64,000 bases of DNA from an uncultured Thermoleophilia bacterium (lineage in GTDB: Bacteria > Actinomycetota > Thermoleophilia > UBA2241): NCBI GenBank assembly GCA_963702475.1, contig CAVPCT010000005.1, forward strand, positions 256,001 through 320,000. Reading direction: 5' to 3'. The number at the start of each line of letters is the position of its first letter. The stretch's first letter is position 1. Positions 1 through 64,000 of this stretch are shown piece by piece. A program made the position numbers and the translations under genes. The notes below the pieces were generated by a model, which was given only the letters and a program-made list of their open reading frames with translations, searched no databases and was not told where the DNA came from.

Positions 1-7
1 GGCGTGC

Positions 8-1627
8 GTGCTCGTCGCGCTTCTCACGCTACCCTCCACGGCGCTCGCCGACGGTGAGCCGGCAAGAAAGGTCGACACCAGCGTCCAGACGGTGCTGGAG
101 GCCACGGGTGGCAAGACGGCCATCCCGGTCATGGTCGAGGCCCCGGGCGCGCTCGACCAGGTCAAGGCGACCATCCCCCTCGGCGTCGCGATCACCGACA
201 TCCCCCTTGTCGACGGCCTCGCCGCGTGCCTGACCCCCGACGAGATCAAGTCCCTGGGCAGCGCCGGCTTCGTGACGTACATCGTCGCCGACAACCTGGT
301 GCATGGCCTGACCTACCAGAGCACCATGGACATCACCAACCTCACCATCGGGCTGGGTGATGTCCCGTCGCCTGCCGACGACGGCCCAGACGGCGCCGGG
401 GCGACCGTGGCGATCATCGACACCGGCATCGCCACCACCAGCGACCTGGGCGCGAGCCGTATCGTCGGCTGGAAGGACTTCGTCAACGGCGAGGCCGCCC
501 CGTACGACGACGCCGGGCACGGTACCTTCGTCGCCGGCCTCATCGCCGGCGACGGCAGCGCTTCACTGCCGCTCGAGAACGGCGGCACGGCCAGAGTGCA
601 GTTCCGCGGCGTCGCTCCGGCCGCGAACGTCGTCGGCATCAAGGTCCTCGACGAAGTCGGCCAGGGTCGCAGTTCGGCCCTCATCGCAGGTATCGCGTGG
701 GCCATCACCCACAAGGACGAGTACGGCATCCGCGTCATGAACATCTCCATCGGCGGCAACCCCGTCTCCTCGGTGACCAAGGACCCCGTCGCTCGAGCGG
801 TCGAGGCAGCGTGGCGCAGCGGCATCACCGTGGTGTGTGCTGCAGGCAACGAGGGTGAGTTCGGCCCCGGCAGCATCCTGTCGCCCGGCAACGACCCGTT
901 CGTGATCACCGTCGGCGCCGACGACACCATGCTGACCGCAGAGACCGGCGACGACCGCATCGCCGCCTACAGTTCGGTCGGTCCGACGCTGTTCGACGAG
1001 ATCGCCAAGCCAGACGTGATCGCCCCGGGCAGACGCCTGGAGTCGCTGCGCGCCCCCGGCTCCTTCCTCGACGTCAACTTCCCGGACAACATCGTCCCGC
1101 TGTCCAGTTACGACACGTCCCCGACGACCGGCGCCGAGTCCGCCTACCTCAGGCTGTCCGGCACCAGCGCTTCTGCGCCGGTGGTCGCCGGCGCTGCCGC
1201 CCTGATGATAGGAGAAGACTCCTCGCTGACCCCCGACGACGTCAAGGTCCGGTTGATGACGACCGCTGACCCGGTGGCAGGAGCCACGACCGCCCAGCAA
1301 GGCTTCGGCCTCATCGACGTCGACGAGGCGCTCGAGAGCACTGCCGTCGCCGACGGCTGGGCGCTCTCCGCGACGCTCGGTGACGGCAAGAAGACATTCA
1401 AGGCCGGGGACTACAACAAATGGGAGAAGCGTGCTTGGGAGAAGTATGGGTGGACCAAGTACAAGTGGACCAAGTACAAGTGGACCAAGTACAAGTGGAC
1501 CAAGTACAAGTGGACGGAAGTCGTCTGGACGAAGTACAAGTGGACCAAGATCGACTGGACCAAGTACAAGTGGACCGAGTACGACTGGGCTAAGTACAAG
1601 TGGACGATCCTGATCGAAGGTCAGTGA
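8..1627 (+). CDS. Secreted S8 (subtilisin/AprX-like) serine protease with C-terminal Trp pentapeptide repeats; the true start may lie left of the window
   Basis: Catalytic motifs AIIDTGI, GHGTFVAG, AAGN, SGTSASAPVVAG; hydrophobic signal-peptide end (LLTLPSTALA-D); prodomain-sized N-terminal segment; WxxxxW tail. Confidence 0.93.
   Translation: MLVALLTLPSTALADGEPARKVDTSVQTVLEATGGKTAIPVMVEAPGALDQVKATIPLGVAITDIPLVDGLAACLTPDEIKSLGSAGFVTYIVADNLVHGLTYQSTMDITNLTIGLGDVPSPADDGPDGAGATVAIIDTGIATTSDLGASRIVGWKDFVNGEAAPYDDAGHGTFVAGLIAGDGSASLPLENGGTARVQFRGVAPAANVVGIKVLDEVGQGRSSALIAGIAWAITHKDEYGIRVMNISIGGNPVSSVTKDPVARAVEAAWRSGITVVCAAGNEGEFGPGSILSPGNDPFVITVGADDTMLTAETGDDRIAAYSSVGPTLFDEIAKPDVIAPGRRLESLRAPGSFLDVNFPDNIVPLSSYDTSPTTGAESAYLRLSGTSASAPVVAGAAALMIGEDSSLTPDDVKVRLMTTADPVAGATTAQQGFGLIDVDEALESTAVADGWALSATLGDGKKTFKAGDYNKWEKRAWEKYGWTKYKWTKYKWTKYKWTKYKWTEVVWTKYKWTKIDWTKYKWTEYDWAKYKWTILIEGQ
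1421..1615 (+). repeat. Coding 15-bp tandem repeat (consensus TGGACCAAGTACAAG = WTKYK), 13 W-led units
   Basis: Units start at 1421, 1436, 1451 ... 1601; four perfect consecutive copies at 1451-1510. Confidence 0.97.
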
Positions 1628-3165
1628 CGACGATCCCGGCCACCCACCTCGACACCGAACACGAGACGGCCGTGCGGAAACGCACGGCCGTCTCTGTCTC
1701 TGTCTTCGTCGCACTCGTCTCCGTCGCGGCGGGCGCGGCTGTCCTTGCGGCGCTGCTCGACGACCCCGCCCCGCTCACGGTGGACATAGTCGCGTTCATC
1801 ATCCTCGCGACGGTGGCCGACCTCCGTGAGGTCAAGATGCCGCTGGTCGGGATCGTGACGCTCTCGTTCGTGCCGGTCCTCGCAGCGCTCCTCGTCCTCG
1901 GTCTCTGGCCGGCACTGTTGTGCGCGGCGGTGTCCGGACTGACCAGCGCGTGGTACATGCGAGACCCGGTGAAGATCGTCTTCAACGTGGCCAATTACGT
2001 CGTCTCGACATACCTGGCCGGGATCCTGTACCTCGCCCTGGCTCCTCCAGACGGGGCTTTCATGACGAAGGTGCTCCCCACGGTCGCGGCGACGGTCGTC
2101 GATTTCGCCGCCAACACGGTGCTCCTGGCAGTCGTGATCTCGCTCGCGACGCACGGCAATCCGATGGCCGTCTGGAGACAGAACTACCAGTGGGGCCTGC
2201 CCAGCTACCTTGCCGGCTCCACCCTGGCACTACTGCTGGCCGCGCTCTACCTGTGGCTCGGCGTACCCGGCATGCTCCTCGCCATCCCCCCGGCGTACCT
2301 CATCTACTACTCCTACGACATCTACATGAAGCGCGCGAAGGACCGGCTCACGTTCGACGCGGAACGTGACTCCTTCCACGCCGAACTCACCAAGTCGACG
2401 CAGCTGCACGATGAGCTCCGTGCGGCACAACTCAAGGTGGCTGCGGAGATCGAGCGCGCCAAACGCATCCAGACAGACCTCCTGCCCGCCCGCACCCCAG
2501 ACGTCGGAGGGCTCGCCCTCACGCAGCGGATCGAGTTCCTCGGTGAGATGGGCGGCGACTACTACGACTACATCCCCTTCCGCGACGGACGGCTGGGCCT
2601 CGTGTGTGGCGACGTGATGGGCAAGGGCCTCGCGGCAGCCCTCATCATGGCCATGGCGCGGTCCGTCCTGCACTCCGCGATCGGTCCGGGCAGGTCGCCC
2701 GGCGACGTCCTGGCCGAGGTGAACGACGCCCTGGCACGCGACCTGGAGGGCCAGCGCCTGCCGTACTTCCTCACCCTGGTGCTGGCCGTGTACGACCCGT
2801 CCACGCGCCACCTGTCGGTGGCCGGCGGCGGCCACAACCCTGTACTCGTCGTGTCGTCGAACGGCATCGAGCGCGTGCCCTCACGCGGCGCCGCGCTCGG
2901 TGTGCGCACCGGCCTGCAGTTCCCGGAGGACGACTTCGTCCTCGACCCCGGCGACACAGTCGCCCTGTACACCGACGGCATCACTGAGGCGCGTGACCCC
3001 GCCGGCGAGCTCCTCGGACAGCATCGCCTCGAGGCGATGCTGTCCGAGGCGGACACTGACTCGCTGGACGCCACCCTGGAGTCGGTCTGGGAGCGCGTGG
3101 CCGCCTACCGCGGAGGAGCGGCCGCGACCGACGACGCGACGCTCCTGCTGGCGCGCATGCGGTAG
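1624..3165 (+). CDS. Membrane-bound PP2C/SpoIIE (RsbU-like) Ser phosphatase with N-terminal multi-TM sensor and coiled coil
   Basis: About 7-8 hydrophobic helices in the first 240 aa; GGDYYD, GDVMGKG, LYTDGITEA, DDAT motifs; GTG start overlaps the protease TGA (GTGA at 1624-1627). Confidence 0.92.
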   Translation: MTTIPATHLDTEHETAVRKRTAVSVSVFVALVSVAAGAAVLAALLDDPAPLTVDIVAFIILATVADLREVKMPLVGIVTLSFVPVLAALLVLGLWPALLCAAVSGLTSAWYMRDPVKIVFNVANYVVSTYLAGILYLALAPPDGAFMTKVLPTVAATVVDFAANTVLLAVVISLATHGNPMAVWRQNYQWGLPSYLAGSTLALLLAALYLWLGVPGMLLAIPPAYLIYYSYDIYMKRAKDRLTFDAERDSFHAELTKSTQLHDELRAAQLKVAAEIERAKRIQTDLLPARTPDVGGLALTQRIEFLGEMGGDYYDYIPFRDGRLGLVCGDVMGKGLAAALIMAMARSVLHSAIGPGRSPGDVLAEVNDALARDLEGQRLPYFLTLVLAVYDPSTRHLSVAGGGHNPVLVVSSNGIERVPSRGAALGVRTGLQFPEDDFVLDPGDTVALYTDGITEARDPAGELLGQHRLEAMLSEADTDSLDATLESVWERVAAYRGGAAATDDATLLLARMR

Positions 3166-3200
3166 GCCGACCGGACGGCCGCCCTGCGCGCGGGCGGCAC

Positions 3201-5297
3201 TCAGCGTACGGTGAGCTCGGCCGACCCCACCTGCTTGGCGCGATTGCCGGCGATGTCGGTGGCCGTCACCCGCCACGTGTACACGCCTTTGGGCAGCGTC
3301 GCCTTGAAGCGGTACCTGAGACCGGTGTTCACGCGGCGAGCGCCCAGCCCGACGGTGCGGACCGTCGTCCCGTTGCGCCTCACCTGGATGGTGACGGTGG
3401 CGCTGCCGCAGGTCGGGGCCGCATCGTCGACGCGGTAGTGCAGCGTCACCATCTTGCCGGCCTTCACCGTCGCAGGGTCTGCAGTGGTCCGTGGGACAGA
3501 CGTGTCGATATTGACGTAGCCGGTGCACGTCGTCTCCGCGGCCCCGAGCACGTCGACCGACGACCACGCCACCGCATGGCTTCCCGCGCCCGACACCGTG
3601 AACGGCGCGCTGTAGGCTTCGGCCGCCGAGCCGTCGACGGAGTAGCTCGTGCTCGCGACGCCCGCCCCCTCATCCACGGCCTTGAGCGTCACGGTCAGTG
3701 GAGAGTTGCGCCAGCCGGTCGTGGGGCCCGCAGCAAGCGACGGACTGGCGGTCGTCACCGGAGGCGAGTCGTCGGTGTTCACGTAGGCGACGTGGCGGGT
3801 CTCCCGGTTGCCGGCCACGTCGACCGACCAGTAGACGACGGCGTGACTCCCTCCGCCGGCCACGGTGAACGGCGCCGTGTAGGTTGTCTCGGAGCCGCCG
3901 TCCACACTGTAGCGCGTCACGGACACACCCGAGAGATCGTCGCTGGCCGAGAGGCTGACCGCGCGCACGGTCGGGGCCCAGCCGCCTGTGGGACTGACCG
4001 CCAGCGGTGGTTCCGCGGTCGTCACTGGAGGCACGACGTCGATGTTCACGTAGCCGTTGCGCGGCGTCTCCTCGTTGCCCGAGGCGTCGACCGAGTGGTA
4101 GCCCACGCGGTGGCTGCCCGGAGCGGCGACGACGAACGGGATCAAGTACAGGGCGGGCTCCCCATCGTCGAGCGTGTAGTACGTGGCCGCGACAACCGAG
4201 CCGGCGTCGCCGGCCGACAGCGTCAAGGTCACAGCCGACGTGCGCCACCCTGAGGTGGGATCGCCCGCCAGCGCCGGACTGACGGTGGTCACGGGCGGCA
4301 GACCGTCGATGGAGAGTCTGCGGACGGTGTCGTTGCCCGTGTCGGCGACGTACACGTTCCCCGCAGCATCGCAGGTGACGCCTTGAGGACCGTCGAACCG
4401 CGCCTCTGACCCCGCGCCGTCGACGCTGCCGGACACGTCGACAGCGCCCGCCACGACAGCAGCCGAGCCGCCGCCCGCACAGCGCCGAATGCAGTCGTTG
4501 TCGGTATCCGCCACATAGACGGTGCCGGCGGCATCGCAGGCGACGCCGCCGGGATAGCTCAACGAGGACGCCCCGGCGATCTCCACGACGCTGCCGCCGG
4601 TGAGCTGGAGGACACGGCCGCCCCCTGTGTCCGTGACGTAGACGCTGCCGTCGGGTCCGCACGCCACACTCTGCGGCGAGTCCAGACCGACCTCTGGTCC
4701 TGCCACCGTGGTGACCCGACCGGACGGCGTCACTTTGCGCACCGCACCGTTGCCGACATCGGCCACGTAGACGTTGCCGTCCGCATCGCAGGCCAGGCCG
4801 GCGGGGTAGCTGAACCGTGCCGTGGCTCCGAGACCATCATCGGCCCCCTGCTCGGCGGCCGCGCCTGCGAGCGCGCTCAGTGACCCGCCCTCGATGATCC
4901 TGTAGATCACGTGGTTGTAGGTGTCCGAGACGTACACGGTGCCGGCGGCGTCGCAAGCGATCCCCTGCGGGTACGAGAGACCCGCCGAGGCTCCCACGAG
5001 TGTGCTCACCGTGCGGTCCGGCGTGATCCTGCGCACGGTGCCGTTGTCGGTGTCGGCGACGTAGACGGCGCCGGCCGCATCACAGGCAAGGGCGTAGGGG
5101 CTTCCGAACCTGGCCGCGGCGCCCACGCCGTCGGCGGTGCCGGCGACGCCTGCGGATCCAGCGAGCGTGGTGACGCTCACGCCGAGCCCCGATGCTGGGG
5201 AGCATACGGAAAGCGCCAGGCAGACGCATGCCGCCGGGACACCGAGGGCCAGAGCCAGCCATCGACCCGCCCGATGAGAAGACGACACCGTGTTCAC
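3201..5297 (-). CDS. Secreted NHL-repeat (beta-propeller) protein with C-terminal Ig-like/beta-sandwich repeats
   Basis: Repeated P-x-G-x-ACDAAGxVYVAD blades; three PVTT...YSVD..GN.E modules; signal-like N-terminus; GGAGG RBS before GTG 5297. Confidence 0.85.
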   Translation of the reverse strand: MNTVSSSHRAGRWLALALGVPAACVCLALSVCSPASGLGVSVTTLAGSAGVAGTADGVGAAARFGSPYALACDAAGAVYVADTDNGTVRRITPDRTVSTLVGASAGLSYPQGIACDAAGTVYVSDTYNHVIYRIIEGGSLSALAGAAAEQGADDGLGATARFSYPAGLACDADGNVYVADVGNGAVRKVTPSGRVTTVAGPEVGLDSPQSVACGPDGSVYVTDTGGGRVLQLTGGSVVEIAGASSLSYPGGVACDAAGTVYVADTDNDCIRRCAGGGSAAVVAGAVDVSGSVDGAGSEARFDGPQGVTCDAAGNVYVADTGNDTVRRLSIDGLPPVTTVSPALAGDPTSGWRTSAVTLTLSAGDAGSVVAATYYTLDDGEPALYLIPFVVAAPGSHRVGYHSVDASGNEETPRNGYVNIDVVPPVTTAEPPLAVSPTGGWAPTVRAVSLSASDDLSGVSVTRYSVDGGSETTYTAPFTVAGGGSHAVVYWSVDVAGNRETRHVAYVNTDDSPPVTTASPSLAAGPTTGWRNSPLTVTLKAVDEGAGVASTSYSVDGSAAEAYSAPFTVSGAGSHAVAWSSVDVLGAAETTCTGYVNIDTSVPRTTADPATVKAGKMVTLHYRVDDAAPTCGSATVTIQVRRNGTTVRTVGLGARRVNTGLRYRFKATLPKGVYTWRVTATDIAGNRAKQVGSAELTVR

Positions 5298-5387
5298 GGG
5301 AACACCTCCCCGGTCCGTGCACGAGAGGGCCGGCACCCATGGGGGGCGATGCCGGACCCGCGACACCTGCGAAGCGCCCCTCCACTG

Positions 5388-5416
5388 CTATCGGCACCTC
5401 GGGCGCACGCGCTTAG
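5388..5416 (-). promoter_or_regulatory. Sigma-28 (FliA/WhiG)-like promoter upstream of the NHL gene
   Basis: Minus strand TAAG-N16-GCCGATAG versus consensus TAAA-N15-GCCGATAA. Confidence 0.4.
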
Positions 5417-5507
5417 GAATCCGCGAGTCCGGAGGCCCACGGGGCGCCGTCTTGTCTGAGACGCTGCGACGCGAGAGTATCTAGGCGACCCCCGATGAAA
5501 GGTCGCC

Positions 5508-6284
5508 ATGCCCGACCCCACAGTCGAAGCGCCCGCCAAGCTCCAGGTCTTCCGCTACCGGCCGTCCAACGGCCGCATCCACGCGGTCATCGGGGAACTG
5601 GACGAGGGCCTCCGTCGGACGGACCTCATCGCCTATGCGTCTGACGCGCTCGAGAGCGAGACGTTCGTGTGCCACGCCGTGGCGAACGACGACGAGAACG
5701 TGGCGGACGAGCTGTGCTTCGTCCCTCAGGGCGACCACTGCGACATCCTCAGCATGCGCACGAGCGGCTGGAAGCGCTACCACGGCGACCACCGGCGCAG
5801 CCTCGTCGAGATCCTCAACACGCTGGCCGCGGCGGTCGCCTGCGGCAGGCTCAGGATCCTGGATGAGGAAGAGCGCAAAGCCGAGGTGGCGCGGGGTGAC
5901 GTGCTGCGCAAGATCGAGATCGTCGACAGCGGCGCGCTCGCCCAGGCCCGTGACGCCGTGCAGCAGGCGCTCGAGCTCCTCGGCATCGACGCCTTCACCG
6001 TCCAGCGCACCACGCTCTGCGTCTCGGAGGCGCTCACCAACATCCTCATCCACGGCGGCGGCCGCGGGGCGATGACCCTGCGCCGCCTCCCCGGCCGCCT
6101 GCGCATCGTCGTCGCCGACGCAGGACCCGGCCTCAACTTCCTGAACTGGATAGAACCACCACACGTGGGCGGGCAGGCCTCCATGGGGTATGGCTTCAAG
6201 ATCATCCTCGACAACCTCGACGCGGTCGCACTGCACACCGGCCCCGACGGCACCACGCTGGTGCTCGACCGCGTCATAGACTAG
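5508..6284 (+). CDS. Anti-sigma factor/Ser kinase (RsbW-like HATPase_c) with an uncharacterised ~130-aa N-terminal domain
   Basis: VSEALTNILIHG (N box), DAGPG (G1), GYGFKII (G2); followed by a STAS gene. Confidence 0.85.
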   Translation: MPDPTVEAPAKLQVFRYRPSNGRIHAVIGELDEGLRRTDLIAYASDALESETFVCHAVANDDENVADELCFVPQGDHCDILSMRTSGWKRYHGDHRRSLVEILNTLAAAVACGRLRILDEEERKAEVARGDVLRKIEIVDSGALAQARDAVQQALELLGIDAFTVQRTTLCVSEALTNILIHGGGRGAMTLRRLPGRLRIVVADAGPGLNFLNWIEPPHVGGQASMGYGFKIILDNLDAVALHTGPDGTTLVLDRVID

Positions 6285-6296
6285 GCAGGGACGAGC

Positions 6297-6608
6297 ATGC
6301 TCCGCACATCTGTGACCCAGGGCCCCGCGCCCACGGTGTTCCTTACCGGAGAGATGGACCTGGACTGCGCCGACGTCCTCCGCGAGGCAGTCGCGGAGGC
6401 GACTCGCGGCGCCGAGACGGTGGTGCTGGACTTCTCCGGTGTGTCCTTCATCGACTCGTCCGGGACCGGCATCTTCGTGCGGCTGTGCCTCGACCTGAAG
6501 AGCCAGGGCACGCCCCTGGTGGCGCGCAACCTCACGCCGGCGGTGCGCGGCGTGTTCGACATGCTCCGTGTGCGCGACCTCGTCGGCGAAGAGGTGTTCC
6601 CCGACTGA
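6297..6608 (+). CDS. STAS-domain anti-sigma factor antagonist (RsbV/SpoIIAA-like)
   Basis: GEMDL...VVLDFSGVSFIDSSG with the phosphoacceptor Ser motif. Confidence 0.92.
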   Translation: MLRTSVTQGPAPTVFLTGEMDLDCADVLREAVAEATRGAETVVLDFSGVSFIDSSGTGIFVRLCLDLKSQGTPLVARNLTPAVRGVFDMLRVRDLVGEEVFPD

Positions 6609-6687
6609 CGAGCGCCTGCCGGGCGGAGCGGGTCAGCGCCTCCGTGCCGGCCGACCCGGCGTGCGACGCCCGCCGCCCCGCTCCCCA

Positions 6688-7008
6688 TCAGTCGTTGTGA
6701 AGCGGGCCGACCCCGGCGAGGACGACGAGCGTGGCCAAGTCGCCGTCGACCGACACGCTCGACACACACGCCTCGCCCTGGTAGCAGCGGCCGTCACGGG
6801 TGACGATGGAGAGCGACATGGACGAGCCGTGGTGGAGGTGGTCGAGGTACTCCTGCACCTCCTGGGGAGACTCGACCCGCAGCGTCCAGCACGCCCCGGC
6901 GTCGCTCACGATACGCGCGTTCAGGAAGCCCATCTCACGATGGTCGTGTCGCAGCTTGAGCAATCGTGCCTGAGGCATGTCCACGCCGGCCCCTGTGTTC
7001 AGGATCAT
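6688..7008 (-). CDS. Hypothetical beta-rich protein (~106 aa)
   Basis: Protein-like ORF from ATG 7008 with a purine-rich upstream tract; the longer ORF call runs into the tRNA. Confidence 0.6.
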   Translation of the reverse strand: MILNTGAGVDMPQARLLKLRHDHREMGFLNARIVSDAGACWTLRVESPQEVQEYLDHLHHGSSMSLSIVTRDGRCYQGEACVSSVSVDGDLATLVVLAGVGPLHND

Positions 7009-7063
7009 CCTCTGTCTCACACCATACCCCCGGCGTGTGGCCGATAGACGGCCGGAGACACGA

Positions 7064-7087
7064 AGACCGGCCCCGAAGGACCGGTCT
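7064..7087 (-). terminator. Hairpin downstream of tRNA-Phe
   Basis: AGACCGGCCC-CGAA-GGACCGGTCT inverted repeat with one mismatch. Confidence 0.5.
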
Positions 7088-7100
7088 GGCGGGCGAAGAC

Positions 7101-7176
7101 TGGTGGCGAGGGTCAGAATTGAACTGACGACACCGCGATTTTCAGTCGCGTGCTCTACCAACTGAGCTACCTCGCC
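7101..7176 (-). tRNA. tRNA-Phe (GAA)
   Basis: Reverse complement GGCGAGGTAGCTCAGTTGGTAGAGCACGCGACTGAAAATCGCGGTGTCGTCAGTTCAATTCTGACCCTCGCCACCA; cloverleaf with encoded CCA. Confidence 0.97.
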
Positions 7177-7302
7177 ACGCGTGCTCCCGCTGGAGCGCGC
7201 CTCATGCTACCGACGAGGCTGCGCGGGTGCAACCGGCGGTCCGGGCGGGCGGCGTCCGTGCTGACGCCGCCCGCCCGGACCGCCTTCCCGATGCCGCCCG
7301 GC

Positions 7303-8016
7303 TCACCAGCCCGTCGTGTCCAGCTCGGACTGCTTCTCGACGCGCTCCGGCTCTTCCTCGGGCAGGAACACCTTGATGAGGTCCTTCTCCCTGCCGTGCG
7401 GCACGAGGCACAGCACGTAGTCACCGGCGAGGATCATGGTGGAGCCGCGCGCCACCAGAGCCTGTCCGGCGCGCACGATGGCGGCCAGCAGCACGCCCGA
7501 CGGCAGGTCGATGTCCTGCACGTAGGTGTCGGCGAACGGGGAGCTCTCGCTCACCTCCAGCTCGACGAGCTCGAGGCCTTCACCGCGCAGCGAGAGCAGG
7601 TGCACGAACTTGTGCACCGGCAGCTCGTGCATGATGAGCCGCAGCATGGCGGTGGTGGCGCACACGGTGTTCTTGATGCCGAGAAGGTCGAACGTCGCCT
7701 GGTTGAACGGGTTGTTGACGCGCGCCACGATCTTTGGCACCCCGAACTTGAGCGTGGCGATCTGCGAGATGACGATGTTGTCCTCGTCGTCGCCCGTGAC
7801 GGCCACGATCATGTCGGCGCGGCCGATGCCGGCCTTCTCGAGCACCCACACCTCGGTGCCGTCACCGAACACGAGGCACTCCTCACCGAGCTCCTCCGCC
7901 ACGAGGTCGTACCGGGTCTTGCGCTGCTCGACGAGGACGATCTCGTGCCCCAACTGCAGCAGCTGCCGGGCGGTGTTCAGACCGACCTTGCCCGCGCCCA
8001 CGATGAGTACGAACAC
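7303..8016 (-). CDS. trkA: TrkA/KtrA family K+ uptake regulatory protein (RCK-N + RCK-C)
   Basis: IVGAGKVG Rossmann motif, GDGT, VTGDDEDN, TrkA-C domain. Confidence 0.9.
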   Translation of the reverse strand: MFVLIVGAGKVGLNTARQLLQLGHEIVLVEQRKTRYDLVAEELGEECLVFGDGTEVWVLEKAGIGRADMIVAVTGDDEDNIVISQIATLKFGVPKIVARVNNPFNQATFDLLGIKNTVCATTAMLRLIMHELPVHKFVHLLSLRGEGLELVELEVSESSPFADTYVQDIDLPSGVLLAAIVRAGQALVARGSTMILAGDYVLCLVPHGREKDLIKVFLPEEEPERVEKQSELDTTGW

Positions 8017-8019
8017 CGC

Positions 8020-8442
8020 TCAGCCCTCCGCGACCGGCAGCTGACAGGAGCGCACGGCGTCGAGCAGCGACACGCGCACATCCCGGGTAGGACACACCGT
8101 GCGGATGCCCGCCTGCGCGAAGAGCTCGGCGCGCAGCGGGTCGTACACGCGCGCGACCACGCACTTCACGCCGTAGCGTTTCTGCGCGATCTGCGACACC
8201 ACGATGTTGGTGTTGTCGCCGTCGGTGCAGGCGACGAAGGCAAAGGCCTGCTTGATACGGGCCTTGCGCAACACGTCCCAGTCCAGCGCGCGTCCGACGA
8301 TGAACTCGCCGGGGAACTCGTCGCCCAGCAGATGGAACGAGTCCGGACTCTCGTCGATGATCACGACGTCGAAGCCTTGCGAGACAAGGTCACGGGCGAG
8401 GCCTGAGCCCACGCGCCCGCAGCCTGCGATCACGACATGCAT
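8020..8442 (-). CDS. TrkA-N-only K+ uptake protein
   Basis: IAGCGRVG, TDGDNTN, ARVYDP motifs; no C-terminal domain. Confidence 0.88.
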   Translation of the reverse strand: MHVVIAGCGRVGSGLARDLVSQGFDVVIIDESPDSFHLLGDEFPGEFIVGRALDWDVLRKARIKQAFAFVACTDGDNTNIVVSQIAQKRYGVKCVVARVYDPLRAELFAQAGIRTVCPTRDVRVSLLDAVRSCQLPVAEG

Positions 8443-8452
8443 CTTTCACCCC

Positions 8453-10600
8453 TCAGTTGGTGCCGTTGCTGCCGCCGGTGATGGAGGATCCCCCAGTAGG
8501 ATATTCCTTCGGGACGAGGTTCAGGAGGACCTCGCAGGGTGCGTTGTCGATGACGTAGTCAGTGGTGCGCCCGAAGACGAGGTCGCCCACGCGGCGTTTG
8601 CGCTGCGTACCGAGGATGATGACCTCCGAACGCCCGCGTTCCGCCTCCTCGACGATGGCCCTGCCCGCGGACCGCGCGGTGACGACGTGCGGCGTGAACC
8701 TCACCCCGAACTGCTGTGCGATGGTGCCGGCGGCCTTGAGCACCCGCTCGGCGTTGCGCCGCTCAATGACGAGGCGCGCGTCGAGCGGCAGGTTCAGCGG
8801 CACCTCGATCACGTACAGGCCGTCGATGGACGCGTTCTTCTCGGTCGCCAGCTGGCAGGCGAGCACCATCATCTCGTCCGAGATGCGTGAGCCCACGATG
8901 GGCACGAGGATCTGGTCGTAGTCGACGTCGGCCTGCATGGACGGCGGCACCACGACCTTGTCCACCGTCTTCGTGAGCGAGTACCCCTTGACCTTGCGGT
9001 AGACGACGTACATGAGCAGGCCTGCGCCCATCCAGACGAAGCCCACCGTGCGGCCGAACGGGTGCGTGGCCACCACGACGCACCAGACCGTGAAGGTACC
9101 GAGGCCGCCGATCACGGCGAGGACGGGAACCGACATCCTGCCGACGCGGATGTTGATGGGCGTGCGGAACGGCCGCGGGAAGTCCGGCTCCTTGTGGCGC
9201 AGCCAGATCACGGAGACGTGCGCCACCGTGAACGAGATCATGGCCCCGAACGCGTACAGGTCGGCGAGGAGGCTGATGGTGTTGCCGGGCAACAGGAGCA
9301 GCACGCAGGCGACACCGCCGAACACCATGATCGCGATGTACGGCGTGAGCCGCCGCGCGTGCACGCGGCCGAGTTGCGGCGGTATCTGCCGATGCTGCCC
9401 GAGCGAGTAGGCGAGGCGCGACACGCCGATGAGGCCGGCATTGGTGGCGATGAGCAGGATGGTCGCCGCCAGGATGCCGACCCAGGGCATGAGGATGGTC
9501 TTGAGCCAGCCGAGGTCTGCCGGCAGGAAGCGGACGATGCCGACCACCGGGTCTTCCTTGTACACGCTGCCGAGGATGGTGCCGTACAGCTTCGCGTACT
9601 GCTCGCCATCCTTGATGAACGTCTCTTCGCCCGGGACCTGCGCGGGGATGACCCACTTCTCCCCGATCAGCTCCGCGGGGACGTAGACGTCGCTGCCCAC
9701 GTTGCCGGGCGGCGGTGTTCCCTCGAACACGAACGGCCCATTGGGCTCGTCCTCGCTCTTGGGCACGACCTGGACCGGCACGGTCTTGCCGGTCGCGGGA
9801 TCGACGGCGAGCACGTTGGGCTTGACCGGCATCGCCGAGAGAGCCGTCAGGGAGATGCCGAGATACACGATCAGCACGGCGAGCAGGACGAAGTTGACGG
9901 CTCGCGGCACGTCCCGATCGGGGTTGGCCGCCTCCTCCGACATGTTGGAGATGGTCTCGATGCCGGTGTACGCGATCGTCCCGATCGAAAGGCCGTAGAT
10001 GAGGTGCGACCAGGTGGGCGCCACCCCCAGATGCACCTGGTCGATGAGCAGCTTGGGCTCGAGCAGCAGCACCACGCCGACGACCATCAGCAGGATCTGC
10101 GTGCCGAGGTCGAGGAGCGCCAGGACGATGTTGAGGCGCGCCGCCTCCTTGATGCCGATCACGTTGACCGCCACCAGCACCAGGATGGTGACGATGCCAC
10201 CGATGGAGTTGTACGGCGACGTCTTGAGGACGGGCCAGAACACGGAGAGGTAGTTGGGCACGAAGTAGGCGCTGATGGCCACCGTGACGATGTAGTCGAG
10301 CATCAGCGCCCAGCCGGCGCCGAAGCTGACGAACTCGTTGAAGGCGCGGCGCCCGAAGCTGGACGACCCGCCCGCCTCCGGCACCATGGCCGTGGCCTCC
10401 GCGTAGGACCAGGCCGTGGTGCAGAACAGCAGGCCAGTCAGAAGGAAGACGAGCGGGGTGACGCCCAGGGCCCACAGGGCGACGAGACCGAGGGCGTAGT
10501 AGATCGAGGAGCCGACGTTGCCGTAGGCGGTGCTGAAGAGCGCCGGGACGCCGAGGACTTTCTGAAGGCTGTCGCCCTCCCTGTACTTTCTGCGCGGCAC
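8453..10600 (-). CDS. APC-family permease fused to a C-terminal USP domain (probable K+/amino acid transporter, KimA-like context)
   Basis: YGNVGSSIYY TM1 motif, EAGG, YTGIE, about 12 TMs, USP domain (ILVPIVG...FGRTTDYVIDNAPCEV); co-transcribed with two trkA-like genes. Confidence 0.88.
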   Translation of the reverse strand: MPRRKYREGDSLQKVLGVPALFSTAYGNVGSSIYYALGLVALWALGVTPLVFLLTGLLFCTTAWSYAEATAMVPEAGGSSSFGRRAFNEFVSFGAGWALMLDYIVTVAISAYFVPNYLSVFWPVLKTSPYNSIGGIVTILVLVAVNVIGIKEAARLNIVLALLDLGTQILLMVVGVVLLLEPKLLIDQVHLGVAPTWSHLIYGLSIGTIAYTGIETISNMSEEAANPDRDVPRAVNFVLLAVLIVYLGISLTALSAMPVKPNVLAVDPATGKTVPVQVVPKSEDEPNGPFVFEGTPPPGNVGSDVYVPAELIGEKWVIPAQVPGEETFIKDGEQYAKLYGTILGSVYKEDPVVGIVRFLPADLGWLKTILMPWVGILAATILLIATNAGLIGVSRLAYSLGQHRQIPPQLGRVHARRLTPYIAIMVFGGVACVLLLLPGNTISLLADLYAFGAMISFTVAHVSVIWLRHKEPDFPRPFRTPINIRVGRMSVPVLAVIGGLGTFTVWCVVVATHPFGRTVGFVWMGAGLLMYVVYRKVKGYSLTKTVDKVVVPPSMQADVDYDQILVPIVGSRISDEMMVLACQLATEKNASIDGLYVIEVPLNLPLDARLVIERRNAERVLKAAGTIAQQFGVRFTPHVVTARSAGRAIVEEAERGRSEVIILGTQRKRRVGDLVFGRTTDYVIDNAPCEVLLNLVPKEYPTGGSSITGGSNGTN

Positions 10601-10615
10601 CTCAGCCCCCGGGGG

Positions 10616-10777
10616 TCAGCGCATGTACTTCCAGCGAAGGACGGCGAAGACGGTGAGCAGCACCCCGGCGAGGAGCTGGATGGAGAGGGGCCACACGCCA
10701 CCCCACGCGCCCCTCACGATGAGGAGCACGCCGAGCACGGCCATGACGACGGTGATGACTCTTCTGGCTGTCCACAT
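10616..10777 (-). CDS. Small two-TM membrane protein (53 aa)
   Basis: MWTARRVITVVMAVLGVLLIVRG...LRWKYMR; AAGGGA before ATG; leads the transporter operon. Confidence 0.7.
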   Translation of the reverse strand: MWTARRVITVVMAVLGVLLIVRGAWGGVWPLSIQLLAGVLLTVFAVLRWKYMR

Positions 10778-10828
10778 GTCCCTTGTCCCGCAACAAGGCC
10801 GGTCCGGGTCCGGACCGGCCTTCATCGC

Positions 10829-10857
10829 ACAGTAGCACCGCGTGACGGCAGGCACAA
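10829..10857 (-). promoter_or_regulatory. Sigma-70-like promoter of the K+ transport operon
   Basis: TTGTGC-N17-TACTGT with extended -10 TG. Confidence 0.5.
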
Positions 10858-10909
10858 GACGGCCGCAGCCAGGTCCCGCGCGAGCCTGAGTGATTCTTCG
10901 GACTCCCCC

Positions 10910-10961
10910 AAAAGGACGAGGCGCGGCGGGTGGCCGCAAGGGCCTCCCGCCGCGCCTCGTC
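10910..10961 (-). terminator. Rho-independent terminator of hppA
   Basis: Long GC stem GACGAGGCGCGGCGGG/CCCGCCGCGCCTCGTC followed by TTTT on the minus strand. Confidence 0.75.
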
Positions 10962-10989
10962 ACGACCGCCCGAAGGCGGCAACTGCCCT

Positions 10990-13146
<2,157 letters not shown>

Positions 13147-13290
13147 CCTCCAGCTCCTTTCTCGGCTCCATTAGGAGGCGTCCGGGATCGTGCCCGGCTC
13201 ACGCCCCTCCCCCTCGACGTGCCCGGGCCACGGGGCCGGGTGCGTCGTTCTCATCGAGAGGCCGCGCCGCCACGAGCGGCGCGTCTCGTG

Positions 13291-14160
13291 TTACCGCAGG
13301 TACCTGCCGATGAGCAGGTCGAGCTTCTCCTTGGTCGCGGCCGGGATGAGGTCGGCCGGGGTGTTGATCGCGAACTCGACGGCGTGCCGGCACGAGCAGT
13401 CGCGGTCCTCGTCGAGGGAGGTGACCGTGTGGCGCACGATGGCCTGCGCCGTCTCCACGTTACGGCGCACGTTCTCGAGCACCTGCTCGAGCGTGACGTC
13501 CTCCTCGCTCTCGTACCAGACGTCGTAGTCGGTGACCATGGCCATGGTGGCGTAGCATAGCTCGGCCTCGCGCGCGAGCTTGGCCTCCTGCAGGTTGGTC
13601 ATGCCGATGATGTCGAAGCCGAGCTGCCTGTACACGCGGCTCTCCGCACGCGTGGAGAACTGCGGGCCCTCGATGCACACGTAGGTGCCGCCCTCGTGCA
13701 CCGCGGCGCCGACCGCCCGGCCGTGTTCCACGAGCAGCCGGGAGACGTGGGGGCAGAACGGGTCGGCGAAGCCCATGTGGACAACGACACCGTCGCCGAA
13801 GAAGGTACTGGGGCGCGCCTTGGTGCGGTCGAAGAGCTGGTCCGGGACGACGACGTCGAGCGGTTTGAGCTCCTCACGCAGGCTGCCGACGGCGCTGGCG
13901 GACAGCACGGAGTGCACCCCCAGCGCCTTCATGCCCCAGATATTGGCGCGGTAGTTGACCTCGCCGGGGAGGATGCGGTGGCCGCGCGCGTGACGCGGCA
14001 GGAACGCGACCGGGACCCCGTCGATCTCGCCCAGGAAGTACGAGTCGCTGGGAGCGCCGAACGGGGTGTCGAGCGTGACCTCGCGGGCGTTGTCGAGCAG
14101 CTCGTAGAACCCGGAGCCGCCGATGACACCGACCTTGGCAGAATCGTTGACAGCCGTCAC
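13291..14160 (-). CDS. mtnP: S-methyl-5'-thioadenosine phosphorylase
   Basis: GVIGGSG, FLPRHARGH, EGPQFSTRAES, GMTNLQEAKLARE, VTDYD; GAGGAGG RBS before GTG 14160. Confidence 0.92.
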   Translation of the reverse strand: MTAVNDSAKVGVIGGSGFYELLDNAREVTLDTPFGAPSDSYFLGEIDGVPVAFLPRHARGHRILPGEVNYRANIWGMKALGVHSVLSASAVGSLREELKPLDVVVPDQLFDRTKARPSTFFGDGVVVHMGFADPFCPHVSRLLVEHGRAVGAAVHEGGTYVCIEGPQFSTRAESRVYRQLGFDIIGMTNLQEAKLAREAELCYATMAMVTDYDVWYESEEDVTLEQVLENVRRNVETAQAIVRHTVTSLDEDRDCSCRHAVEFAINTPADLIPAATKEKLDLLIGRYLR

Positions 14161-14416
14161 TTGTCCCTCCTCTGGAGCGGTCGCCGGGCGCAGTATACAG
14201 GGCCGGGGCCGGGGCAAAAAGGCAGCTGCCATACCATCCGCTATGCGGACGTGGTAACCGCATGCCGAAACGGATAGGCTCTGGAGAGTTCGTGGACAGG
14301 TGGTCCAACCGCTCGCTCGGGACGAGGTGATACTGTCTTGTCGCGAACGCACTCACGGCGTGCGGCAGGCCGCACACCCGCGCGCGTACGGCGTTGTACG
14401 ACTGAAGGAGCCAGAG

Positions 14417-15115
14417 GTGCCGAAGAACAAGGTCATCCCCATCGAGGAGGCCATGTCGCACATCGAAAGCGGCATGAGCGTCGCCGTCGGCGGGTTCATC
14501 GGACAGGGGGACCCACTCACGATCATCGATGCCATGAAGTCGCTCGACGTCAGAGACCTCACGCTCTACGCGAACGACGCCGGGTACCGTGAGCGCGGCA
14601 TCCTCGAACTGGCGCAGCTCGGCAAGGTCCGCAGGATCGTCGCCAGCCACGTGGGCACCACTCCCTGGGTGGGCAAAGCCATGAACGAGGGCCGCCTGGA
14701 GGTGGAGCCGACGCCGCAGGGCACCCTCGCGGAGATGATGCGGTGCGGTGGCGCCGGGCTCGGCGGCTTCCTCACGCCCACCGGCGTCGGCACCGTGGCC
14801 GAAGAAGGCAAGACCGTCATCGAGCTCGGCGGGCGTAAGTACATCCTGGTCCCCTCCCTGCGCTGCGACGTGGCCATCATCCGCGCCCACGCCGGCGACA
14901 CCTGGGGCAACCTCATCTACAGGGGCACGTCGCGCAACTTCAACGTGCCGGCCGCCATGTGCGCCGACTACGTCATCGCCGAGGTCGAGAACCTCTACAC
15001 GCTCGGCGAGCTCGACCCCAACGCCATCCACACCTCGGGCATCTTCGTCGACGCCGTGGTGCGCGCCGACATCGACTACTGCGTGATCCGGGAGGAGGTC
15101 TTCAATGCCCACTGA
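14417..15115 (+). CDS. 3-oxoacid/acetate CoA-transferase subunit A (AtoD/ScoA family)
   Basis: VGGF, PQGTLAE, GGAGLGGFLTPTGVGT, GNLIY..RNFN; AAGGAG RBS. Confidence 0.9.
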   Translation: MPKNKVIPIEEAMSHIESGMSVAVGGFIGQGDPLTIIDAMKSLDVRDLTLYANDAGYRERGILELAQLGKVRRIVASHVGTTPWVGKAMNEGRLEVEPTPQGTLAEMMRCGGAGLGGFLTPTGVGTVAEEGKTVIELGGRKYILVPSLRCDVAIIRAHAGDTWGNLIYRGTSRNFNVPAAMCADYVIAEVENLYTLGELDPNAIHTSGIFVDAVVRADIDYCVIREEVFNAH

Positions 15116-15773
15116 CGCGAAGACGGTCATCGCCTCCCGCGCGGGCCAGGAGCTCAGTGACGGGGAGATCATCAACCTCGGCATCGGCCTGCCGACGCTG
15201 ATCGCCAACTACGTTCCCGAGGGCGTGGACGTCGTCATCCAGACCGAGAACGGCGCCATCGGCGTCGGGCCGGCGCCGGACCCCGGCTGCGAGGACCGCG
15301 ACCGCGCCAACGCCGGCAACCAGCCCATCACCCTCATCCCGGGGGGCAGCTACTTCGACTCCGCCACATCGTTCGCCATGATCCGCGGCGGCCATGTGGA
15401 CGCCACCTTCCTCGGCACCCTGCAGGTGGACGAGCTCGGCAACATCGCCAACTGGATCGTGCCCGGCAAGATGCTGGCCGGCATGGGCGGCGCCATGGAC
15501 CTCGTGACCGGCGCGAAGACCGTGTACATCGTCAGCGAGCACTGCTCCAAAGATGGAGCGTCAAAGCTCATGAAGCGCTGCACGTTCCCGCTCACCGGCG
15601 CGGAGGAGGCCGACGTCATCATCACGGAGCGTGCCCTCTTCCGCAGGTACCAGGGCCGCGGGTGGGTACTGGAGGAGGTCGCTACCGGGTACACCCTCGA
15701 CGACATCGCCGCCTGCACCGACTTCGCCTACACCGTGGCCCACGACGTCAAGCTCGACGCCTACGGCGCCTGA
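15105..15773 (+). CDS. 3-oxoacid/acetate CoA-transferase subunit B (AtoA/ScoB family)
   Basis: NLGIGLPT, catalytic TENG, IRGGHVD, GMGGAMDL. Confidence 0.9.
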   Translation: MPTDAKTVIASRAGQELSDGEIINLGIGLPTLIANYVPEGVDVVIQTENGAIGVGPAPDPGCEDRDRANAGNQPITLIPGGSYFDSATSFAMIRGGHVDATFLGTLQVDELGNIANWIVPGKMLAGMGGAMDLVTGAKTVYIVSEHCSKDGASKLMKRCTFPLTGAEEADVIITERALFRRYQGRGWVLEEVATGYTLDDIAACTDFAYTVAHDVKLDAYGA

Positions 15774-15867
15774 GCGGCGGAGGAGGGCTCGTCGAGGGGT
15801 GCGCCACAAGGGCGCCCCTTCACTGACAGGCGCGCGTCCATCGTCACGAGCGGAGGGGAGCCGGGTC

Positions 15868-16077
15868 ATGCCAGACCTGAAGAAGAAGTTCAGCCGCAGC
15901 GACTGGAAGGACTGCTGCGGCAAGGGCTGCAAGAAGTGCGAGATCGCCCAGACCTACATCGGCGTGTACGGCAAGGCCAAGGGCCTCGAGAAGCTCAACG
16001 AGGACCGCGCCGACATACGTGCCAAGAAGAGCCACAAGCTCAAGGGCCACAAGAAGAAGGGCGGCAAGAAGGCCTGA
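15868..16077 (+). CDS. Small Cys-cluster, Lys-rich protein (69 aa; CCGxGCxxC motif)
   Basis: GGAGGGGAG RBS, strongly GC3-biased codons, MPDLKKKFSRSDWKDCCGKGCKKC...KKKGGKKA. Confidence 0.75.
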   Translation: MPDLKKKFSRSDWKDCCGKGCKKCEIAQTYIGVYGKAKGLEKLNEDRADIRAKKSHKLKGHKKKGGKKA

Positions 16078-16123
16078 GGCGCGACGCCCCGGTCCGGTCT
16101 CCACGCCGCCACGCCCGTCGCCC

Positions 16124-17713
16124 GTGGACCCGCAGCAGTCGCCGCGACCGGCCGAGCCGGCGGCGGACGACGTCCTCGCCTGCTTCGACATCGGCACCAA
16201 CTCCGTACGCCTGCTCGTCGTGCGCGTGGACGAAGGCGGGACTTGGAGCACGCTGACGGCGCAGAAGGAGCCCGTGCGGCTCGGCGAAGGCGAGTTCGGC
16301 GGGCGGAGCGCCCTCACGCTGGAGGCCATGGACCGCGGCGTGCTCGTGTGCCGCACGTTCGCCGATCTTGCCCGCTCCCACGGCGCCATGCGGTCCGTGG
16401 CCGTGGCCACGTCAGCGACCCGCGAGGCGACCAACCAGGCGGCCTTCGTGCGGCGCCTCCGCGACGAGGCGGGCCTGGACGTGCACGTCGTCTCGGGCAA
16501 GGAGGAGGCCCGCCTCATCTTCCTGGGCCTCCTCAGCCGCGTGCACGTCGGCGCGCAGAGGGCCCTCGTGATCGACATCGGCGGCGGCAGCACCGAGGTC
16601 GCCGCGGGCGACGCCACCGGGCCCGGCTACGTCGAGTCGCTGCGGCTGGGGGCCATACGCCTCACGGCCGAGTTTCCCGACCTGCCGGAAGGCGGGCGCG
16701 TGCCCGGCAAGGTGTACGAGCAGATGCGGCACCGCGTACAGACCGAGGCGGACCGTGCGCGCCGCGCGCTCGAGGGTGTGACGATCGACGCGGCGTACGG
16801 CACCTCCGGCACCATCCGCAACCTCGCCAGCGTCGTCGTGCGTACCCAGCGCAACGGCACGCCGCAGCGCGAGGACACCATCACGCGCGCCGAGCTTGCC
16901 AGGGTCGCCAAGCTGGTGCGCGGGCTGGACCTCGAGGAGCGGCGCAAGGTCCCCGGCCTCAATCCGGCGCGCGCCGACATCGTCGTGGCCGGCGCGGCCA
17001 TCCTGGACGCCGTCATGGAGGACCTCGGCCTCGAGGAGATCCGCGCCGTGGACGAGTGCGGCCTACGCGAGGGTCTCGTCGTCGACCACCTGGCGCGCGA
17101 GCGAGGCCTCGTCCACCCTGGCGATACGACCGTGCGCGAGCGGAGCGTGCTGCAGCTCGCGCACGCCTGCCGCTTCGACGAGCCCCACGCTCGTCAGGTG
17201 CAGGCGCTCGCCCTGGCCCTCTTCGACTCGGCGGCCGCGGCCGGCCTGCACACCTGTTCGCCGGCCGAACGCGAGCTGTTCGCCCACGCGGCCCTGCTGC
17301 ACGACATCGGCGCCTTCCTGAGCTACGCCGATCACCACCTCCACAGCCACTACCTCATCCGCCACGCCGACCTCCTGGGGTTCGACGAACGGGAGATCGC
17401 CATCATGGCGGCCACGGCGCTCTTTCACCGCAAGGCCCGGCCCGGCGCCGACCACGTGGCGCTCGCCGGGCTGGACCGCGCGACGCGTGCGCGCGTGCGC
17501 CTGATGAGCGCCCTGCTGCGGCTGGCGGAGTATCTCGACCGCGGCCACGCCGGCGCCGTCCGTCGCGCCACCCTCAACGCCGACGGACCCAAGGGCCTGG
17601 TGCTCGAGGTGGAGCCGGTCTCCGGCTGGCACCTCGAGCGCTGGCGCCTGGAAGAGCGCCGCGAGACGCTCGAGAAGGCCTTCCGGCGGTCGCTCCGCGT
17701 GCTCGAGGTCTGA
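16124..17713 (+). CDS. ppx: Ppx/GppA exopolyphosphatase with C-terminal HD domain (start uncertain)
   Basis: DIGTNS, ATSATREA, EEARL, DIGGGSTE, GLREG, LHDIG. Confidence 0.9.
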   Translation: MDPQQSPRPAEPAADDVLACFDIGTNSVRLLVVRVDEGGTWSTLTAQKEPVRLGEGEFGGRSALTLEAMDRGVLVCRTFADLARSHGAMRSVAVATSATREATNQAAFVRRLRDEAGLDVHVVSGKEEARLIFLGLLSRVHVGAQRALVIDIGGGSTEVAAGDATGPGYVESLRLGAIRLTAEFPDLPEGGRVPGKVYEQMRHRVQTEADRARRALEGVTIDAAYGTSGTIRNLASVVVRTQRNGTPQREDTITRAELARVAKLVRGLDLEERRKVPGLNPARADIVVAGAAILDAVMEDLGLEEIRAVDECGLREGLVVDHLARERGLVHPGDTTVRERSVLQLAHACRFDEPHARQVQALALALFDSAAAAGLHTCSPAERELFAHAALLHDIGAFLSYADHHLHSHYLIRHADLLGFDEREIAIMAATALFHRKARPGADHVALAGLDRATRARVRLMSALLRLAEYLDRGHAGAVRRATLNADGPKGLVLEVEPVSGWHLERWRLEERRETLEKAFRRSLRVLEV

Positions 17714-17734
17714 GCGACCCGGACCTGGCGGCCG

Positions 17735-19645
17735 TCAGATGTCGGCGATCACGGTGGCCAGCTCGCGACTGAAGTCGGGGCCGGCCACGGTGGGCCACAC
17801 GTCCGGGAACGTGGCCACGAGGTGCTCCATCTCCTCCTGGCGCACGGCCATGTACCGCGCCTCACCGGGGGCGACGATGATCTCGATGGGCCCCGGCAGC
17901 GAGTGGCCGCTGTGGCGCCACGTTCCCCACGTGAGGTAGTCGCGCAGGATGCCGCAGGTGACCACGGCGTCCTGGAGGTCGCCGAGGTGGTCCTGCAGGT
18001 TCTTGACCTTCTTGATGAGCGGCCGGGCGCCGGGGCCGAGCACGTCCTCGAAGAACTCGAGCGTGTAGCGCAGGCCCTTGCAGCCCTTGCGCAGGGCGTG
18101 GAACTCGGGGAGGGGTGTTCCCGGCCCGTCGAGGCGGCCCTCGAACGCCCACACCACGCCCATGTCGCGGTACAGCACGCCGGGGAGCACCTGGGCCACA
18201 CGCTGCGGCCGCGGGTCGCCGGACTGCCGCGCCGCCAGGGTGTGGAGCGGCTGGTCGAGGAGGTCCCGGAGCCGTTCGACGAAGCGCCGGTACCTGTCGC
18301 CGTCGAGATAGGCGACAAGGTGCTCACGTTGCTTGTCACGCTCGGCGCGGCAGGCCGCCAGCAGGCCGTCCAGATCGCTCGACCGCTCCGCCGGCAGGCC
18401 GTCCAGATAGCGCTGCGTCTTCACCTGGAACACGTCGAGGTCGCGCACTGCGCCGAGCACGGCGCCGGTGCGGCGCAGACCCTTGAGGACGGGCCGCAAC
18501 GTCTCGCTGTCCAGATACTCCTGAAACACGCGCAGAGCCATGCGCATGCGCCGGGTGGAGACGCGCATGACGTGCAGCTCCTCGGGATCCTCGCCCAGGC
18601 GCGTGCCCTCCTCGCGCTCGAGCATGCGCTCGAGGTGGAAGGCGAACGTCTTGACGGCCGCCTCGGTCATGGTGTCGGTGGCGAGGATACCGGGCCGCTT
18701 CTTCTTGTCGTCGTCGGCGGGCGGGGGCGGCGACGCCGTCACGACGGCCTTGAGAGCGGCGGCGGGAGCGGCGGCGCGGTAGATCCCCGTACCCTCCGCG
18801 CGGTACCGCGCCGCCCAGTAGCGCACGCGCCGCGTGGACAGCCCGGCGCGCTCCGCGGCCTTCGCCGCGACCAGGCCGTCGTCCAGGGCGAGGAGCGCGG
18901 CGGCGCGGCGGGCGTCGGGCCCGTCCCCCGCCGCGTAGGCCTCGTGCAGCACGCGCTCGCCGGCCGGCAGGAGCCGGCCGGCGACGGAGCGCGCCGCGCC
19001 CATGGAGACGTCCTCGGCCGCGCCGGGGCCCTCGGTCAGCTCCAGCGCGCGCGCGAACTTGGCGCGCGACTCGGGCGCCAGCCCGGGCTCTCCGGCGAGT
19101 GCCGCCGTGAGGCGCTCGAGATCCTCGTCGCGGCCCTCGTCGCGCAACTCGACCTCGACCTCGAACCAACGGCTCTCCCGCTCGCCCACGGTGACGCGGA
19201 CGTCGTCCAGGCTGAGCTCCGCCACCTCGCGGTCGCCGTCGAACACGCGCCGCGCCACACGGTCCTGCTCGAGCGAGAGGAACGGGTCCAGCGACGCGTC
19301 CCCGGCGAGCTCCAGCACGCGCTTCTTGAGCTCCCCGCGCGGCCACTCGGTCAACGGCACGTCGGCCGCGACCATGGCCTCGAGCTCCTCGCGGCGCAGC
19401 ACGCCGCCCTCGTCGGTGACGAGCTGTTTGAGCGTGATCTTCACGCCGTCGTCGGTCTCGCGCCGGCGCAGGTAGTACCCGGCCGAGAGCACGCGGCGGT
19501 CGTCCGTGTCGAGGAAGGTGTCGTGGTCGTGACGCGCCTCGCCGGCCTCCAGCTCGTAGCCGGCCAGCGCCGGCGTCATGGCGAGCCGCTCCAGCGTCGC
19601 TTCGTCCGCCACCGTGTACTTGGCCTCGACTTCCACCGCCGTCAC
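17735..19645 (-). CDS. CYTH - helix-turn-helix - CHAD domain protein (polyphosphate-associated)
   Basis: EVEAKY and EVEVEL (CYTH); LHVMRVSTRRMR, GAVRDLDV, HALRKGCKGLRY, QDHLGDLQD (CHAD); internal HTH-like segment. Confidence 0.88.
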   Translation of the reverse strand: MTAVEVEAKYTVADEATLERLAMTPALAGYELEAGEARHDHDTFLDTDDRRVLSAGYYLRRRETDDGVKITLKQLVTDEGGVLRREELEAMVAADVPLTEWPRGELKKRVLELAGDASLDPFLSLEQDRVARRVFDGDREVAELSLDDVRVTVGERESRWFEVEVELRDEGRDEDLERLTAALAGEPGLAPESRAKFARALELTEGPGAAEDVSMGAARSVAGRLLPAGERVLHEAYAAGDGPDARRAAALLALDDGLVAAKAAERAGLSTRRVRYWAARYRAEGTGIYRAAAPAAALKAVVTASPPPPADDDKKKRPGILATDTMTEAAVKTFAFHLERMLEREEGTRLGEDPEELHVMRVSTRRMRMALRVFQEYLDSETLRPVLKGLRRTGAVLGAVRDLDVFQVKTQRYLDGLPAERSSDLDGLLAACRAERDKQREHLVAYLDGDRYRRFVERLRDLLDQPLHTLAARQSGDPRPQRVAQVLPGVLYRDMGVVWAFEGRLDGPGTPLPEFHALRKGCKGLRYTLEFFEDVLGPGARPLIKKVKNLQDHLGDLQDAVVTCGILRDYLTWGTWRHSGHSLPGPIEIIVAPGEARYMAVRQEEMEHLVATFPDVWPTVAGPDFSRELATVIADI

Positions 19646-20130
19646 TCCCCCGTGAGCTGTGCCGGCGTGAGGAGCCAGGCCAGCACGCCGCCGTCAAGTG
19701 CCGGACCGCGCACGTCCACGCGCGCCAGCCCGCCTTTCTTCATGTCCACTCGTCCGCCGCCGATGAGCTCGGCGATGGTCAGGCTGAAATCGGGCTCGTG
19801 CCCGACGAGCATCATGCTGGCAACGCCCGGGTGCGCGGCCACCACGTCGCGCAGCACGCCGGTATCGAGGCCGTGGCCGAGGCCGTGGTCCTCGTAGAGC
19901 AGACCCTCTACGCCCAGCTCGCCGGCCACGATCTCGGCCGTCCGGCGCGCCCGCGCCAGCGGGCTCGTGAGGATGAGCCCGACGCCTCTGGTGAGGCGGG
20001 CGATGGCCGGCGCCTCCGCCAAGAGCAGGCGCTCGCCCTCCTCGGTGAGCGGCCGCAGGCCGTCGTCCTCACGCCAGTCGGCGCGAGCCATGGCCTTGCC
20101 GTGCCGGAGGAAGTACAGCCTGAGGGTCAC
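19642..20130 (-). CDS. sixA: Phosphohistidine phosphatase SixA
   Basis: LRHGKA, RPLT, TSPLARARRTA, VGHEP. Confidence 0.88.
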   Translation of the reverse strand: MTLRLYFLRHGKAMARADWREDDGLRPLTEEGERLLLAEAPAIARLTRGVGLILTSPLARARRTAEIVAGELGVEGLLYEDHGLGHGLDTGVLRDVVAAHPGVASMMLVGHEPDFSLTIAELIGGGRVDMKKGGLARVDVRGPALDGGVLAWLLTPAQLTGE

Positions 20131-22364
20131 TCTTCACCCTGCAGGCGCACGGCCTCCCGGGCCTGCGCCACGAAGTACTCCTGCGCATTGAGCGGCTCCA
20201 CGCCGTCGGCGGGCCAGATGTGCTCCCAGCCGCCGTCGGGGCGCAGGATGCGCGTCTTCATGGTGTCGCTCAGGTAGATCGGCAGGATCTCGTCGCGGAT
20301 GCGCCGCAGGATGCCCCGGTCCTGCACCGGGAACAGGATCTCCACGCGGCGATTGAGGTTGCGGGGCATGAGGTCGGCGCTGCCCAGCAGCACCTCCTCC
20401 TCGCCGCCGTTGCGGAACCAGTAGATGCGACTGTGCTCCAGGAAGCGGCCCACCACGCTGCGCTCGGTGATGTTCTCGCTCACCCCGGGGATGCCGGGGC
20501 GCAGGCAGCACATGCCGCGCACGTTGAGCTCCACCTTGACGCCGGCCTGCGACGCCCGGTACAAGCGGCGGATCATCGGCTTGTCGACCAGGGAGTTCAT
20601 CTTGAGGATGAGGTGCGCCTCCTCCCCGTTCGAGGCGTGTGCGATCTCGCGGTCGATGCGCTCCTCGATGCCGCGGCGCATGTGGGCGGGCGCTACCAGG
20701 AACTTGCGGTAGTCGCCCGTCGTGGAGTACCCGGTGAGCGAGTTGAAGACGACGGAGGCGTCGGCCCCGAGGTCCTCGTCGCAGGTGAGGTAGCCGAGGT
20801 CGGTGTACTGCTTGGTGGTGACGCTGTTGTAGTTGCCGGTGCCGAGATGCACGTAGCGGCGGATGCGGTCGCCTTCGCGGCGCACGATGAGCATGATCTT
20901 GGAGTGCGTCTTGAGGCCCACGAGGCCGTAGACCACGTGCACGCCCTCGCGCTCCAGGCGCTTGGCCCAGCCGATGTTGCTCTCCTCGTCGAAGCGCGCC
21001 TTGAGCTCCAGGAGGACGGCCACCTGCTTGCCGTTGGCCGCCGCCTCCATGAGCGCGTCCACCACCGGCGCGTTGCGGCCAACGCGGTAGAGCGTGGTCT
21101 TGATGGCGAGGACGTCGGGGTCCTCGGCGGCGGTGCTCACGAAGTCGACCACCGGGTCGAACGAGTCATAGGGGTGATGCAGCAGGATGTCGCGGTGGCG
21201 GATGGCGGCGAAGATGTCCGGCGCCTCGGCACCGCCCAGCGCCGCCGGCGTGGCCTGCACGAGCGGTGCGTACGAGAGCTCAGGCCGGTCTATGCGCTGG
21301 AGGTCCCACAGACTGCTGAGGCCCAGCGGCGGCTTCACCGTGTACATGTCCTGGTCGCTGAGCTCCAGGTTCTCCTTGAGGATGCCGCGGATGCGCTCGG
21401 GCATGTTCTCGTCCACCGTGACGCGGATGACCGAGCCGAAGCGGCGGCGGCGCACGAACTTCTCGATGGTCTCGAGGAGGTCGTCTGCCTCGAGCTCCTG
21501 GATGGCGAGCTCGGCGTCGCGGGTGACGCGGAAGTCGTGCGACTCCAGCACCTCCATGCCCGGGAACAGCGCCTGAAGGTTGGCGGCGATGACCTGCTCG
21601 AGCCACGTGTACCAGTACTCGGGCTCGGGCTCCACACCGTCGGCCGACAATGTAGCGTGCCCGGCCGGCGCCGGGACCGGCACGAGACGCGGCACCGGCG
21701 AGCCCGGTACCTTGACGCGGGCGAAACGCTCCTCGCCGCTCTGGTCGCGCACGAGCACGGCGAGGTTGTGGCTCATATTGGAGATGTGCGGGAACGGCCG
21801 TCCAGGGTCGAACGCCAGAGGCGTGAGCACGGGGAAGATCTGCCCCTCGAAATACTTCTCCAGCGCGGCTTGCTGGCTGGCGTCCAGCCGCGCGTAGTCG
21901 ACGATGTGGATGCCGGCCGCGTCGAGCTCGGGCAGCAGCTCGGACCAGACCTGCCGCGCCTCCCTCATGAGGCCGCCGGCGCGCTCCTGCACGATGGGCA
22001 GCAGCTTCTGGGGGGTGTAGCCGTCGGCGGACGCCTCGGTCACCCCGGCCTCCACCTGCTGCCGCAGGCCGGCGATGCGCACCATGAAGAACTCGCCGAG
22101 GATCGACCCGACGATGCCCACGAACTTCACCCGCTCGAGCAGCGGGTTGTTGACGTCGCGGGCCTCGAACACGACGCGCTCGAAGAAGTCGAGCATGCTG
22201 AGCTCGCGATTGATGAACAGCGACGGGTCGCGCAGGTCGGTCTCGGCCCTCTCGGCTGCGACGAGGGACTCGGCGTTGAACTCCTCGTAGGCCGCCTCGG
22301 TGGTCTGCTTCACGACTCTGCGGCCGTGATACTCGTCGGCGCGGCTCCGGATGTCACCCCCCAT
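20127..22364 (-). CDS. ppk1: Polyphosphate kinase 1
   Basis: NRELS, LHHPYDSF, ELKARFDEESNI, LKTHSK, GTGNYN, RFLEHSR, SADLMPRNL. Confidence 0.96.
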   Translation of the reverse strand: MGGDIRSRADEYHGRRVVKQTTEAAYEEFNAESLVAAERAETDLRDPSLFINRELSMLDFFERVVFEARDVNNPLLERVKFVGIVGSILGEFFMVRIAGLRQQVEAGVTEASADGYTPQKLLPIVQERAGGLMREARQVWSELLPELDAAGIHIVDYARLDASQQAALEKYFEGQIFPVLTPLAFDPGRPFPHISNMSHNLAVLVRDQSGEERFARVKVPGSPVPRLVPVPAPAGHATLSADGVEPEPEYWYTWLEQVIAANLQALFPGMEVLESHDFRVTRDAELAIQELEADDLLETIEKFVRRRRFGSVIRVTVDENMPERIRGILKENLELSDQDMYTVKPPLGLSSLWDLQRIDRPELSYAPLVQATPAALGGAEAPDIFAAIRHRDILLHHPYDSFDPVVDFVSTAAEDPDVLAIKTTLYRVGRNAPVVDALMEAAANGKQVAVLLELKARFDEESNIGWAKRLEREGVHVVYGLVGLKTHSKIMLIVRREGDRIRRYVHLGTGNYNSVTTKQYTDLGYLTCDEDLGADASVVFNSLTGYSTTGDYRKFLVAPAHMRRGIEERIDREIAHASNGEEAHLILKMNSLVDKPMIRRLYRASQAGVKVELNVRGMCCLRPGIPGVSENITERSVVGRFLEHSRIYWFRNGGEEEVLLGSADLMPRNLNRRVEILFPVQDRGILRRIRDEILPIYLSDTMKTRILRPDGGWEHIWPADGVEPLNAQEYFVAQAREAVRLQGEE

Positions 22365-22534
22365 CGCCGGCTCACCTCCCACTGTCGTACGCGCGTGTTC
22401 GATTCCGCGCGATTGTGTTCTGAGTCAACCAGTATATGACGTCGCGACTTCCCCGACTATTCCGTACGAAGCGGCGACCCGGTCCGGCTTACCCTACGGT
22501 AACCGGACCGGGTCGCCAGAAGAGCCTGCGCGTG

Positions 22535-22771
22535 TCAGTAGCCCAGGTTCTCCACGCGCTCCACGCCGGGCACCACGTTCTTGAGGTGGCGCTCCACGCC
22601 GTTGGTCAGCGTGAGCTGGGACATCGGGCAGCCGGCGCAGGCGCCCTGGAGGCGTACCTGCACGACGCCGTCGTCCAGGACGTCGACCAGCTCGATGTCG
22701 CCGCCGTCGGCCTGCAGGGCCGGGCGCACGTCACCGAGTGCCTGCTCGACCTGCTCCTTGAGTGTGCTCAT
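22535..22771 (-). CDS. NifU/NfuA-type Fe-S carrier domain protein
   Basis: VRPALQADGGDIEL...GACAGCPMS..TL..GVE. Confidence 0.93.
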   Translation of the reverse strand: MSTLKEQVEQALGDVRPALQADGGDIELVDVLDDGVVQVRLQGACAGCPMSQLTLTNGVERHLKNVVPGVERVENLGY

Positions 22772-22777
22772 TCGTTG

Positions 22778-23224
22778 TCACCTCCTCGAGGTGCTTGGGC
22801 GGTTGTCGGCGCCCTGGGGGCGCCTCCCCTGATCGGCCAGGGCCGCGAACGTCACGGTCTGAAGCTCCCGCGTGAGGAGCGTCTCGACACCGCTCCAGAA
22901 CTGGTGCGTGTCGCAGGTGTCGTCGCCGCAGGGATCTACCCGCTGGTGACAACGGCAAAGCAGGATCGGACCCTCCACGGCCTCGTAGACATCACGCACA
23001 GTGATGGCGGCCGCCGGCCGGGCCAGCATGACGCCGCCTTGCTGGCCTCGCATCGTGCGCACGAGGCCGGCGCGCGCGAGGTCCTGCACGACCTTCACCA
23101 GACGGGCCCCGGGGATGCGTTGGGCCGTGGCGATGTCGCAGGTGTGCACGACGGCGCCCGGTTCGTGCCGCGCGAGCTCGTAGACGGCGCGCACGGCGTA
23201 ATCGGCCTGGGTGGAGAGTCTCAT
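22778..23224 (-). CDS. Rrf2 family (IscR-like) transcriptional regulator
   Basis: MRLSTQADYAVRA, RGQQGG, ITVRDVYEAVEG, Cys cluster CRC..C..C. Confidence 0.9.
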   Translation of the reverse strand: MRLSTQADYAVRAVYELARHEPGAVVHTCDIATAQRIPGARLVKVVQDLARAGLVRTMRGQQGGVMLARPAAAITVRDVYEAVEGPILLCRCHQRVDPCGDDTCDTHQFWSGVETLLTRELQTVTFAALADQGRRPQGADNRPSTSRR

Positions 23225-23240
23225 GGATCCTTTGTACCCC

Positions 23241-23262
23241 AAGTGGTCCACAATGTCCACTT
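23241..23262. promoter_or_regulatory. Palindrome upstream of the Rrf2 gene, putative autoregulatory operator
   Basis: AAGTGG-N10-CCACTT, AT-richer than the flanks, 16 bp before the start. Confidence 0.5.
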
Positions 23263-23351
23263 TGATCCAGGTCAATCCGCGCCGGCCGTCCTCACCCGGC
23301 CGGCGGGGCGCGGCGCCGTGGAGGCGCCGTCCTCGCCGGCGGCCGGCGCCT

Positions 23352-24146
23352 TCAGACCTCGTCCCACGCGTGCGCGATATTGGCCGCATGCACGGCCTCG
23401 TACACGGCGTCCACACGCACGCCCTCGTCGAGGAACCTTGCGGCCGGCAGGTCGAGCTCGTGGCGTCCGGCCCCCTCATCTTTGGCGGACGCCACGGCCT
23501 CGTACACCTCGGTGATGTAGCGTTCGTTGGCGTCGATCAGCGACTTCGGCCGAGGCGCCCCATGTGCCGGCACCACGAGGTCCACCGGCAGCTGCTTGAG
23601 GAGGCGGAGCGTCCGCACCCAGATCTCCGCCGCCTCCCGGTCGCAGAAGCTGGGCAGCGGCCACTCCAGCACGTCCCCGGCGAACAGGACGCCGGCGCCC
23701 GCCAGGTAGACCACCAGCGAGTCGGCCGTGTGGCCGGGCGCGTGGATGAGGTGGACGGTCTCGGGATCGGCGTCGAAGGTGAGGCGGTCGCCGAACGTGA
23801 CGGCGGGCAGGGGCACGCCTTCGGGCGGCTCGGGCGGGACCGTGTCATCGGTGGTGCTCCTCTGCGCCACCATGAGGCGGGGGCACGCTCGATGAGCGAC
23901 GATGTCCACTTCGCGGAAGGCGGCGTTGCCGTACACGTGGTCCCAGTGGTGGTGCGTGTTGACGACCAGGAGCCGCTGCCCGTGCGTCGCCTGGCGCAGG
24001 AGCCCGAGCACCGGCTGCATGTCCTGAGGACCGGTCAGCGTGTCCACGACGAACGCCCGGGATGGAGTGACGATGACGGCGCTGACCGTGGGAAAGCCCT
24101 GAGCCACCACGCGCTCTGTCCAGATGTGGGGCGCCAGGTGCTCCAC
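23352..24146 (-). CDS. MBL-fold metallo-hydrolase
   Basis: NTHHHWDH, PGHT, AGD, PAHG. Confidence 0.9.
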   Translation of the reverse strand: MEHLAPHIWTERVVAQGFPTVSAVIVTPSRAFVVDTLTGPQDMQPVLGLLRQATHGQRLLVVNTHHHWDHVYGNAAFREVDIVAHRACPRLMVAQRSTTDDTVPPEPPEGVPLPAVTFGDRLTFDADPETVHLIHAPGHTADSLVVYLAGAGVLFAGDVLEWPLPSFCDREAAEIWVRTLRLLKQLPVDLVVPAHGAPRPKSLIDANERYITEVYEAVASAKDEGAGRHELDLPAARFLDEGVRVDAVYEAVHAANIAHAWDEV

Positions 24147-24200
24147 GACTCCTCCTCCCCCTCGCGACGCGGCTCCCGCGCGCGCTCGCGTGCCGCCGCT

Positions 24201-25430
24201 TCAGGCGACGGTGACGATGTGGTCCGGGGCCACGGTGAGGGCGATGACCCCCCGCGAGCCCACCAGCCAGGTGTCCTCGGTGCCGATGGCGCCCAGTCCC
24301 GGCAGCACGAACTTGGGCTCGAGCGCGAAGACCATGCCCTCCTCGAGCTCGAGGTCGCTCGCCGCCAGCACCGGCAGCTCGTCCAGCTCCAGGCCCACGC
24401 CGTGGCCGATGAAGCGCACCTGGCCGTCGCCGTGACCCATGAAGCCGTCGGCCAGACCCTCGGCGGCGGCCCGCGCCACCGCGAGCTCGTAGAGGGCGCG
24501 GCAGGTGACGCCCGGGCGGGCCGCGCTCACCACATCGTCGCGCACGGCGCACGCCACCTCGTAAGCGCGGACCAGAGGCGGTGGCAGCTCGCCGAGCGCG
24601 AACATGCGCGTGAAATCGCTCAGGTAGCCCTCGCGCACCGAGACGAAGTCGAACACCACCGGCTCGCCCCGCCCGATACGCCGAAAGCTCACGCCCTGCG
24701 CGACGGCGGGGCTGAGGCCGGTGCCGGCCAGGGGCGTGTCGAGGTAGCTGCCGGCCGCCCCGCTGGGGCCGGTGAGCAGCTGGCCGTAGAACATCTCCTG
24801 GTTGAAGGCGCGCATGCGGATGAAGCCCTCGTGGCCGAGGCGCCGGGCCTCGGCCTCGACCATGCCGGCGAACTGCGCCTCTGTGAGCCCCTCGCGGAGC
24901 AGGCCGGGGACGGCGTGGTAGACCCCGGCCGTGACGGCCGCCGAGGCGCGGATGCGCTCCACCTCCCAGGGCGACTTGACGGCCCGCAGGCGCACGATGT
25001 CGCGACCCACGTCGTGCGCCTCGGCGTCGGGGAACTGCTGCAGAAGACGGCGGGACTCCGCCACCGGCAGCACGTCGAGCTCCAGGCCCAGCCGGGCCGG
25101 CGGCCGGCCGTACCGCGCGACCACCTGTGCGCCGAGGTCGCGCGGGTCGTCGAGAGCGACCACCTGCGACAGCGGCGTCTCGAGGAGCGCGCGCTCGGCG
25201 AGCCTGCGCACGAACAGCGTGACCTCGCCCTCGGCCGGCACGTACAGGAACGAGCGCTGCACCGTGCCGCTGAAGTAGTACAGGTCGGCGTTCTGCACGA
25301 TGAGCGCCGCGTCGAGGCTCCGCGCGCCCAGCACGCGCTGCAGCGCGGCCAGACGGGCGCCCGTCTCCGCGGCCGGGACGAGCGTGGCCGCGGGCTCGAC
25401 CAGCGGCGCGACGCTGCGAGGGCCGGTCAC
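24201..25430 (-). CDS. Xaa-Pro peptidase family (M24) protein
   Basis: RAVKSPWE, GYLSDFTR, GHGVGLELDE, EPK, EDT. Confidence 0.9.
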   Translation of the reverse strand: MTGPRSVAPLVEPAATLVPAAETGARLAALQRVLGARSLDAALIVQNADLYYFSGTVQRSFLYVPAEGEVTLFVRRLAERALLETPLSQVVALDDPRDLGAQVVARYGRPPARLGLELDVLPVAESRRLLQQFPDAEAHDVGRDIVRLRAVKSPWEVERIRASAAVTAGVYHAVPGLLREGLTEAQFAGMVEAEARRLGHEGFIRMRAFNQEMFYGQLLTGPSGAAGSYLDTPLAGTGLSPAVAQGVSFRRIGRGEPVVFDFVSVREGYLSDFTRMFALGELPPPLVRAYEVACAVRDDVVSAARPGVTCRALYELAVARAAAEGLADGFMGHGDGQVRFIGHGVGLELDELPVLAASDLELEEGMVFALEPKFVLPGLGAIGTEDTWLVGSRGVIALTVAPDHIVTVA

Positions 25431-25494
25431 CTTTCGCGACCGGGCGGACGGCGGAGGCGGATGATCGCGGGCCGGGACCGCGAGACGCGACGGC

Positions 25495-26466
25495 TCACAT
25501 CACCGGGAACGTCGTGGTGCGCCACAGGACGACGACGACCAGGACGGCGGCGACGGCGGCCAGCAGGGCGGCGTCGCGCGCGGCCCACGGGGCGCGCAGG
25601 TCGCGCCGCCCGAACCACGTGAGCGCCTCGACGGCGAGCACACCGCCGATGAGGCCGCCGATGTGGCCCTGCCACGAGATGCCCGGGATGAGGAACGTGA
25701 TCACCAGGTTGATGAGGATCACGGTGCCCATGCTGCGCAGCGCGCGGCCGGCGGCGCTGTCGCGGTTGTGGATGCTGTACATGAACAGCGCGCCGAACAC
25801 GCCGAAGATGGCAGTGGAGGCGCCGATGGTCACCGAGAACGGCGCCGCCAGCACGTACACGGCCACGTTGCCGGCCACGCCGGCCACGAGGTAGATCGCC
25901 AGATACTTACCCTTGCCGGCCAGCGCCTCCAGGAACGAGCCGCCGAGGTACAGGGCGTACATGTTGAAAGCGATATGGATCAGGCCGCCGTGCAGGAACA
26001 TGGCCGTGAACAGGCGCCAGTACTCGTGCTTGACGGCCACGTAGGCCGGAACCAGGGCGCCGAGGTCCACCAGCGCCTGGCTGCTGCCGCCGCCCATGAA
26101 CCCCACGGCGCCGAACACGAGCTCCACGAGGAAGAGGGCGACGTTGATGCCGATGAGCACCTTGGTGACGGGGGCGCTCCCCGACATGACCCCGGCCCCG
26201 GCGCTCCAGCGCGAGCGCGTCTGGGCGCGCGTGACCACGCGCGCCCTGTCACCCGACGAACGCTGCTCGCGCACGCACTCCGGGCAGCGAAAGCCGACCG
26301 GCGCCGGGATCATGCACTCGTAGCAGATGGGCCGCCCGCAATTGGAGCACGAAACGCCCGTCTCCCGGTCGTGGTGCCGGTAGCAGCGCTGCACCTCCAG
26401 GTCTGGCGGCAGGTGCGTGTCGAAGTCGGGCGGCAGCTCGCCGCCGGGAGAGACCGGGGTGCTCAC
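25495..26466 (-). CDS. Rhomboid intramembrane serine protease with N-terminal B-box-like zinc finger
   Basis: CYRH..C..C...C..C...CPEC; WRLFTAMFLH, HIAFNM, GASTA, GHIGG. Confidence 0.92.
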   Translation of the reverse strand: MSTPVSPGGELPPDFDTHLPPDLEVQRCYRHHDRETGVSCSNCGRPICYECMIPAPVGFRCPECVREQRSSGDRARVVTRAQTRSRWSAGAGVMSGSAPVTKVLIGINVALFLVELVFGAVGFMGGGSSQALVDLGALVPAYVAVKHEYWRLFTAMFLHGGLIHIAFNMYALYLGGSFLEALAGKGKYLAIYLVAGVAGNVAVYVLAAPFSVTIGASTAIFGVFGALFMYSIHNRDSAAGRALRSMGTVILINLVITFLIPGISWQGHIGGLIGGVLAVEALTWFGRRDLRAPWAARDAALLAAVAAVLVVVVLWRTTTFPVM

Positions 26467-26900
26467 GAGGCGACCCCCGCGAGAGTCCCGGCGAACAGCT
26501 CCTTGAACCACGCCGGGACGCGCAGGGCACGGCCGGTGGCACGGTCGCACACGGCGTGCCGGGTCCCGGCCGTCGCCAGGAGCAGCCCGTCGCGCGCGAT
26601 CTCGTACTTGAACGAGAACGTCGCCGGCCCCACAGCGTCGACCCACAGGGCGATCTCGACGAGGTCGTCGAGGCGTGCCGGCCGCAGGTACCTGACGTTG
26701 ACGTCTACCACCGGCAGAACGACGCCGCGCGCCTCGATGCCGGCGATGGGATGACCCAGCTCGCGGAGCAGGTCGATGCGCGCCACCTCCATCCACACCA
26801 GGTAGTTGGCGTGATACACGACGCCGGCGGCATCGGTCTCAGCGTAGCGTGCGCGGACGTGCGTGGTGAACCGGGGCGCCTGAGGGGAGGGGTCACTCAT
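26463..26900 (-). CDS. YbgC/FadM-family acyl-CoA thioesterase
   Basis: RYAETDAAGVVYHANYLVWMEVAR. Confidence 0.9.
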   Translation of the reverse strand: MSDPSPQAPRFTTHVRARYAETDAAGVVYHANYLVWMEVARIDLLRELGHPIAGIEARGVVLPVVDVNVRYLRPARLDDLVEIALWVDAVGPATFSFKYEIARDGLLLATAGTRHAVCDRATGRALRVPAWFKELFAGTLAGVAS

Positions 26901-26913
26901 GGCTCAGAGTGTA

Positions 26914-26951
26914 GCACGGGGGCGGGGAGCCCAAACTCCCCGCCCCCGTGC
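26914..26951 (-). terminator. Hairpin downstream of the aminotransferase gene
   Basis: Perfect 16-bp stem GCACGGGGGCGGGGAG / CTCCCCGCCCCCGTGC. Confidence 0.65.
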
Positions 26952-26974
26952 GGACGCTCCGGTGTGTGTGCGGC

Positions 26975-28249
26975 TCAGGCGAACGCGACGCCGGCGGCGT
27001 CGGTGAAGATCTCAAAGGCGTAGTCCATCTCCTCGTCGCTGACGTTGAGCGGCGGCAGGAAGCGGACGCAGTTGCCCAGCGAGCCGGCGCCCATGAGGAT
27101 GAGCTTCCTCTTGGAGCACTCGGCGATGAACGCCTTGGCGGCCACGGCGTTGGCCTCCCTGGTGTCGGGGACGACGCACTCGATGGCGTTCATGAGACCC
27201 ATGCCGCGCACCTCGCCGATGGTGGGGTGCTTGTCCTTGAGGCCGGTGAAGAAGGCGCGGAGCTTCTCGCCCTGACGCTGGGCGTTGACCAGCATGCCGT
27301 CCTCCTCCATCGCCTCGATGGTGGCGAGGGCGGCGGCGCAGGCGACGGCGTTGCCACCGTAGGTGCCGCCCATGGAGCCCGGCAGGGTCTTGCTCCAGAG
27401 CGACTCAGGCGCCGCGATGGCGCCGAGCGGGTAGCCCGAGGCGATGCCCTTGGCGACCGTCATGATGTCGGGCTCGATGCCGTAGTGCTCGTGGCAGAAC
27501 CACGTGCCCGTGCGGCCGAACCCGGCCTGGACCTCGTCCATGATGAGGCAGGCGCCGATCTCGGTGGCGATGGCGCGCAGCTCCTGCATGAACTCCACCG
27601 TCGGGACGATGAAGCCGCCCTCGCCCTGGATGGGCTCGACGATGATGGCGGCCACGTCGTCGCCGTAGATCTCCGCGCGCAGCACGCGGCGCACGTCCTC
27701 GATGGCGTAAGCCGTGGGATCCTCGCTCGCCGGCGTACGGAAGGGATAACAGTACCGCGCGTGATAGACGCTCGGCACCAGCGGCTCGTGGTGGCCGCGG
27801 TAGTGCACGGCGGAGTCGGTGAGCGCCATGGTGAGGTGCGTGCGGCCGTGGAAGGCGCCCTGGAAGGCGATGATGCCGGGGCGCCGCGTAGCCTGCTTGG
27901 CCAGCTTGATCGCGTTCTCGACCGCCTCGGCGCCGGAGTTGGCGAACATGAACTCGTCGTGCGTCTCGGGGACGATCTCGTGGAGCTTCTCGGCGAGCTG
28001 GAGCATGGGGCCATGGCGATAGATGTTCATCTGCGCGTGCGGCAGCTTGGCGGCCTGCTCCTGCACGGCCTTGACGACCTTGGGGTGGCAATGGCCGGTG
28101 TTCACGACGGCGATGCCGACCACGAAGTCGAGCCACTTGTTCCCGTCGGTGTCGTACACCCAGCTGCCCTCGGCGTGGTCGAGCGTGATCGGCGCGACCG
28201 GCCCGAGGAAGTGCGGCATGTGCTTCATGTAGGCGGGCTTCGTGGACAT
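26975..28249 (-). CDS. Class III PLP aminotransferase (4-aminobutyrate aminotransferase GabT-like)
   Basis: NSGAEAVENAIK, AFHGRT, EPIQGEGG, DEVQAGFGRTG, AKGIASG, GGTYGGN. Confidence 0.9.
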   Translation of the reverse strand: MSTKPAYMKHMPHFLGPVAPITLDHAEGSWVYDTDGNKWLDFVVGIAVVNTGHCHPKVVKAVQEQAAKLPHAQMNIYRHGPMLQLAEKLHEIVPETHDEFMFANSGAEAVENAIKLAKQATRRPGIIAFQGAFHGRTHLTMALTDSAVHYRGHHEPLVPSVYHARYCYPFRTPASEDPTAYAIEDVRRVLRAEIYGDDVAAIIVEPIQGEGGFIVPTVEFMQELRAIATEIGACLIMDEVQAGFGRTGTWFCHEHYGIEPDIMTVAKGIASGYPLGAIAAPESLWSKTLPGSMGGTYGGNAVACAAALATIEAMEEDGMLVNAQRQGEKLRAFFTGLKDKHPTIGEVRGMGLMNAIECVVPDTREANAVAAKAFIAECSKRKLILMGAGSLGNCVRFLPPLNVSDEEMDYAFEIFTDAAGVAFA

Positions 28250-28432
28250 GGATTCGACCTCCATCGACGACCGTACTCCAAGGCGACAGCGCCGCGCCGA
28301 TGACCTCCCTGCGGCGACGCGCGCATCCTAGCAGACGGTCCCGTCTGTCGTTGTGCCAAGTCCACACACCGAGGGGACGATTGACCGGGGCGCTTTGTCC
28401 ACTCTGTCCAAGGCGAACGGACGTGTTCGCTC

Positions 28433-28478
28433 TTGACAGGTTGTGTGCGAAGGCGGAGAATCGTGACATAATTCACAG
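28433..28478 (+). promoter_or_regulatory. Promoter with adjacent Rex operator heading the hydrogenase locus
   Basis: TTGACA(28433)-N17-GAGAAT, then TCGTGACATAATTCACAG (28461-28478) resembling the Rex consensus TTGTGAA-N4-TTCACAA. Confidence 0.7.
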
Positions 28479-28533
28479 CGTTTGTGCTGTCACGAACACA
28501 GTGGTCCGTCTTTTCAGGGGAGCCGGAGCCGAC

Positions 28534-29577
28534 GTGGTATCGAGGAAGACCGTCTCACGCATGAGCCGCTACCGGCGGCTGTTGTCTTCTCTGCGCGCCA
28601 ACGGCGTGAGCAGCATCTACTCCCATCAGCTGGCACGACACGCCGTCGTCAGCGCCGCCCAGGTGCGCCGCGACCTCATGGTCATCGGGTACTCCGGCAG
28701 CCCCAACCGCGGCTACGACGTCGACGCCTGCATCCAGAGCATCAGCTCGTTCCTCGACGGGACCGCGAGGCAGGAGGTGGTCCTGGTCGGCGTCGGGAAC
28801 CTGGGCCGTGCGGTGCTGGCCCACCTCGAGGGCAAGAGCGCCTCGGTGGCGTTCGTGGCAGCCTTCGACGACGACCTCCAGCTGGCAGACACCGTGGTGC
28901 ACGGCGTGCGCTGCCTTCCGGCCGCGCACATGGAGGACCTGGTGCGGGACCTCGGCGTGCAGATCGCGGTGCTCACCGTGCCGGGCGCGGCGTCTCAGCC
29001 CGTCGCGGACGCCCTCGTGCGCGCGGGCGTGAAGAGCCTCATCAGCTTCTCCCCCGTCCCCCTCCACCTGCCCAACGACATCTTCGTCGAGTACATGGAC
29101 ATCACGGCGGCGCTCGAGTCGGCCGCGTACTTCGCACGGCTCGCCGGCGACGAGGCCGAGTCCGGCACCGCCGCCGATCTGGAGCCCATGGTCAAGAAAC
29201 TGGAATCGCTGCTCGCGAGGTCGAACATGAAACTGGAAGAGCTGGCCGAGCACATCGGCGCGCACGTCGTCACGCCCGGCGACCCGGGCGGCACCGAGGT
29301 GAACAGGATCTACGCGGGCGACCGCGTGAGCGACCTCCTCAACGAGGCCACCGACAAGACGCTCCTGGTCAGCAACCTGGCCAGCGTCCAGATGCTGCGC
29401 GTTGCCGAGCTCATGGACGTGCCCGGCATCTGCTTCGTGAACGGTGTCGAGCCCGACGATGAAGTGGTCGCGCTCGCGCGCGTCAACGGCACCCTGCTCC
29501 TCGTCTCGCCGGCCGGCGTGTTCGAGACCTGCGGCCTCATCTACCAGTACCTCTCCGGGGACCAGCGGGAGCAATGA
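28534..29577 (+). CDS. rex: Redox-sensing repressor Rex fused to a C-terminal DRTGG domain
   Basis: QVRRDL..IGYSG..GY wHTH, LVGVGNLGRA NAD-binding motif, IAVLTVP; C-terminal AGDRVSDLL...LRVAELMD DRTGG domain in the same frame. Confidence 0.88.
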   Translation: MVSRKTVSRMSRYRRLLSSLRANGVSSIYSHQLARHAVVSAAQVRRDLMVIGYSGSPNRGYDVDACIQSISSFLDGTARQEVVLVGVGNLGRAVLAHLEGKSASVAFVAAFDDDLQLADTVVHGVRCLPAAHMEDLVRDLGVQIAVLTVPGAASQPVADALVRAGVKSLISFSPVPLHLPNDIFVEYMDITAALESAAYFARLAGDEAESGTAADLEPMVKKLESLLARSNMKLEELAEHIGAHVVTPGDPGGTEVNRIYAGDRVSDLLNEATDKTLLVSNLASVQMLRVAELMDVPGICFVNGVEPDDEVVALARVNGTLLLVSPAGVFETCGLIYQYLSGDQREQ

Positions 29578-29681
29578 GCGTCCGTCCGGCACGGGAGCGC
29601 GCGACGCGCACCCCGCAGGGGCGGTCGGCGCATGCCGCGGCCGCAGCCCGAGCGGCTCGCAAGCGCGCAGGAGCCTGACCG

Positions 29682-31247
29682 GTGGAGCACCTGTCCTACC
29701 CCATCGAGAGCGGCGATTACGCCGGCGCGGGCGCGGCCTCGCGTGACCTCAAGCGGCACCTCAAGCGCATCGGCGCGGAGGCTGACTCGGTGCGCCGCGC
29801 CATGATCGCCGCCTACGAAGCCGAGATGAACGTGGTCATCCACACGTCGGGGGGCGGCCGCCTGGACGCCACCGTCACCAGCGGCCAGCTCGACGTGGAC
29901 GTGGTGGACCACGGGCCGGGCATCCCCGACGTGGACGCGGCCATGCGCGAGGGCTTCTCCACGGCGTCCGCGGAGGCGCGGGCGCTGGGCTTCGGCGCCG
30001 GTATGGGCCTGCCCAACATCGCCCGCAACAGCGACCGCGTGAAGGTCACCTCCACCGTGGGCCAGGGCACCAGGGTGAGCTTCACCGTCGCCCTGCGCCC
30101 GGAGGCCGCCGTACAGGGAACGCCGGCCTCGTCGCTGAGCACGGTGTCCGAGGTGTGTCGCGACTGCCGCCACTGCCTCGTCGCGTGTCCCACCGCCGCG
30201 CTCCGGGTGCGCGACGGACGGCCATCGGTGCTGCACCACCTGTGCATCGACTGCACGAGCTGCATCGCCGTGTGCGCGCCGGAGGCGCTCACGCTGCTGG
30301 ACGCAGCAGGCCCCCTCGAGGGCCACGGCGTGCTCGCCGTGCCGCCGGCCCTGCTCGCCGGCTTCGGCGACCACCCCGCCGCCACCGTGCTGGCGGAGCT
30401 CCGGGCGCTCGGCTTCGAGGAGGTCGTGTCCGTACACGGATACGAGGATGCCCTTCGCCGCGAGGTGCTCGACGTGGCCGCCACTGCCACGCCGCCGGCA
30501 CCCGTGATCTCGCCGGTGTGCCCGGCAGCAATGAACCTCATCGAGCTCCGCTTCCCGTCGCTGGTGCCGCACGTCGCGCCTCTCGCCTCCCCGTGGGAGG
30601 CGCTGCAGCGCGATCTCCACGGCCGCGAAGTCACCTACGTGGTGTCGTGCCCCAGCCAGCGCTCGGCGCTGCTTGCGCAGCTGCCCACCGACCAGCGCAG
30701 CACCGTGACCCCGCGCCGCGTGCGCGACGCCGTGCTGCCGCGGCTCACGGCTCGCCGCGACGGCGCCGATGGGCGCGGCGCGGCGCCGCGGCCGCAGGCG
30801 AGCGGCACCGACGACCTTCTGGTCGTGGACGGTGTGGCCCACGTGGTCGCCGTCCTGGAGCAGATCGAGGACGGCGTGCTGAGCGGCGTGAGCGCCGTGG
30901 AGCCCTACCTGTGCGACGGCGGGTGCTTCGGCTCCCCGCTTCTGGCGGAGGACGCGCGCGTGGCCGCGTGGCGCTGGACGGCCACGGCCGGCTTCGACGC
31001 CGCCGGCGGCAGCGCGGAACGGGCGCGCCCGTTCCGCCCGCGCCCCGGCGTCCGCCTGGACGACGACATGGCCGTGGCCATCCGCAAGCTCGGCGAGCTG
31101 GATGCCGAGACACGGGCGCTGCCCGGCAAGGACTGCGGCGTGTGTGGAGCACCCACCTGCGCCGCCCTCGCCGAAGACATCGTGATGGGCCGCGGCACCC
31201 GCGCGGCGTGTCCGTACGTGACCACGAAGGAGAGGAGCGACTCATGA
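29682..31247 (+). CDS. RsbT-like Ser/Thr kinase fused to 2x[4Fe-4S], a degenerate Fe-hydrogenase-like domain and a C-terminal FeS domain
   Basis: YEAEMNVVIH, DHGPGI, GFGAGMGLPN; CRDCRHCLVACP and CIDCTSCIAVC; PVCP, VSCP, CDGGCFGSP; LPGKDCGVCGAPTC. Confidence 0.85.
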   Translation: MEHLSYPIESGDYAGAGAASRDLKRHLKRIGAEADSVRRAMIAAYEAEMNVVIHTSGGGRLDATVTSGQLDVDVVDHGPGIPDVDAAMREGFSTASAEARALGFGAGMGLPNIARNSDRVKVTSTVGQGTRVSFTVALRPEAAVQGTPASSLSTVSEVCRDCRHCLVACPTAALRVRDGRPSVLHHLCIDCTSCIAVCAPEALTLLDAAGPLEGHGVLAVPPALLAGFGDHPAATVLAELRALGFEEVVSVHGYEDALRREVLDVAATATPPAPVISPVCPAAMNLIELRFPSLVPHVAPLASPWEALQRDLHGREVTYVVSCPSQRSALLAQLPTDQRSTVTPRRVRDAVLPRLTARRDGADGRGAAPRPQASGTDDLLVVDGVAHVVAVLEQIEDGVLSGVSAVEPYLCDGGCFGSPLLAEDARVAAWRWTATAGFDAAGGSAERARPFRPRPGVRLDDDMAVAIRKLGELDAETRALPGKDCGVCGAPTCAALAEDIVMGRGTRAACPYVTTKERSDS

Positions 31248-31597
31248 AGCTCGACGAGATCGCCGCGACGCTCGACCTGACCCTGCTCACGCCCGAGACG
31301 CCGGCCCTGAAGGAGACCGACATCACCAGCGGGTACGCGTCGGACCTGCTCAGCGACGTGCTCGCGCACGCTCCCGAGGGCGGCCTGCTGGTCACGCTGC
31401 AGGTCCACCTCAACGTTATCGCCGTGGCGAGCCACGCCGAGCTGACCGCGGTCGTGTTCGCCGGCAACCGCCGTCCGGAGCCCGACGTCGTCGAGAAGGC
31501 CGCCGCCGAAGGCATCACCCTGTACGTGTCCTCACACGGTACCTTCGACCTGGTCGGGCGCCTGTACGGGCTCGGCGTGAAGGGATCCGATGCGTGA
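31244..31597 (+). CDS. DRTGG domain protein
   Basis: MKLDEI...GYASDLLSDVL...TLQVHLNVIAVA; ATGA overlap with the upstream gene. Confidence 0.88.
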   Translation: MKLDEIAATLDLTLLTPETPALKETDITSGYASDLLSDVLAHAPEGGLLVTLQVHLNVIAVASHAELTAVVFAGNRRPEPDVVEKAAAEGITLYVSSHGTFDLVGRLYGLGVKGSDA

Positions 31598-32334
31598 ATG
31601 TCTGCTGGGCAGACCTGCACGTGCACACGGCGCTCTCGCCCTGCGCCGACGGCGAGATGACGCCGCCGGCCATCGTGAAGCGAGCGCTCGCTGAGGGCCT
31701 GGGCATGATCGCCGTCTGCGACCACAACAGCGCCCGCAACGCGGCGGCCGTCCAGGTGGCGGCCGGCGCACAACTCGCCGTGATCGCCGGCATGGAAGTG
31801 ACGACCGTCGAGGAGTGCCACGTGGTGGGCCTCTTCCCCGACGCCGAAGCCGCACAGGCGGCAGGCGCCGAGGTAGGGGCCACCCTGCCGGCCTCGGACG
31901 ACGGGTACGAGACCTTCTTCGGCGCGCAGCAGGTGATGGACGCGGCCGGCGCCGAGGTGGCCCGCGAGCGGCTCGCCCTGGCCACCGGCACGACACTGGA
32001 CGTGAACGGCGTCGTGGGCCTCATCCACCGCCACGGCGGCCTCGCCGTGGCAGCCCACATCGACCGCCGCAGCTTCGGCGTGATCGGCCAGCTCGGCTTC
32101 TTTCCCGATGAGGCGGGCTTCGACGCCGTGGAGGTGTCACGGCACGTGGGCCCCGGTGACGAGGCCGAAGCGCCGTTCCTGGAGCACAGCCTGCCCCTGG
32201 TGCACTCGTCGGACGCGCACTATCTGGCCGACATCGGCGCCGCCCGCACGGCGGTGCGCTGCGAGCGCCCCGGCTTCGCCGAGCTGGCCCTGGCGCTCGC
32301 CTGCCGCGACGGGAGGGGACTCGGCGATGCATGA
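31594..32334 (+). CDS. PHP-domain phosphoesterase
   Basis: DLHVHTALSPC, CDHN, AAHIDR, SSDAH. Confidence 0.9.
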   Translation: MNVCWADLHVHTALSPCADGEMTPPAIVKRALAEGLGMIAVCDHNSARNAAAVQVAAGAQLAVIAGMEVTTVEECHVVGLFPDAEAAQAAGAEVGATLPASDDGYETFFGAQQVMDAAGAEVARERLALATGTTLDVNGVVGLIHRHGGLAVAAHIDRRSFGVIGQLGFFPDEAGFDAVEVSRHVGPGDEAEAPFLEHSLPLVHSSDAHYLADIGAARTAVRCERPGFAELALALACRDGRGLGDA

Positions 32335-32821
32335 CCTCTCCCTCTACCTGCTCGACATCCTCGAGAACTCCGTGCGCGCTGGAGCCACGGTGATCGCCAC
32401 GCGCATCACCGCCGACCGTGTCGCCGGGACACTGGCGATCGACGTACAGGACGACGGCCCTGGGCTGCCGGTGCAGCCGGAGGCCGCCCTGGACCCGTTC
32501 TTCACGACCAAGGAGCGCAAGAAGACCGGCCTCGGCCTCAGCCTCTTCCGGCAGGCGGCCGAGGAGGCCGGCGGCGGCCTCACCGTGGGCCGCTCGGCCG
32601 AGCTCGGAGGCGTGCAGGTGCACGCCTGGCTCGGCCTCGACAACGTGGATCGGCCGCCGCTGGGCGACGTGGCGGCCAGCATCCTCACCATGGTCGCCAC
32701 CAACCCGCAGATCGACTTCCGCGTGGACCTCACGGACGACGACGCGCATGTGGAGGTGCGCGGCAGCGAGCTGCCGGGAAGGCTCCCGACCCTCGTCGCC
32801 TACCAGGAGGCCCTCACCTGA
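32327..32821 (+). CDS. Stand-alone HATPase_c (histidine kinase-like ATPase) of hydrogenase operons
   Basis: LDILENSVRAGA, DDGPG, DPFFTTK, GLGL, DRPPLGD. Confidence 0.88.
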   Translation: MHDLSLYLLDILENSVRAGATVIATRITADRVAGTLAIDVQDDGPGLPVQPEAALDPFFTTKERKKTGLGLSLFRQAAEEAGGGLTVGRSAELGGVQVHAWLGLDNVDRPPLGDVAASILTMVATNPQIDFRVDLTDDDAHVEVRGSELPGRLPTLVAYQEALT

Positions 32822-32903
32822 TCCCGACCACCGACCCGCAGAACTCGGCAACCATGCCCTGCGAGCGCGACGGCTCGCAGCGACCCACGTGAAGGAGAGC
32901 CGC

Positions 32904-33443
32904 ATGAATGAAGAAGTCAGAGGGTGCGCCTGCTGCACCGAGGAACCGACCGAGGAAGAGCTCCTCGAGCGCCTCGATGCGGTGATCGCCGACTACAAAG
33001 GCAAGCCCGGGGCGCTCATCCCGGTGCTGCAGCTTGCCCAGGGCATCTTCGGGTACCTGCCCGAGGTCGCCCTGAAGCACATCGCCAGGGAGCTCAAGAA
33101 GCCGTACAGCGAAGTGGCCGGCGTCGTGGGCTTCTATTCGTTCTTCACGACCGTGCCGCGCGGCAAGCACCTCATCCGCATCTGCCTCGGCACGGCCTGC
33201 TACGTGCGCGGCGGCGTCGCCGTCCTGGACGCCTTCAAGAAGCAGCTCGGCATCGATATCGGCGGCACCACCGAGGATCGCAACTTCTCGCTGGAGATCG
33301 GCCGCTGCTTCGGCGCCTGCGGCCTGGCCCCCGTGATCATGGTCGACGACGACGTGCACCACCGCGTCAAGCCCAAGCGCGTCAACGAGATCCTCGCGCA
33401 GTACGCCGTCGAGGAGCTCGTCCTGGCGGAGAGGAGCGCCTGA
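32904..33443 (+). CDS. hydC: [FeFe]-hydrogenase gamma subunit (NuoE-like, HydC)
   Basis: LIPVLQ..Q...GYLP, CLGTACYVRG, CFGACGLAP. Confidence 0.9.
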   Translation: MNEEVRGCACCTEEPTEEELLERLDAVIADYKGKPGALIPVLQLAQGIFGYLPEVALKHIARELKKPYSEVAGVVGFYSFFTTVPRGKHLIRICLGTACYVRGGVAVLDAFKKQLGIDIGGTTEDRNFSLEIGRCFGACGLAPVIMVDDDVHHRVKPKRVNEILAQYAVEELVLAERSA

Positions 33444-33817
33444 TGGCCGACAGGATCACCAGCCCCGACCAGTTGAAGGCGCTGGCCGCCAAGGCCAAGG
33501 CCGACATCGACCTGCGTGAGGGGCGCAAGGAACGTCAAGTCACGGTGCACATGGGCACCTGCGGCATCGCCGCCGGCGCGCGCGGTGTCGTGGCCGCATT
33601 CATGACCGAGATGGCCGCCGCCGGCGTACAGGACGTGAGCCTGCACCAGTCGGGCTGCGCCGGTCTGTGCGAAGAGGAGCCCATGGCCACCGTCACCATG
33701 CCCGACGGCACCCTCTACCGCTACGGTCTCCTCGACGACGCCAAGGTGCACGCCATCGTCGAGCAGCACCTCGTGGGCGGCATCCCGGTCGACGCGTACC
33801 TCATCCAGCAGAGCTGA
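33443..33817 (+). CDS. Thioredoxin-like [2Fe-2S] subunit (HydD/HndB-like)
   Basis: HMGTCGIAAGAR, SGCAGLCEEEP. Confidence 0.88.
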   Translation: MADRITSPDQLKALAAKAKADIDLREGRKERQVTVHMGTCGIAAGARGVVAAFMTEMAAAGVQDVSLHQSGCAGLCEEEPMATVTMPDGTLYRYGLLDDAKVHAIVEQHLVGGIPVDAYLIQQS

Positions 33818-33834
33818 AGGCGAGTGAACTGACT

Positions 33835-36800
33835 ATGGCTGATGTGAGAAGTCAACTGCTGATCTGCACCGGCGGCGGCTGCATCGCCTCGGGCGCGCTG
33901 GAGGTGAGCGAGGCCATGCGTGCCGAGCTCGTCAAGCGCGAGCTCGCGGGCGAGGTGGGCGTCATCGAGACCGGTTGCCTGGGCCCGTGCGTGCAGGGCC
34001 CCGTGGCGCTCGTCTATCCGGACGGCGTCTTCTACCAGAACGTGCACGTCGAGGACGTGCCGGAGATCGTCGAGGAGCACCTGCTCAAGGGCCGCATCGT
34101 CGAGCGCCTCGTGAGCCACGCCCCCGGTACGGACCGCACCCAGGCGGAGATGGACGACATCCCGTTCTTCAACCGCCAGGTCAAGATCGTGCTGCGCAAC
34201 AGCGGCATCATCGACCCCCTCAAGATCGACGAGTACATCGCCCGTGAGGGCTACCAGGCCCTGGCCAAGGTGCTCACCGAGATGACGCCCGAGCAGGTCG
34301 TGGAAGAGGTCCTGGCGTCCGGCCTGCGCGGTCGCGGCGGCGCCGGGTTCCCCACCGGCATGAAGTGGAAGTTCGCGCAGCAGCAGGACAACGACACCAA
34401 GTACATCCTCTGCAACGCCGACGAGGGCGACCCCGGGGCGTTCATGGACCGCTCGGTGCTGGAGGGCGACCCGCACTCGCTCATCGAGGGCATGGTCATC
34501 GGCGCCTTCGCCATCGGCGCGCACCAGGGCTACGTGTACGTGCGCGCCGAGTACCCGCTGGCCGTGGAGCGCCTCAACCACGCCCTCGGCCAGGCGCGCG
34601 AGTACGGCCTGCTGGGCGACGACATCATGGGCAGCGGCTTCGCCTTCGACCTCGAGATCCGCATGGGGTCGGGCGCCTTCGTGTGCGGCGAGGAGACCGC
34701 GCTCATGACCTCCATCGAGGGCAACCGCGGTGAGCCACGCCCGCGCCCGCCGTTCCCGGCGGTCTCGGGCCTCTGGGGCAAGCCCAGCGTCCTCAACAAC
34801 GTGGAGACCTTCGCCAACATCGCGCCGATCATCCTCAAGGGCGCCGCGTGGTACGCCAGCACCGGTACCGAGCAGAGCAAGGGCACCAAGGTGTTCGCGC
34901 TCGGCGGCAACGTGCTGCACACCGGCCTCGTCGAGGTCCCGATCGGCATGCAGCTCGGCGAGCTCATCTTCGAGGTCGGCGGCGGCATCCCGAACGGCAA
35001 GGAGTACAAGGCCGCCCAGCTCGGCGGTCCCTCCGGCGGCTGCATCCCCAAGGAGCACCTCAACGTCCCCGTCGACTACGCCACCCTCCAGGCGCTCGGC
35101 GCCATCATGGGCTCCGGCGGCATCATCGTCATGGACGAGGACACCTGCATGGTGGATATCGCCCGCTTCTTCCTGGAGTTCACGCAGGAGGAGAGCTGCG
35201 GCAAGTGCCCGCCCTGCCGCGTCGGCACCAAGCGCATGCTCGAGATCGTCGAGCGGATCACGCGCGGTGAGGGCGAGGAGGGCGACATCGAGCGCCTCGT
35301 GGCCCTCGGCGAGACCATCAGCCAGACCGCCCTCTGCGGCCTCGGCCAGACGGCGGCCAACCCCGTGCTGAGCACCATCCGCCACTTCCGCCACGAGTAC
35401 GAGGCCCACATCAAGGACAAGTACTGCGAGGCCGGCGTCTGCTCGACGATGTTCAAGGCGCGCTGCTCCAACGCGTGCCCGGCGAGCGTCAACATCCCCG
35501 GCTTCGTGAGCCTCGTGGGCGAGGAGCGCTACGACGAGGCCCTCAAGCTGCACCGCGAACGCAACCCGCTGGCCAGCATCTGCGCCCGCGTCTGCTTCCA
35601 CCCTTGCGAGAGCAAGTGCATGCGTTCCAGCCTCGACGGGGCCCTGGCCATCCGCCACGTCAAGCGCTTCATGGTCGAGCAGGAGAAGGAACCGCAGCTG
35701 CCGGAGATCATGGCCAGCGACGAGAACGCCGCCCGCAAGGTCGCCATCGTCGGCTCCGGGCCGGCCGGCCTCTCGGCCGCCTACTTCCTCGCCCGGCTGG
35801 GCTACAAGCCGGTCGTGTTCGAGGCCGAGCCCAAGGCCGGCGGCATGCTCGTCCAGGCCATCCCGGCCTACCGCCTGCCGCGCCACGAGCTCGAGCGCGA
35901 AGTCACGATGATCGAGGCCATGGGCGCACGCTTCGAGTACAACAAGGCGCTCGGCCGCGACTTCACCCTCAAGCAGCTCAAGGACGAGGGGTATGAGGCC
36001 GTGTTCGTGGCCGTCGGCGCCCCGCAGGGCATGGGCATCGGCGTGCCGGGCGAAGACGGCCCCGGCGTGTACGACGGCCTCTCCTTCCTCAAGCAGTACA
36101 ACGTCGACGGCAAGGGCGAGGTCGGCAAGAACGTGGTGGTGGTCGGCGGCGGCAACGCGGCCATCGACGCTGCCCGCACGGCCATCCGCCTGGGCGCCGA
36201 GAGCGTCAGGATCCTGTATCGCCGCACGCGTGCCGAGATGCCCGCGTGGGGCGAAGAAGTCGACGCCGCCGACATCGAGGGCATCGAGATCGTCACGCTC
36301 GTCGCCCCGGAGGAGATCCTCCGCGACGCGAGCGGCAAGGTCACCGGCGTGCGCTGCAGAGAAATGGCGCTCGGCGACTACGACAAGAGCGGCCGGCGCC
36401 GGCCGGTGGCAGGCCACAACCCGTCGTTCACGGTCGAAGCCGACACCGTGATCGCCGCCATCGGCCAGAAGCTCGACGCGCCGGCCATCCTGGACGGCAC
36501 CCCGGTCGAGCTCAACCGCTGGGGCTACCTCTCCGCCGACCCCGACACCGGCCAGACGTCCGCCGACTGGGTCTTCACCGGCGGCGACGCCGCCACCGGC
36601 CCGTCCTCGGTGGTCGAGGCCATCGGCGCCGGCGAGAAGGCGGCGGCCGGCATCGACCAGTTCCTCACCGGCGCGAACCACGCGTTCTGGCGCAGGGACA
36701 TCGAGCCGCCGACGTTCTTCGACCCCGACGCCGACCCCCAGCTCGTCGACCGCCACGCGGTGCACGAGCTGGCGGTGACCGACCGCATCAAGAACTTCGA

Positions 36801-36903
36801 CGAAGTCGAGATCAGCTGGGCCGCGGAGGTGGCACTCGCCGAGGCGAGACGCTGCCTGCGCTGCGACTACGGCAAGTACTCGCTCGCCAGCAAGGAGCGC
36901 TGA
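33835..36903 (+). CDS. hydB: [FeFe]-hydrogenase beta subunit (NuoF-like) fused to a GltD/NfnB-like FAD-NAD(P)H oxidoreductase
   Basis: N-terminal CTGGGC..GCLGPC; GRGGAGFPTG, NADEGDPGAFMDR, GGPSG, ESCGKCPPCR; then CSNACP..CARVCFHPCE, VGSGPAG, GGGNAAID, YRR, GGD. Confidence 0.9.
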   Translation: MADVRSQLLICTGGGCIASGALEVSEAMRAELVKRELAGEVGVIETGCLGPCVQGPVALVYPDGVFYQNVHVEDVPEIVEEHLLKGRIVERLVSHAPGTDRTQAEMDDIPFFNRQVKIVLRNSGIIDPLKIDEYIAREGYQALAKVLTEMTPEQVVEEVLASGLRGRGGAGFPTGMKWKFAQQQDNDTKYILCNADEGDPGAFMDRSVLEGDPHSLIEGMVIGAFAIGAHQGYVYVRAEYPLAVERLNHALGQAREYGLLGDDIMGSGFAFDLEIRMGSGAFVCGEETALMTSIEGNRGEPRPRPPFPAVSGLWGKPSVLNNVETFANIAPIILKGAAWYASTGTEQSKGTKVFALGGNVLHTGLVEVPIGMQLGELIFEVGGGIPNGKEYKAAQLGGPSGGCIPKEHLNVPVDYATLQALGAIMGSGGIIVMDEDTCMVDIARFFLEFTQEESCGKCPPCRVGTKRMLEIVERITRGEGEEGDIERLVALGETISQTALCGLGQTAANPVLSTIRHFRHEYEAHIKDKYCEAGVCSTMFKARCSNACPASVNIPGFVSLVGEERYDEALKLHRERNPLASICARVCFHPCESKCMRSSLDGALAIRHVKRFMVEQEKEPQLPEIMASDENAARKVAIVGSGPAGLSAAYFLARLGYKPVVFEAEPKAGGMLVQAIPAYRLPRHELEREVTMIEAMGARFEYNKALGRDFTLKQLKDEGYEAVFVAVGAPQGMGIGVPGEDGPGVYDGLSFLKQYNVDGKGEVGKNVVVVGGGNAAIDAARTAIRLGAESVRILYRRTRAEMPAWGEEVDAADIEGIEIVTLVAPEEILRDASGKVTGVRCREMALGDYDKSGRRRPVAGHNPSFTVEADTVIAAIGQKLDAPAILDGTPVELNRWGYLSADPDTGQTSADWVFTGGDAATGPSSVVEAIGAGEKAAAGIDQFLTGANHAFWRRDIEPPTFFDPDADPQLVDRHAVHELAVTDRIKNFDEVEISWAAEVALAEARRCLRCDYGKYSLASKER

Positions 36904-36906
36904 AGG

Positions 36907-38682
36907 ATGCCGACCCTTACCATTGACGGGATCCCTGTCGAGGTCCCTGAGGGCACCACGGTGCTCCAGGCCTCCCGGCAGGCAGGTGTGAAGATCCCCA
37001 CCCTGTGCTACCTGGAAGACGTCCAGTCCATCGGCGCCTGCCGCGTCTGCCTCGTCGAGGTGGAGGGCGCGCGCACGCTGGTCGCCTCGTGCAGCCAGCC
37101 CGCCACCGACGGCATGGTCGTCCACACCAACTCGGGCAAGGTCCGCGACGGCCGCCAGATGGTCCTCGAGCTCCTTCTCTCGGAGCACGACGGCGACTGC
37201 AAGATCTGCGGCCGCTCCGCCGACTGCGAACTCCGCACCCTGGCCGACGAGCTGGGCATCGGCGACCTGCGCTACGAAGGAGAAAAGACCTTCAGGATGA
37301 TCGACGAGAGCACCCCGGCGCTGATCCGTGACACCGGCAAATGCATCAGCTGCCGCCGCTGCGTGACGGTGTGCAACGAGGTCCAGGAAGTGGGCGGACT
37401 GTTCGCCCAGGGCCGCGGCTTCGCCACCCTCATCGGCCCGGCCTTCTCGCAGAACCTCAGCGACGTGGTCTGCGTGCAGTGCGGCCAGTGCGCCGCCGTC
37501 TGCCCCGTCGGGGCCATCCAGGAGCGCAACCAGATCGACGCGGTCTGGGATGCCCTGGACGACCCGACCAAAACGGTGATCGTGCAGACCGCGCCGGCCA
37601 TCCGCGCCGCCCTGGGCGAGTGCTTCGACTACCCGCCGGGCACGCTGGTGACCGGCAAGATGGTCGCGGCGCTGCGCCGCATGGGCTTCAACGCCGTGTT
37701 CGACACCGACTTCACCGCCGACCTCACCATCATGGAGGAGGGCACCGAGCTGCTCGTGCGCCTCAAGAAGGCGCTCGTCGACGGCGAGGAGGTCGCTCTG
37801 CCGCAGTTCTCCAGCTGCTCACCGGGCTGGATCAACTACATGGAGCACTTCAACCCCGACATGCTCGACTGCCTGAGCACCTGCAAGAGCCCGCAGCAGA
37901 TGTTCGGGGCGCTCGCCAAGACCTACTATGCCGAGAAGATCGGCGTGAAGCCGGAGGACATGATCGTCGTCTCCGTCATGCCCTGCACGGCCAAGAAGTA
38001 CGAGGCGGCGCGCCCGGAGATGAACGACAGCGGCGTGCGCGACGTGGATATCGTGCTCACCACGCGTGAGCTCGGCGCCATGATCAAGCAGGCCGGCATC
38101 GACTTCCGCGGCCTGCCCGACGAGCAGATGGACGCGCCGCTCGGCATGAGCACCGGCGCTGCCGACATCTTCGCCAACACCGGCGGCGTCATGGAGGCGG
38201 CTCTGCGCACGGCGTGGGCGATCGTCACCGACAGCAAGCCGTTCCCGTTCGCCGACCTGCATGTCAAACCCATCCAGGGACTCGAGGGCGTCAAGGCCGC
38301 GACCGTCAAGATCGAGGGCGCCAAGGGCGACTGGGCGTTTCTCGAGGGCGCCGACCTCAAGGTCGCCGTGGCCCACGGCCTCGGCAACGCGCAGAAGGTC
38401 ATCGACCAGGTCAAGAGCGGCGAGGCCGAGTACCACTTCGTCGAGGTCATGACCTGCCCCGGCGGCTGCATCGGCGGCGGTGGTCAGCCGCGGCTGACCA
38501 CCAACGAGGTGCGCAAGAAGCGCATGGAGGCCATCTACCGCGAGGACGAGGGCCGAGAGCTGCGCCAGTCGCACGAGAACCCCGCCGTGTGCGAGCTCTA
38601 CGAGGAGTACCTCGGGGCGCCGTGCGGCGAGATCTCGCACCACCTCCTGCACACCCACTACTTCGAGCACGACCGCGTCTGA
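36907..38682 (+). CDS. hydA: [FeFe]-hydrogenase catalytic subunit, group A3 (HydA1)
   Basis: 2Fe-2S, His-ligated and 2x[4Fe-4S] F-clusters; H-cluster motifs FSSCSPGW, MPCTAKKYE, EVMTCPGGCIGGGGQP. Confidence 0.95.
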   Translation: MPTLTIDGIPVEVPEGTTVLQASRQAGVKIPTLCYLEDVQSIGACRVCLVEVEGARTLVASCSQPATDGMVVHTNSGKVRDGRQMVLELLLSEHDGDCKICGRSADCELRTLADELGIGDLRYEGEKTFRMIDESTPALIRDTGKCISCRRCVTVCNEVQEVGGLFAQGRGFATLIGPAFSQNLSDVVCVQCGQCAAVCPVGAIQERNQIDAVWDALDDPTKTVIVQTAPAIRAALGECFDYPPGTLVTGKMVAALRRMGFNAVFDTDFTADLTIMEEGTELLVRLKKALVDGEEVALPQFSSCSPGWINYMEHFNPDMLDCLSTCKSPQQMFGALAKTYYAEKIGVKPEDMIVVSVMPCTAKKYEAARPEMNDSGVRDVDIVLTTRELGAMIKQAGIDFRGLPDEQMDAPLGMSTGAADIFANTGGVMEAALRTAWAIVTDSKPFPFADLHVKPIQGLEGVKAATVKIEGAKGDWAFLEGADLKVAVAHGLGNAQKVIDQVKSGEAEYHFVEVMTCPGGCIGGGGQPRLTTNEVRKKRMEAIYREDEGRELRQSHENPAVCELYEEYLGAPCGEISHHLLHTHYFEHDRV

Positions 38683-38701
38683 GACGCGGCCGACCACGGT
38701 G

Positions 38702-38771
38702 CCGGCCGGCCCCCGCGGGGGCCGGCCGGGCCACCGGCGGGGCGGGGTGACCCTGAGCACCCCGCCCCGCC
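38702..38771 (+). terminator. Tandem GC-rich hairpins after hydA1
   Basis: CCGGCCGGCCCC/GGGGCCGGCCGG (38702-38729) and GGCGGGGCGGGGTG/CACCCCGCCCCGCC (38736-38771). Confidence 0.55.
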
Positions 38772-38823
38772 ACCCCGCCCGGCGGGGACGGAGAAGGCGA
38801 CCGGCTATACTGGGAATGAACGC

Positions 38824-39243
38824 ATGACCGCTGAACACCTCATCCTCATCGTCGACGACGACTACGACTTCCTCGAGATGAACCGCTTCATCCTCGAGAA
38901 CGCCGGTTACAGGGTCGTCACCGCCACCAACCCCGCTGAGGCCGCGGCGCGCATCGACGAGGAGGCGCCCGACCTCGTCATCACCGACCTGATGATGACG
39001 AGCATCGACGCCGGCTTCGCGTTCTCGCTCGCGCTCAAGAGCGACCCGCGCACGGCCGCGGTGCCCGTGATCATCTCCACGTCCGTGAGCAGCGCCCTGG
39101 GCCTCGACTTCCACCCGCGGTCCGAGGCGGACCTGGCCAAGATGAACGTGGACGCCTACTTCGACAAGCCTATCGACGCGCAGGCGCTGCTCGCCAAGGT
39201 CGGCGAGCTGCTGTCGCGACGCGCCGAAGGACCCACCCGATGA
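38824..39243 (+). CDS. Single-domain response regulator (REC)
   Basis: ILIVDDD, PDLVITDLMM, KP. Confidence 0.9.
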   Translation: MTAEHLILIVDDDYDFLEMNRFILENAGYRVVTATNPAEAAARIDEEAPDLVITDLMMTSIDAGFAFSLALKSDPRTAAVPVIISTSVSSALGLDFHPRSEADLAKMNVDAYFDKPIDAQALLAKVGELLSRRAEGPTR

Positions 39244-41291
39244 ACGAGGACAAAGTGGCTCTCCTTCCCCTGGTCACGACCATCGGCGAGAAGTGCCGCA
39301 CCTGCTACACCTGCGTGCGCGAGTGCCCGGCCAAGGCCATCCAGATCCTCGACGGGCAGGCCAGCGTCATCCAGACGCGCTGCATCGGCTGCGGCAACTG
39401 CGTCACCGTGTGCAGCCAGAACGCCAAGCAGGTGCTCAGCGGCATCGAAGATACGGAGCGCCTTCTGGCCGGGCCCGGACCGGTGGCTGCCATCGTCGCC
39501 CCGAGCTATCCGGCCGAGTTCACCGAGTGCGACACCGGCAGCCTCGTGGCCGCGCTCCGCGAGCTCGGCTTCGCCCAGGTGCACGAGGTCGGCTTCGGCG
39601 CCGACCTCGTGGCGGCCGAGTACCGGCGCCTGCTGGAGACCACCAGCGAGCGCTACGTCTCGACCCCGTGCCCTTCGGTGGTCAGCTTCGTGCGCAAGTA
39701 CCACCCGGACATGCTCGACCGCCTCGCCCCCATCGTCTCGCCCATGCTGGCCATCGCCCGCGTGCTGCACGCCAAGCACGGACCCGACCTCAAGATCGTG
39801 TTCATCGGGCCCTGCATCGCCAAGAAGGGCGAGGCCAGGTACGCGCAGTTCGAGGGTGAGGTGCACGCCGCCCTCACCTTCGTCGAGCTGCGGGCCATGT
39901 TCGCCGCCCGGGGCATCCCCCTGGCCTCGCACCAGGACGACGACGACTTCGACCCGCCGCACGGCAGCCTGGGCGCCCTCTTCCCCATCACGCGCGGCCT
40001 CTTGCAGGCCGCGGACCTGGACGAGGACCTGATGGAGGGCGACATCATCAGCGCCGACGGGCGCGCCAACCTCGCCGACGCCATCATCGACTTCGAGCAC
40101 GGCGAGACCGAGGCGCGCCTCCTCGACATCCTCTGCTGCGAGGGCTGCATCATGGGCGCCGGTTTCAGTACCGAGGCCCACGTCTTCGCGCGCCGCAAGG
40201 AGGTCAGCCGCGAGACCCGACGGCGCCAGCGCGACTTCGACCAGGCGGCCTGGGACGCGGCCGTGGCGGACTTCGCCGACCTCGACCTGAGCCGCACGTT
40301 CCAGCGCTATGACCAGCGCTTCGCCGACTCGCCCACCGACAAGCAGCTCAAGACCGTCCTCGCGCGCATGAACAAGCTCAGCGCGGTCGACGAGCTCGAC
40401 TGCGGCGCCTGCGGCTACGAGACCTGCCGCGACCACGCCGAGGCCGTGTGGCAGGGCCTCGCCGAGGTGGAGATGTGCCTGCCGTACGCGGTCGACGAGC
40501 TCCGCAAGACCGTGGACGAGCTGCAGGAGTCGAACCGCTCCCTGGAGACGACCAAAGAGGCGCTGGTCAAGAGCGAGAAGCTGGCCAGCATGGGTCAGCT
40601 CGCGGCCGGCATCGCCCACGAGGTCAACAACCCCCTCGGCATCCTGCTGCTGCACGCCAACCTGCTCCTCGAGGAGTGCCGGGTCGGAAGCCAGGAGGCC
40701 GACGACGTGAGCCTCATCGTCGACCAGGCGAACCGCTGCAAGAAGATCATCTCGGGGCTGCTGAACTTCGCGCGGCAGAGCCGCGTGGTCCGGCAGCCCA
40801 CCGACCTCAGCGCCCTCGTGCAGGAGGTGCTGCGCACCCTCCCCACCGACGAGGGCGTCGCGATCGCCGTCGACGACCGGCTGTCCGACCCCGTCGCCGA
40901 GGTCGACGCCGACCAGATCGTGCAGGTGCTCACCAACCTGCTCACCAACGCCCAGCACGCCATGCCCGACGGCGGCGCCATCACCGTCACCGTCGACGGC
41001 ACCGAGGAGAACGTCGTCCTCGCGGTCGCCGACGAGGGCTGCGGCATCCCCGAAGAGAACCTCGACAAGCTCTTCAGCCCGTTCTTCACGACCAAACAGG
41101 TGGGCAAAGGCACTGGTCTGGGCCTCGCCGTGAGCCACGGCATCGTCAAGATGCACCGCGGGCAGATCTCGGTGGAGTCCAACGCCGACCCCGCCAAGGG
41201 CCCCACGTACACCACGTTCACCATCGTCTTGCCGCGCTACGAGACCGAGCTCGGTGCGCCGGCCAGCCTGCAGGAGATCACGGAGAGCTGA
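39240..41291 (+). CDS. Sensory [FeFe]-hydrogenase-like domain (group C, HydS-like) fused to a histidine kinase
   Basis: 2x[4Fe-4S]; STPCPS, GPCIAKKGE, LCCEGCIMG; DCGACGYETC; AHEVNNP H-box; N, G1, F, G2 boxes. Confidence 0.9.
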   Translation: MNEDKVALLPLVTTIGEKCRTCYTCVRECPAKAIQILDGQASVIQTRCIGCGNCVTVCSQNAKQVLSGIEDTERLLAGPGPVAAIVAPSYPAEFTECDTGSLVAALRELGFAQVHEVGFGADLVAAEYRRLLETTSERYVSTPCPSVVSFVRKYHPDMLDRLAPIVSPMLAIARVLHAKHGPDLKIVFIGPCIAKKGEARYAQFEGEVHAALTFVELRAMFAARGIPLASHQDDDDFDPPHGSLGALFPITRGLLQAADLDEDLMEGDIISADGRANLADAIIDFEHGETEARLLDILCCEGCIMGAGFSTEAHVFARRKEVSRETRRRQRDFDQAAWDAAVADFADLDLSRTFQRYDQRFADSPTDKQLKTVLARMNKLSAVDELDCGACGYETCRDHAEAVWQGLAEVEMCLPYAVDELRKTVDELQESNRSLETTKEALVKSEKLASMGQLAAGIAHEVNNPLGILLLHANLLLEECRVGSQEADDVSLIVDQANRCKKIISGLLNFARQSRVVRQPTDLSALVQEVLRTLPTDEGVAIAVDDRLSDPVAEVDADQIVQVLTNLLTNAQHAMPDGGAITVTVDGTEENVVLAVADEGCGIPEENLDKLFSPFFTTKQVGKGTGLGLAVSHGIVKMHRGQISVESNADPAKGPTYTTFTIVLPRYETELGAPASLQEITES

Positions 41292-41292
41292 C

Positions 41293-42558
41293 ATGGAACC
41301 GCTGGACGCGCAGCCGCACGAGTCGCTGATGGACCCCCAGCAGACCACGTTGCAGGTCGTGATGGTGGACGACGAAGAGGCGCTCTGCCTGGGCGTGCGC
41401 CGCATCATCGAGAAGTACAGGGTGCACGTGGCCGACGTGCTCGTAGACGCAAGCTACACGTTCCGGTACTTCACGAGCGGCGAGGACTTCCTCGCGTACC
41501 TGACCGACGGCGGAAGCGTCGATCTTCTTCTGCTCGACCTCAAGCTGCCCGGCGTCGGCGGCATGGACGTGCTCGACGCCCTCAGCAGCCAAGGCCGCGA
41601 GGTCCTCACCATCATGATCACGGCCTACGCCACGTTCGAGACGGCTGTGAAGGCCACAAAGCTCGGCGCCTACGACTTCCTCGCCAAGCCCTTCACGCCC
41701 GACGAGCTGCGCTACGCCCTGCGCAAGGCCACCAGCCAGCTCATCCTCAGCAAGCAGGCGCGCAAGCTGGCTGAGGAGAAGCGCCAGGTGCGCTTCAACT
41801 TCATCTCCGTGCTGGCACACGAGCTCAAGGCTCCGCTCAACGCCGTGGAGGGCTACCTGAACATCCTCAGGATGACGGAGCAGGACAAGAACCTGCAGAT
41901 GGTCGAGCGCAGCATCGTGCGCGTGGACGGCATGAAGAAGCTCATCAGCGACCTGCTGGACATGACGCGCATCGAGTCCGGCCAGCGCGAGCGCATCATC
42001 AAGCGACTCGACCTGGCCGAGCTCGCCAAGGCGTCGATGGAGCTGTTCGCCGTCGACGCCGAGCGCCGCGGCATCACCGTCACCCTCGAAGCCGACCCCG
42101 ACGTCGAGCTCATGGCCGACGCCGGCGAGGCTGAGATCGTGCTCAACAACCTCATCTCCAACGCCGTCAAATACAACCGCGACGGCGGCTCCGTCACCGT
42201 GAGGATCGACCGCACGGACGGCGGTGTGCGCGTCGCCGTGGCGGATACCGGTTTCGGCCTCACGCCGGAGGAGGCCGCCAAGCTCTTCAACGAGTTCACG
42301 CGCATCAAGAACGAGCACACGGTCAAGGTGCTCGGGAGCGGCCTCGGCCTCTCCACGGTGCGCAAGATCGCCAACATGTACGAGGGCGAGGCCACCGTGG
42401 AGAGCGAGGCCGGCGTGGGCAGCACGTTCACCGTGACCCTGCACGACGCGCGCGCGGACGGGTCGGCGCCGGTTGCGGACGCCGCCACCACCGACCCTGC
42501 CGCGGCGGCCGCCGCTCTGGCGGCCGCCGCGCTCGACCAGCCGGCTCCACCGGCCTGA
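41293..42558 (+). CDS. Hybrid REC-histidine kinase
   Basis: VDDEE, LLDLKLP, AKPF; AHELKAP, NAVKYN, DTGFG, GSGLGL. Confidence 0.9.
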   Translation: MEPLDAQPHESLMDPQQTTLQVVMVDDEEALCLGVRRIIEKYRVHVADVLVDASYTFRYFTSGEDFLAYLTDGGSVDLLLLDLKLPGVGGMDVLDALSSQGREVLTIMITAYATFETAVKATKLGAYDFLAKPFTPDELRYALRKATSQLILSKQARKLAEEKRQVRFNFISVLAHELKAPLNAVEGYLNILRMTEQDKNLQMVERSIVRVDGMKKLISDLLDMTRIESGQRERIIKRLDLAELAKASMELFAVDAERRGITVTLEADPDVELMADAGEAEIVLNNLISNAVKYNRDGGSVTVRIDRTDGGVRVAVADTGFGLTPEEAAKLFNEFTRIKNEHTVKVLGSGLGLSTVRKIANMYEGEATVESEAGVGSTFTVTLHDARADGSAPVADAATTDPAAAAAALAAAALDQPAPPA

Positions 42559-42812
42559 CGGACTTCGCCCCATCGCGCAGCAAGAACGCCCGCATCACGC
42601 GAGAGAGAAAGGACGGTCGAGCCACCCGAAACGGAACCGTGACGCAAGCCGGACCACCACCAGCGCCCCTTCTCCCCGCCCCCTGTCGCCCCGCCCGGTC
42701 TGCCGGACGGTCGTCGTCACGGAGGCGCGGCGTCGTCGGGCCTGGCACACAAGCCTGGCGCACCTTGGAGGGGGCGCCGTGGGGAAACGCAGAGCACGAA
42801 AGGGAGTGTGCG

Positions 42813-43181
42813 GTGCCCAAGATCCTCATCGTTGACGACGATCCCGACATCGTCGAAGCCTGCCAGTTGGTCCTCGAGCGCGAGGGCTACGAGGTGTCCG
42901 GTGCGCCCAACCGCGCCGACGGCATGAACGCCATCGAGGGGGCCGCGCCGGACCTCCTCATCCTCGACGTGATGATGGAAGAGCCCGACGACGGCCTGCG
43001 GATGGCACGCGAGATCCGCAAGGCCGGCCACGCCTTCCCCATCATCATGCTCACCAGCGTCAACGCCGCCATGGGCCTCAACATCGACAAGGACGAAGAG
43101 ATGGTCCCGGTCGACGAGTTCCAGTCCAAACCGGTGGACCCGCAGACGCTGATCGCCAAGGTCCAGAAGCTGCTCGCGTAA
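42813..43181 (+). CDS. Single-domain response regulator (REC)
   Basis: ILIVDDD, PDLLILDVMM, KP; GGGAG RBS. Confidence 0.9.
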   Translation: MPKILIVDDDPDIVEACQLVLEREGYEVSGAPNRADGMNAIEGAAPDLLILDVMMEEPDDGLRMAREIRKAGHAFPIIMLTSVNAAMGLNIDKDEEMVPVDEFQSKPVDPQTLIAKVQKLLA

Positions 43182-43195
43182 GAGAGAGGACGTTC

Positions 43196-43717
43196 ATGCT
43201 CGTCACTCAGCAGGAGCAGCTCCGCGCCGAGGTCACCGCACTGGTGGACCAGCTCGGGCCGGGCCGGAGCTCTCTCATCCCGATACTCCAAGACGTCAAG
43301 TGGCGCTACCACGACATCGACACCGACGCGATGCAGATCATCGCCGACCTTCTGGACATCCATCCGGTCGAGGTCTACAGCGTCGCCACCTTCTACGCCT
43401 TCCTCGACCCGGACGCCCAGGGCGAGTTCGTCATCCGGCTCTGCAGCACGGTCTCGTGCGAGCTGGCCGGCAAGGACGCCATCGCCCGCCAGCTCGAGAC
43501 CGAGCTCGGCATCGCCTTCGGCGAGACCTCCGAGGACGGCCGCTTCACCCTCGACCACGCGGCCTGCATGGGCATGTGCGACCAGGGCCCGGCCCTGCTC
43601 GTCAATGACAGGGTCTACACCCGCGTCACGCCCGAGACCGTCCGCCAGATCGCGGCCGAGTGCCGCTCCGCCTACTCCGGCCACGCGGCCGAGCGCCAAG
43701 GGGGGTACCTCGTATGA
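43196..43717 (+). CDS. NuoE-like [2Fe-2S] subunit of the second hydrogenase
   Basis: LIPILQ, VATFYAF, CSTVSC, CMGMCDQGP. Confidence 0.9.
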   Translation: MLVTQQEQLRAEVTALVDQLGPGRSSLIPILQDVKWRYHDIDTDAMQIIADLLDIHPVEVYSVATFYAFLDPDAQGEFVIRLCSTVSCELAGKDAIARQLETELGIAFGETSEDGRFTLDHAACMGMCDQGPALLVNDRVYTRVTPETVRQIAAECRSAYSGHAAERQGGYLV

Positions 43718-44919
43718 GCATCGAGACTCAGGGGAACACCCTCACCTTCGCCTCCATCGACGCCGACGCCGGCCTCAGGGCCGCGCTCGCCATGTCACGG
43801 CCGGACATCATCGACACCGTGTCCGCCTCCGGCATGAAGGGCCGCGGCGGCGCCGGCTTCCCGACCGGGATGAAGTGGAACTTCGCCGGCTCGGAGAAGG
43901 GCGACGAGAAGTACGTCATCTGCAACGCCGACGAGGGCGAGCCCGGTACGTTCAAAGACCGCGTGATCCTCACCGAGTTCCCCGACCTGGTGTTCGCCGG
44001 CATGACCATCGCCGGACGCGCCATCGGAGCCTCGCTCGGTATCGTGTACCTGCGCGGCGAATACACCTACCTGCGCTCGCACCTCAACGCCGTGATCAAG
44101 AAGCGCCGCGCTGACGGGCTGCTCGGCGAGAACGTGGGCGGCGTGCAGGGCTTCGATTTCGACATCATCGTGGCCCTCGGCGCCGGCGCCTACGTGTGCG
44201 GCGAGGAGACCGCGCTCATCGAGTCGCTCGAGGGCTTCCGCGGCGAGCCCCGCAACCGTCCGCCGTTCCCGGTGGTGGCCGGCTTCCGCAACTGCCCCAC
44301 CACGGTGAACAACGTGGAGACGCTCGCCTCGGCGGCCTGCATCTTCGCCAAGGGCGTGGACTGGTTCAAGAGCTTCGGCACCGACCGCTCCACCGGCTTC
44401 AAGCTGTTCAGCATCTCCGGCGACTGCGAGAAGCCGGGCGTGTACGAGTTCCCGTTCGGCATCACCGTCGAGGACCTGCTCAAGGAGGTAGGCGGCGGCG
44501 ACGCCAAGGCAGTGCAGATCGGCGGTGCCTCCGGCACCTGTGTGCCGCGCACGGACTTCTCGCGACGCATGGCCTTCGAGGACATCCCCACCGGCGGGTC
44601 GGTCATCGTCTTCGGCCCCCGGTGCGACATGCTGGACGTGGCCGAGAACTTCCTCGAGTTCTTCGTGGACGAGTCCTGCGGTCAGTGCACCCCCTGCCGT
44701 CTCGGCAACGTCAAGATGCTCGAGGCCGTCCGCATGCTGAAAGACGGCACCTGCTCCGCCGAGTACGTCGCCGAGCTGCGCGAGCTGAACGTCACCATGC
44801 AGGTCGCCTCCAAGTGCGGCCTGGGCCAGACCAGCTCCAACGCCTTCATGTCCATCCTGGACCACTTCGGCGACGAGATCACCAACCGCGCCCCCCAGAC
44901 CGAGAGCGCGAGGAGCTGA
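43714..44919 (+). CDS. Short NuoF/HoxF-like NADH-binding subunit of the second hydrogenase
   Basis: GRGGAGFPTG, NADEGEPGTFKDR, GAYVCGEE, GGASG, ESCGQCTPCR; no extra N- or C-terminal Fe-S domains. Confidence 0.9.
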   Translation: MSIETQGNTLTFASIDADAGLRAALAMSRPDIIDTVSASGMKGRGGAGFPTGMKWNFAGSEKGDEKYVICNADEGEPGTFKDRVILTEFPDLVFAGMTIAGRAIGASLGIVYLRGEYTYLRSHLNAVIKKRRADGLLGENVGGVQGFDFDIIVALGAGAYVCGEETALIESLEGFRGEPRNRPPFPVVAGFRNCPTTVNNVETLASAACIFAKGVDWFKSFGTDRSTGFKLFSISGDCEKPGVYEFPFGITVEDLLKEVGGGDAKAVQIGGASGTCVPRTDFSRRMAFEDIPTGGSVIVFGPRCDMLDVAENFLEFFVDESCGQCTPCRLGNVKMLEAVRMLKDGTCSAEYVAELRELNVTMQVASKCGLGQTSSNAFMSILDHFGDEITNRAPQTESARS

Positions 44920-44921
44920 GC

Positions 44922-46859
44922 ATGACCGAGAACCTGAGAAGCGACGTCAAGGGCCCGCGCATCCCGACCAGCCAGGTCGGCAGCCGGGTGCCCGTGGCCG
45001 ACAACCCCGAGGCGATCGGCGCGCTCGTCTCCGCGACCATCGACGGCATCGAGACCAAAGTGCCCTTCGGCATGACCATCCTCGACGCCGCCAAGTCCGT
45101 CGGCGTTGAGATCCCCACCCTGTGCCACCACCCCGACCTCAAGGTCGCCGGCGTGTGCCGCATGTGCGTGGTAGACATAGAGGGCCAGCGCACGCTGCAG
45201 GCCGCCTGCGTCTTCCCCATCGTCAACTCCATCAAGATCAACACACACACGCGCAAGGTGCGCAAGGCGCGCCGCCACGTGCTGCAGCTGCTCCTCAGCG
45301 AGCACTACGGCGAGTGCTACAGCTGCGTGCGCAACGGCAACTGCGAGCTGCAGACGCTGGCCGAGGAGTACGGCATCGACGAGTTCGTCTTCGGCCACCC
45401 CACGGAGCCGCTCTTCGACGAAGACCGCTCGAGCTACTCCGTGATGCGCGACATGAACAAGTGCATCAACTGCCGCCGCTGCGTGCGCACGTGCATCGAC
45501 CTCCAGGAGGTCGGCGTGCTGGAGGCCACGGGCCGCAGCGACAAGACCACCATCGCCACGTTCGAGGACATGCCGCTGGGCGAGGTCGTGTGCATCAACT
45601 GCGGGCAGTGCGTGAACCGCTGCCCCACCGGCGCCCTCTACGCCAAGGACGAGACCGACGCCGTGTGGGCCGCCATCGACGACCCCGAGAAGCACGTCGT
45701 CATCCAGACGGCACCCGCTCCGCGCTCGGCCATGGGCGAGATCTTCGGCCTCGAACCGGGCACGCCGGTCACCTTCGAGATGAACACCGCCCTGCGCCGC
45801 GCCGGCTTCGACAGCGTGTTCGACACCAACTTCACGGCCGACCTCACGATCATCGAGGAGGGCACGGAGCTCATCAAGCGTCTCTACGGCGCCGTCGTGC
45901 AGGGCGACACCTCGGTGGCCCTGCCGCAGTTCACCAGCTGCTCTCCGGGCTGGGTCAAGTATCTGGAGCACTTCTATCCCGAGTACCTGCCGAACGCCTC
46001 CTCAGCCAAGAGCCCCCAGCAGATGTTCGGCGCGCTCATCAAGACGTACTACGCCGAGAAGCAGGGCTGGGATCCGGCCACCATCGTGAGCTGCGCGCTC
46101 ATGCCGTGCTCGGCCAAGAAGTTCGAGTGCAACCGTCCCGAGATGCACGACTCGGGCTATAAGGATGTCGACTTCGGCCTCACCACGCGCGAGCTCGGCA
46201 AGATGTTCAAGGAGTCCGGCCTGCACGTGCCGAGCCTGCCGAAGAGCGACTTCGACGACCCGTTCGGAACCGCCACCGGCTCCGGCGTCATCTTCGGCGC
46301 CACCGGCGGCGTCATGGAGGCCGCCCTCCGCACCGTGCTCGAGATGGTCACCGGTGAGATGGTGGAGAGCATCTACGAGCACGGCGACATCATCCCCGTG
46401 CGCGGCTTCGAGGGCGTCAAGTACGCCGAGATCACCGTGCCCAAGGTGGGGCCGGTGCCCGAGATCATCGCGCACCTCATCCCCGACTGGGACTGGCTCA
46501 ACGGCGTCACCGTCAAGGTCGCGGTGGCCCACGGCACCGCCAACGCCAAGAAGGTCATGGACGACATCAAGGCCGGCGGCATGTTCAGCCAGTGCCACTT
46601 CATCGAGTTCATGGCCTGCCCGGGCGGCTGCCTGGGCGGCGGCGGCCAGCCGATCCCGACCAACGCCGACATCCGCGCGGCGCGGGCCAGGGCCATCTAT
46701 TCAGAAGACTCCGCGTACGCGGTGCGCAAATCACACGAGAACACGGCCGTACTGAGGACGTACGCGGAGTTCCTCACCGACGGCCCGTGCGGGCACAAGA
46801 GCCACGAGCTGCTGCACACGTCGTACACGGCGCGCGGCAAGTACATCCCGCAGAAGTAA
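44922..46859 (+). CDS. hydA: [FeFe]-hydrogenase catalytic subunit, group A (HydA2)
   Basis: F-cluster motifs; FTSCSPGW, MPCSAKKFE, EFMACPGGCLGGGGQP. Confidence 0.95.
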   Translation: MTENLRSDVKGPRIPTSQVGSRVPVADNPEAIGALVSATIDGIETKVPFGMTILDAAKSVGVEIPTLCHHPDLKVAGVCRMCVVDIEGQRTLQAACVFPIVNSIKINTHTRKVRKARRHVLQLLLSEHYGECYSCVRNGNCELQTLAEEYGIDEFVFGHPTEPLFDEDRSSYSVMRDMNKCINCRRCVRTCIDLQEVGVLEATGRSDKTTIATFEDMPLGEVVCINCGQCVNRCPTGALYAKDETDAVWAAIDDPEKHVVIQTAPAPRSAMGEIFGLEPGTPVTFEMNTALRRAGFDSVFDTNFTADLTIIEEGTELIKRLYGAVVQGDTSVALPQFTSCSPGWVKYLEHFYPEYLPNASSAKSPQQMFGALIKTYYAEKQGWDPATIVSCALMPCSAKKFECNRPEMHDSGYKDVDFGLTTRELGKMFKESGLHVPSLPKSDFDDPFGTATGSGVIFGATGGVMEAALRTVLEMVTGEMVESIYEHGDIIPVRGFEGVKYAEITVPKVGPVPEIIAHLIPDWDWLNGVTVKVAVAHGTANAKKVMDDIKAGGMFSQCHFIEFMACPGGCLGGGGQPIPTNADIRAARARAIYSEDSAYAVRKSHENTAVLRTYAEFLTDGPCGHKSHELLHTSYTARGKYIPQK

Positions 46860-46877
46860 GGACGTCCGCATCGGTCG

Positions 46878-46911
46878 CGAGGGCGGGGCGCCGGACAGCG
46901 CCCCGCCCTCG
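46878..46911 (+). terminator. Hairpin after hydA2
   Basis: CGAGGGCGGGGCGC / GCGCCCCGCCCTCG inverted repeat. Confidence 0.55.
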
Positions 46912-46935
46912 CTTCGCTTAGACTAGACACAGCCT

Positions 46936-48294
46936 ATGGGCAAGCACTCACAGCAAACGCCACCCACCACCGCGCACTTCGTCGACCCGTTCCACGACGC
47001 GCAGGCGCTCACGCCGATCAGCGCCGACGAGCGCACCATCCTGCGCACCGTGAACCAGAAGATCGCGGCGCGGCCGAGTCTGCGCGCCATCGTCGACTAC
47101 CTCTTCGAGCACACCCAGGGCCTCATCCCCTGCGACCGCATCGGCCTGGCCTTCGTGGACGAGCGCCAGGAACGCGTTACCAGCTACTACAACCGCGCCT
47201 CGTACAGTCCGCTGTCGCTCGACAAGGACTACTCCGAGGCGCTCCAGGCCACGTCGCTGAGTGAGGTGCTGCGCCTGGGCCAGCCGCGCATCATCGGCAA
47301 CCTGGAGCTGTACTTCGAGACGCGGCCCAAGAGCCGGGCCACCCGGCGGCTGCTGACCGAGGGCGTGCGTTCAAACCTCACCTGCCCCCTGAGCGTGGAG
47401 GGCCGCGTGGTCGGCTTCATCTTCCGCAGCTCGCTGCGCACCTACGCCTACCGACCGCGCCACATCGAGCTGCAGATGGCCATCACCGAGCGGCTGAGCC
47501 AGGCCGTGGAGAAAGCGTGGCGCATCGAGCAGCTCGAGGAGATCAACCACGCCTACACGCAGATGCTCAGCTTCGTGAGCCACGAGCTCAAGAGCCCCGT
47601 TGCCTCCATGGTCACCGACGCGCAGCTCATGGCGGAGGGCTACCTCGGCGACGTGAGCGAGGCGCAACGCAAGAAGCTCGAGGGCGTCGTGCGCAAGGGC
47701 AAGTACCTGCTCGGGCTCGTCAACGAGTACCTCGACCTCGCCCGCGTGGAGGGTATGGAGCTGCGCAGCCAGCCGCGCTCGCGCGTCGCCATCAACAGCG
47801 AAGTGGTCCAAGACGCCGTCGAGCTGGTGCGGCCGCAGCTCGACGGGCGCGGCCAGGAGCTCATCGTATCGATGCCGGCGCAGAGCCCGGAGATGTGCTG
47901 TGACGTCACCTTGCTGCGCATCGCGCTCGTCAACCTCCTGGACAACGCGTCCAAGTACGGCAACGAGGGCGGCCGCGTCTGGCTCACCGTCGAGTACGCA
48001 CCGCAGGACTGGGCGCACCTGCCCAAGCTCAAGGTGAGCGTGAGAAACGAAGGGCCGGGCTTCGGCGAGGCCGAGAAGAACAAGCTGTTCCGGCGCTTCT
48101 CGCGCCTCGACGACCCGGCCCTGAAGACGCGCCGCGGCACGGGGGTCGGGCTGTACAACACCTGGCGCATCATCCAGCTCCACGAGGGGCGCATCAGCGC
48201 CGAGTCCAAGCAGGGCGAGTGGGCTGAGTTCAGTTTCGAGATATCGGCGGCGGCGGAATGTGCCTACACGCCGCCGGACCCAGAGAGGGTGTGA
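46936..48294 (+). CDS. GAF-domain sensor histidine kinase
   Basis: GAF (RSNLTCPL..EGRVVG), SHELKSP, NLLDNASKY, NEGPG, GTGVGL. Confidence 0.9.
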   Translation: MGKHSQQTPPTTAHFVDPFHDAQALTPISADERTILRTVNQKIAARPSLRAIVDYLFEHTQGLIPCDRIGLAFVDERQERVTSYYNRASYSPLSLDKDYSEALQATSLSEVLRLGQPRIIGNLELYFETRPKSRATRRLLTEGVRSNLTCPLSVEGRVVGFIFRSSLRTYAYRPRHIELQMAITERLSQAVEKAWRIEQLEEINHAYTQMLSFVSHELKSPVASMVTDAQLMAEGYLGDVSEAQRKKLEGVVRKGKYLLGLVNEYLDLARVEGMELRSQPRSRVAINSEVVQDAVELVRPQLDGRGQELIVSMPAQSPEMCCDVTLLRIALVNLLDNASKYGNEGGRVWLTVEYAPQDWAHLPKLKVSVRNEGPGFGEAEKNKLFRRFSRLDDPALKTRRGTGVGLYNTWRIIQLHEGRISAESKQGEWAEFSFEISAAAECAYTPPDPERV

Positions 48295-48299
48295 CACGC

Positions 48300-49706
48300 A
48301 TGACCAGCGGGGCAGTAGCGGAGACCGGCAGCTTCATCGACGAGGGCGTCATCGACGACGCCTTGAAAGCAGCAGCGACCAAGGACGGCGCGCGCGTGCG
48401 CGAGATCTTCGCCAAGGCGCGCGAGCTCGGCGGCCTGGACATGGACGAGGTCGCCGTGCTCAGCTCGGTGAGCGACCCCGAGCTGCTCGGCGAGCTGTTC
48501 GCGGCGGCGCACGACGTCAAGGACGCCATCTACGGGGCGCGCCTCGTGCTCTTCGCCCCTCTGTACATCAGCAATCTGTGCAGCAACGACTGCCTGTACT
48601 GCGCCTTCCGCGTGAAGAACAAGGAGCTCAAGCGGAGAGCTCTCACCCAGGCCGAGATCAGGCACGAGGTCGAAATCCTCGTCGACCAGGGCCACAAGCG
48701 CATCCTGCTGGTGGCCGGCGAGTCGTATCCCAAGCAGGGCTTCGGCTACGTGCTCGACTCCATCAAGACCATCTACGACGTGAAGCGCGGCAACGGCGAG
48801 ATCCGCCGCGTCAACGTCAACGTGGCACCGCTCTCCGTCGACGACTTCCACGCGCTCAAGGCGACCGGCATCGGGACGTACCAGCTGTTCCAGGAGACCT
48901 ACCACCGCGACACCTACCAGCGCGTGCACGTGGGCGGCAAGAAGAAGGACTTCGACTGGCGCGTCACCGGGATGCACCGCGCCATGGAGGCCGGCATCGA
49001 CGATGTGGGCATCGGCGTGCTGTTCGGCCTGTTCGACTGGCGCTTCGAGATCCTCGCCATGCTGCAGCACATCCACGAGCTCGAGCGCGCCTACGGCGTC
49101 GGCCCGCACACCATCAGCCTGCCGCGCCTGGAGCCGGCCTCCGGCAGCTCCATGGCCGAGGAGCCGCCCATGCCGGTGAGCGATATCGACTTCCGCAAGA
49201 TCGTCGCCATCCTGCGCCTTGCGGTGCCGTACACCGGCATGATCATGAGTACCCGCGAGACCGCCAACATCCGCCGTGAGACCTTCGCCCTCGGCGTCAG
49301 CCAGATCAGCGGCGGCAGCCGCACCAACCCCGGCGGCTACGAGGAGGACGAGAAGTTCGACGCCGCCCAGTTCCAGCTCGGCGACCACCGCAGCCTGGAC
49401 GAAGTCATCCGCGACGTGGCCGAGCTCGGCTACGTACCCTCGTTCTGCACCGCCTGCTACCGCCTCGGCCGCACCGGCATGGACTTCATGGACCTGGCCA
49501 AGCCCGGCGACATCAAGCACCACTGCGACCCCAACGCGCTCAGCACGTTCGAGGAGTACCTGCTGGACTACGGTACAGAGCAGACCCGCGAGGTCGGCGA
49601 GAAGCTCATCTCCGAGAAGGTCGCCGAGATGGACCCGGTGCGCCGCGAGCACACCGAGAAGATGCTGGCCAAGGTGCGCGCCGGCAAGCGCGACGTGCTC
49701 TGCTGA
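48300..49706 (+). CDS. hydG: H-cluster radical SAM maturase HydG
   Basis: FAPLYISNLCSNDCLYC, FQETYH, HTISLPR, C-terminal PSFCTACY...C. Confidence 0.96.
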   Translation: MTSGAVAETGSFIDEGVIDDALKAAATKDGARVREIFAKARELGGLDMDEVAVLSSVSDPELLGELFAAAHDVKDAIYGARLVLFAPLYISNLCSNDCLYCAFRVKNKELKRRALTQAEIRHEVEILVDQGHKRILLVAGESYPKQGFGYVLDSIKTIYDVKRGNGEIRRVNVNVAPLSVDDFHALKATGIGTYQLFQETYHRDTYQRVHVGGKKKDFDWRVTGMHRAMEAGIDDVGIGVLFGLFDWRFEILAMLQHIHELERAYGVGPHTISLPRLEPASGSSMAEEPPMPVSDIDFRKIVAILRLAVPYTGMIMSTRETANIRRETFALGVSQISGGSRTNPGGYEEDEKFDAAQFQLGDHRSLDEVIRDVAELGYVPSFCTACYRLGRTGMDFMDLAKPGDIKHHCDPNALSTFEEYLLDYGTEQTREVGEKLISEKVAEMDPVRREHTEKMLAKVRAGKRDVLC

Positions 49707-49767
49707 GCCGAAGCCGGCGCCGACGCACCCGCGACCCGCACAACCTGACCGCACGGGAGGACTCTCC

Positions 49768-50037
49768 ATGAAGGACGACGGCCACATCATCCTCGGTATC
49801 CACGTCACCGAGCGCCTGAAGAACGCCGTAGAGGTGCAGAAGGTGTTCAGCGAGTACGGCTGCAACATCAAGACGCGCATCGGCCTGCACGACGTGGACG
49901 ACAGGGCCTGCTCGCCGAGCGGCGTGGTGCTCATCGAGTTCTTCGGCGCCGCGGCCGAGGCCGACGCCATGACGGCCAAGCTCAACGAGGTCGAGGGCGT
50001 CGAGGTCAAGCAGATGGTGTTCGGGCACGACGCCTGA
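49768..50037 (+). CDS. TM1266-family iron-only hydrogenase system ACT-like protein
   Basis: R..NAVEVQKVFSEYGCNIKTRIGLH; position within the maturation operon. Confidence 0.75.
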   Translation: MKDDGHIILGIHVTERLKNAVEVQKVFSEYGCNIKTRIGLHDVDDRACSPSGVVLIEFFGAAAEADAMTAKLNEVEGVEVKQMVFGHDA

Positions 50038-50059
50038 GCAGACGGGAGGTCGGGGCACG

Positions 50060-51490
50060 GTGAACGGCGAGACGCGCATCGAGCACGACCTGCTCGGCGA
50101 GGTGGCCGTGCCGGCGCAGAGCCTGCACGGCGCCCACACCGAACGGGCGCTCGAGAACTTCCCGCTCGCCGGTGAGCCGGTGCACGGCGAGCTGGCGCGC
50201 GCCTTCGGCGCGGTCAAGCTCGCCTGCGCGCTCACCAACCGCGCCCTGGGCGCGTGGGCCGGCGACGACGCCAAGGCCGACGCCATCGAGCGCGCCTGCC
50301 GCGAGCTCGCCGACGGCCGGCTCGCGGCCGAGATCGTGGTCGACCGCCTGCAGGGCGGCGCCGGCACCAGCACCAACATGAACGTCAACGAGGTGCTGGC
50401 CAACCGCGCCCTGCACCTCCTCGGCGAGACGCCCGGCTCGTACGAGCGCGTCTCCCCCGCCGACGACATCAACCTGCACCAGAGCACGAACGACACCTAC
50501 CCGACCGCCCTGCGCCTTGCGGCCATCGAGCTGCTCCACGGGCTCGAGGAGCAGGTCGTGGCTCTCCAGGAGGCGTTCCAGGCCAAAGAGCAGGAGCTCG
50601 CCCACGTCGTCAAGGTCGGGCGCACGCAGTACCAGGACGCGGTGCTCACCACACTGGGCCGCGAGATGGGCGCCTACGCCGAGGCGCTGAACCGCGACCG
50701 CTGGCGCATCTACAAGTGCGAAGAGCGCCTCAGGGTCGTCAACCTCGGGGGCACGGCCATCGGCACCGGCTTCGCCGCCCCACGGCAGTACATCTTCCGC
50801 GTGGTCGACACGCTGCGCGAGCTCACGAGCGTCGGCTTCGCGCGCGCCGAGAACCTCATCGAGGCCACGCAGAACACCGACGTGTTCGTTGAGGTCTCCG
50901 GCATCCTCAAGGCGCACGCCATGACGCTGCTCAAGATCTGCGGCGACCTGCGATTGCTCAGCTCCGGGCCTGAGGCCGGGCTCGGTGAGATCCGCCTGCC
51001 GCGGCGGCAGGCGGGCTCGAGCATCATGCCCGGCAAGGTGAACCCGGTGATTCCCGAGGCCGTGAGCCAGGCGGCGCTCCTGGTGGCCGGCTACGACGCC
51101 ACCATCGCCGCCGCCTGCGGCCTCGGCAGCCTGGAGCTCAACGCCTTCTTGCCGCTCATCGCCGACTGCCTGCTGCAGAGCCTCTCGCTGCTGGCTCACA
51201 GCTGCGAGATCCTGCGGCGCTCCTGCGTGGAGGGCCTCGAGGCCGACGAGGAACGCTGCGCCGCGCACGTGCGCGCCTCCAGCGCGGCGGCCACCGCCCT
51301 GGTGCCGGAGATCGGCTACGAGGCGGCATCCGAGGTCGCTCGCGAGGCCGAGGAGACGGGCACGACGATCCGCGAGGTGGCTCTGGCGCGCGGCCTGCTC
51401 ACGGCCGAGACGTACGACGAGTTGCTCTCAGCCGAGGCCGTCTGCCGCCTCGGCACTCCACAGACGCGCGGCATCTCGGCGGAGACATGA
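50060..51490 (+). CDS. aspA: Aspartate ammonia-lyase
   Basis: QGGAGTSTNMNVNE, QSTND, KVGRTQYQDA, GSSIMPGKVNP. Confidence 0.9.
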   Translation: MNGETRIEHDLLGEVAVPAQSLHGAHTERALENFPLAGEPVHGELARAFGAVKLACALTNRALGAWAGDDAKADAIERACRELADGRLAAEIVVDRLQGGAGTSTNMNVNEVLANRALHLLGETPGSYERVSPADDINLHQSTNDTYPTALRLAAIELLHGLEEQVVALQEAFQAKEQELAHVVKVGRTQYQDAVLTTLGREMGAYAEALNRDRWRIYKCEERLRVVNLGGTAIGTGFAAPRQYIFRVVDTLRELTSVGFARAENLIEATQNTDVFVEVSGILKAHAMTLLKICGDLRLLSSGPEAGLGEIRLPRRQAGSSIMPGKVNPVIPEAVSQAALLVAGYDATIAAACGLGSLELNAFLPLIADCLLQSLSLLAHSCEILRRSCVEGLEADEERCAAHVRASSAAATALVPEIGYEAASEVAREAEETGTTIREVALARGLLTAETYDELLSAEAVCRLGTPQTRGISAET

Positions 51491-51560
51491 CGGGCGCGCG
51501 GGCGACAGGCAAGGGGGCGGCCGGGCGAGACCCGTCCGCGCGGACGACGGAGGTGGCCGC

Positions 51561-52868
51561 ATGGGCCTGATGGACGCACCGAAAGGCATGCGGCTTCACG
51601 TGGGCATCTTCGGCCGCCGCAACGTCGGCAAGTCGAGCCTGCTCAACGCCATCACGCGACAGGAGGTCAGCATCGTCAGCGACTTCGCCGGCACCACGAC
51701 CGACCCTGTCGAGAAGCCCATGGAGCTGCTGCCGCTCGGCCCGGTGCTGTTCATCGACACCGCGGGCATCGACGACGTCGGCGTGCTCGGCGAGCTGCGG
51801 GCGAAGAAGACGACGCAGGTGTTCGACCGCACCGACCTGGGCGTGCTGGTCACGGAGGCCGGCAGCTGGGGCGAGTACGAGGACGGCATCCTCGACGAGT
51901 TCCTCGAGCGCAAGACCCCGGTCGTCGTGGTGTTCAACAAGAGCGACCTGGTGAGCCGGCCGGCGCCTGTGCCCCGCCTGGAGGCGCTCAAGATCAAGCC
52001 GGTGATGACGGCCGCCAGCGAGGGCCGCGGCGTGCTGGACTTCCGCCAGGCGCTGCTGGACGCGGCGCCGCCCGACTTCATCGACAACCCCACCATCCTC
52101 GGCGACCTCGTGAACACCGGCGAGCTCGCCGTGCTGGTGGTGCCCATCGACAAGGAGGCGCCGCGCGGTCGCCTCATCCTGCCGCAGGTGCAGAGCATCC
52201 GCGACCTCATGGACAGCGACGCGATGGCGCTCGTGGTGAAGGAGCGGGAGCTCCGCAACGCCATCGAGCGTCTCAACCGGCCGCCGCGGCTGGTGGTCAC
52301 CGACTCGCAGGCCTTTCTCAAGGTCGCCGCCGACACGCCGCCGGACGTGCCCATGACCAGCTTCAGCATCCTGTTCAGCCGCTTCAAGGGTGACCTGGTC
52401 AGCCAGGTCGAGGGCACGCTCGCCGTCGACGACCTCAGGAGCGGGGCCAACATCCTCATCGCCGAGGCCTGCAGTCACCATCCCATCGCCGAGGACATCG
52501 GCCGCGTCAAGATCCCCCGCTGGCTCACGCAGTACGTGGGCGGCAAGCTCAACATCGAGCACATGCAGGGTCACGACTTTCCCGAGGACCTCTCGCGCTG
52601 GGACCTCGTCGTGCACTGCGGCGGCTGCACCTTCAACCGCCGCGCGATGCTGGGGCGCATCATGCGCTGCCGGCAGCAGGGCGTGCCGATCACCAACTAC
52701 GGCCTGGTGATCGCCTTCAGCCTGGGCATCTTCGACCGCGCCCTGCAGCCGTTCCCGGCCGCGCTCGAGGCCTTGCGCGCGGCGCGGGCCAAGCGGGCCG
52801 GCCACCCGCCGGCGGAGCCGGTCACGGCCGGCCTGCCCGCGAACGCCGCCGTCGACGACCTGTGCTGA
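51561..52868 (+). CDS. hydF: H-cluster maturation GTPase HydF
   Basis: GRRNVGKSS, DTAG, NKSD, EACSHH, HCGGC. Confidence 0.96.
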   Translation: MGLMDAPKGMRLHVGIFGRRNVGKSSLLNAITRQEVSIVSDFAGTTTDPVEKPMELLPLGPVLFIDTAGIDDVGVLGELRAKKTTQVFDRTDLGVLVTEAGSWGEYEDGILDEFLERKTPVVVVFNKSDLVSRPAPVPRLEALKIKPVMTAASEGRGVLDFRQALLDAAPPDFIDNPTILGDLVNTGELAVLVVPIDKEAPRGRLILPQVQSIRDLMDSDAMALVVKERELRNAIERLNRPPRLVVTDSQAFLKVAADTPPDVPMTSFSILFSRFKGDLVSQVEGTLAVDDLRSGANILIAEACSHHPIAEDIGRVKIPRWLTQYVGGKLNIEHMQGHDFPEDLSRWDLVVHCGGCTFNRRAMLGRIMRCRQQGVPITNYGLVIAFSLGIFDRALQPFPAALEALRAARAKRAGHPPAEPVTAGLPANAAVDDLC

Positions 52869-52917
52869 TCGCCGCCTCCGCACGCGCGGGCGGCGCCCGT
52901 CACGGGACGGGCGGCCG

Positions 52918-54018
52918 ATGAGCGCCGCCTCTCCCCCGCCCCTGGGCGTCGCCGACACGCTGACGCGCGAAGCCATCGAGCACTGGCTGCGCGAGGAGGA
53001 TGAGACGCAGCTCGAGATCCTGTGGGCCGCGGCGGACGAGACGCGGCGCCGCTACGTCGGCGACGCGGTCCACCTCCGCGGCCTCATCGAGCTCAGCAAC
53101 TACTGCGTGCGCGGCTGCACCTACTGCGGCATCCGCGCCGCCAACCGCGGCGTCGAGCGCTACCGCGTCTCCGAGGCCGTCGCGCTCGCCTGCGCTCGCC
53201 GCGCCGTCGACTTCGGCTACGGCACCCTCGTCATGCAGGCCGGCGAGGACTACGGCATCGAGACGGAGTGGCTGAGCCGCGTGCTCCGCCGCATCCGCGG
53301 CGAGACCTCCATCGCCGCCATCACGCTCAGCCTCGGCGAGCGTCCGGATGAGGACCTCGCCGCCTGGCGAGAGGCCGGCGCCGATCGCTACCTCCTGCGC
53401 TTCGAGACCTCCGACGCCGAGCTGTACCACCGCATCCACCCCGACCTGCCGGGACGCATCAGCGACCGCCTCGCCATCCTGCGCCGCCTGCACGAGCTCG
53501 GCTACGAGGCGGGGACGGGCATCATGGTCGGTATCCCCGGGCAGACGTGCCGCAGCATCGCCGACGACATCGAGTTGTTCCGCGGCTTCGACATGGACAT
53601 GATCGGCCTGGGGCCCTACCTGCCCCACCCGGCCACCCCCCTGGGGCAGGAGTTCGAACGGCGGCAGGCCGCAGGCGACTGGCCGCCGGACCAGGCGCCC
53701 AACAGCGAGCTCATGACCTGCAAGGTGCTCGCCCTCACGCGCCTCGCGCGACCCGACGCCAACCTGCCGGCCACCACGGCCCTGTCGCTCGCCGACAAGG
53801 CGGCGGGCCGCGCCCACGGCCTGCAACGCGGCGCCAACGTGGTGATGCCGAACCTCACGCCGGTCGAGGAGCGCCAGAAGTACGAGATCTACCCGGAGAA
53901 GGCGGCCGTGCACGAGACGGCCGAGGCGATCAACGCGAGCCTGATGGCGTTGCTGGACCAGCTCGGCAGGACGGTGGGCGCGGGCGCCGGCGGGCGTGGC
54001 GCCGTGCCCGGCGCCTGA
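52918..54018 (+). CDS. hydE: H-cluster radical SAM maturase HydE
   Basis: RGLIELSNYCVRGCTYC, YLLRFET, PATTA, GANVVMPN, YEIYP. Confidence 0.95.
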   Translation: MSAASPPPLGVADTLTREAIEHWLREEDETQLEILWAAADETRRRYVGDAVHLRGLIELSNYCVRGCTYCGIRAANRGVERYRVSEAVALACARRAVDFGYGTLVMQAGEDYGIETEWLSRVLRRIRGETSIAAITLSLGERPDEDLAAWREAGADRYLLRFETSDAELYHRIHPDLPGRISDRLAILRRLHELGYEAGTGIMVGIPGQTCRSIADDIELFRGFDMDMIGLGPYLPHPATPLGQEFERRQAAGDWPPDQAPNSELMTCKVLALTRLARPDANLPATTALSLADKAAGRAHGLQRGANVVMPNLTPVEERQKYEIYPEKAAVHETAEAINASLMALLDQLGRTVGAGAGGRGAVPGA

Positions 54019-54118
54019 GCGGCGACGTGTGCGCGTGTGTCCGCACCGGACACGCGCCACGAGGGTCCGGTGACCGGTAGCGTGCCCGGCCCGCTTCGGG
54101 TAGAATCCGTCTCCGCGT

Positions 54119-54195
<77 letters not shown>

Positions 54196-54290
54196 GTCTT
54201 CTTCTCCCTCGTCGCCCGGCGGCATGGCGGCGCGCCGCGATGTGACGACCGCCACCGGTCATCGGCGGCGCCACGGCACGACGACCTGCC

Positions 54291-54566
54291 TCACTCGGTG
54301 AGGCTCTCCTCGTCGTCCAGGAGCCTCGCGAACGCGTCCGGGTTGTAGCCCACGATGAACTCGTCGCCGATCTTGACGAAGGGGAAGGCGGCGGCGCCCC
54401 TGCCGAGCATCTCGTCGCGGATGCGCTCCTGCTCGTGCGCGTCGGCGAGGTCGTAGTCCACGTACAGGTACTTCACGCCGCGCTCGTCGAGGAATGCCCG
54501 GGCCGATCGCGACCACGGACACGTGCTCAGGGAGTATAGCTCCACCGTCTTGATCTGCTCGGTCAT
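54291..54566 (-). CDS. Glutaredoxin/NrdH-like protein, monothiol CPWS
   Basis: LYSLSTCPWS, cis-Pro motif FPFVKIG..IVGY. Confidence 0.85.
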   Translation of the reverse strand: MTEQIKTVELYSLSTCPWSRSARAFLDERGVKYLYVDYDLADAHEQERIRDEMLGRGAAAFPFVKIGDEFIVGYNPDAFARLLDDEESLTE

Positions 54567-54588
54567 CTCGCCCTCCGTGGCGCAGGGA

Positions 54589-54846
54589 TCAAGCGGCCTT
54601 GAGGAGCCGCTCGAACGTCCCAGGGTCGTAGCCCTTGACCACGTGCCTGCCGATCTTCACGAAGGGGAACCCGTCGGCGCCGTGGCGGCGCATCTCCGCG
54701 GAGATCTTGCCCTGCAGGTCGGGGCCTGCCATATCGTACTCGATGACGAAGGCGTCCACGCCACGCTGCTTGAAGAACGCCTTGGTCTTCTTGCTCCACC
54801 CACAGGTGGTGAGCGAGTAGATGGTGACGGGGGGGTGCTTGGCCAT
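54589..54846 (-). CDS. Glutaredoxin/NrdH-like protein, monothiol CGWS
   Basis: IYSLTTCGWS, FPFVKIG..VKGY; GGAGGAG RBS before ATG 54846. Confidence 0.85.
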   Translation of the reverse strand: MAKHPPVTIYSLTTCGWSKKTKAFFKQRGVDAFVIEYDMAGPDLQGKISAEMRRHGADGFPFVKIGRHVVKGYDPGTFERLLKAA

Positions 54847-55056
54847 GCTGCTCCTCCGCGCGCCGCTGCCGGTTCCAGTGTGCATATACCCCGCCGTACA
54901 CTGTGCGCACTGCGACCTCGTCGCCGGAACCCGAAGGCGGGGGTCCGGCGAGGTCCAGACGGGGCGGAAGCGGGCGAGGCGACCGGCGGAGCGGCCGGGC
55001 ACGGTACCGGGCGACCGGCGGGAGTGGGACCCTGGGCACGACAGAAGGGTGGACTG

Positions 55057-56622
55057 GTGACGGAGCGGAGCGGACGCGTGGTGTTGCTGTGGCTGCGCCG
55101 CGATCTGCGGCTGACGGACAACGCCGCGCTGGGGGAGGCGGCCCGGGCCGCAGGCGCTGAGGGCCGCCTGCTTCCCGTCTTCGTCTGGGAGCCGCGGGAG
55201 CGGCGGCGCTGGGCGCCGGGCGCGGCGGCGCGCTGGTGGCTGGCGCGATCCCTGGCGGCGCTGGACGAAGACCTGCGACGTCGCGGTTCGCGGCTTGCGA
55301 CGTACACCGGCGATCCAACAGTGCTCGTCCCGGCGCTGGCCGCCACCACCGGTGCCGCCACTGTCGTCTGGGCCGCCGGCCTCGAGCCCGACGAGCACGC
55401 GGATGACATGGCGGTCGAACGCGCGCTGCGGAGCGCCGCCGTCGAACCCGTGCTCCTGCCTTCCGGCAACCTGCTCCTCGATCCGGCCGGCCCGCTGACC
55501 CGCGACGGTCGCCCGTACACGGTCTTCACGCCGTACTGGCGAGCGTGCCTGGGACGGCTGGAGGGGCCCGGGAGCCGCACGCCGCCACGGCCGGCGGCCG
55601 GCCCTCACGGCACAGCCGGCGCCTCCCTGCCGCCCGCGCCCGAACCGCCGACGGGGCCCTCGCCGGTCGGCGTACGCGCGCTTCTCGCCGAGACCGGCCA
55701 CGCTTGGGCCTCCCGCTTCGGCGAGGGGTGGCGACCCGGCGAGCCCGGGGCCCACGCCGCCCTTGCCGCCTTTCTCGACGACCGCCTCGCCGGGTACGCG
55801 ACCGACCGTGACCTCGTCGCCGAGACCGGCACGTCGCGCCTCTCGCCGCACCTGCACTGGGGCGAGCTCAGCGCGCGGCAGGTGTGGGACGGCGTGGCCG
55901 GCCGCCTTGCGGAGGCCGGCCTTGCGGTGGAGGCGGCCGTGGCCCCGGCAGGGCGCGACGAAGCGCACGCACCCGGCCTCAGCCGCTCGGCGGGAGCGTT
56001 CCTGCGGCAGCTCGGCTGGCGCGAGTTCGGCCATCATCTGCTTCATCACTTCCCCGAGACCCCCGAGCGTCCGCTGCACGAGAAGTTCGAGCTGTTCCCG
56101 TGGCGGGAGGATGCAGCCGCGCTCGACGCCTGGCGGCGCGGCCTGACCGGCTACCCGCTGGTCGACGCCGGCATGCGCGAGCTGTGGGCCACCGGCTGGA
56201 TGCACAACAGGGCCCGTCTCGTGACGGCGTCGTTCCTGGTCAAACACCTGCTGCTGCCCTGGCGCACGGGCGAGGAGTGGTTCTGGGACACTCTCGTGGA
56301 CGCCGACGTGGCCGGCAACGCCCTCGGCTGGCAGTGGGTGGCCGGGTCCGGGGCGGACGCGGCCCCGTACTTCCGCGTCTTCAACCCCGTGACCCAGGCC
56401 CGCCGGTACGACCCGGATGGGGCCTACCTGCGACGCTGGGTGCCGGAGCTGGCTGGGCTCGAGACCACCGCCATCCACGGGCCGTGGCTCGCCGGACCGC
56501 TCTCCCTGGCGGCCGGAGGCGTCGAACTCGGCACGACGTACCCAGGCCCACTCGTGGAGCACGGCAAGGCCCGCGCCCGCGCGCTCGCCGCGTACGACGT
56601 GATGCGTCACACCTCGTGTTGA
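55057..56622 (+). CDS. phrB: Deoxyribodipyrimidine photolyase (CPD class I/III)
   Basis: WLRRDLRLTDN, TSRLSPHLHWG, TGYPLVDAGMR, WMHNRAR, WQWVAG, PYFRVFNP. Confidence 0.92.
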   Translation: MTERSGRVVLLWLRRDLRLTDNAALGEAARAAGAEGRLLPVFVWEPRERRRWAPGAAARWWLARSLAALDEDLRRRGSRLATYTGDPTVLVPALAATTGAATVVWAAGLEPDEHADDMAVERALRSAAVEPVLLPSGNLLLDPAGPLTRDGRPYTVFTPYWRACLGRLEGPGSRTPPRPAAGPHGTAGASLPPAPEPPTGPSPVGVRALLAETGHAWASRFGEGWRPGEPGAHAALAAFLDDRLAGYATDRDLVAETGTSRLSPHLHWGELSARQVWDGVAGRLAEAGLAVEAAVAPAGRDEAHAPGLSRSAGAFLRQLGWREFGHHLLHHFPETPERPLHEKFELFPWREDAAALDAWRRGLTGYPLVDAGMRELWATGWMHNRARLVTASFLVKHLLLPWRTGEEWFWDTLVDADVAGNALGWQWVAGSGADAAPYFRVFNPVTQARRYDPDGAYLRRWVPELAGLETTAIHGPWLAGPLSLAAGGVELGTTYPGPLVEHGKARARALAAYDVMRHTSC

Positions 56623-56727
56623 CGGTGCGGTCGTCCACGGCCGGGCGGCGATCAGGATAGGGGCAGCCGAGCCTGCAGGGACGACGCCGGTCGAAAGGGA
56701 GCGTCCCTGCCGCGCCCCCCAAGTCGC

Positions 56728-58543
56728 TCAGAACGACCGCGTCGGGCAGACCGCCGCCTCAGAGCCCTTCGTCTCGGTGTCGTGGGTTCCATCGTTGATG
56801 CACACGATGACTGCGGTCGACGACCGGTCCTCCGTGGACGACCAGTAGAAGACGCCCGCCGGGAAGACGTCGAACATCGCGCTGTATTCGGCGACCTTTT
56901 CGAGTTCCACCCGGCTCGGCAGGTACCAGTCGTCGTAGCCTCCGGCCGAGTAGGCCTCGCACTCCACGGCGGCTCCTCCCGAGCATCCCGGCTGGCCGAC
57001 GATAGCGGCGGTGTTGGCAGCGCCGGTCCCCAGACCCGAGCCGGTCGTGCCGACGGCCCGGGACGTGACAGTACTCCACGAGGCGTCAGGAAGGTCGACC
57101 TCGGCGACGATCAACCCGTGCGTCTCCCCTGCCACGTAGCCGCGATCGCCCGGCCGCAGGACGTAGGCGACGAACCCCCCCTGGTAGGAATCACCGATCT
57201 TCACAGGGCCGCCGCCGCTCAGCGAGACCGTGACGACGTAGTCCGCGGTCGAGGCGTCGGCGGCGGTGACGCGGTACGTCACCGGGTTCGTGAAGTCGTT
57301 CGTGGTGACGCCGCTCGTCTGGGGCACGCCGCCGACGCTCACCGACGCACCCGTCGTGGCGAACGTCGCCACGAGGTGCGCGCGGTCGGTCCCCGAAGGC
57401 ACGGTGACGGCGATGGTGTGCGCCGTCTCGTCGATCGTGCCGACGGCGGCCGGGCTGAGGCCCTGGAAGCTGAAGGCGGTGATGGCCTTGGCGGTGGAGG
57501 GGCCGCCCGCTCAGCGAGACCGTGACGACGTAGTCCGCGGTCGAGGCGTCGGCGGCGGTGACGCGGTACGTCACCGGGTTCGTGAAGTCGTTCGTGGTGA
57601 CGCCGCTCGTCTGGGGCACGCCGCCGACGCTCACCGACGCACCCGTCGTGGCGAACGTCGCCACGAGGTGCGCGCGGTCGGTCCCCGAAGGCACGGTGAC
57701 GGCGATGGTGTGCGCCGTCTCGTCGATCGTGCCGACGGCGGCCGGGCTGAGGCCCTGGAAGCTGAAGGCGGTGATGGCCTTGGCGGTGGAGGGGCCGCCG
57801 CTCAGCGAGACCGTGACGACGTAGTCCGCGGTCGAGGCGTCGGCGGCGGTGACGCGGTACGTCACCGGGTTCGTGAAGTCGTTCGTGGTGACGCCGCTCG
57901 TCTGGGGCACGCCGCCGACGCTCACCGACGCACCCGTCGTGGCGAACGTCGCCACGAGGTGCGCGCGGTCGGTCCCCGAAGGCACGGTGACGGCGATGGT
58001 GTGCGCCGTCTCGTCGATCGTGCCGACGGCGGCCGGGCTGAGGCCCTGGAAGCTGAAGGCGGTGATGGCCTTGGCGGTGGAGGGGAGGACGATACGGAAC
58101 CTCTGCGAGAGGCTGTAACGCCCCGGCCTGCCGTGGCGCAGGCCGCGTACTCGCCACGTGAGGTCCACGCCTGCCGGCAGCGGCACGCGGCTGGTCCAGG
58201 TGAGCTTGTGGATGCCCCTCTTCGTGAGGATGCGGTGGGACCCTTGGTGGATGACGAGCTCGTACCCCGTCGCATCCCGCGCGCGCGTCCACGAGAACTC
58301 GGGCATGGCGGAAGTCACGATGCCCGTCGGGTTCAGCGCCGCCGGCCGTCCGGGTCTGACACCCTTGCCGTCAGGCTCGGCGGCGGCACGCGGGTGAGCG
58401 GCGACCGGCGTGGCGCTTGTAACGGGCACCGCCCACAAGAACAGGAACAGGACGGCGGCCGTGGCCGTCAGGGCGCGACGGGTGGCCGACGTCCGCGTCG
58501 TGGCCGTGTGCGTCACCGCGGCGGCTGCAAGCCGTGCGTCCAT
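56728..58543 (-). CDS. Secreted protein with three identical 97-aa Ig/cadherin-like repeats and a C-terminal DUF1566-like domain; apparent frameshift near 57507
   Basis: Signal peptide; repeats STAKAITAFSF...YVVTV; C-terminal GYDDWYLPSRVEL..YWSST; one extra C at a repeat junction splits the ORF. Confidence 0.75.
57212..58085. repeat. Three near-identical tandem ~291-bp repeats
   Basis: CTCAGCGAGACC anchor at 57218, 57510 and 57801 (spacings 292 and 291). Confidence 0.95.
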
Positions 58544-58659
58544 GACACCTCCCTCTTTGTCGACCGAGTGGAGTGGCACCCCACTCCCCGGCACTGCGCC
58601 GACATGCCATCCGAACTGTTCGACGTTCCCAACGGCCGACCTTGCGCCACACACGCAGA

Positions 58660-59193
58660 CATGGTGACGATCGGCCGCCCAAGCCCTTGTGTGTCCGGCC
58701 CCGGACCAGCGCGGTAGAGTCCTCTCCGTGCCCCAACGGCTACTCGTGCGACAGGCACGCGTGCACAAGGAAGGGGTGCCACGGCCACGTCCGAGAGACC
58801 CGTGGTCGTGGGGATCGACGTCGCCGAATAGGCACGCCCGCCAAGAGCGATGGCCTCGATGCCGGCGTGCGCACGGAGAGCGCCGCCGCGCTCGGGGCGC
58901 TCGTCGGGGTGGCGCCTTTCGCGCGAGAGTCGGGCGTCTGGCGGGCCCGCCGGCGCATCGCCGGCGGGCCGGCGCCGCTGCGCCGCACGCTCCACGTGGT
59001 GACGCTCACGGTGCCGCGCCTCAACCCGGTCATCCACGCCTTCTATGAGCGCCTGCTCGCGGCCGGCAAGCTCGAAAAGGTCGCCCTCGTGGCCTGCATG
59101 CGCAAGCCACTCACGGTTTTTCGACGCGATGGTCCGTGACGGCCGCCGTCTCACTCCGCAGCTTGTCCACGCCTGCCGTCCAGGACGGTTGCT
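58660..59193 (+). mobile_element. Internally deleted IS110-family element (left boundary approximate)
   Basis: VVVGIDVA (58802) N-terminal motif joined directly to C-terminal ALVGVAP..ESG.W...NP.I..FY.RL...GK..KVALVACMRK; ends in CAGGACGGTTGCT. Confidence 0.8.
58781..59160 (+). pseudogene. IS110 transposase pseudogene
   Basis: ACG where a start is expected after the RBS, TAG at 58829, large internal deletion, frameshift in a T-run near 59118 before DAMVRDG. Confidence 0.8.
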
Positions 59194-59675
59194 CAGTCCA
59201 GCGCCAGGATCTCCGGCGCGAGCGGCTCGCTCATCCAGACCCTCGCACAGGTACGCGGCCGGCCGAAGCGCGCGTGGCCGGCCGAGCCCGGGTTCAGGAA
59301 GAGGGTCCGCCCCCGCCACTCGACCTTGGCGATGTGGGTGTGGCCGGTGACGACCAGATCGAAGCCCTCCGTGACCGGGTCGTGCCTGCCCATGAGGCTC
59401 TTGCCGATGTGGCACACGATGAGGCGGCGGCCGGCGACGGCGACCTGCGCCTCCCACGGGAGATCGATCTCGGTTGCGCCCGGAAGGTCGGTGTTGCCGG
59501 CGACCACCGTGAGGGGCGCGAGGGCACGCAGGCGCGAGAGGACGCCCGAGCCGACGTCGCCGGCGTGGACGATGTGCACGGCGCCGGCGAAGACCCCGTC
59601 GAGCTGCGGGTCGTAGTAGCCGTGCGTGTCGCTCACGACACCGATGAACGGCTGCTGTCCGGGGGGAGAGTCCAC
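59193..59675 (-). CDS. YfcE-family metallophosphoesterase
   Basis: SDTHG, HAGD, GNTD, GHTH, NPGS. Confidence 0.9.
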   Translation of the reverse strand: MDSPPGQQPFIGVVSDTHGYYDPQLDGVFAGAVHIVHAGDVGSGVLSRLRALAPLTVVAGNTDLPGATEIDLPWEAQVAVAGRRLIVCHIGKSLMGRHDPVTEGFDLVVTGHTHIAKVEWRGRTLFLNPGSAGHARFGRPRTCARVWMSEPLAPEILALD

Positions 59676-59718
59676 GCCGGTAGGATACAGGAGGCACGGG
59701 CGGCTCGAGGAGGACGCG

Positions 59719-60438
59719 GTGAGAGGTCTGGCAGGCAAGCGCGTGGTCGTCACCGGCGGCACCAGCGGCATCGGGGCCGCCACGGCGGCGCGCTTTCGCG
59801 AGGAAGGATGCGACGTCGTGGTACTGGCACGCACGCCGGGGCCCGGCGTGACCGTCTGCGACGTTGCCGACCGCGGCCAGGTGGAGCAGGTCTTCGCGCG
59901 GCTGGAACGCCTCGACGTGCTCGTCGCGAACGCCGGCGTGAGCGAGCGCTGCGCGGCCGCCGACATCACGCCCGGGCAGTGGGCACGGGTGATCGGCACG
60001 AACCTGGACGGAGCCTTCTGGACGGCGCAGGCCGCCGCCGCGCGCATGCCCGCCGGCGGCGGCACGGTGCTCTTCACGGCCTCCACGAACGCGCTGGTCG
60101 GCTACCGCTACTACGCCGACTACAACGCGGCCAAGGCCGGTGTGGTGGCGCTGACCCGTTCGCTGGCGCTCGAGTGGGCGCCACGGGTGCGCGTGAACGC
60201 CGTGTGCCCCGGCTACGTGCTCACGCCGATGCAGGAGGCCGAGTACTCGCCGGAGATGCTGGCCGCGGTCAATGAGCGCATCCCGCTGGGGAGGCACGCG
60301 TGGCCCGAGGAGGTCGCGGGCCTGTTCGCCTACCTGGCCTCGGACGAGGCCGCCTACTTCACGGGCTCGGTGATCGTGATGGACGGCGGTGAGACCGCGG
60401 GGAGCGTGGTCAGCGGCCCCGGAGGACCCGGAGCCTGA
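59719..60438 (+). CDS. SDR family oxidoreductase
   Basis: TGGTSGIG, NAG, YNAAK, VNAVCPG; GAGGAGG RBS. Confidence 0.92.
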   Translation: MRGLAGKRVVVTGGTSGIGAATAARFREEGCDVVVLARTPGPGVTVCDVADRGQVEQVFARLERLDVLVANAGVSERCAAADITPGQWARVIGTNLDGAFWTAQAAAARMPAGGGTVLFTASTNALVGYRYYADYNAAKAGVVALTRSLALEWAPRVRVNAVCPGYVLTPMQEAEYSPEMLAAVNERIPLGRHAWPEEVAGLFAYLASDEAAYFTGSVIVMDGGETAGSVVSGPGGPGA

Positions 60439-60550
60439 CACCGCCGCCGCGGCGGGCGGAGAGGCAAGCGTCCGAGGCAGCACACGAGCGCAGGTCGCGA
60501 GCCCCGTACGCTTTGCGCAGGTCCCGAGCCCCGTACGCGAGCGTGGCCCG

Positions 60551-62373
60551 TCAAGGGACCAGTGTGCCGCCCTGGGAGTCAGTCGGCGTGACCGGCTTCT
60601 TGGGTTTGGAGGGCAAGTCGCCGGCGGGGGCGCTGCCGCCCTTGTCCGGCGTCGCATCCCTGATGCCGCCAAGCTCGTTGGACGGGTCGACGGCGGAGGG
60701 GGCGGGCTCGTTCGAGGACGCCGAGGAGGAGCCCGCGCGGGACGCCGGCGCCCCGCTCGCCGCCGGCGCCGCCGGCCGCGTGACGGCGACGGTGTGCTCA
60801 GGAGCCGCGCCGCCGGCCGAGTCGTTCTGAGCGGCGGCCAGCCGCACGCGCGCCTGCGCGCCCCGCACGAGCGCGACCAGCGTGTCGGTGTGTCCCTGGT
60901 CGCCGGGGCCTCTGCCTCCGATGGCGCGGAGCATGCGCATCGCGGTGCGCTTGGCGTCGTTCCACTCGCGCAAGGCGTCCGCGCCGGCTAGTCCGCCTCC
61001 GGCCAGCAGCAGACCGAGCTGCCTGACCTGTGCTGCCAGCTGAGGGTCGCCGGTGAGGACGGCCGCCCTGCGCAGGAGCCGGAGCTGGCGCCGCTGGCTC
61101 TCAACGCCCCGCATGTCCGCAGCCGCGGCGGCAGCCGCGCTCTGCTGCTCGGCGACCGTCGAGCTGACCGCGAGGTCGGTGGACGGCGCCGGCGAAGGCG
61201 TCGGCGCCGCTGCCGCGGCGACCTGGGGTGCAGCTGCCGGCGGCGCCGGGGGCACGACCCTGGAGGCCTGCACGCCGCCGTACGCCACCACCGACGTGGC
61301 CGCCAGGGCCACAACGGCGGCCTTGGCGACGCCGAGGCCGACGAACTTGGCGGCGATGCCGCCGGAAGCGCTCAGGACCGCGCTCGGCGAGGCGCCGAGC
61401 AACGGCGCGGCGGCGGAGACGGCGGCGCCCGACGACGCGGCCGCGGCAGACGAGGCGGCGCCTCCTGCGGCCGCTCCGCCGGTGGGCGCCCGCTGGCCGC
61501 CGCGCCGGTCTTGGCGCCGGCGAGCCCGGCGGCCGCGAGGCCGCCGTGGGCGCCGAACAGCGACGGCGCCGCCACGAGCGGCAGGACGAGCGCGAGGCCC
61601 GCCTTCGTCTCGCCGTGCCACGATGAGACCACTGCGGCGCACGGCTCGCACGAGCGCGCGTGCTCGAGGATCCGGCGTCGCTGTGCCGGGCTCAGGCGGC
61701 CGCCGACGGCGGCGGCAGCGGCCCGCTCGGCGTAGCGACACACGTGTGCTTCTTGTTCTTCGGCGACGAGCGCGCTGTACGTCCGCCTGAAGGAGTGCCG
61801 TGCACGGAAGAGCAGGATCTCGGACGACGCCCGTGAGATACCGAGCGTGTCGGCGATATCGGTGTGCGTGAGCCCGTGGACGTCCTTGAGCACGAGCGCC
61901 GCCTGCTGGCGCGGCGAGAGGGACGCGAGGCTGTCCGAGAAGAGGCGCGCCATCTCGCGGCGCTCGCCCTCGTCGCCCGGGACCGTGCCGGCAAGCTCCT
62001 CGGCGTCCTCGACAGGTACGGGCCTGCGGCTCGCCGCCCTGAGGTGGTCCCAGCAGGTGTTGACGGTGACCCGGTAGAGCCACGCCCACAGGTGCAGCTC
62101 GCCCTGCATCTCAGGGATGCGCCGGTACGCTTTGAGGAAGACGTCCTGGGCGACGTCGCGGGCTTCCTCACGGTCGCGGACCAACCGGTACGCGAGACTG
62201 AACACGGCGTTCTGGTAGTCGCTCACGAGTTCGTCGAACGCCTCGGGGCGCTGCGCCCTAAGCGCCTCCACGAGCCGCGCGTCCTGCCGGGGCTGAGGAC
62301 GCGCCCCCTCCTCCACCACGGACAGCCTCGGGCGGTGCGGGGCCAAACGAGTATCGTCGGGTTTGACTGCCAT
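60551..62373 (-). CDS. ECF sigma factor with fused zinc-finger anti-sigma motif, TM helix and C-terminal extension; apparent frameshift near 61490
   Basis: Sigma2 (DVAQDVFLKAY, WLYRVTVN), sigma4 (LSPRQQ..DIADTLG), HARSCEPC; the Ala/Gly linker continues in another frame into a hydrophobic helix. Confidence 0.8.
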
Positions 62374-62624
62374 CCTCCACCCTCATGAACGCTGCCGGCG
62401 CACCAACCTTAGCACCGCAAACGGCGCTGACGCCTCCCGAACCTCCTGCCGGGCTGCCGCGTGAGGCCGGCTGCGCCGCCTCCGTGGCGCCGCCCTGCCC
62501 TCAGAGGAGGAAGAAGATGCCGAGGCTGTATCCCGTTCCCACTGGTGTTGTCACCGATATCGGGCCGTTCGCAGTCACTCCGGGCGCTCGACGGCGTGCC
62601 CGACGATATGCCCACCTGCTTCTG

Positions 62625-62651
62625 TTGTCGGCAGGGCGCATCGCAGCTTGA
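62625..62651 (-). promoter_or_regulatory. Sigma-28-like promoter upstream of the ECF gene
   Basis: Minus strand TCAA-N15-GCCGACAA. Confidence 0.4.
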
Positions 62652-62788
62652 AGTGCCGGTGTTGTCTGCACACTGCACATCTGTCTTCGCCAACGAACGA
62701 CGGCCCGGCGCCTCTTTCACACGGTCTTCATCTTGCTCGCGTATCCTTGGCGCCTGGCGTACGACCCAACGACGAGGTGGATCTGACC

Positions 62789-63757
62789 ATGGACTGTCCG
62801 GAATGCGGCTTCGACGCGGGCGAGGCCAACTTCTGCCCGGAGTGCGGCAACGACCTGAGAGGACTCGACGACGGCCTGCCGGAGCCCGGCGTCTGTCCCG
62901 AGTGCGGGACCGACGCCGGTGACGCGAAGTTCTGCCCGGAGTGCGGCCACCGACTGGCGGACGCGCCGCCGGCGCCGCGCGGCGCGCGGCCGGCCCCGGC
63001 GCCCCCGGCGCGGGCGCAGCGCGCCTCCGAGGCAGCCGACGAGGCGGCCTCCGGCAAGAGTCGCCAGCAGCGCCGCCAGGCGGAGCGCCGGGCGGCGCAG
63101 AAAGCGGCCCGGCACCAGCACGCGCCGGCAGCTGCGCCCGCGGCGCGCCCTGCCGCCTCAGGACGCACCCTCTGGCTGATCTGGGGCGGCTTCGCCGTCG
63201 CCGCCGTGGTCGTCGTGCTGATCGTCGTCGGCCTGGGCCGCGGCGACGGCACGAGTGGCGGCTCCGCCGAGGCGCCGAGCGGCGGCGGCTCCGTCCCCGC
63301 CGTCACGGCCGACACCGCCGGCTCCTACACGGAGCTAGTCGCGCGCGCCAACGGCCTCTACGACCAGGGCAGCGCTGCGTTCCAGAACAACGACGCCACG
63401 GGCGGCCAGACGTACTTCGCCGCGGCCGCCAAGGTGTACGCGGCCGCCTGGAAGAAGCAGTCCGACGACCCCAATGTGGGCACCGACTTCGCCACCTCGC
63501 TCTTCTACTCCGGCCAGACCGACAAGGCCCTCACGCAGGTGGATGAGGTGCTGGCGGCCAGTCCGGACTTCCAGACGGCGCACCTGAACAGGGGCATCTT
63601 CCTCAAGACGGCGGCGCAGGACGCGACCGACGCCGGGGACGCCGAGACGGCCGAGCAGCTGCTGGCCGACGCCAAGGCGTCACTCGAGAAGGCCGTCAGC
63701 ATCGACGCCGGCTCGGACCCCGGCCAGCGCGCCGCTGAGGAACTGGAGAGTCTGTGA
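62789..63757 (+). CDS. Double zinc-ribbon, single-TM, TPR-containing protein
   Basis: Four CPECG motifs, hydrophobic helix WLIWGGFAVAAVVVVLIVVGL, TPR-like helices; GAGGTG RBS. Confidence 0.85.
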   Translation: MDCPECGFDAGEANFCPECGNDLRGLDDGLPEPGVCPECGTDAGDAKFCPECGHRLADAPPAPRGARPAPAPPARAQRASEAADEAASGKSRQQRRQAERRAAQKAARHQHAPAAAPAARPAASGRTLWLIWGGFAVAAVVVVLIVVGLGRGDGTSGGSAEAPSGGGSVPAVTADTAGSYTELVARANGLYDQGSAAFQNNDATGGQTYFAAAAKVYAAAWKKQSDDPNVGTDFATSLFYSGQTDKALTQVDEVLAASPDFQTAHLNRGIFLKTAAQDATDAGDAETAEQLLADAKASLEKAVSIDAGSDPGQRAAEELESL

Positions 63758-64000
63758 TGCGGGAGACGCCGGTCGCCTGACGGCCGCCGGCGCCGCGGTT
63801 CAGCGTCCCGGCGCGGCGGTGGTGGTTCCCTGTCGCGGTCACGCCGACGCCAGCATCCGCCGCGGGGCGGGCTGCGCGGGAGCCGGCACGAGCGCCGCAG
63901 CCGCGGTCACGCGGCACAGCCGGCAGACGCACGCGTCCGCGTGCCGCCACCCGAACTCTATGCCGACCTGCCGCTCGAGCACCGAAGCCGACAGCGGCGA

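Follow-up and report, generated by a model that had tools for sequence, protein, structure and literature searches.

A tryptophan-tailed subtilase and a MASE9-like membrane sensor form a candidate two-gene input module of actinobacterial signalling

A gene for an S8 subtilase with a C-terminal array of Trp-led pentapeptides is followed directly by a gene for a membrane PP2C phosphatase in the window, i.e. the whole stretch of 64,000 nucleotides analysed from an uncultured Thermoleophilia bacterium, and pairs of the same type, with other signalling outputs on homologous membrane domains, were identified in other clades of Actinomycetota. We read the pair in the window as one member, with PP2C as output, of a two-gene input module widespread in actinobacteria, in which the Trp array would be read by the transmembrane (TM) domain of the sensor; the probability of this reading is estimated to be about 0.5. 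No description of such a pairing of W-tailed S8 proteins with TM sensors was found in print.

The features of the locus are listed in Table 1. The preliminary description had seen here an intact S8 protease with a tail of 13 Trp units, its stop codon overlapping (GTGA) the start of a SpoIIE/PP2C phosphatase with about 7–8 TM helices, and an RsbW-like kinase and a STAS protein on the same strand after one inverted gene. This layout was confirmed throughout: the catalytic D/H/N/S residues are kept, 13 Trp residues stand at 5-residue spacing, the TGA at 1625–1627 overlaps the GTG at 1624–1626, a MASE9-like eight-helix domain precedes the PP2C domain (PF07228, E 1.6e-51), and the last two genes match the Pfam families HATPase_c_2 and STAS. 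The S8 reading frame is open at the left edge of the window, and the full frame (L003:11963-13627, 554 aa) begins with GTG. The PP2C gene could alternatively start at an in-frame GTG at 1600.

Table 1. Positions in the window of the genes and domains of the subtilase-sensor locus
Feature	Position	Strand	Remarks
S8 subtilase gene	1..1627	+	PF00082, E 4.1e-45; true start 38 nt 5' of the window
C-terminal Trp-period-5 array	1421..1624	+	13 units, 6 of them WTKYK; end WTILIEGQ
Membrane PP2C phosphatase	1624..3165	+	GTG start overlaps S8 stop (GTGA)
MASE9-like 8-helix TM sensor domain	1624..2328	+	PF20972, 28.1 bits; cut-off 24.3
SpoIIE/PP2C catalytic domain	2584..3159	+	PF07228, E 1.6e-51
NHL-repeat / OmpL47-type barrel / Big_13 surface protein	3201..5366	-	Insertion, outside the conserved cassette
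RsbW-like serine kinase	5508..6284	+	HATPase_c_2, 2.1e-12, aa 142-253
STAS anti-sigma-antagonist-type protein	6297..6608	+	PF01740, 4.2e-15; PF13466, 2.7e-15

The N-terminus of the subtilase is basic-hydrophobic and resembles a signal peptide, and is followed by a pro-region, the catalytic domain and the Trp array; export, probably of the Sec type, is predicted. The catalytic domain was modelled confidently by AF2, and D153, H186, N296 and S402, i.e. the Asp-His-Ser triad of Peptidase S8 in its proper order plus the oxyanion Asn, are invariant in the 120 homologues listed. The best NCBIfam match of the domain was to mycosin (TIGR03921), but its score of 135.8 falls below the cut-off of 278.75 and the protein ends in the Trp array instead of a hydrophobic helix, and the identity as mycosin was thus rejected. 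The mycosins (subtilases of type VII secretion) are likewise exported actinobacterial subtilases, but the window protein differs from them in lacking a TM anchor at its C-terminus; the neighbourhood of its gene showed no ESX genes.

The units of the array stand in the order WEKRA, WEKYG, four WTKYK, WTEVV, WTKYK, WTKID, WTKYK, WTEYD, WAKYK and, up to the stop codon, WTILIEGQ, and the DNA is identical in five of the six WTKYK units. Such an array is present in all 120 homologues listed, and the gene order is retained at every one of 49 related loci, indicating that the arrangement of the locus is not due to chance. This window family comprises 56 loci, 49 of them with downstream DNA. The PP2C gene follows the S8 gene in all 49, the kinase gene follows the PP2C gene wherever the DNA extends far enough (47/47), and the STAS gene is likewise always found (45/45). 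The inverted NHL-repeat gene is an insertion seen in the window alone, and none of the related loci holding both genes has a PP2C-kinase gap of more than 600 nt. Upstream of the S8 gene and divergent from it lies a radical SAM (rSAM) gene with a SPASM domain (L003:10016-11698, minus strand), and an amidase gene upstream is equally syntenic. Since these upstream genes are syntenic too, synteny alone is weak evidence within the window family.

At 42 of 48 loci of the window family, the S8 stop codon shares bases with a partner start, GTG or ATG (GTGA/ATGA), and the conserved terminal E-G-Q codons of the S8 gene provide a Shine-Dalgarno-like GAAGG/GAGGG before the partner start. Junctions in the other clades are mostly 4-nt overlaps or gaps of 3–16 nt, with 55–183 nt in three cases. 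Judging from these junctions, the S8 and sensor genes are translationally coupled. Functional coupling between the protease and the TM sensor is, on the evidence as a whole, well supported.

The TM domain of the PP2C protein passes the gathering score of the Pfam MASE9 model (28.1 against 24.3 bits; E 2.3e-6, residues 61-237). The AF2 model (pLDDT 87) contains helices at residues 10-46, 53-67, 82-92, 94-109, 115-139, 146-176, 180-212 and 214-269, and the predicted outside loops are of only about 2–12 residues. The domain thus has the MASE9 architecture, in which about eight membrane helices and their short outside segments precede the output. The PP2C domain behind it covers positions 2-191 of the 192 of the PF07228 profile, and the metal-site motifs GDYYD, GDVMGKG, TDGITEA and DDATLL are all present in the translation. 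MASE9 (PF20972) is an integral-membrane sensor of the same build, also occurring with several output domains, which are given as HD-GYP, HD-GYP-GAF-GGDEF and GGDEF-EAL in the MASE9 passages of Galperin and Chou (10.1101/2021.11.05.467447); those passages name no ligand or partner protein. The outputs identified here differ from those described there, being PP2C, PAS-HK, GAF-HK and GGDEF-EAL, and a conserved S8 partner gene is added.

The TM-domain model also resembles the S components of ECF transporters. All of the best 15 VIA-align rows were S components (Z 8.5–13.8, the next unrelated row being at Z 7.4), with RibU (5kbw_A) giving Z 13.8 and an rmsd of 2.9 A over 160 of 170 residues. Foldseek yielded nothing at E<=1e-3 with this model, its best matches again being S components at E 2.6e-3 or weaker. 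The model contains the six-helix S-component fold, and RibU, ThiT, FolT, BioY, PanT and NikM/CbiM are matched over nearly the whole length; the TM domain differs from them by a sequence identity of only 8–16%, by one extra helix at each of the N- and C-terminal ends, and by its fusion to signalling outputs (PP2C, HK or GGDEF-EAL). By the positive-inside count the S-component-like core is predicted to be inverted, with the canonical pocket side and the L1-equivalent loop in the cytoplasm. A working ECF S component was rejected as identity of the domain on the basis of this opposite orientation, the fused outputs and the lack of adjoining ECF genes, no EcfT or EcfA genes being seen beside the TM-domain genes.

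PP2C, RsbW and RsbV form a partner switch controlling SigB/SigF-type sigma factors. In the window cassette, the serine kinase of the HATPase_c_2 type carries the motifs EALTNILIHG and DAGPG, and the STAS protein carries a Ser of the phosphorylatable type in the motif FIDSSG. NCBIfam equivalog scores for partner-switch proteins are all far below the cut-offs, and STAS scores 51.1 against TIGR00377, slightly below its cut-off of 53.45. The clustering of a PP2C, a HATPase_c_2 kinase and a DSSG-type STAS protein is shared with SpoIIE-SpoIIAA-SpoIIAB, RsbU/RsbP-RsbV-RsbW and SiaABCD, but the window system differs from these by the MASE9-like domain with its putative exported-protease input and by an extra N-terminal domain of the kinase, a conserved extension of 130 aa that matches no family. 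In the conserved cassette, neither a sigma-factor gene nor one for another target was seen, and control of a SigB/SigF-type sigma factor is therefore an assumption.

Beyond the window family, phmmer found 300 matches to the tail at E<=1e-3; at least six W-W(+5) pairs were present in 135 of the 150 matches listed, and Peptidase_S8 was detected in 16 of the 28 long tail matches scanned. A DNA period pattern for W-tails matched 95 of 401 sampled genomes of Actinomycetota. Some of the carriers are apparently complete-genome organisms.

The preliminary description had mentioned S8 proteases with other Wxxxx tails beside similar membrane sensors, and such proteins do exist. Among 34 distinct other-clade W-tailed S8 genes, 31 are followed on the same strand, at -19 to +204 nt, by a gene with the TM domain (16 of these 31 detections are independent of the sequences used for building the HMM); the remaining three, L087, L130 and the leading gene of an S8 tandem, lack such a neighbour. 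Wherever the region is present, the 34 proteins retain the catalytic D/H/N/S residues. The array is C-terminal in all of them, with 9–38 units and at most 24 readable residues beyond the last spaced Trp (L119 being partly X). The units differ, and include WAARQ, WSGTS, WHGNS, WDGMS, WSGST, WSGSS and WSSSS among others; Trp is the only conserved residue, while charge and the residues at the remaining four positions vary freely. Homology between the TM domains is evident from hhalign (A3 against A4: probability 98.2%, E 6.2e-14, 218 columns), this comparison linking the window domain to those of the HK and GGDEF-EAL partners. The Pfam MASE9 model detects only 3 of 25 partner sensors at the E-values used, and it is on the basis of the profile comparison that the other-clade partners are called MASE9-like. 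The outputs of the 25 full-length partners are PAS-HK (10), GAF-HK (8) and GGDEF-EAL (7), in addition to PP2C in the window. In PAS-HK clade I, a single-domain response regulator gene lies directly upstream (order REC, S8, HK) in all four loci tested.

The homologous TM domain expected downstream of the S8 gene was thus found in 49/49 loci of the window family and in 31/34 elsewhere, with the expected variety of outputs (PP2C, PAS-HK, GAF-HK and GGDEF-EAL), and the repeat unit tracks the receptor clade as had been proposed: the S8 and TM trees share five clades, each clade of the TM tree being recovered as one branch of the S8 tree with support of 97–100. Simple linkage of adjoining genes also leads to such congruence, and the evidence amounts to about five old clades as independent units rather than to 80 loci. 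Five genomes (G084, G140, G033, G134 and G303) carry two to three pairs each, with differing repeat units. In five genomes, 6 of 17 TM-domain genes have no W-tailed S8 gene upstream, indicating that the TM domain can work without one.

In the reading preferred here, the first gene would supply an exported, intact subtilase whose unfolded array has a Trp at every fifth residue as its one constant element, and the second would supply the MASE9-like TM domain as the conserved partner, its cytoplasmic output varying by clade. The protease and the Trp array together would serve as a dedicated outside input for a sensor almost lacking outside loops. The array would sit at or in the membrane interface, where the TM domain might read it either tethered or trimmed by the protease into Trp-containing peptides; the tail, or peptides cut from it, may then be the ligand of the TM domain. 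In the window, the signal would set the activity of the SpoIIE-type PP2C, leading to dephosphorylation of the STAS protein, and the free STAS protein would bind the RsbW-like kinase, upon which the kinase would release its target. Export of the protease, array-TM contact, cleavage of the array, and the direction and target of the switch are all proposals of this model. Points that speak against it are the very short predicted outside loops of the TM domain, the predicted inversion of its S-component-like core, the TM-domain genes without a W-tailed S8 gene upstream, the three W-tailed S8 genes without the sensor next to them, and the retention of one pair (L040) with hardly any Trp units.

A rather unlikely version of peptide signalling is self-cleavage of the array by the subtilase, for instance behind every Trp, to give many copies of one diffusing pentapeptide autoinducer specific to the species or the paralogue; a single polypeptide would then be both precursor and processing enzyme of a quorum-sensing signal. 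The units are uniform within a protein, down to identical DNA, and differ between clades and between paralogues in the same genome, as would be expected of such a pheromone; the constancy of Trp alone fits a P1 or recognition residue, and the array is terminal and unfolded beside an intact protease. A long array is not essential, since one pair (L040) is retained with just two or three Trp units, and so few units fit a ligand better than a tether. However, units such as WSGTS, WSGST, WSGSS or WSSSS offer few features that a receptor could recognise specifically, slippage or gene conversion would also homogenise repeats without selection, and the TM domain is almost without outside surface. Known peptide systems offer partial parallels. 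In Agr (AgrBDCA), too, the signal-producing genes immediately precede the gene of a polytopic, small-looped membrane sensor, and its signal and receptor co-diverge into specificity groups, but AgrD is a small peptide of its own, AgrB a membrane peptidase and the signal a thiolactone, whereas the candidate signal here is an array on a soluble S8 protein, and the outputs of the window-type sensors are not histidine kinases alone. For Rap-Phr/RRNPPA systems, PMC11343458 describes short secreted peptides of the Phr type matured by extracellular proteases, some propeptides holding several pheromones as tandem copies, a precedent in favour of a released signal; the receptors there lie in the cytoplasm, and each propeptide is a small protein on its own, from Bacillota or their phages, in contrast to repeats (up to 38 units) fused to the protease and a membrane domain as candidate receptor.

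It is also doubtful that the array is only an anchor fixing the protease to the cell wall or the membrane interface while the sensor detects something else, e.g. protease products or the state of the envelope, the shared operon then reflecting one response without array-TM contact. Trp-rich unfolded segments prefer membrane interfaces, and a non-specific anchor would agree with the free variation between clades of charge and of the four non-Trp positions, with the wide spread in array length (2 to 38 units overall) and with the occurrence of the TM domain without an S8 gene. Such an anchor, however, leaves unexplained the constant TM partner with changing outputs, the tight translational coupling and the distinct units of paralogous pairs.

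Two further explanations are highly improbable. Cross-linking of Trp and Lys in WTKYK by the divergent upstream rSAM/SPASM enzyme before export, as in RiPPs, would agree with the presence of its gene in 45 of 49 window-family loci and with the W-x-K spacing, which resembles known Trp-Lys cross-links; the gene is, however, absent from four loci that keep the array (L009, L014, L035 and L043), so that co-occurrence is not obligate, the amidase gene is as syntenic, and all NCBIfam matches of the enzyme are generic and far below cut-offs (the best, NirJ2, 76.5 against 500). No rSAM gene was found upstream of S8 in six other-clade loci checked, the gene in that place being REC in four and, on the opposite strand, an acetyl-CoA-synthetase-like or methyltransferase gene in two; most other-clade units are without Lys, and the substrate would have to be a 554-aa Sec protein. 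A pentapeptide-repeat beta-helix acting as a binding domain would account for the period of 5, with T and F/Y of WTK[FY]K filling positions i-2 and i of the consensus, but the 79-aa tail matches no Pfam family at E<=1, pentapeptide models included, residues 496-554 are modelled by AF2 from a 120-sequence alignment with pLDDT <35 and no strands, and other clades conserve Trp alone.

To our knowledge, MASE-type membrane sensor domains are common and are mostly without a known ligand or partner. The MASE9-like domain described here has a specific, conserved and coupled partner, a putatively exported protease with a highly unusual Trp-periodic tail, and the pair spans roughly one in four sampled genomes of the phylum and three kinds of signalling output, making the sensor input directly testable. 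With the tail or its peptides as the signal, both the production and the sensing of the signal would follow a new route; otherwise, the sensors would still form a new class that depends on an accessory protein, and the tail would be of a new kind. Should the subtilases prove, against the odds as we judge them, to be self-contained pheromone factories with up to about 40 copies of a Trp pentapeptide, released outside the cell and read by an S-component-like MASE9 domain, one receptor domain would be wired to a partner switch, two-component kinases or c-di-GMP turnover, with several orthogonal channels per cell, so that a MASE9-type domain would for the first time have a class of ligands, and bacterial peptide signals a new mode of production. 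For the window, the PP2C/RsbW/STAS partner switch, otherwise an orphan, would gain a concrete input through the pair.

The gene order first read from the sequence (an S8 protease with a 13-unit tail, a PP2C gene overlapping it at GTGA, one inverted gene, a kinase, and a STAS protein) was borne out by the ORF list and domain scans. The 13 Trp residues of the S8 tail are set at an exact 5-residue spacing within the last 68 residues, and six of the units are WTKYK, five of them encoded by identical DNA. The sensor encoded next was identified by a MASE9 score of 28.1 bits (cut-off 24.3) and a SpoIIE/PP2C match at E 1.6e-51. The +2 frame, which encodes the PP2C start, is free of stops across the array, where it translates as (VDQVQ)n and has one GTG per unit, and thus the sensor start can be called far upstream by gene callers; false N-termini of such origin seem to be present in several public homologues (P0127, P0160, and P0194). 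A small ORF convergent on STAS overlaps a tRNA-Phe gene with its listed 5' part, and its real start is therefore probably located further in. Its product (about 100 aa; no match to a Pfam or NCBIfam family) is kept in more than 30 related loci with 38-67% identity.

Features of the window (G000:C5:256001-320000) and of the adjoining upstream DNA (L003, the genomic locus containing the S8 gene of the window)
Feature	Position	Strand	Description
Amidase_2 + FlgD_ig cell-wall amidase	L003:7307-9577	-	beyond the radical SAM gene
Radical SAM/SPASM protein	L003:10016-11698	-	outside the window, immediately on its upstream side; transcribed divergently from S8; ~100-aa N-terminal extension
S8 subtilase	left edge of window open; genomic GTG start 38 nt upstream	+	554 aa; basic-hydrophobic, signal-peptide-like N-terminus
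Open +2 frame through the array	window 1440-1627	+2 frame	(VDQVQ)n
Sensor	opens at GTG overlapping the S8 TGA stop (GTGA)	+	513 aa; MASE9 + SpoIIE/PP2C
MASE9-like domain as modelled	window 1624-2433		part of the sensor
NHL/OmpL47 protein	window 3201-5366	-	721 aa; NHL repeats, three OmpL47-type barrel domains, Big_13; between the PP2C and kinase genes
Kinase	after the inverted NHL gene		HATPase_c_2 + 130-aa N-terminal extension matching no family
STAS protein	after the kinase		FIDSSG motif
Small ORF	window 6688-7161	-	convergent on STAS
tRNA-Phe	window 7101-7176	-

Of 8000 candidates scored, 1625 proved related to the protease at E<=1e-10, and in all 120 relatives among the matches listed the protein terminates in the same kind of array. 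The unit is uniform within a protein and differs between proteins (WTKYK, WTKFK, WTKFR, WTKYR, WTKYA, WTKFQ, WTNYR, and WAKFK). A locus scan with one genome per species gave 80 loci, 56 of which belong to the window family and are nearly all labelled as Thermoleophilia or Actinomycetota MAGs; seven of these 56 stop before the next gene and were left out of the gene-order counts. With the downstream genes identified by tblastn and the start junctions by anchoring at the S8 stop, the order was PP2C (49/49), kinase (47/47), and STAS (45/45). No gap between PP2C and kinase was found in any other window-family locus holding both genes, indicating that only the window carries the NHL insertion. In two loci (L008 and L031), an NHL relative is located 3' of STAS instead. 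A GTG or ATG start overlaps the S8 stop in 42 of 48 loci, and the conserved terminal Glu-Gly-Gln codons, GA(A/G)GGNCAGTGA, supply a Shine-Dalgarno-like word plus the start, so that part of the conserved tail end serves translational coupling. Synteny alone proves little inside this family, because the upstream radical SAM/SPASM gene (45/49 loci) and the amidase gene (most related loci) are also syntenic. In one member, L040 (830-2344), the array is down to two or three Trp (…VKWDKYAWTILIDGQ), and PP2C, kinase, and STAS are retained.

Trp-tailed S8 proteases outside the window family were collected by HMMER search of 1.84 billion representatives with the 79-aa tail as query, giving 300 matches at E<=1e-3. 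Trp-period-5 arrays made up 135 of the 150 matches listed, many of them short WTELN-type translations that are probably spurious and look like translated eukaryotic simple repeats. Among the 28 long matches scanned, 16 were S8 peptidases with quite different units, including WTGVR, WAAHR, WTGNS, WTSAS, WTGVS, WDGIS, WASVR, and WNALR; the protein clusters of Trp-tailed S8 proteases outside the window family are named 'serine protease AprX' or nameless, and the Atlas entry for these proteases gives 'commonest Actinomycetota'. One match, P0256, is a 1154-aa adhesion-type GPCR (GPS + 7tm_2) with 93 consecutive WNGQV-like units; like the WTELN-type matches, it is unrelated to the bacterial module. 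At the DNA level, a pattern of eight TGG codons spaced 15 nt was detected in 95 of the 401 genomes sampled from the phylum (87/393 when eight unpublished matching genomes, on which no other result depends, are excluded), with few matches for the reversed control pattern. The matches concentrate in some families (f18, 20/21; f9, 20/26; f14, 11/21), and, outside the phylum, none was found in single genomes of Chloroflexia, Lachnospiraceae, Vicinamibacterales, and a 'delta proteobacterium' record. Two Vicinamibacterales MAG loci (L058 and L071) encode more distant S8 proteases ending in another Trp repeat (…ENIIWGT…) with a period of about 9-10, and neither locus yielded a PP2C, kinase, or STAS relative. 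The 31 genomes sampled from the class of the window's genome (G000) all lack the pattern, as does the sole sampled genome of the same genus (1.8 Mb). G000 itself is 4.3 Mb with 6.5% contamination, and the close relatives of the locus are labelled Thermoleophilia; the placement of the bin, or the membership of this contig in it, may be off.

The linkage of such proteases to a sensor was examined in 29 regions and short pattern-scan loci, in which six-frame ORFs were scored with a TM-domain profile and an S8 profile, the latter built from the window family only. Outside the window family, 34 distinct Trp-tailed S8 genes were found, and 31 of them are followed on the same strand, at -19 to +204 nt from the end of the S8 ORF, by the start of the TM domain; 16 of these 31 were detected independently of the sequences from which the profile was built. 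The preliminary description had mentioned S8 proteases with other Wxxxx tails beside similar membrane sensors, and this linkage was confirmed here across families. Three genes deviate: a fragment at a contig edge (L087), a gene that is followed by one for a CHRD protein (L130), and the leading copy of a tandem pair of Trp-tailed S8 genes, in which the second copy does have the sensor. A tandem pair, both with the WSGAG unit, precedes one GAF histidine kinase in L165 (G033:C21:1-9900). In the reverse direction, the TM-domain profile found 17 genes in five genomes: 11 have a Trp-tailed S8 gene directly upstream, five have no S8 within about 1.4 kb, and one, a weak match, has an array-less S8 gene. 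The protease is thus nearly always with the sensor, but the sensor is not always with the protease.

The TM domains on the two sides are homologous. Profile-profile comparison of the PP2C family (alignment A3; first 270 residues, 39 sequences) with the proteins downstream of other Trp-tailed S8 genes (alignment A4; first 280 residues, 15 sequences) gave 98.2% probability and E 6.2e-14 over 218 columns, and a K..FN motif is common to both. The Pfam MASE9 model matches just 3 of 25 partner sensors, and the domain is therefore referred to as MASE9-like. The outputs vary, as had been proposed: 25 full downstream proteins comprise 10 PAS histidine kinases (PAS-HK), eight GAF histidine kinases (GAF-HK), and seven GGDEF-EAL proteins, in addition to the PP2C of the window family. 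The GGDEF-EAL form is the one found in L126, L128, and L133, which come from organisms with complete genomes. All four loci tested in one PAS-HK clade (L114, L117, L119, and L121) have a gene for a single-domain response regulator immediately 5' of the S8 gene, placing the protease gene between two genes of a two-component system; the unit is flanked by IMPDH-like and GMP-synthase genes.

Phylogenetic analysis of 32 TM domains resolved five clades, of which one is PP2C, three are PAS-HK, and one mixes GAF-HK with GGDEF-EAL proteins. All five reappear as single branches (support 97-100) in a tree built from the catalytic domains of the corresponding S8 proteases. The repeat unit follows the same division, in agreement with the proposal that it tracks the receptor clade: W[AS]AR[QR] and WDGR[VI] in PAS-HK I, WHG[AN][NS] in PAS-HK II, W[KDA][AG][SA]T in PAS-HK III, WS followed by three small residues in the GAF clade, and WTK[FY]x in PP2C. 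Five genomes (G084, G140, G033, G134, and G303) each carry two or three pairs that belong to different clades. Since adjacent genes co-diverge anyway, the agreement amounts to about five independent observations, and with about five clades any covariation of repeat units and TM residues beyond the clade level cannot be separated from phylogeny.

In AlphaFold2 modelling (120 sequences), the S8 catalytic domain was modelled well and residues 496-554 stayed below pLDDT 35. No Pfam family fits the tail. The array should preferably be regarded as unfolded; a pentapeptide-repeat beta-helix was rejected on the same grounds. The TM domain was modelled as eight helices (pLDDT 87). In a structural scan of 48,161 chains, the top 15 were S components of ECF transporters, RibU (Z 13.8, rmsd 2.9 A, 160 of 170 residues) followed by NikM, ThiT, PanT, FolT, BioY, and BtuM, and the next unrelated chain had Z 7.4; Foldseek returned the same S-component proteins, none at E<=1e-3. 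The model consists of an S-component-like six-helix core with one extra helix on either side. Lys/Arg counts predict that both termini are inside, together with the L1-equivalent loop and loops 110-114 and 177-188, leaving very short, acidic loops outside; by this positive-inside count, the core would be inverted in the membrane relative to real ECF S components. The modelled fold suggests a membrane-embedded small-ligand module, whose ligand could bind on either side. When the TM domain (A3) and tail residues 476-554 were co-folded, the score was 0.00, which counts neither for nor against contact.

Taken together, the data show that the protease, which is intact, looks exported, and ends in an unfolded Trp array, is dedicated to a single TM sensor domain regardless of the output. 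Protease and sensor should be functionally coupled (probability about 0.85). The protease with its array would provide the external input to a sensor lacking any outside domain; for the array being the element that the sensor reads, the odds are about even. The array, still tethered or already trimmed, would lie at the membrane interface, where the TM helices would read it. In the window, the signal would set PP2C activity and hence the phosphorylation state of STAS, which would act through the RsbW-like kinase on a target encoded outside the cassette. Cutting of the array into released pentapeptides that serve as the signal, along the lines of the earlier proposal of the protease as both precursor and processing enzyme, appears unlikely, and it is similarly improbable that the array does no more than anchor the protease. 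Modification of the tail by the radical SAM enzyme, as in a RiPP, is a weak reading.

The component families are known, and the partner switch is ordinary in content. A full-text literature search, with subscription journals outside its coverage, revealed neither Trp-period or Trp-repeat subtilase tails nor an S8 or other protease partner of MASE9, and the accessible part of the paper defining MASE9 (10.1101/2021.11.05.467447) names no ligand for the domain. The nearest working analogies to the protease-sensor pair are Agr-type systems and the protease-matured Phr peptides, some propeptides of which contain several pheromones (PMC11343458); the window-type module differs from both in the fused precursor-protease, the type of membrane receptor, and the variety of outputs. 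We read the module as a sensor that has an extracytoplasmic partner, or a peptide signal, dedicated to it.
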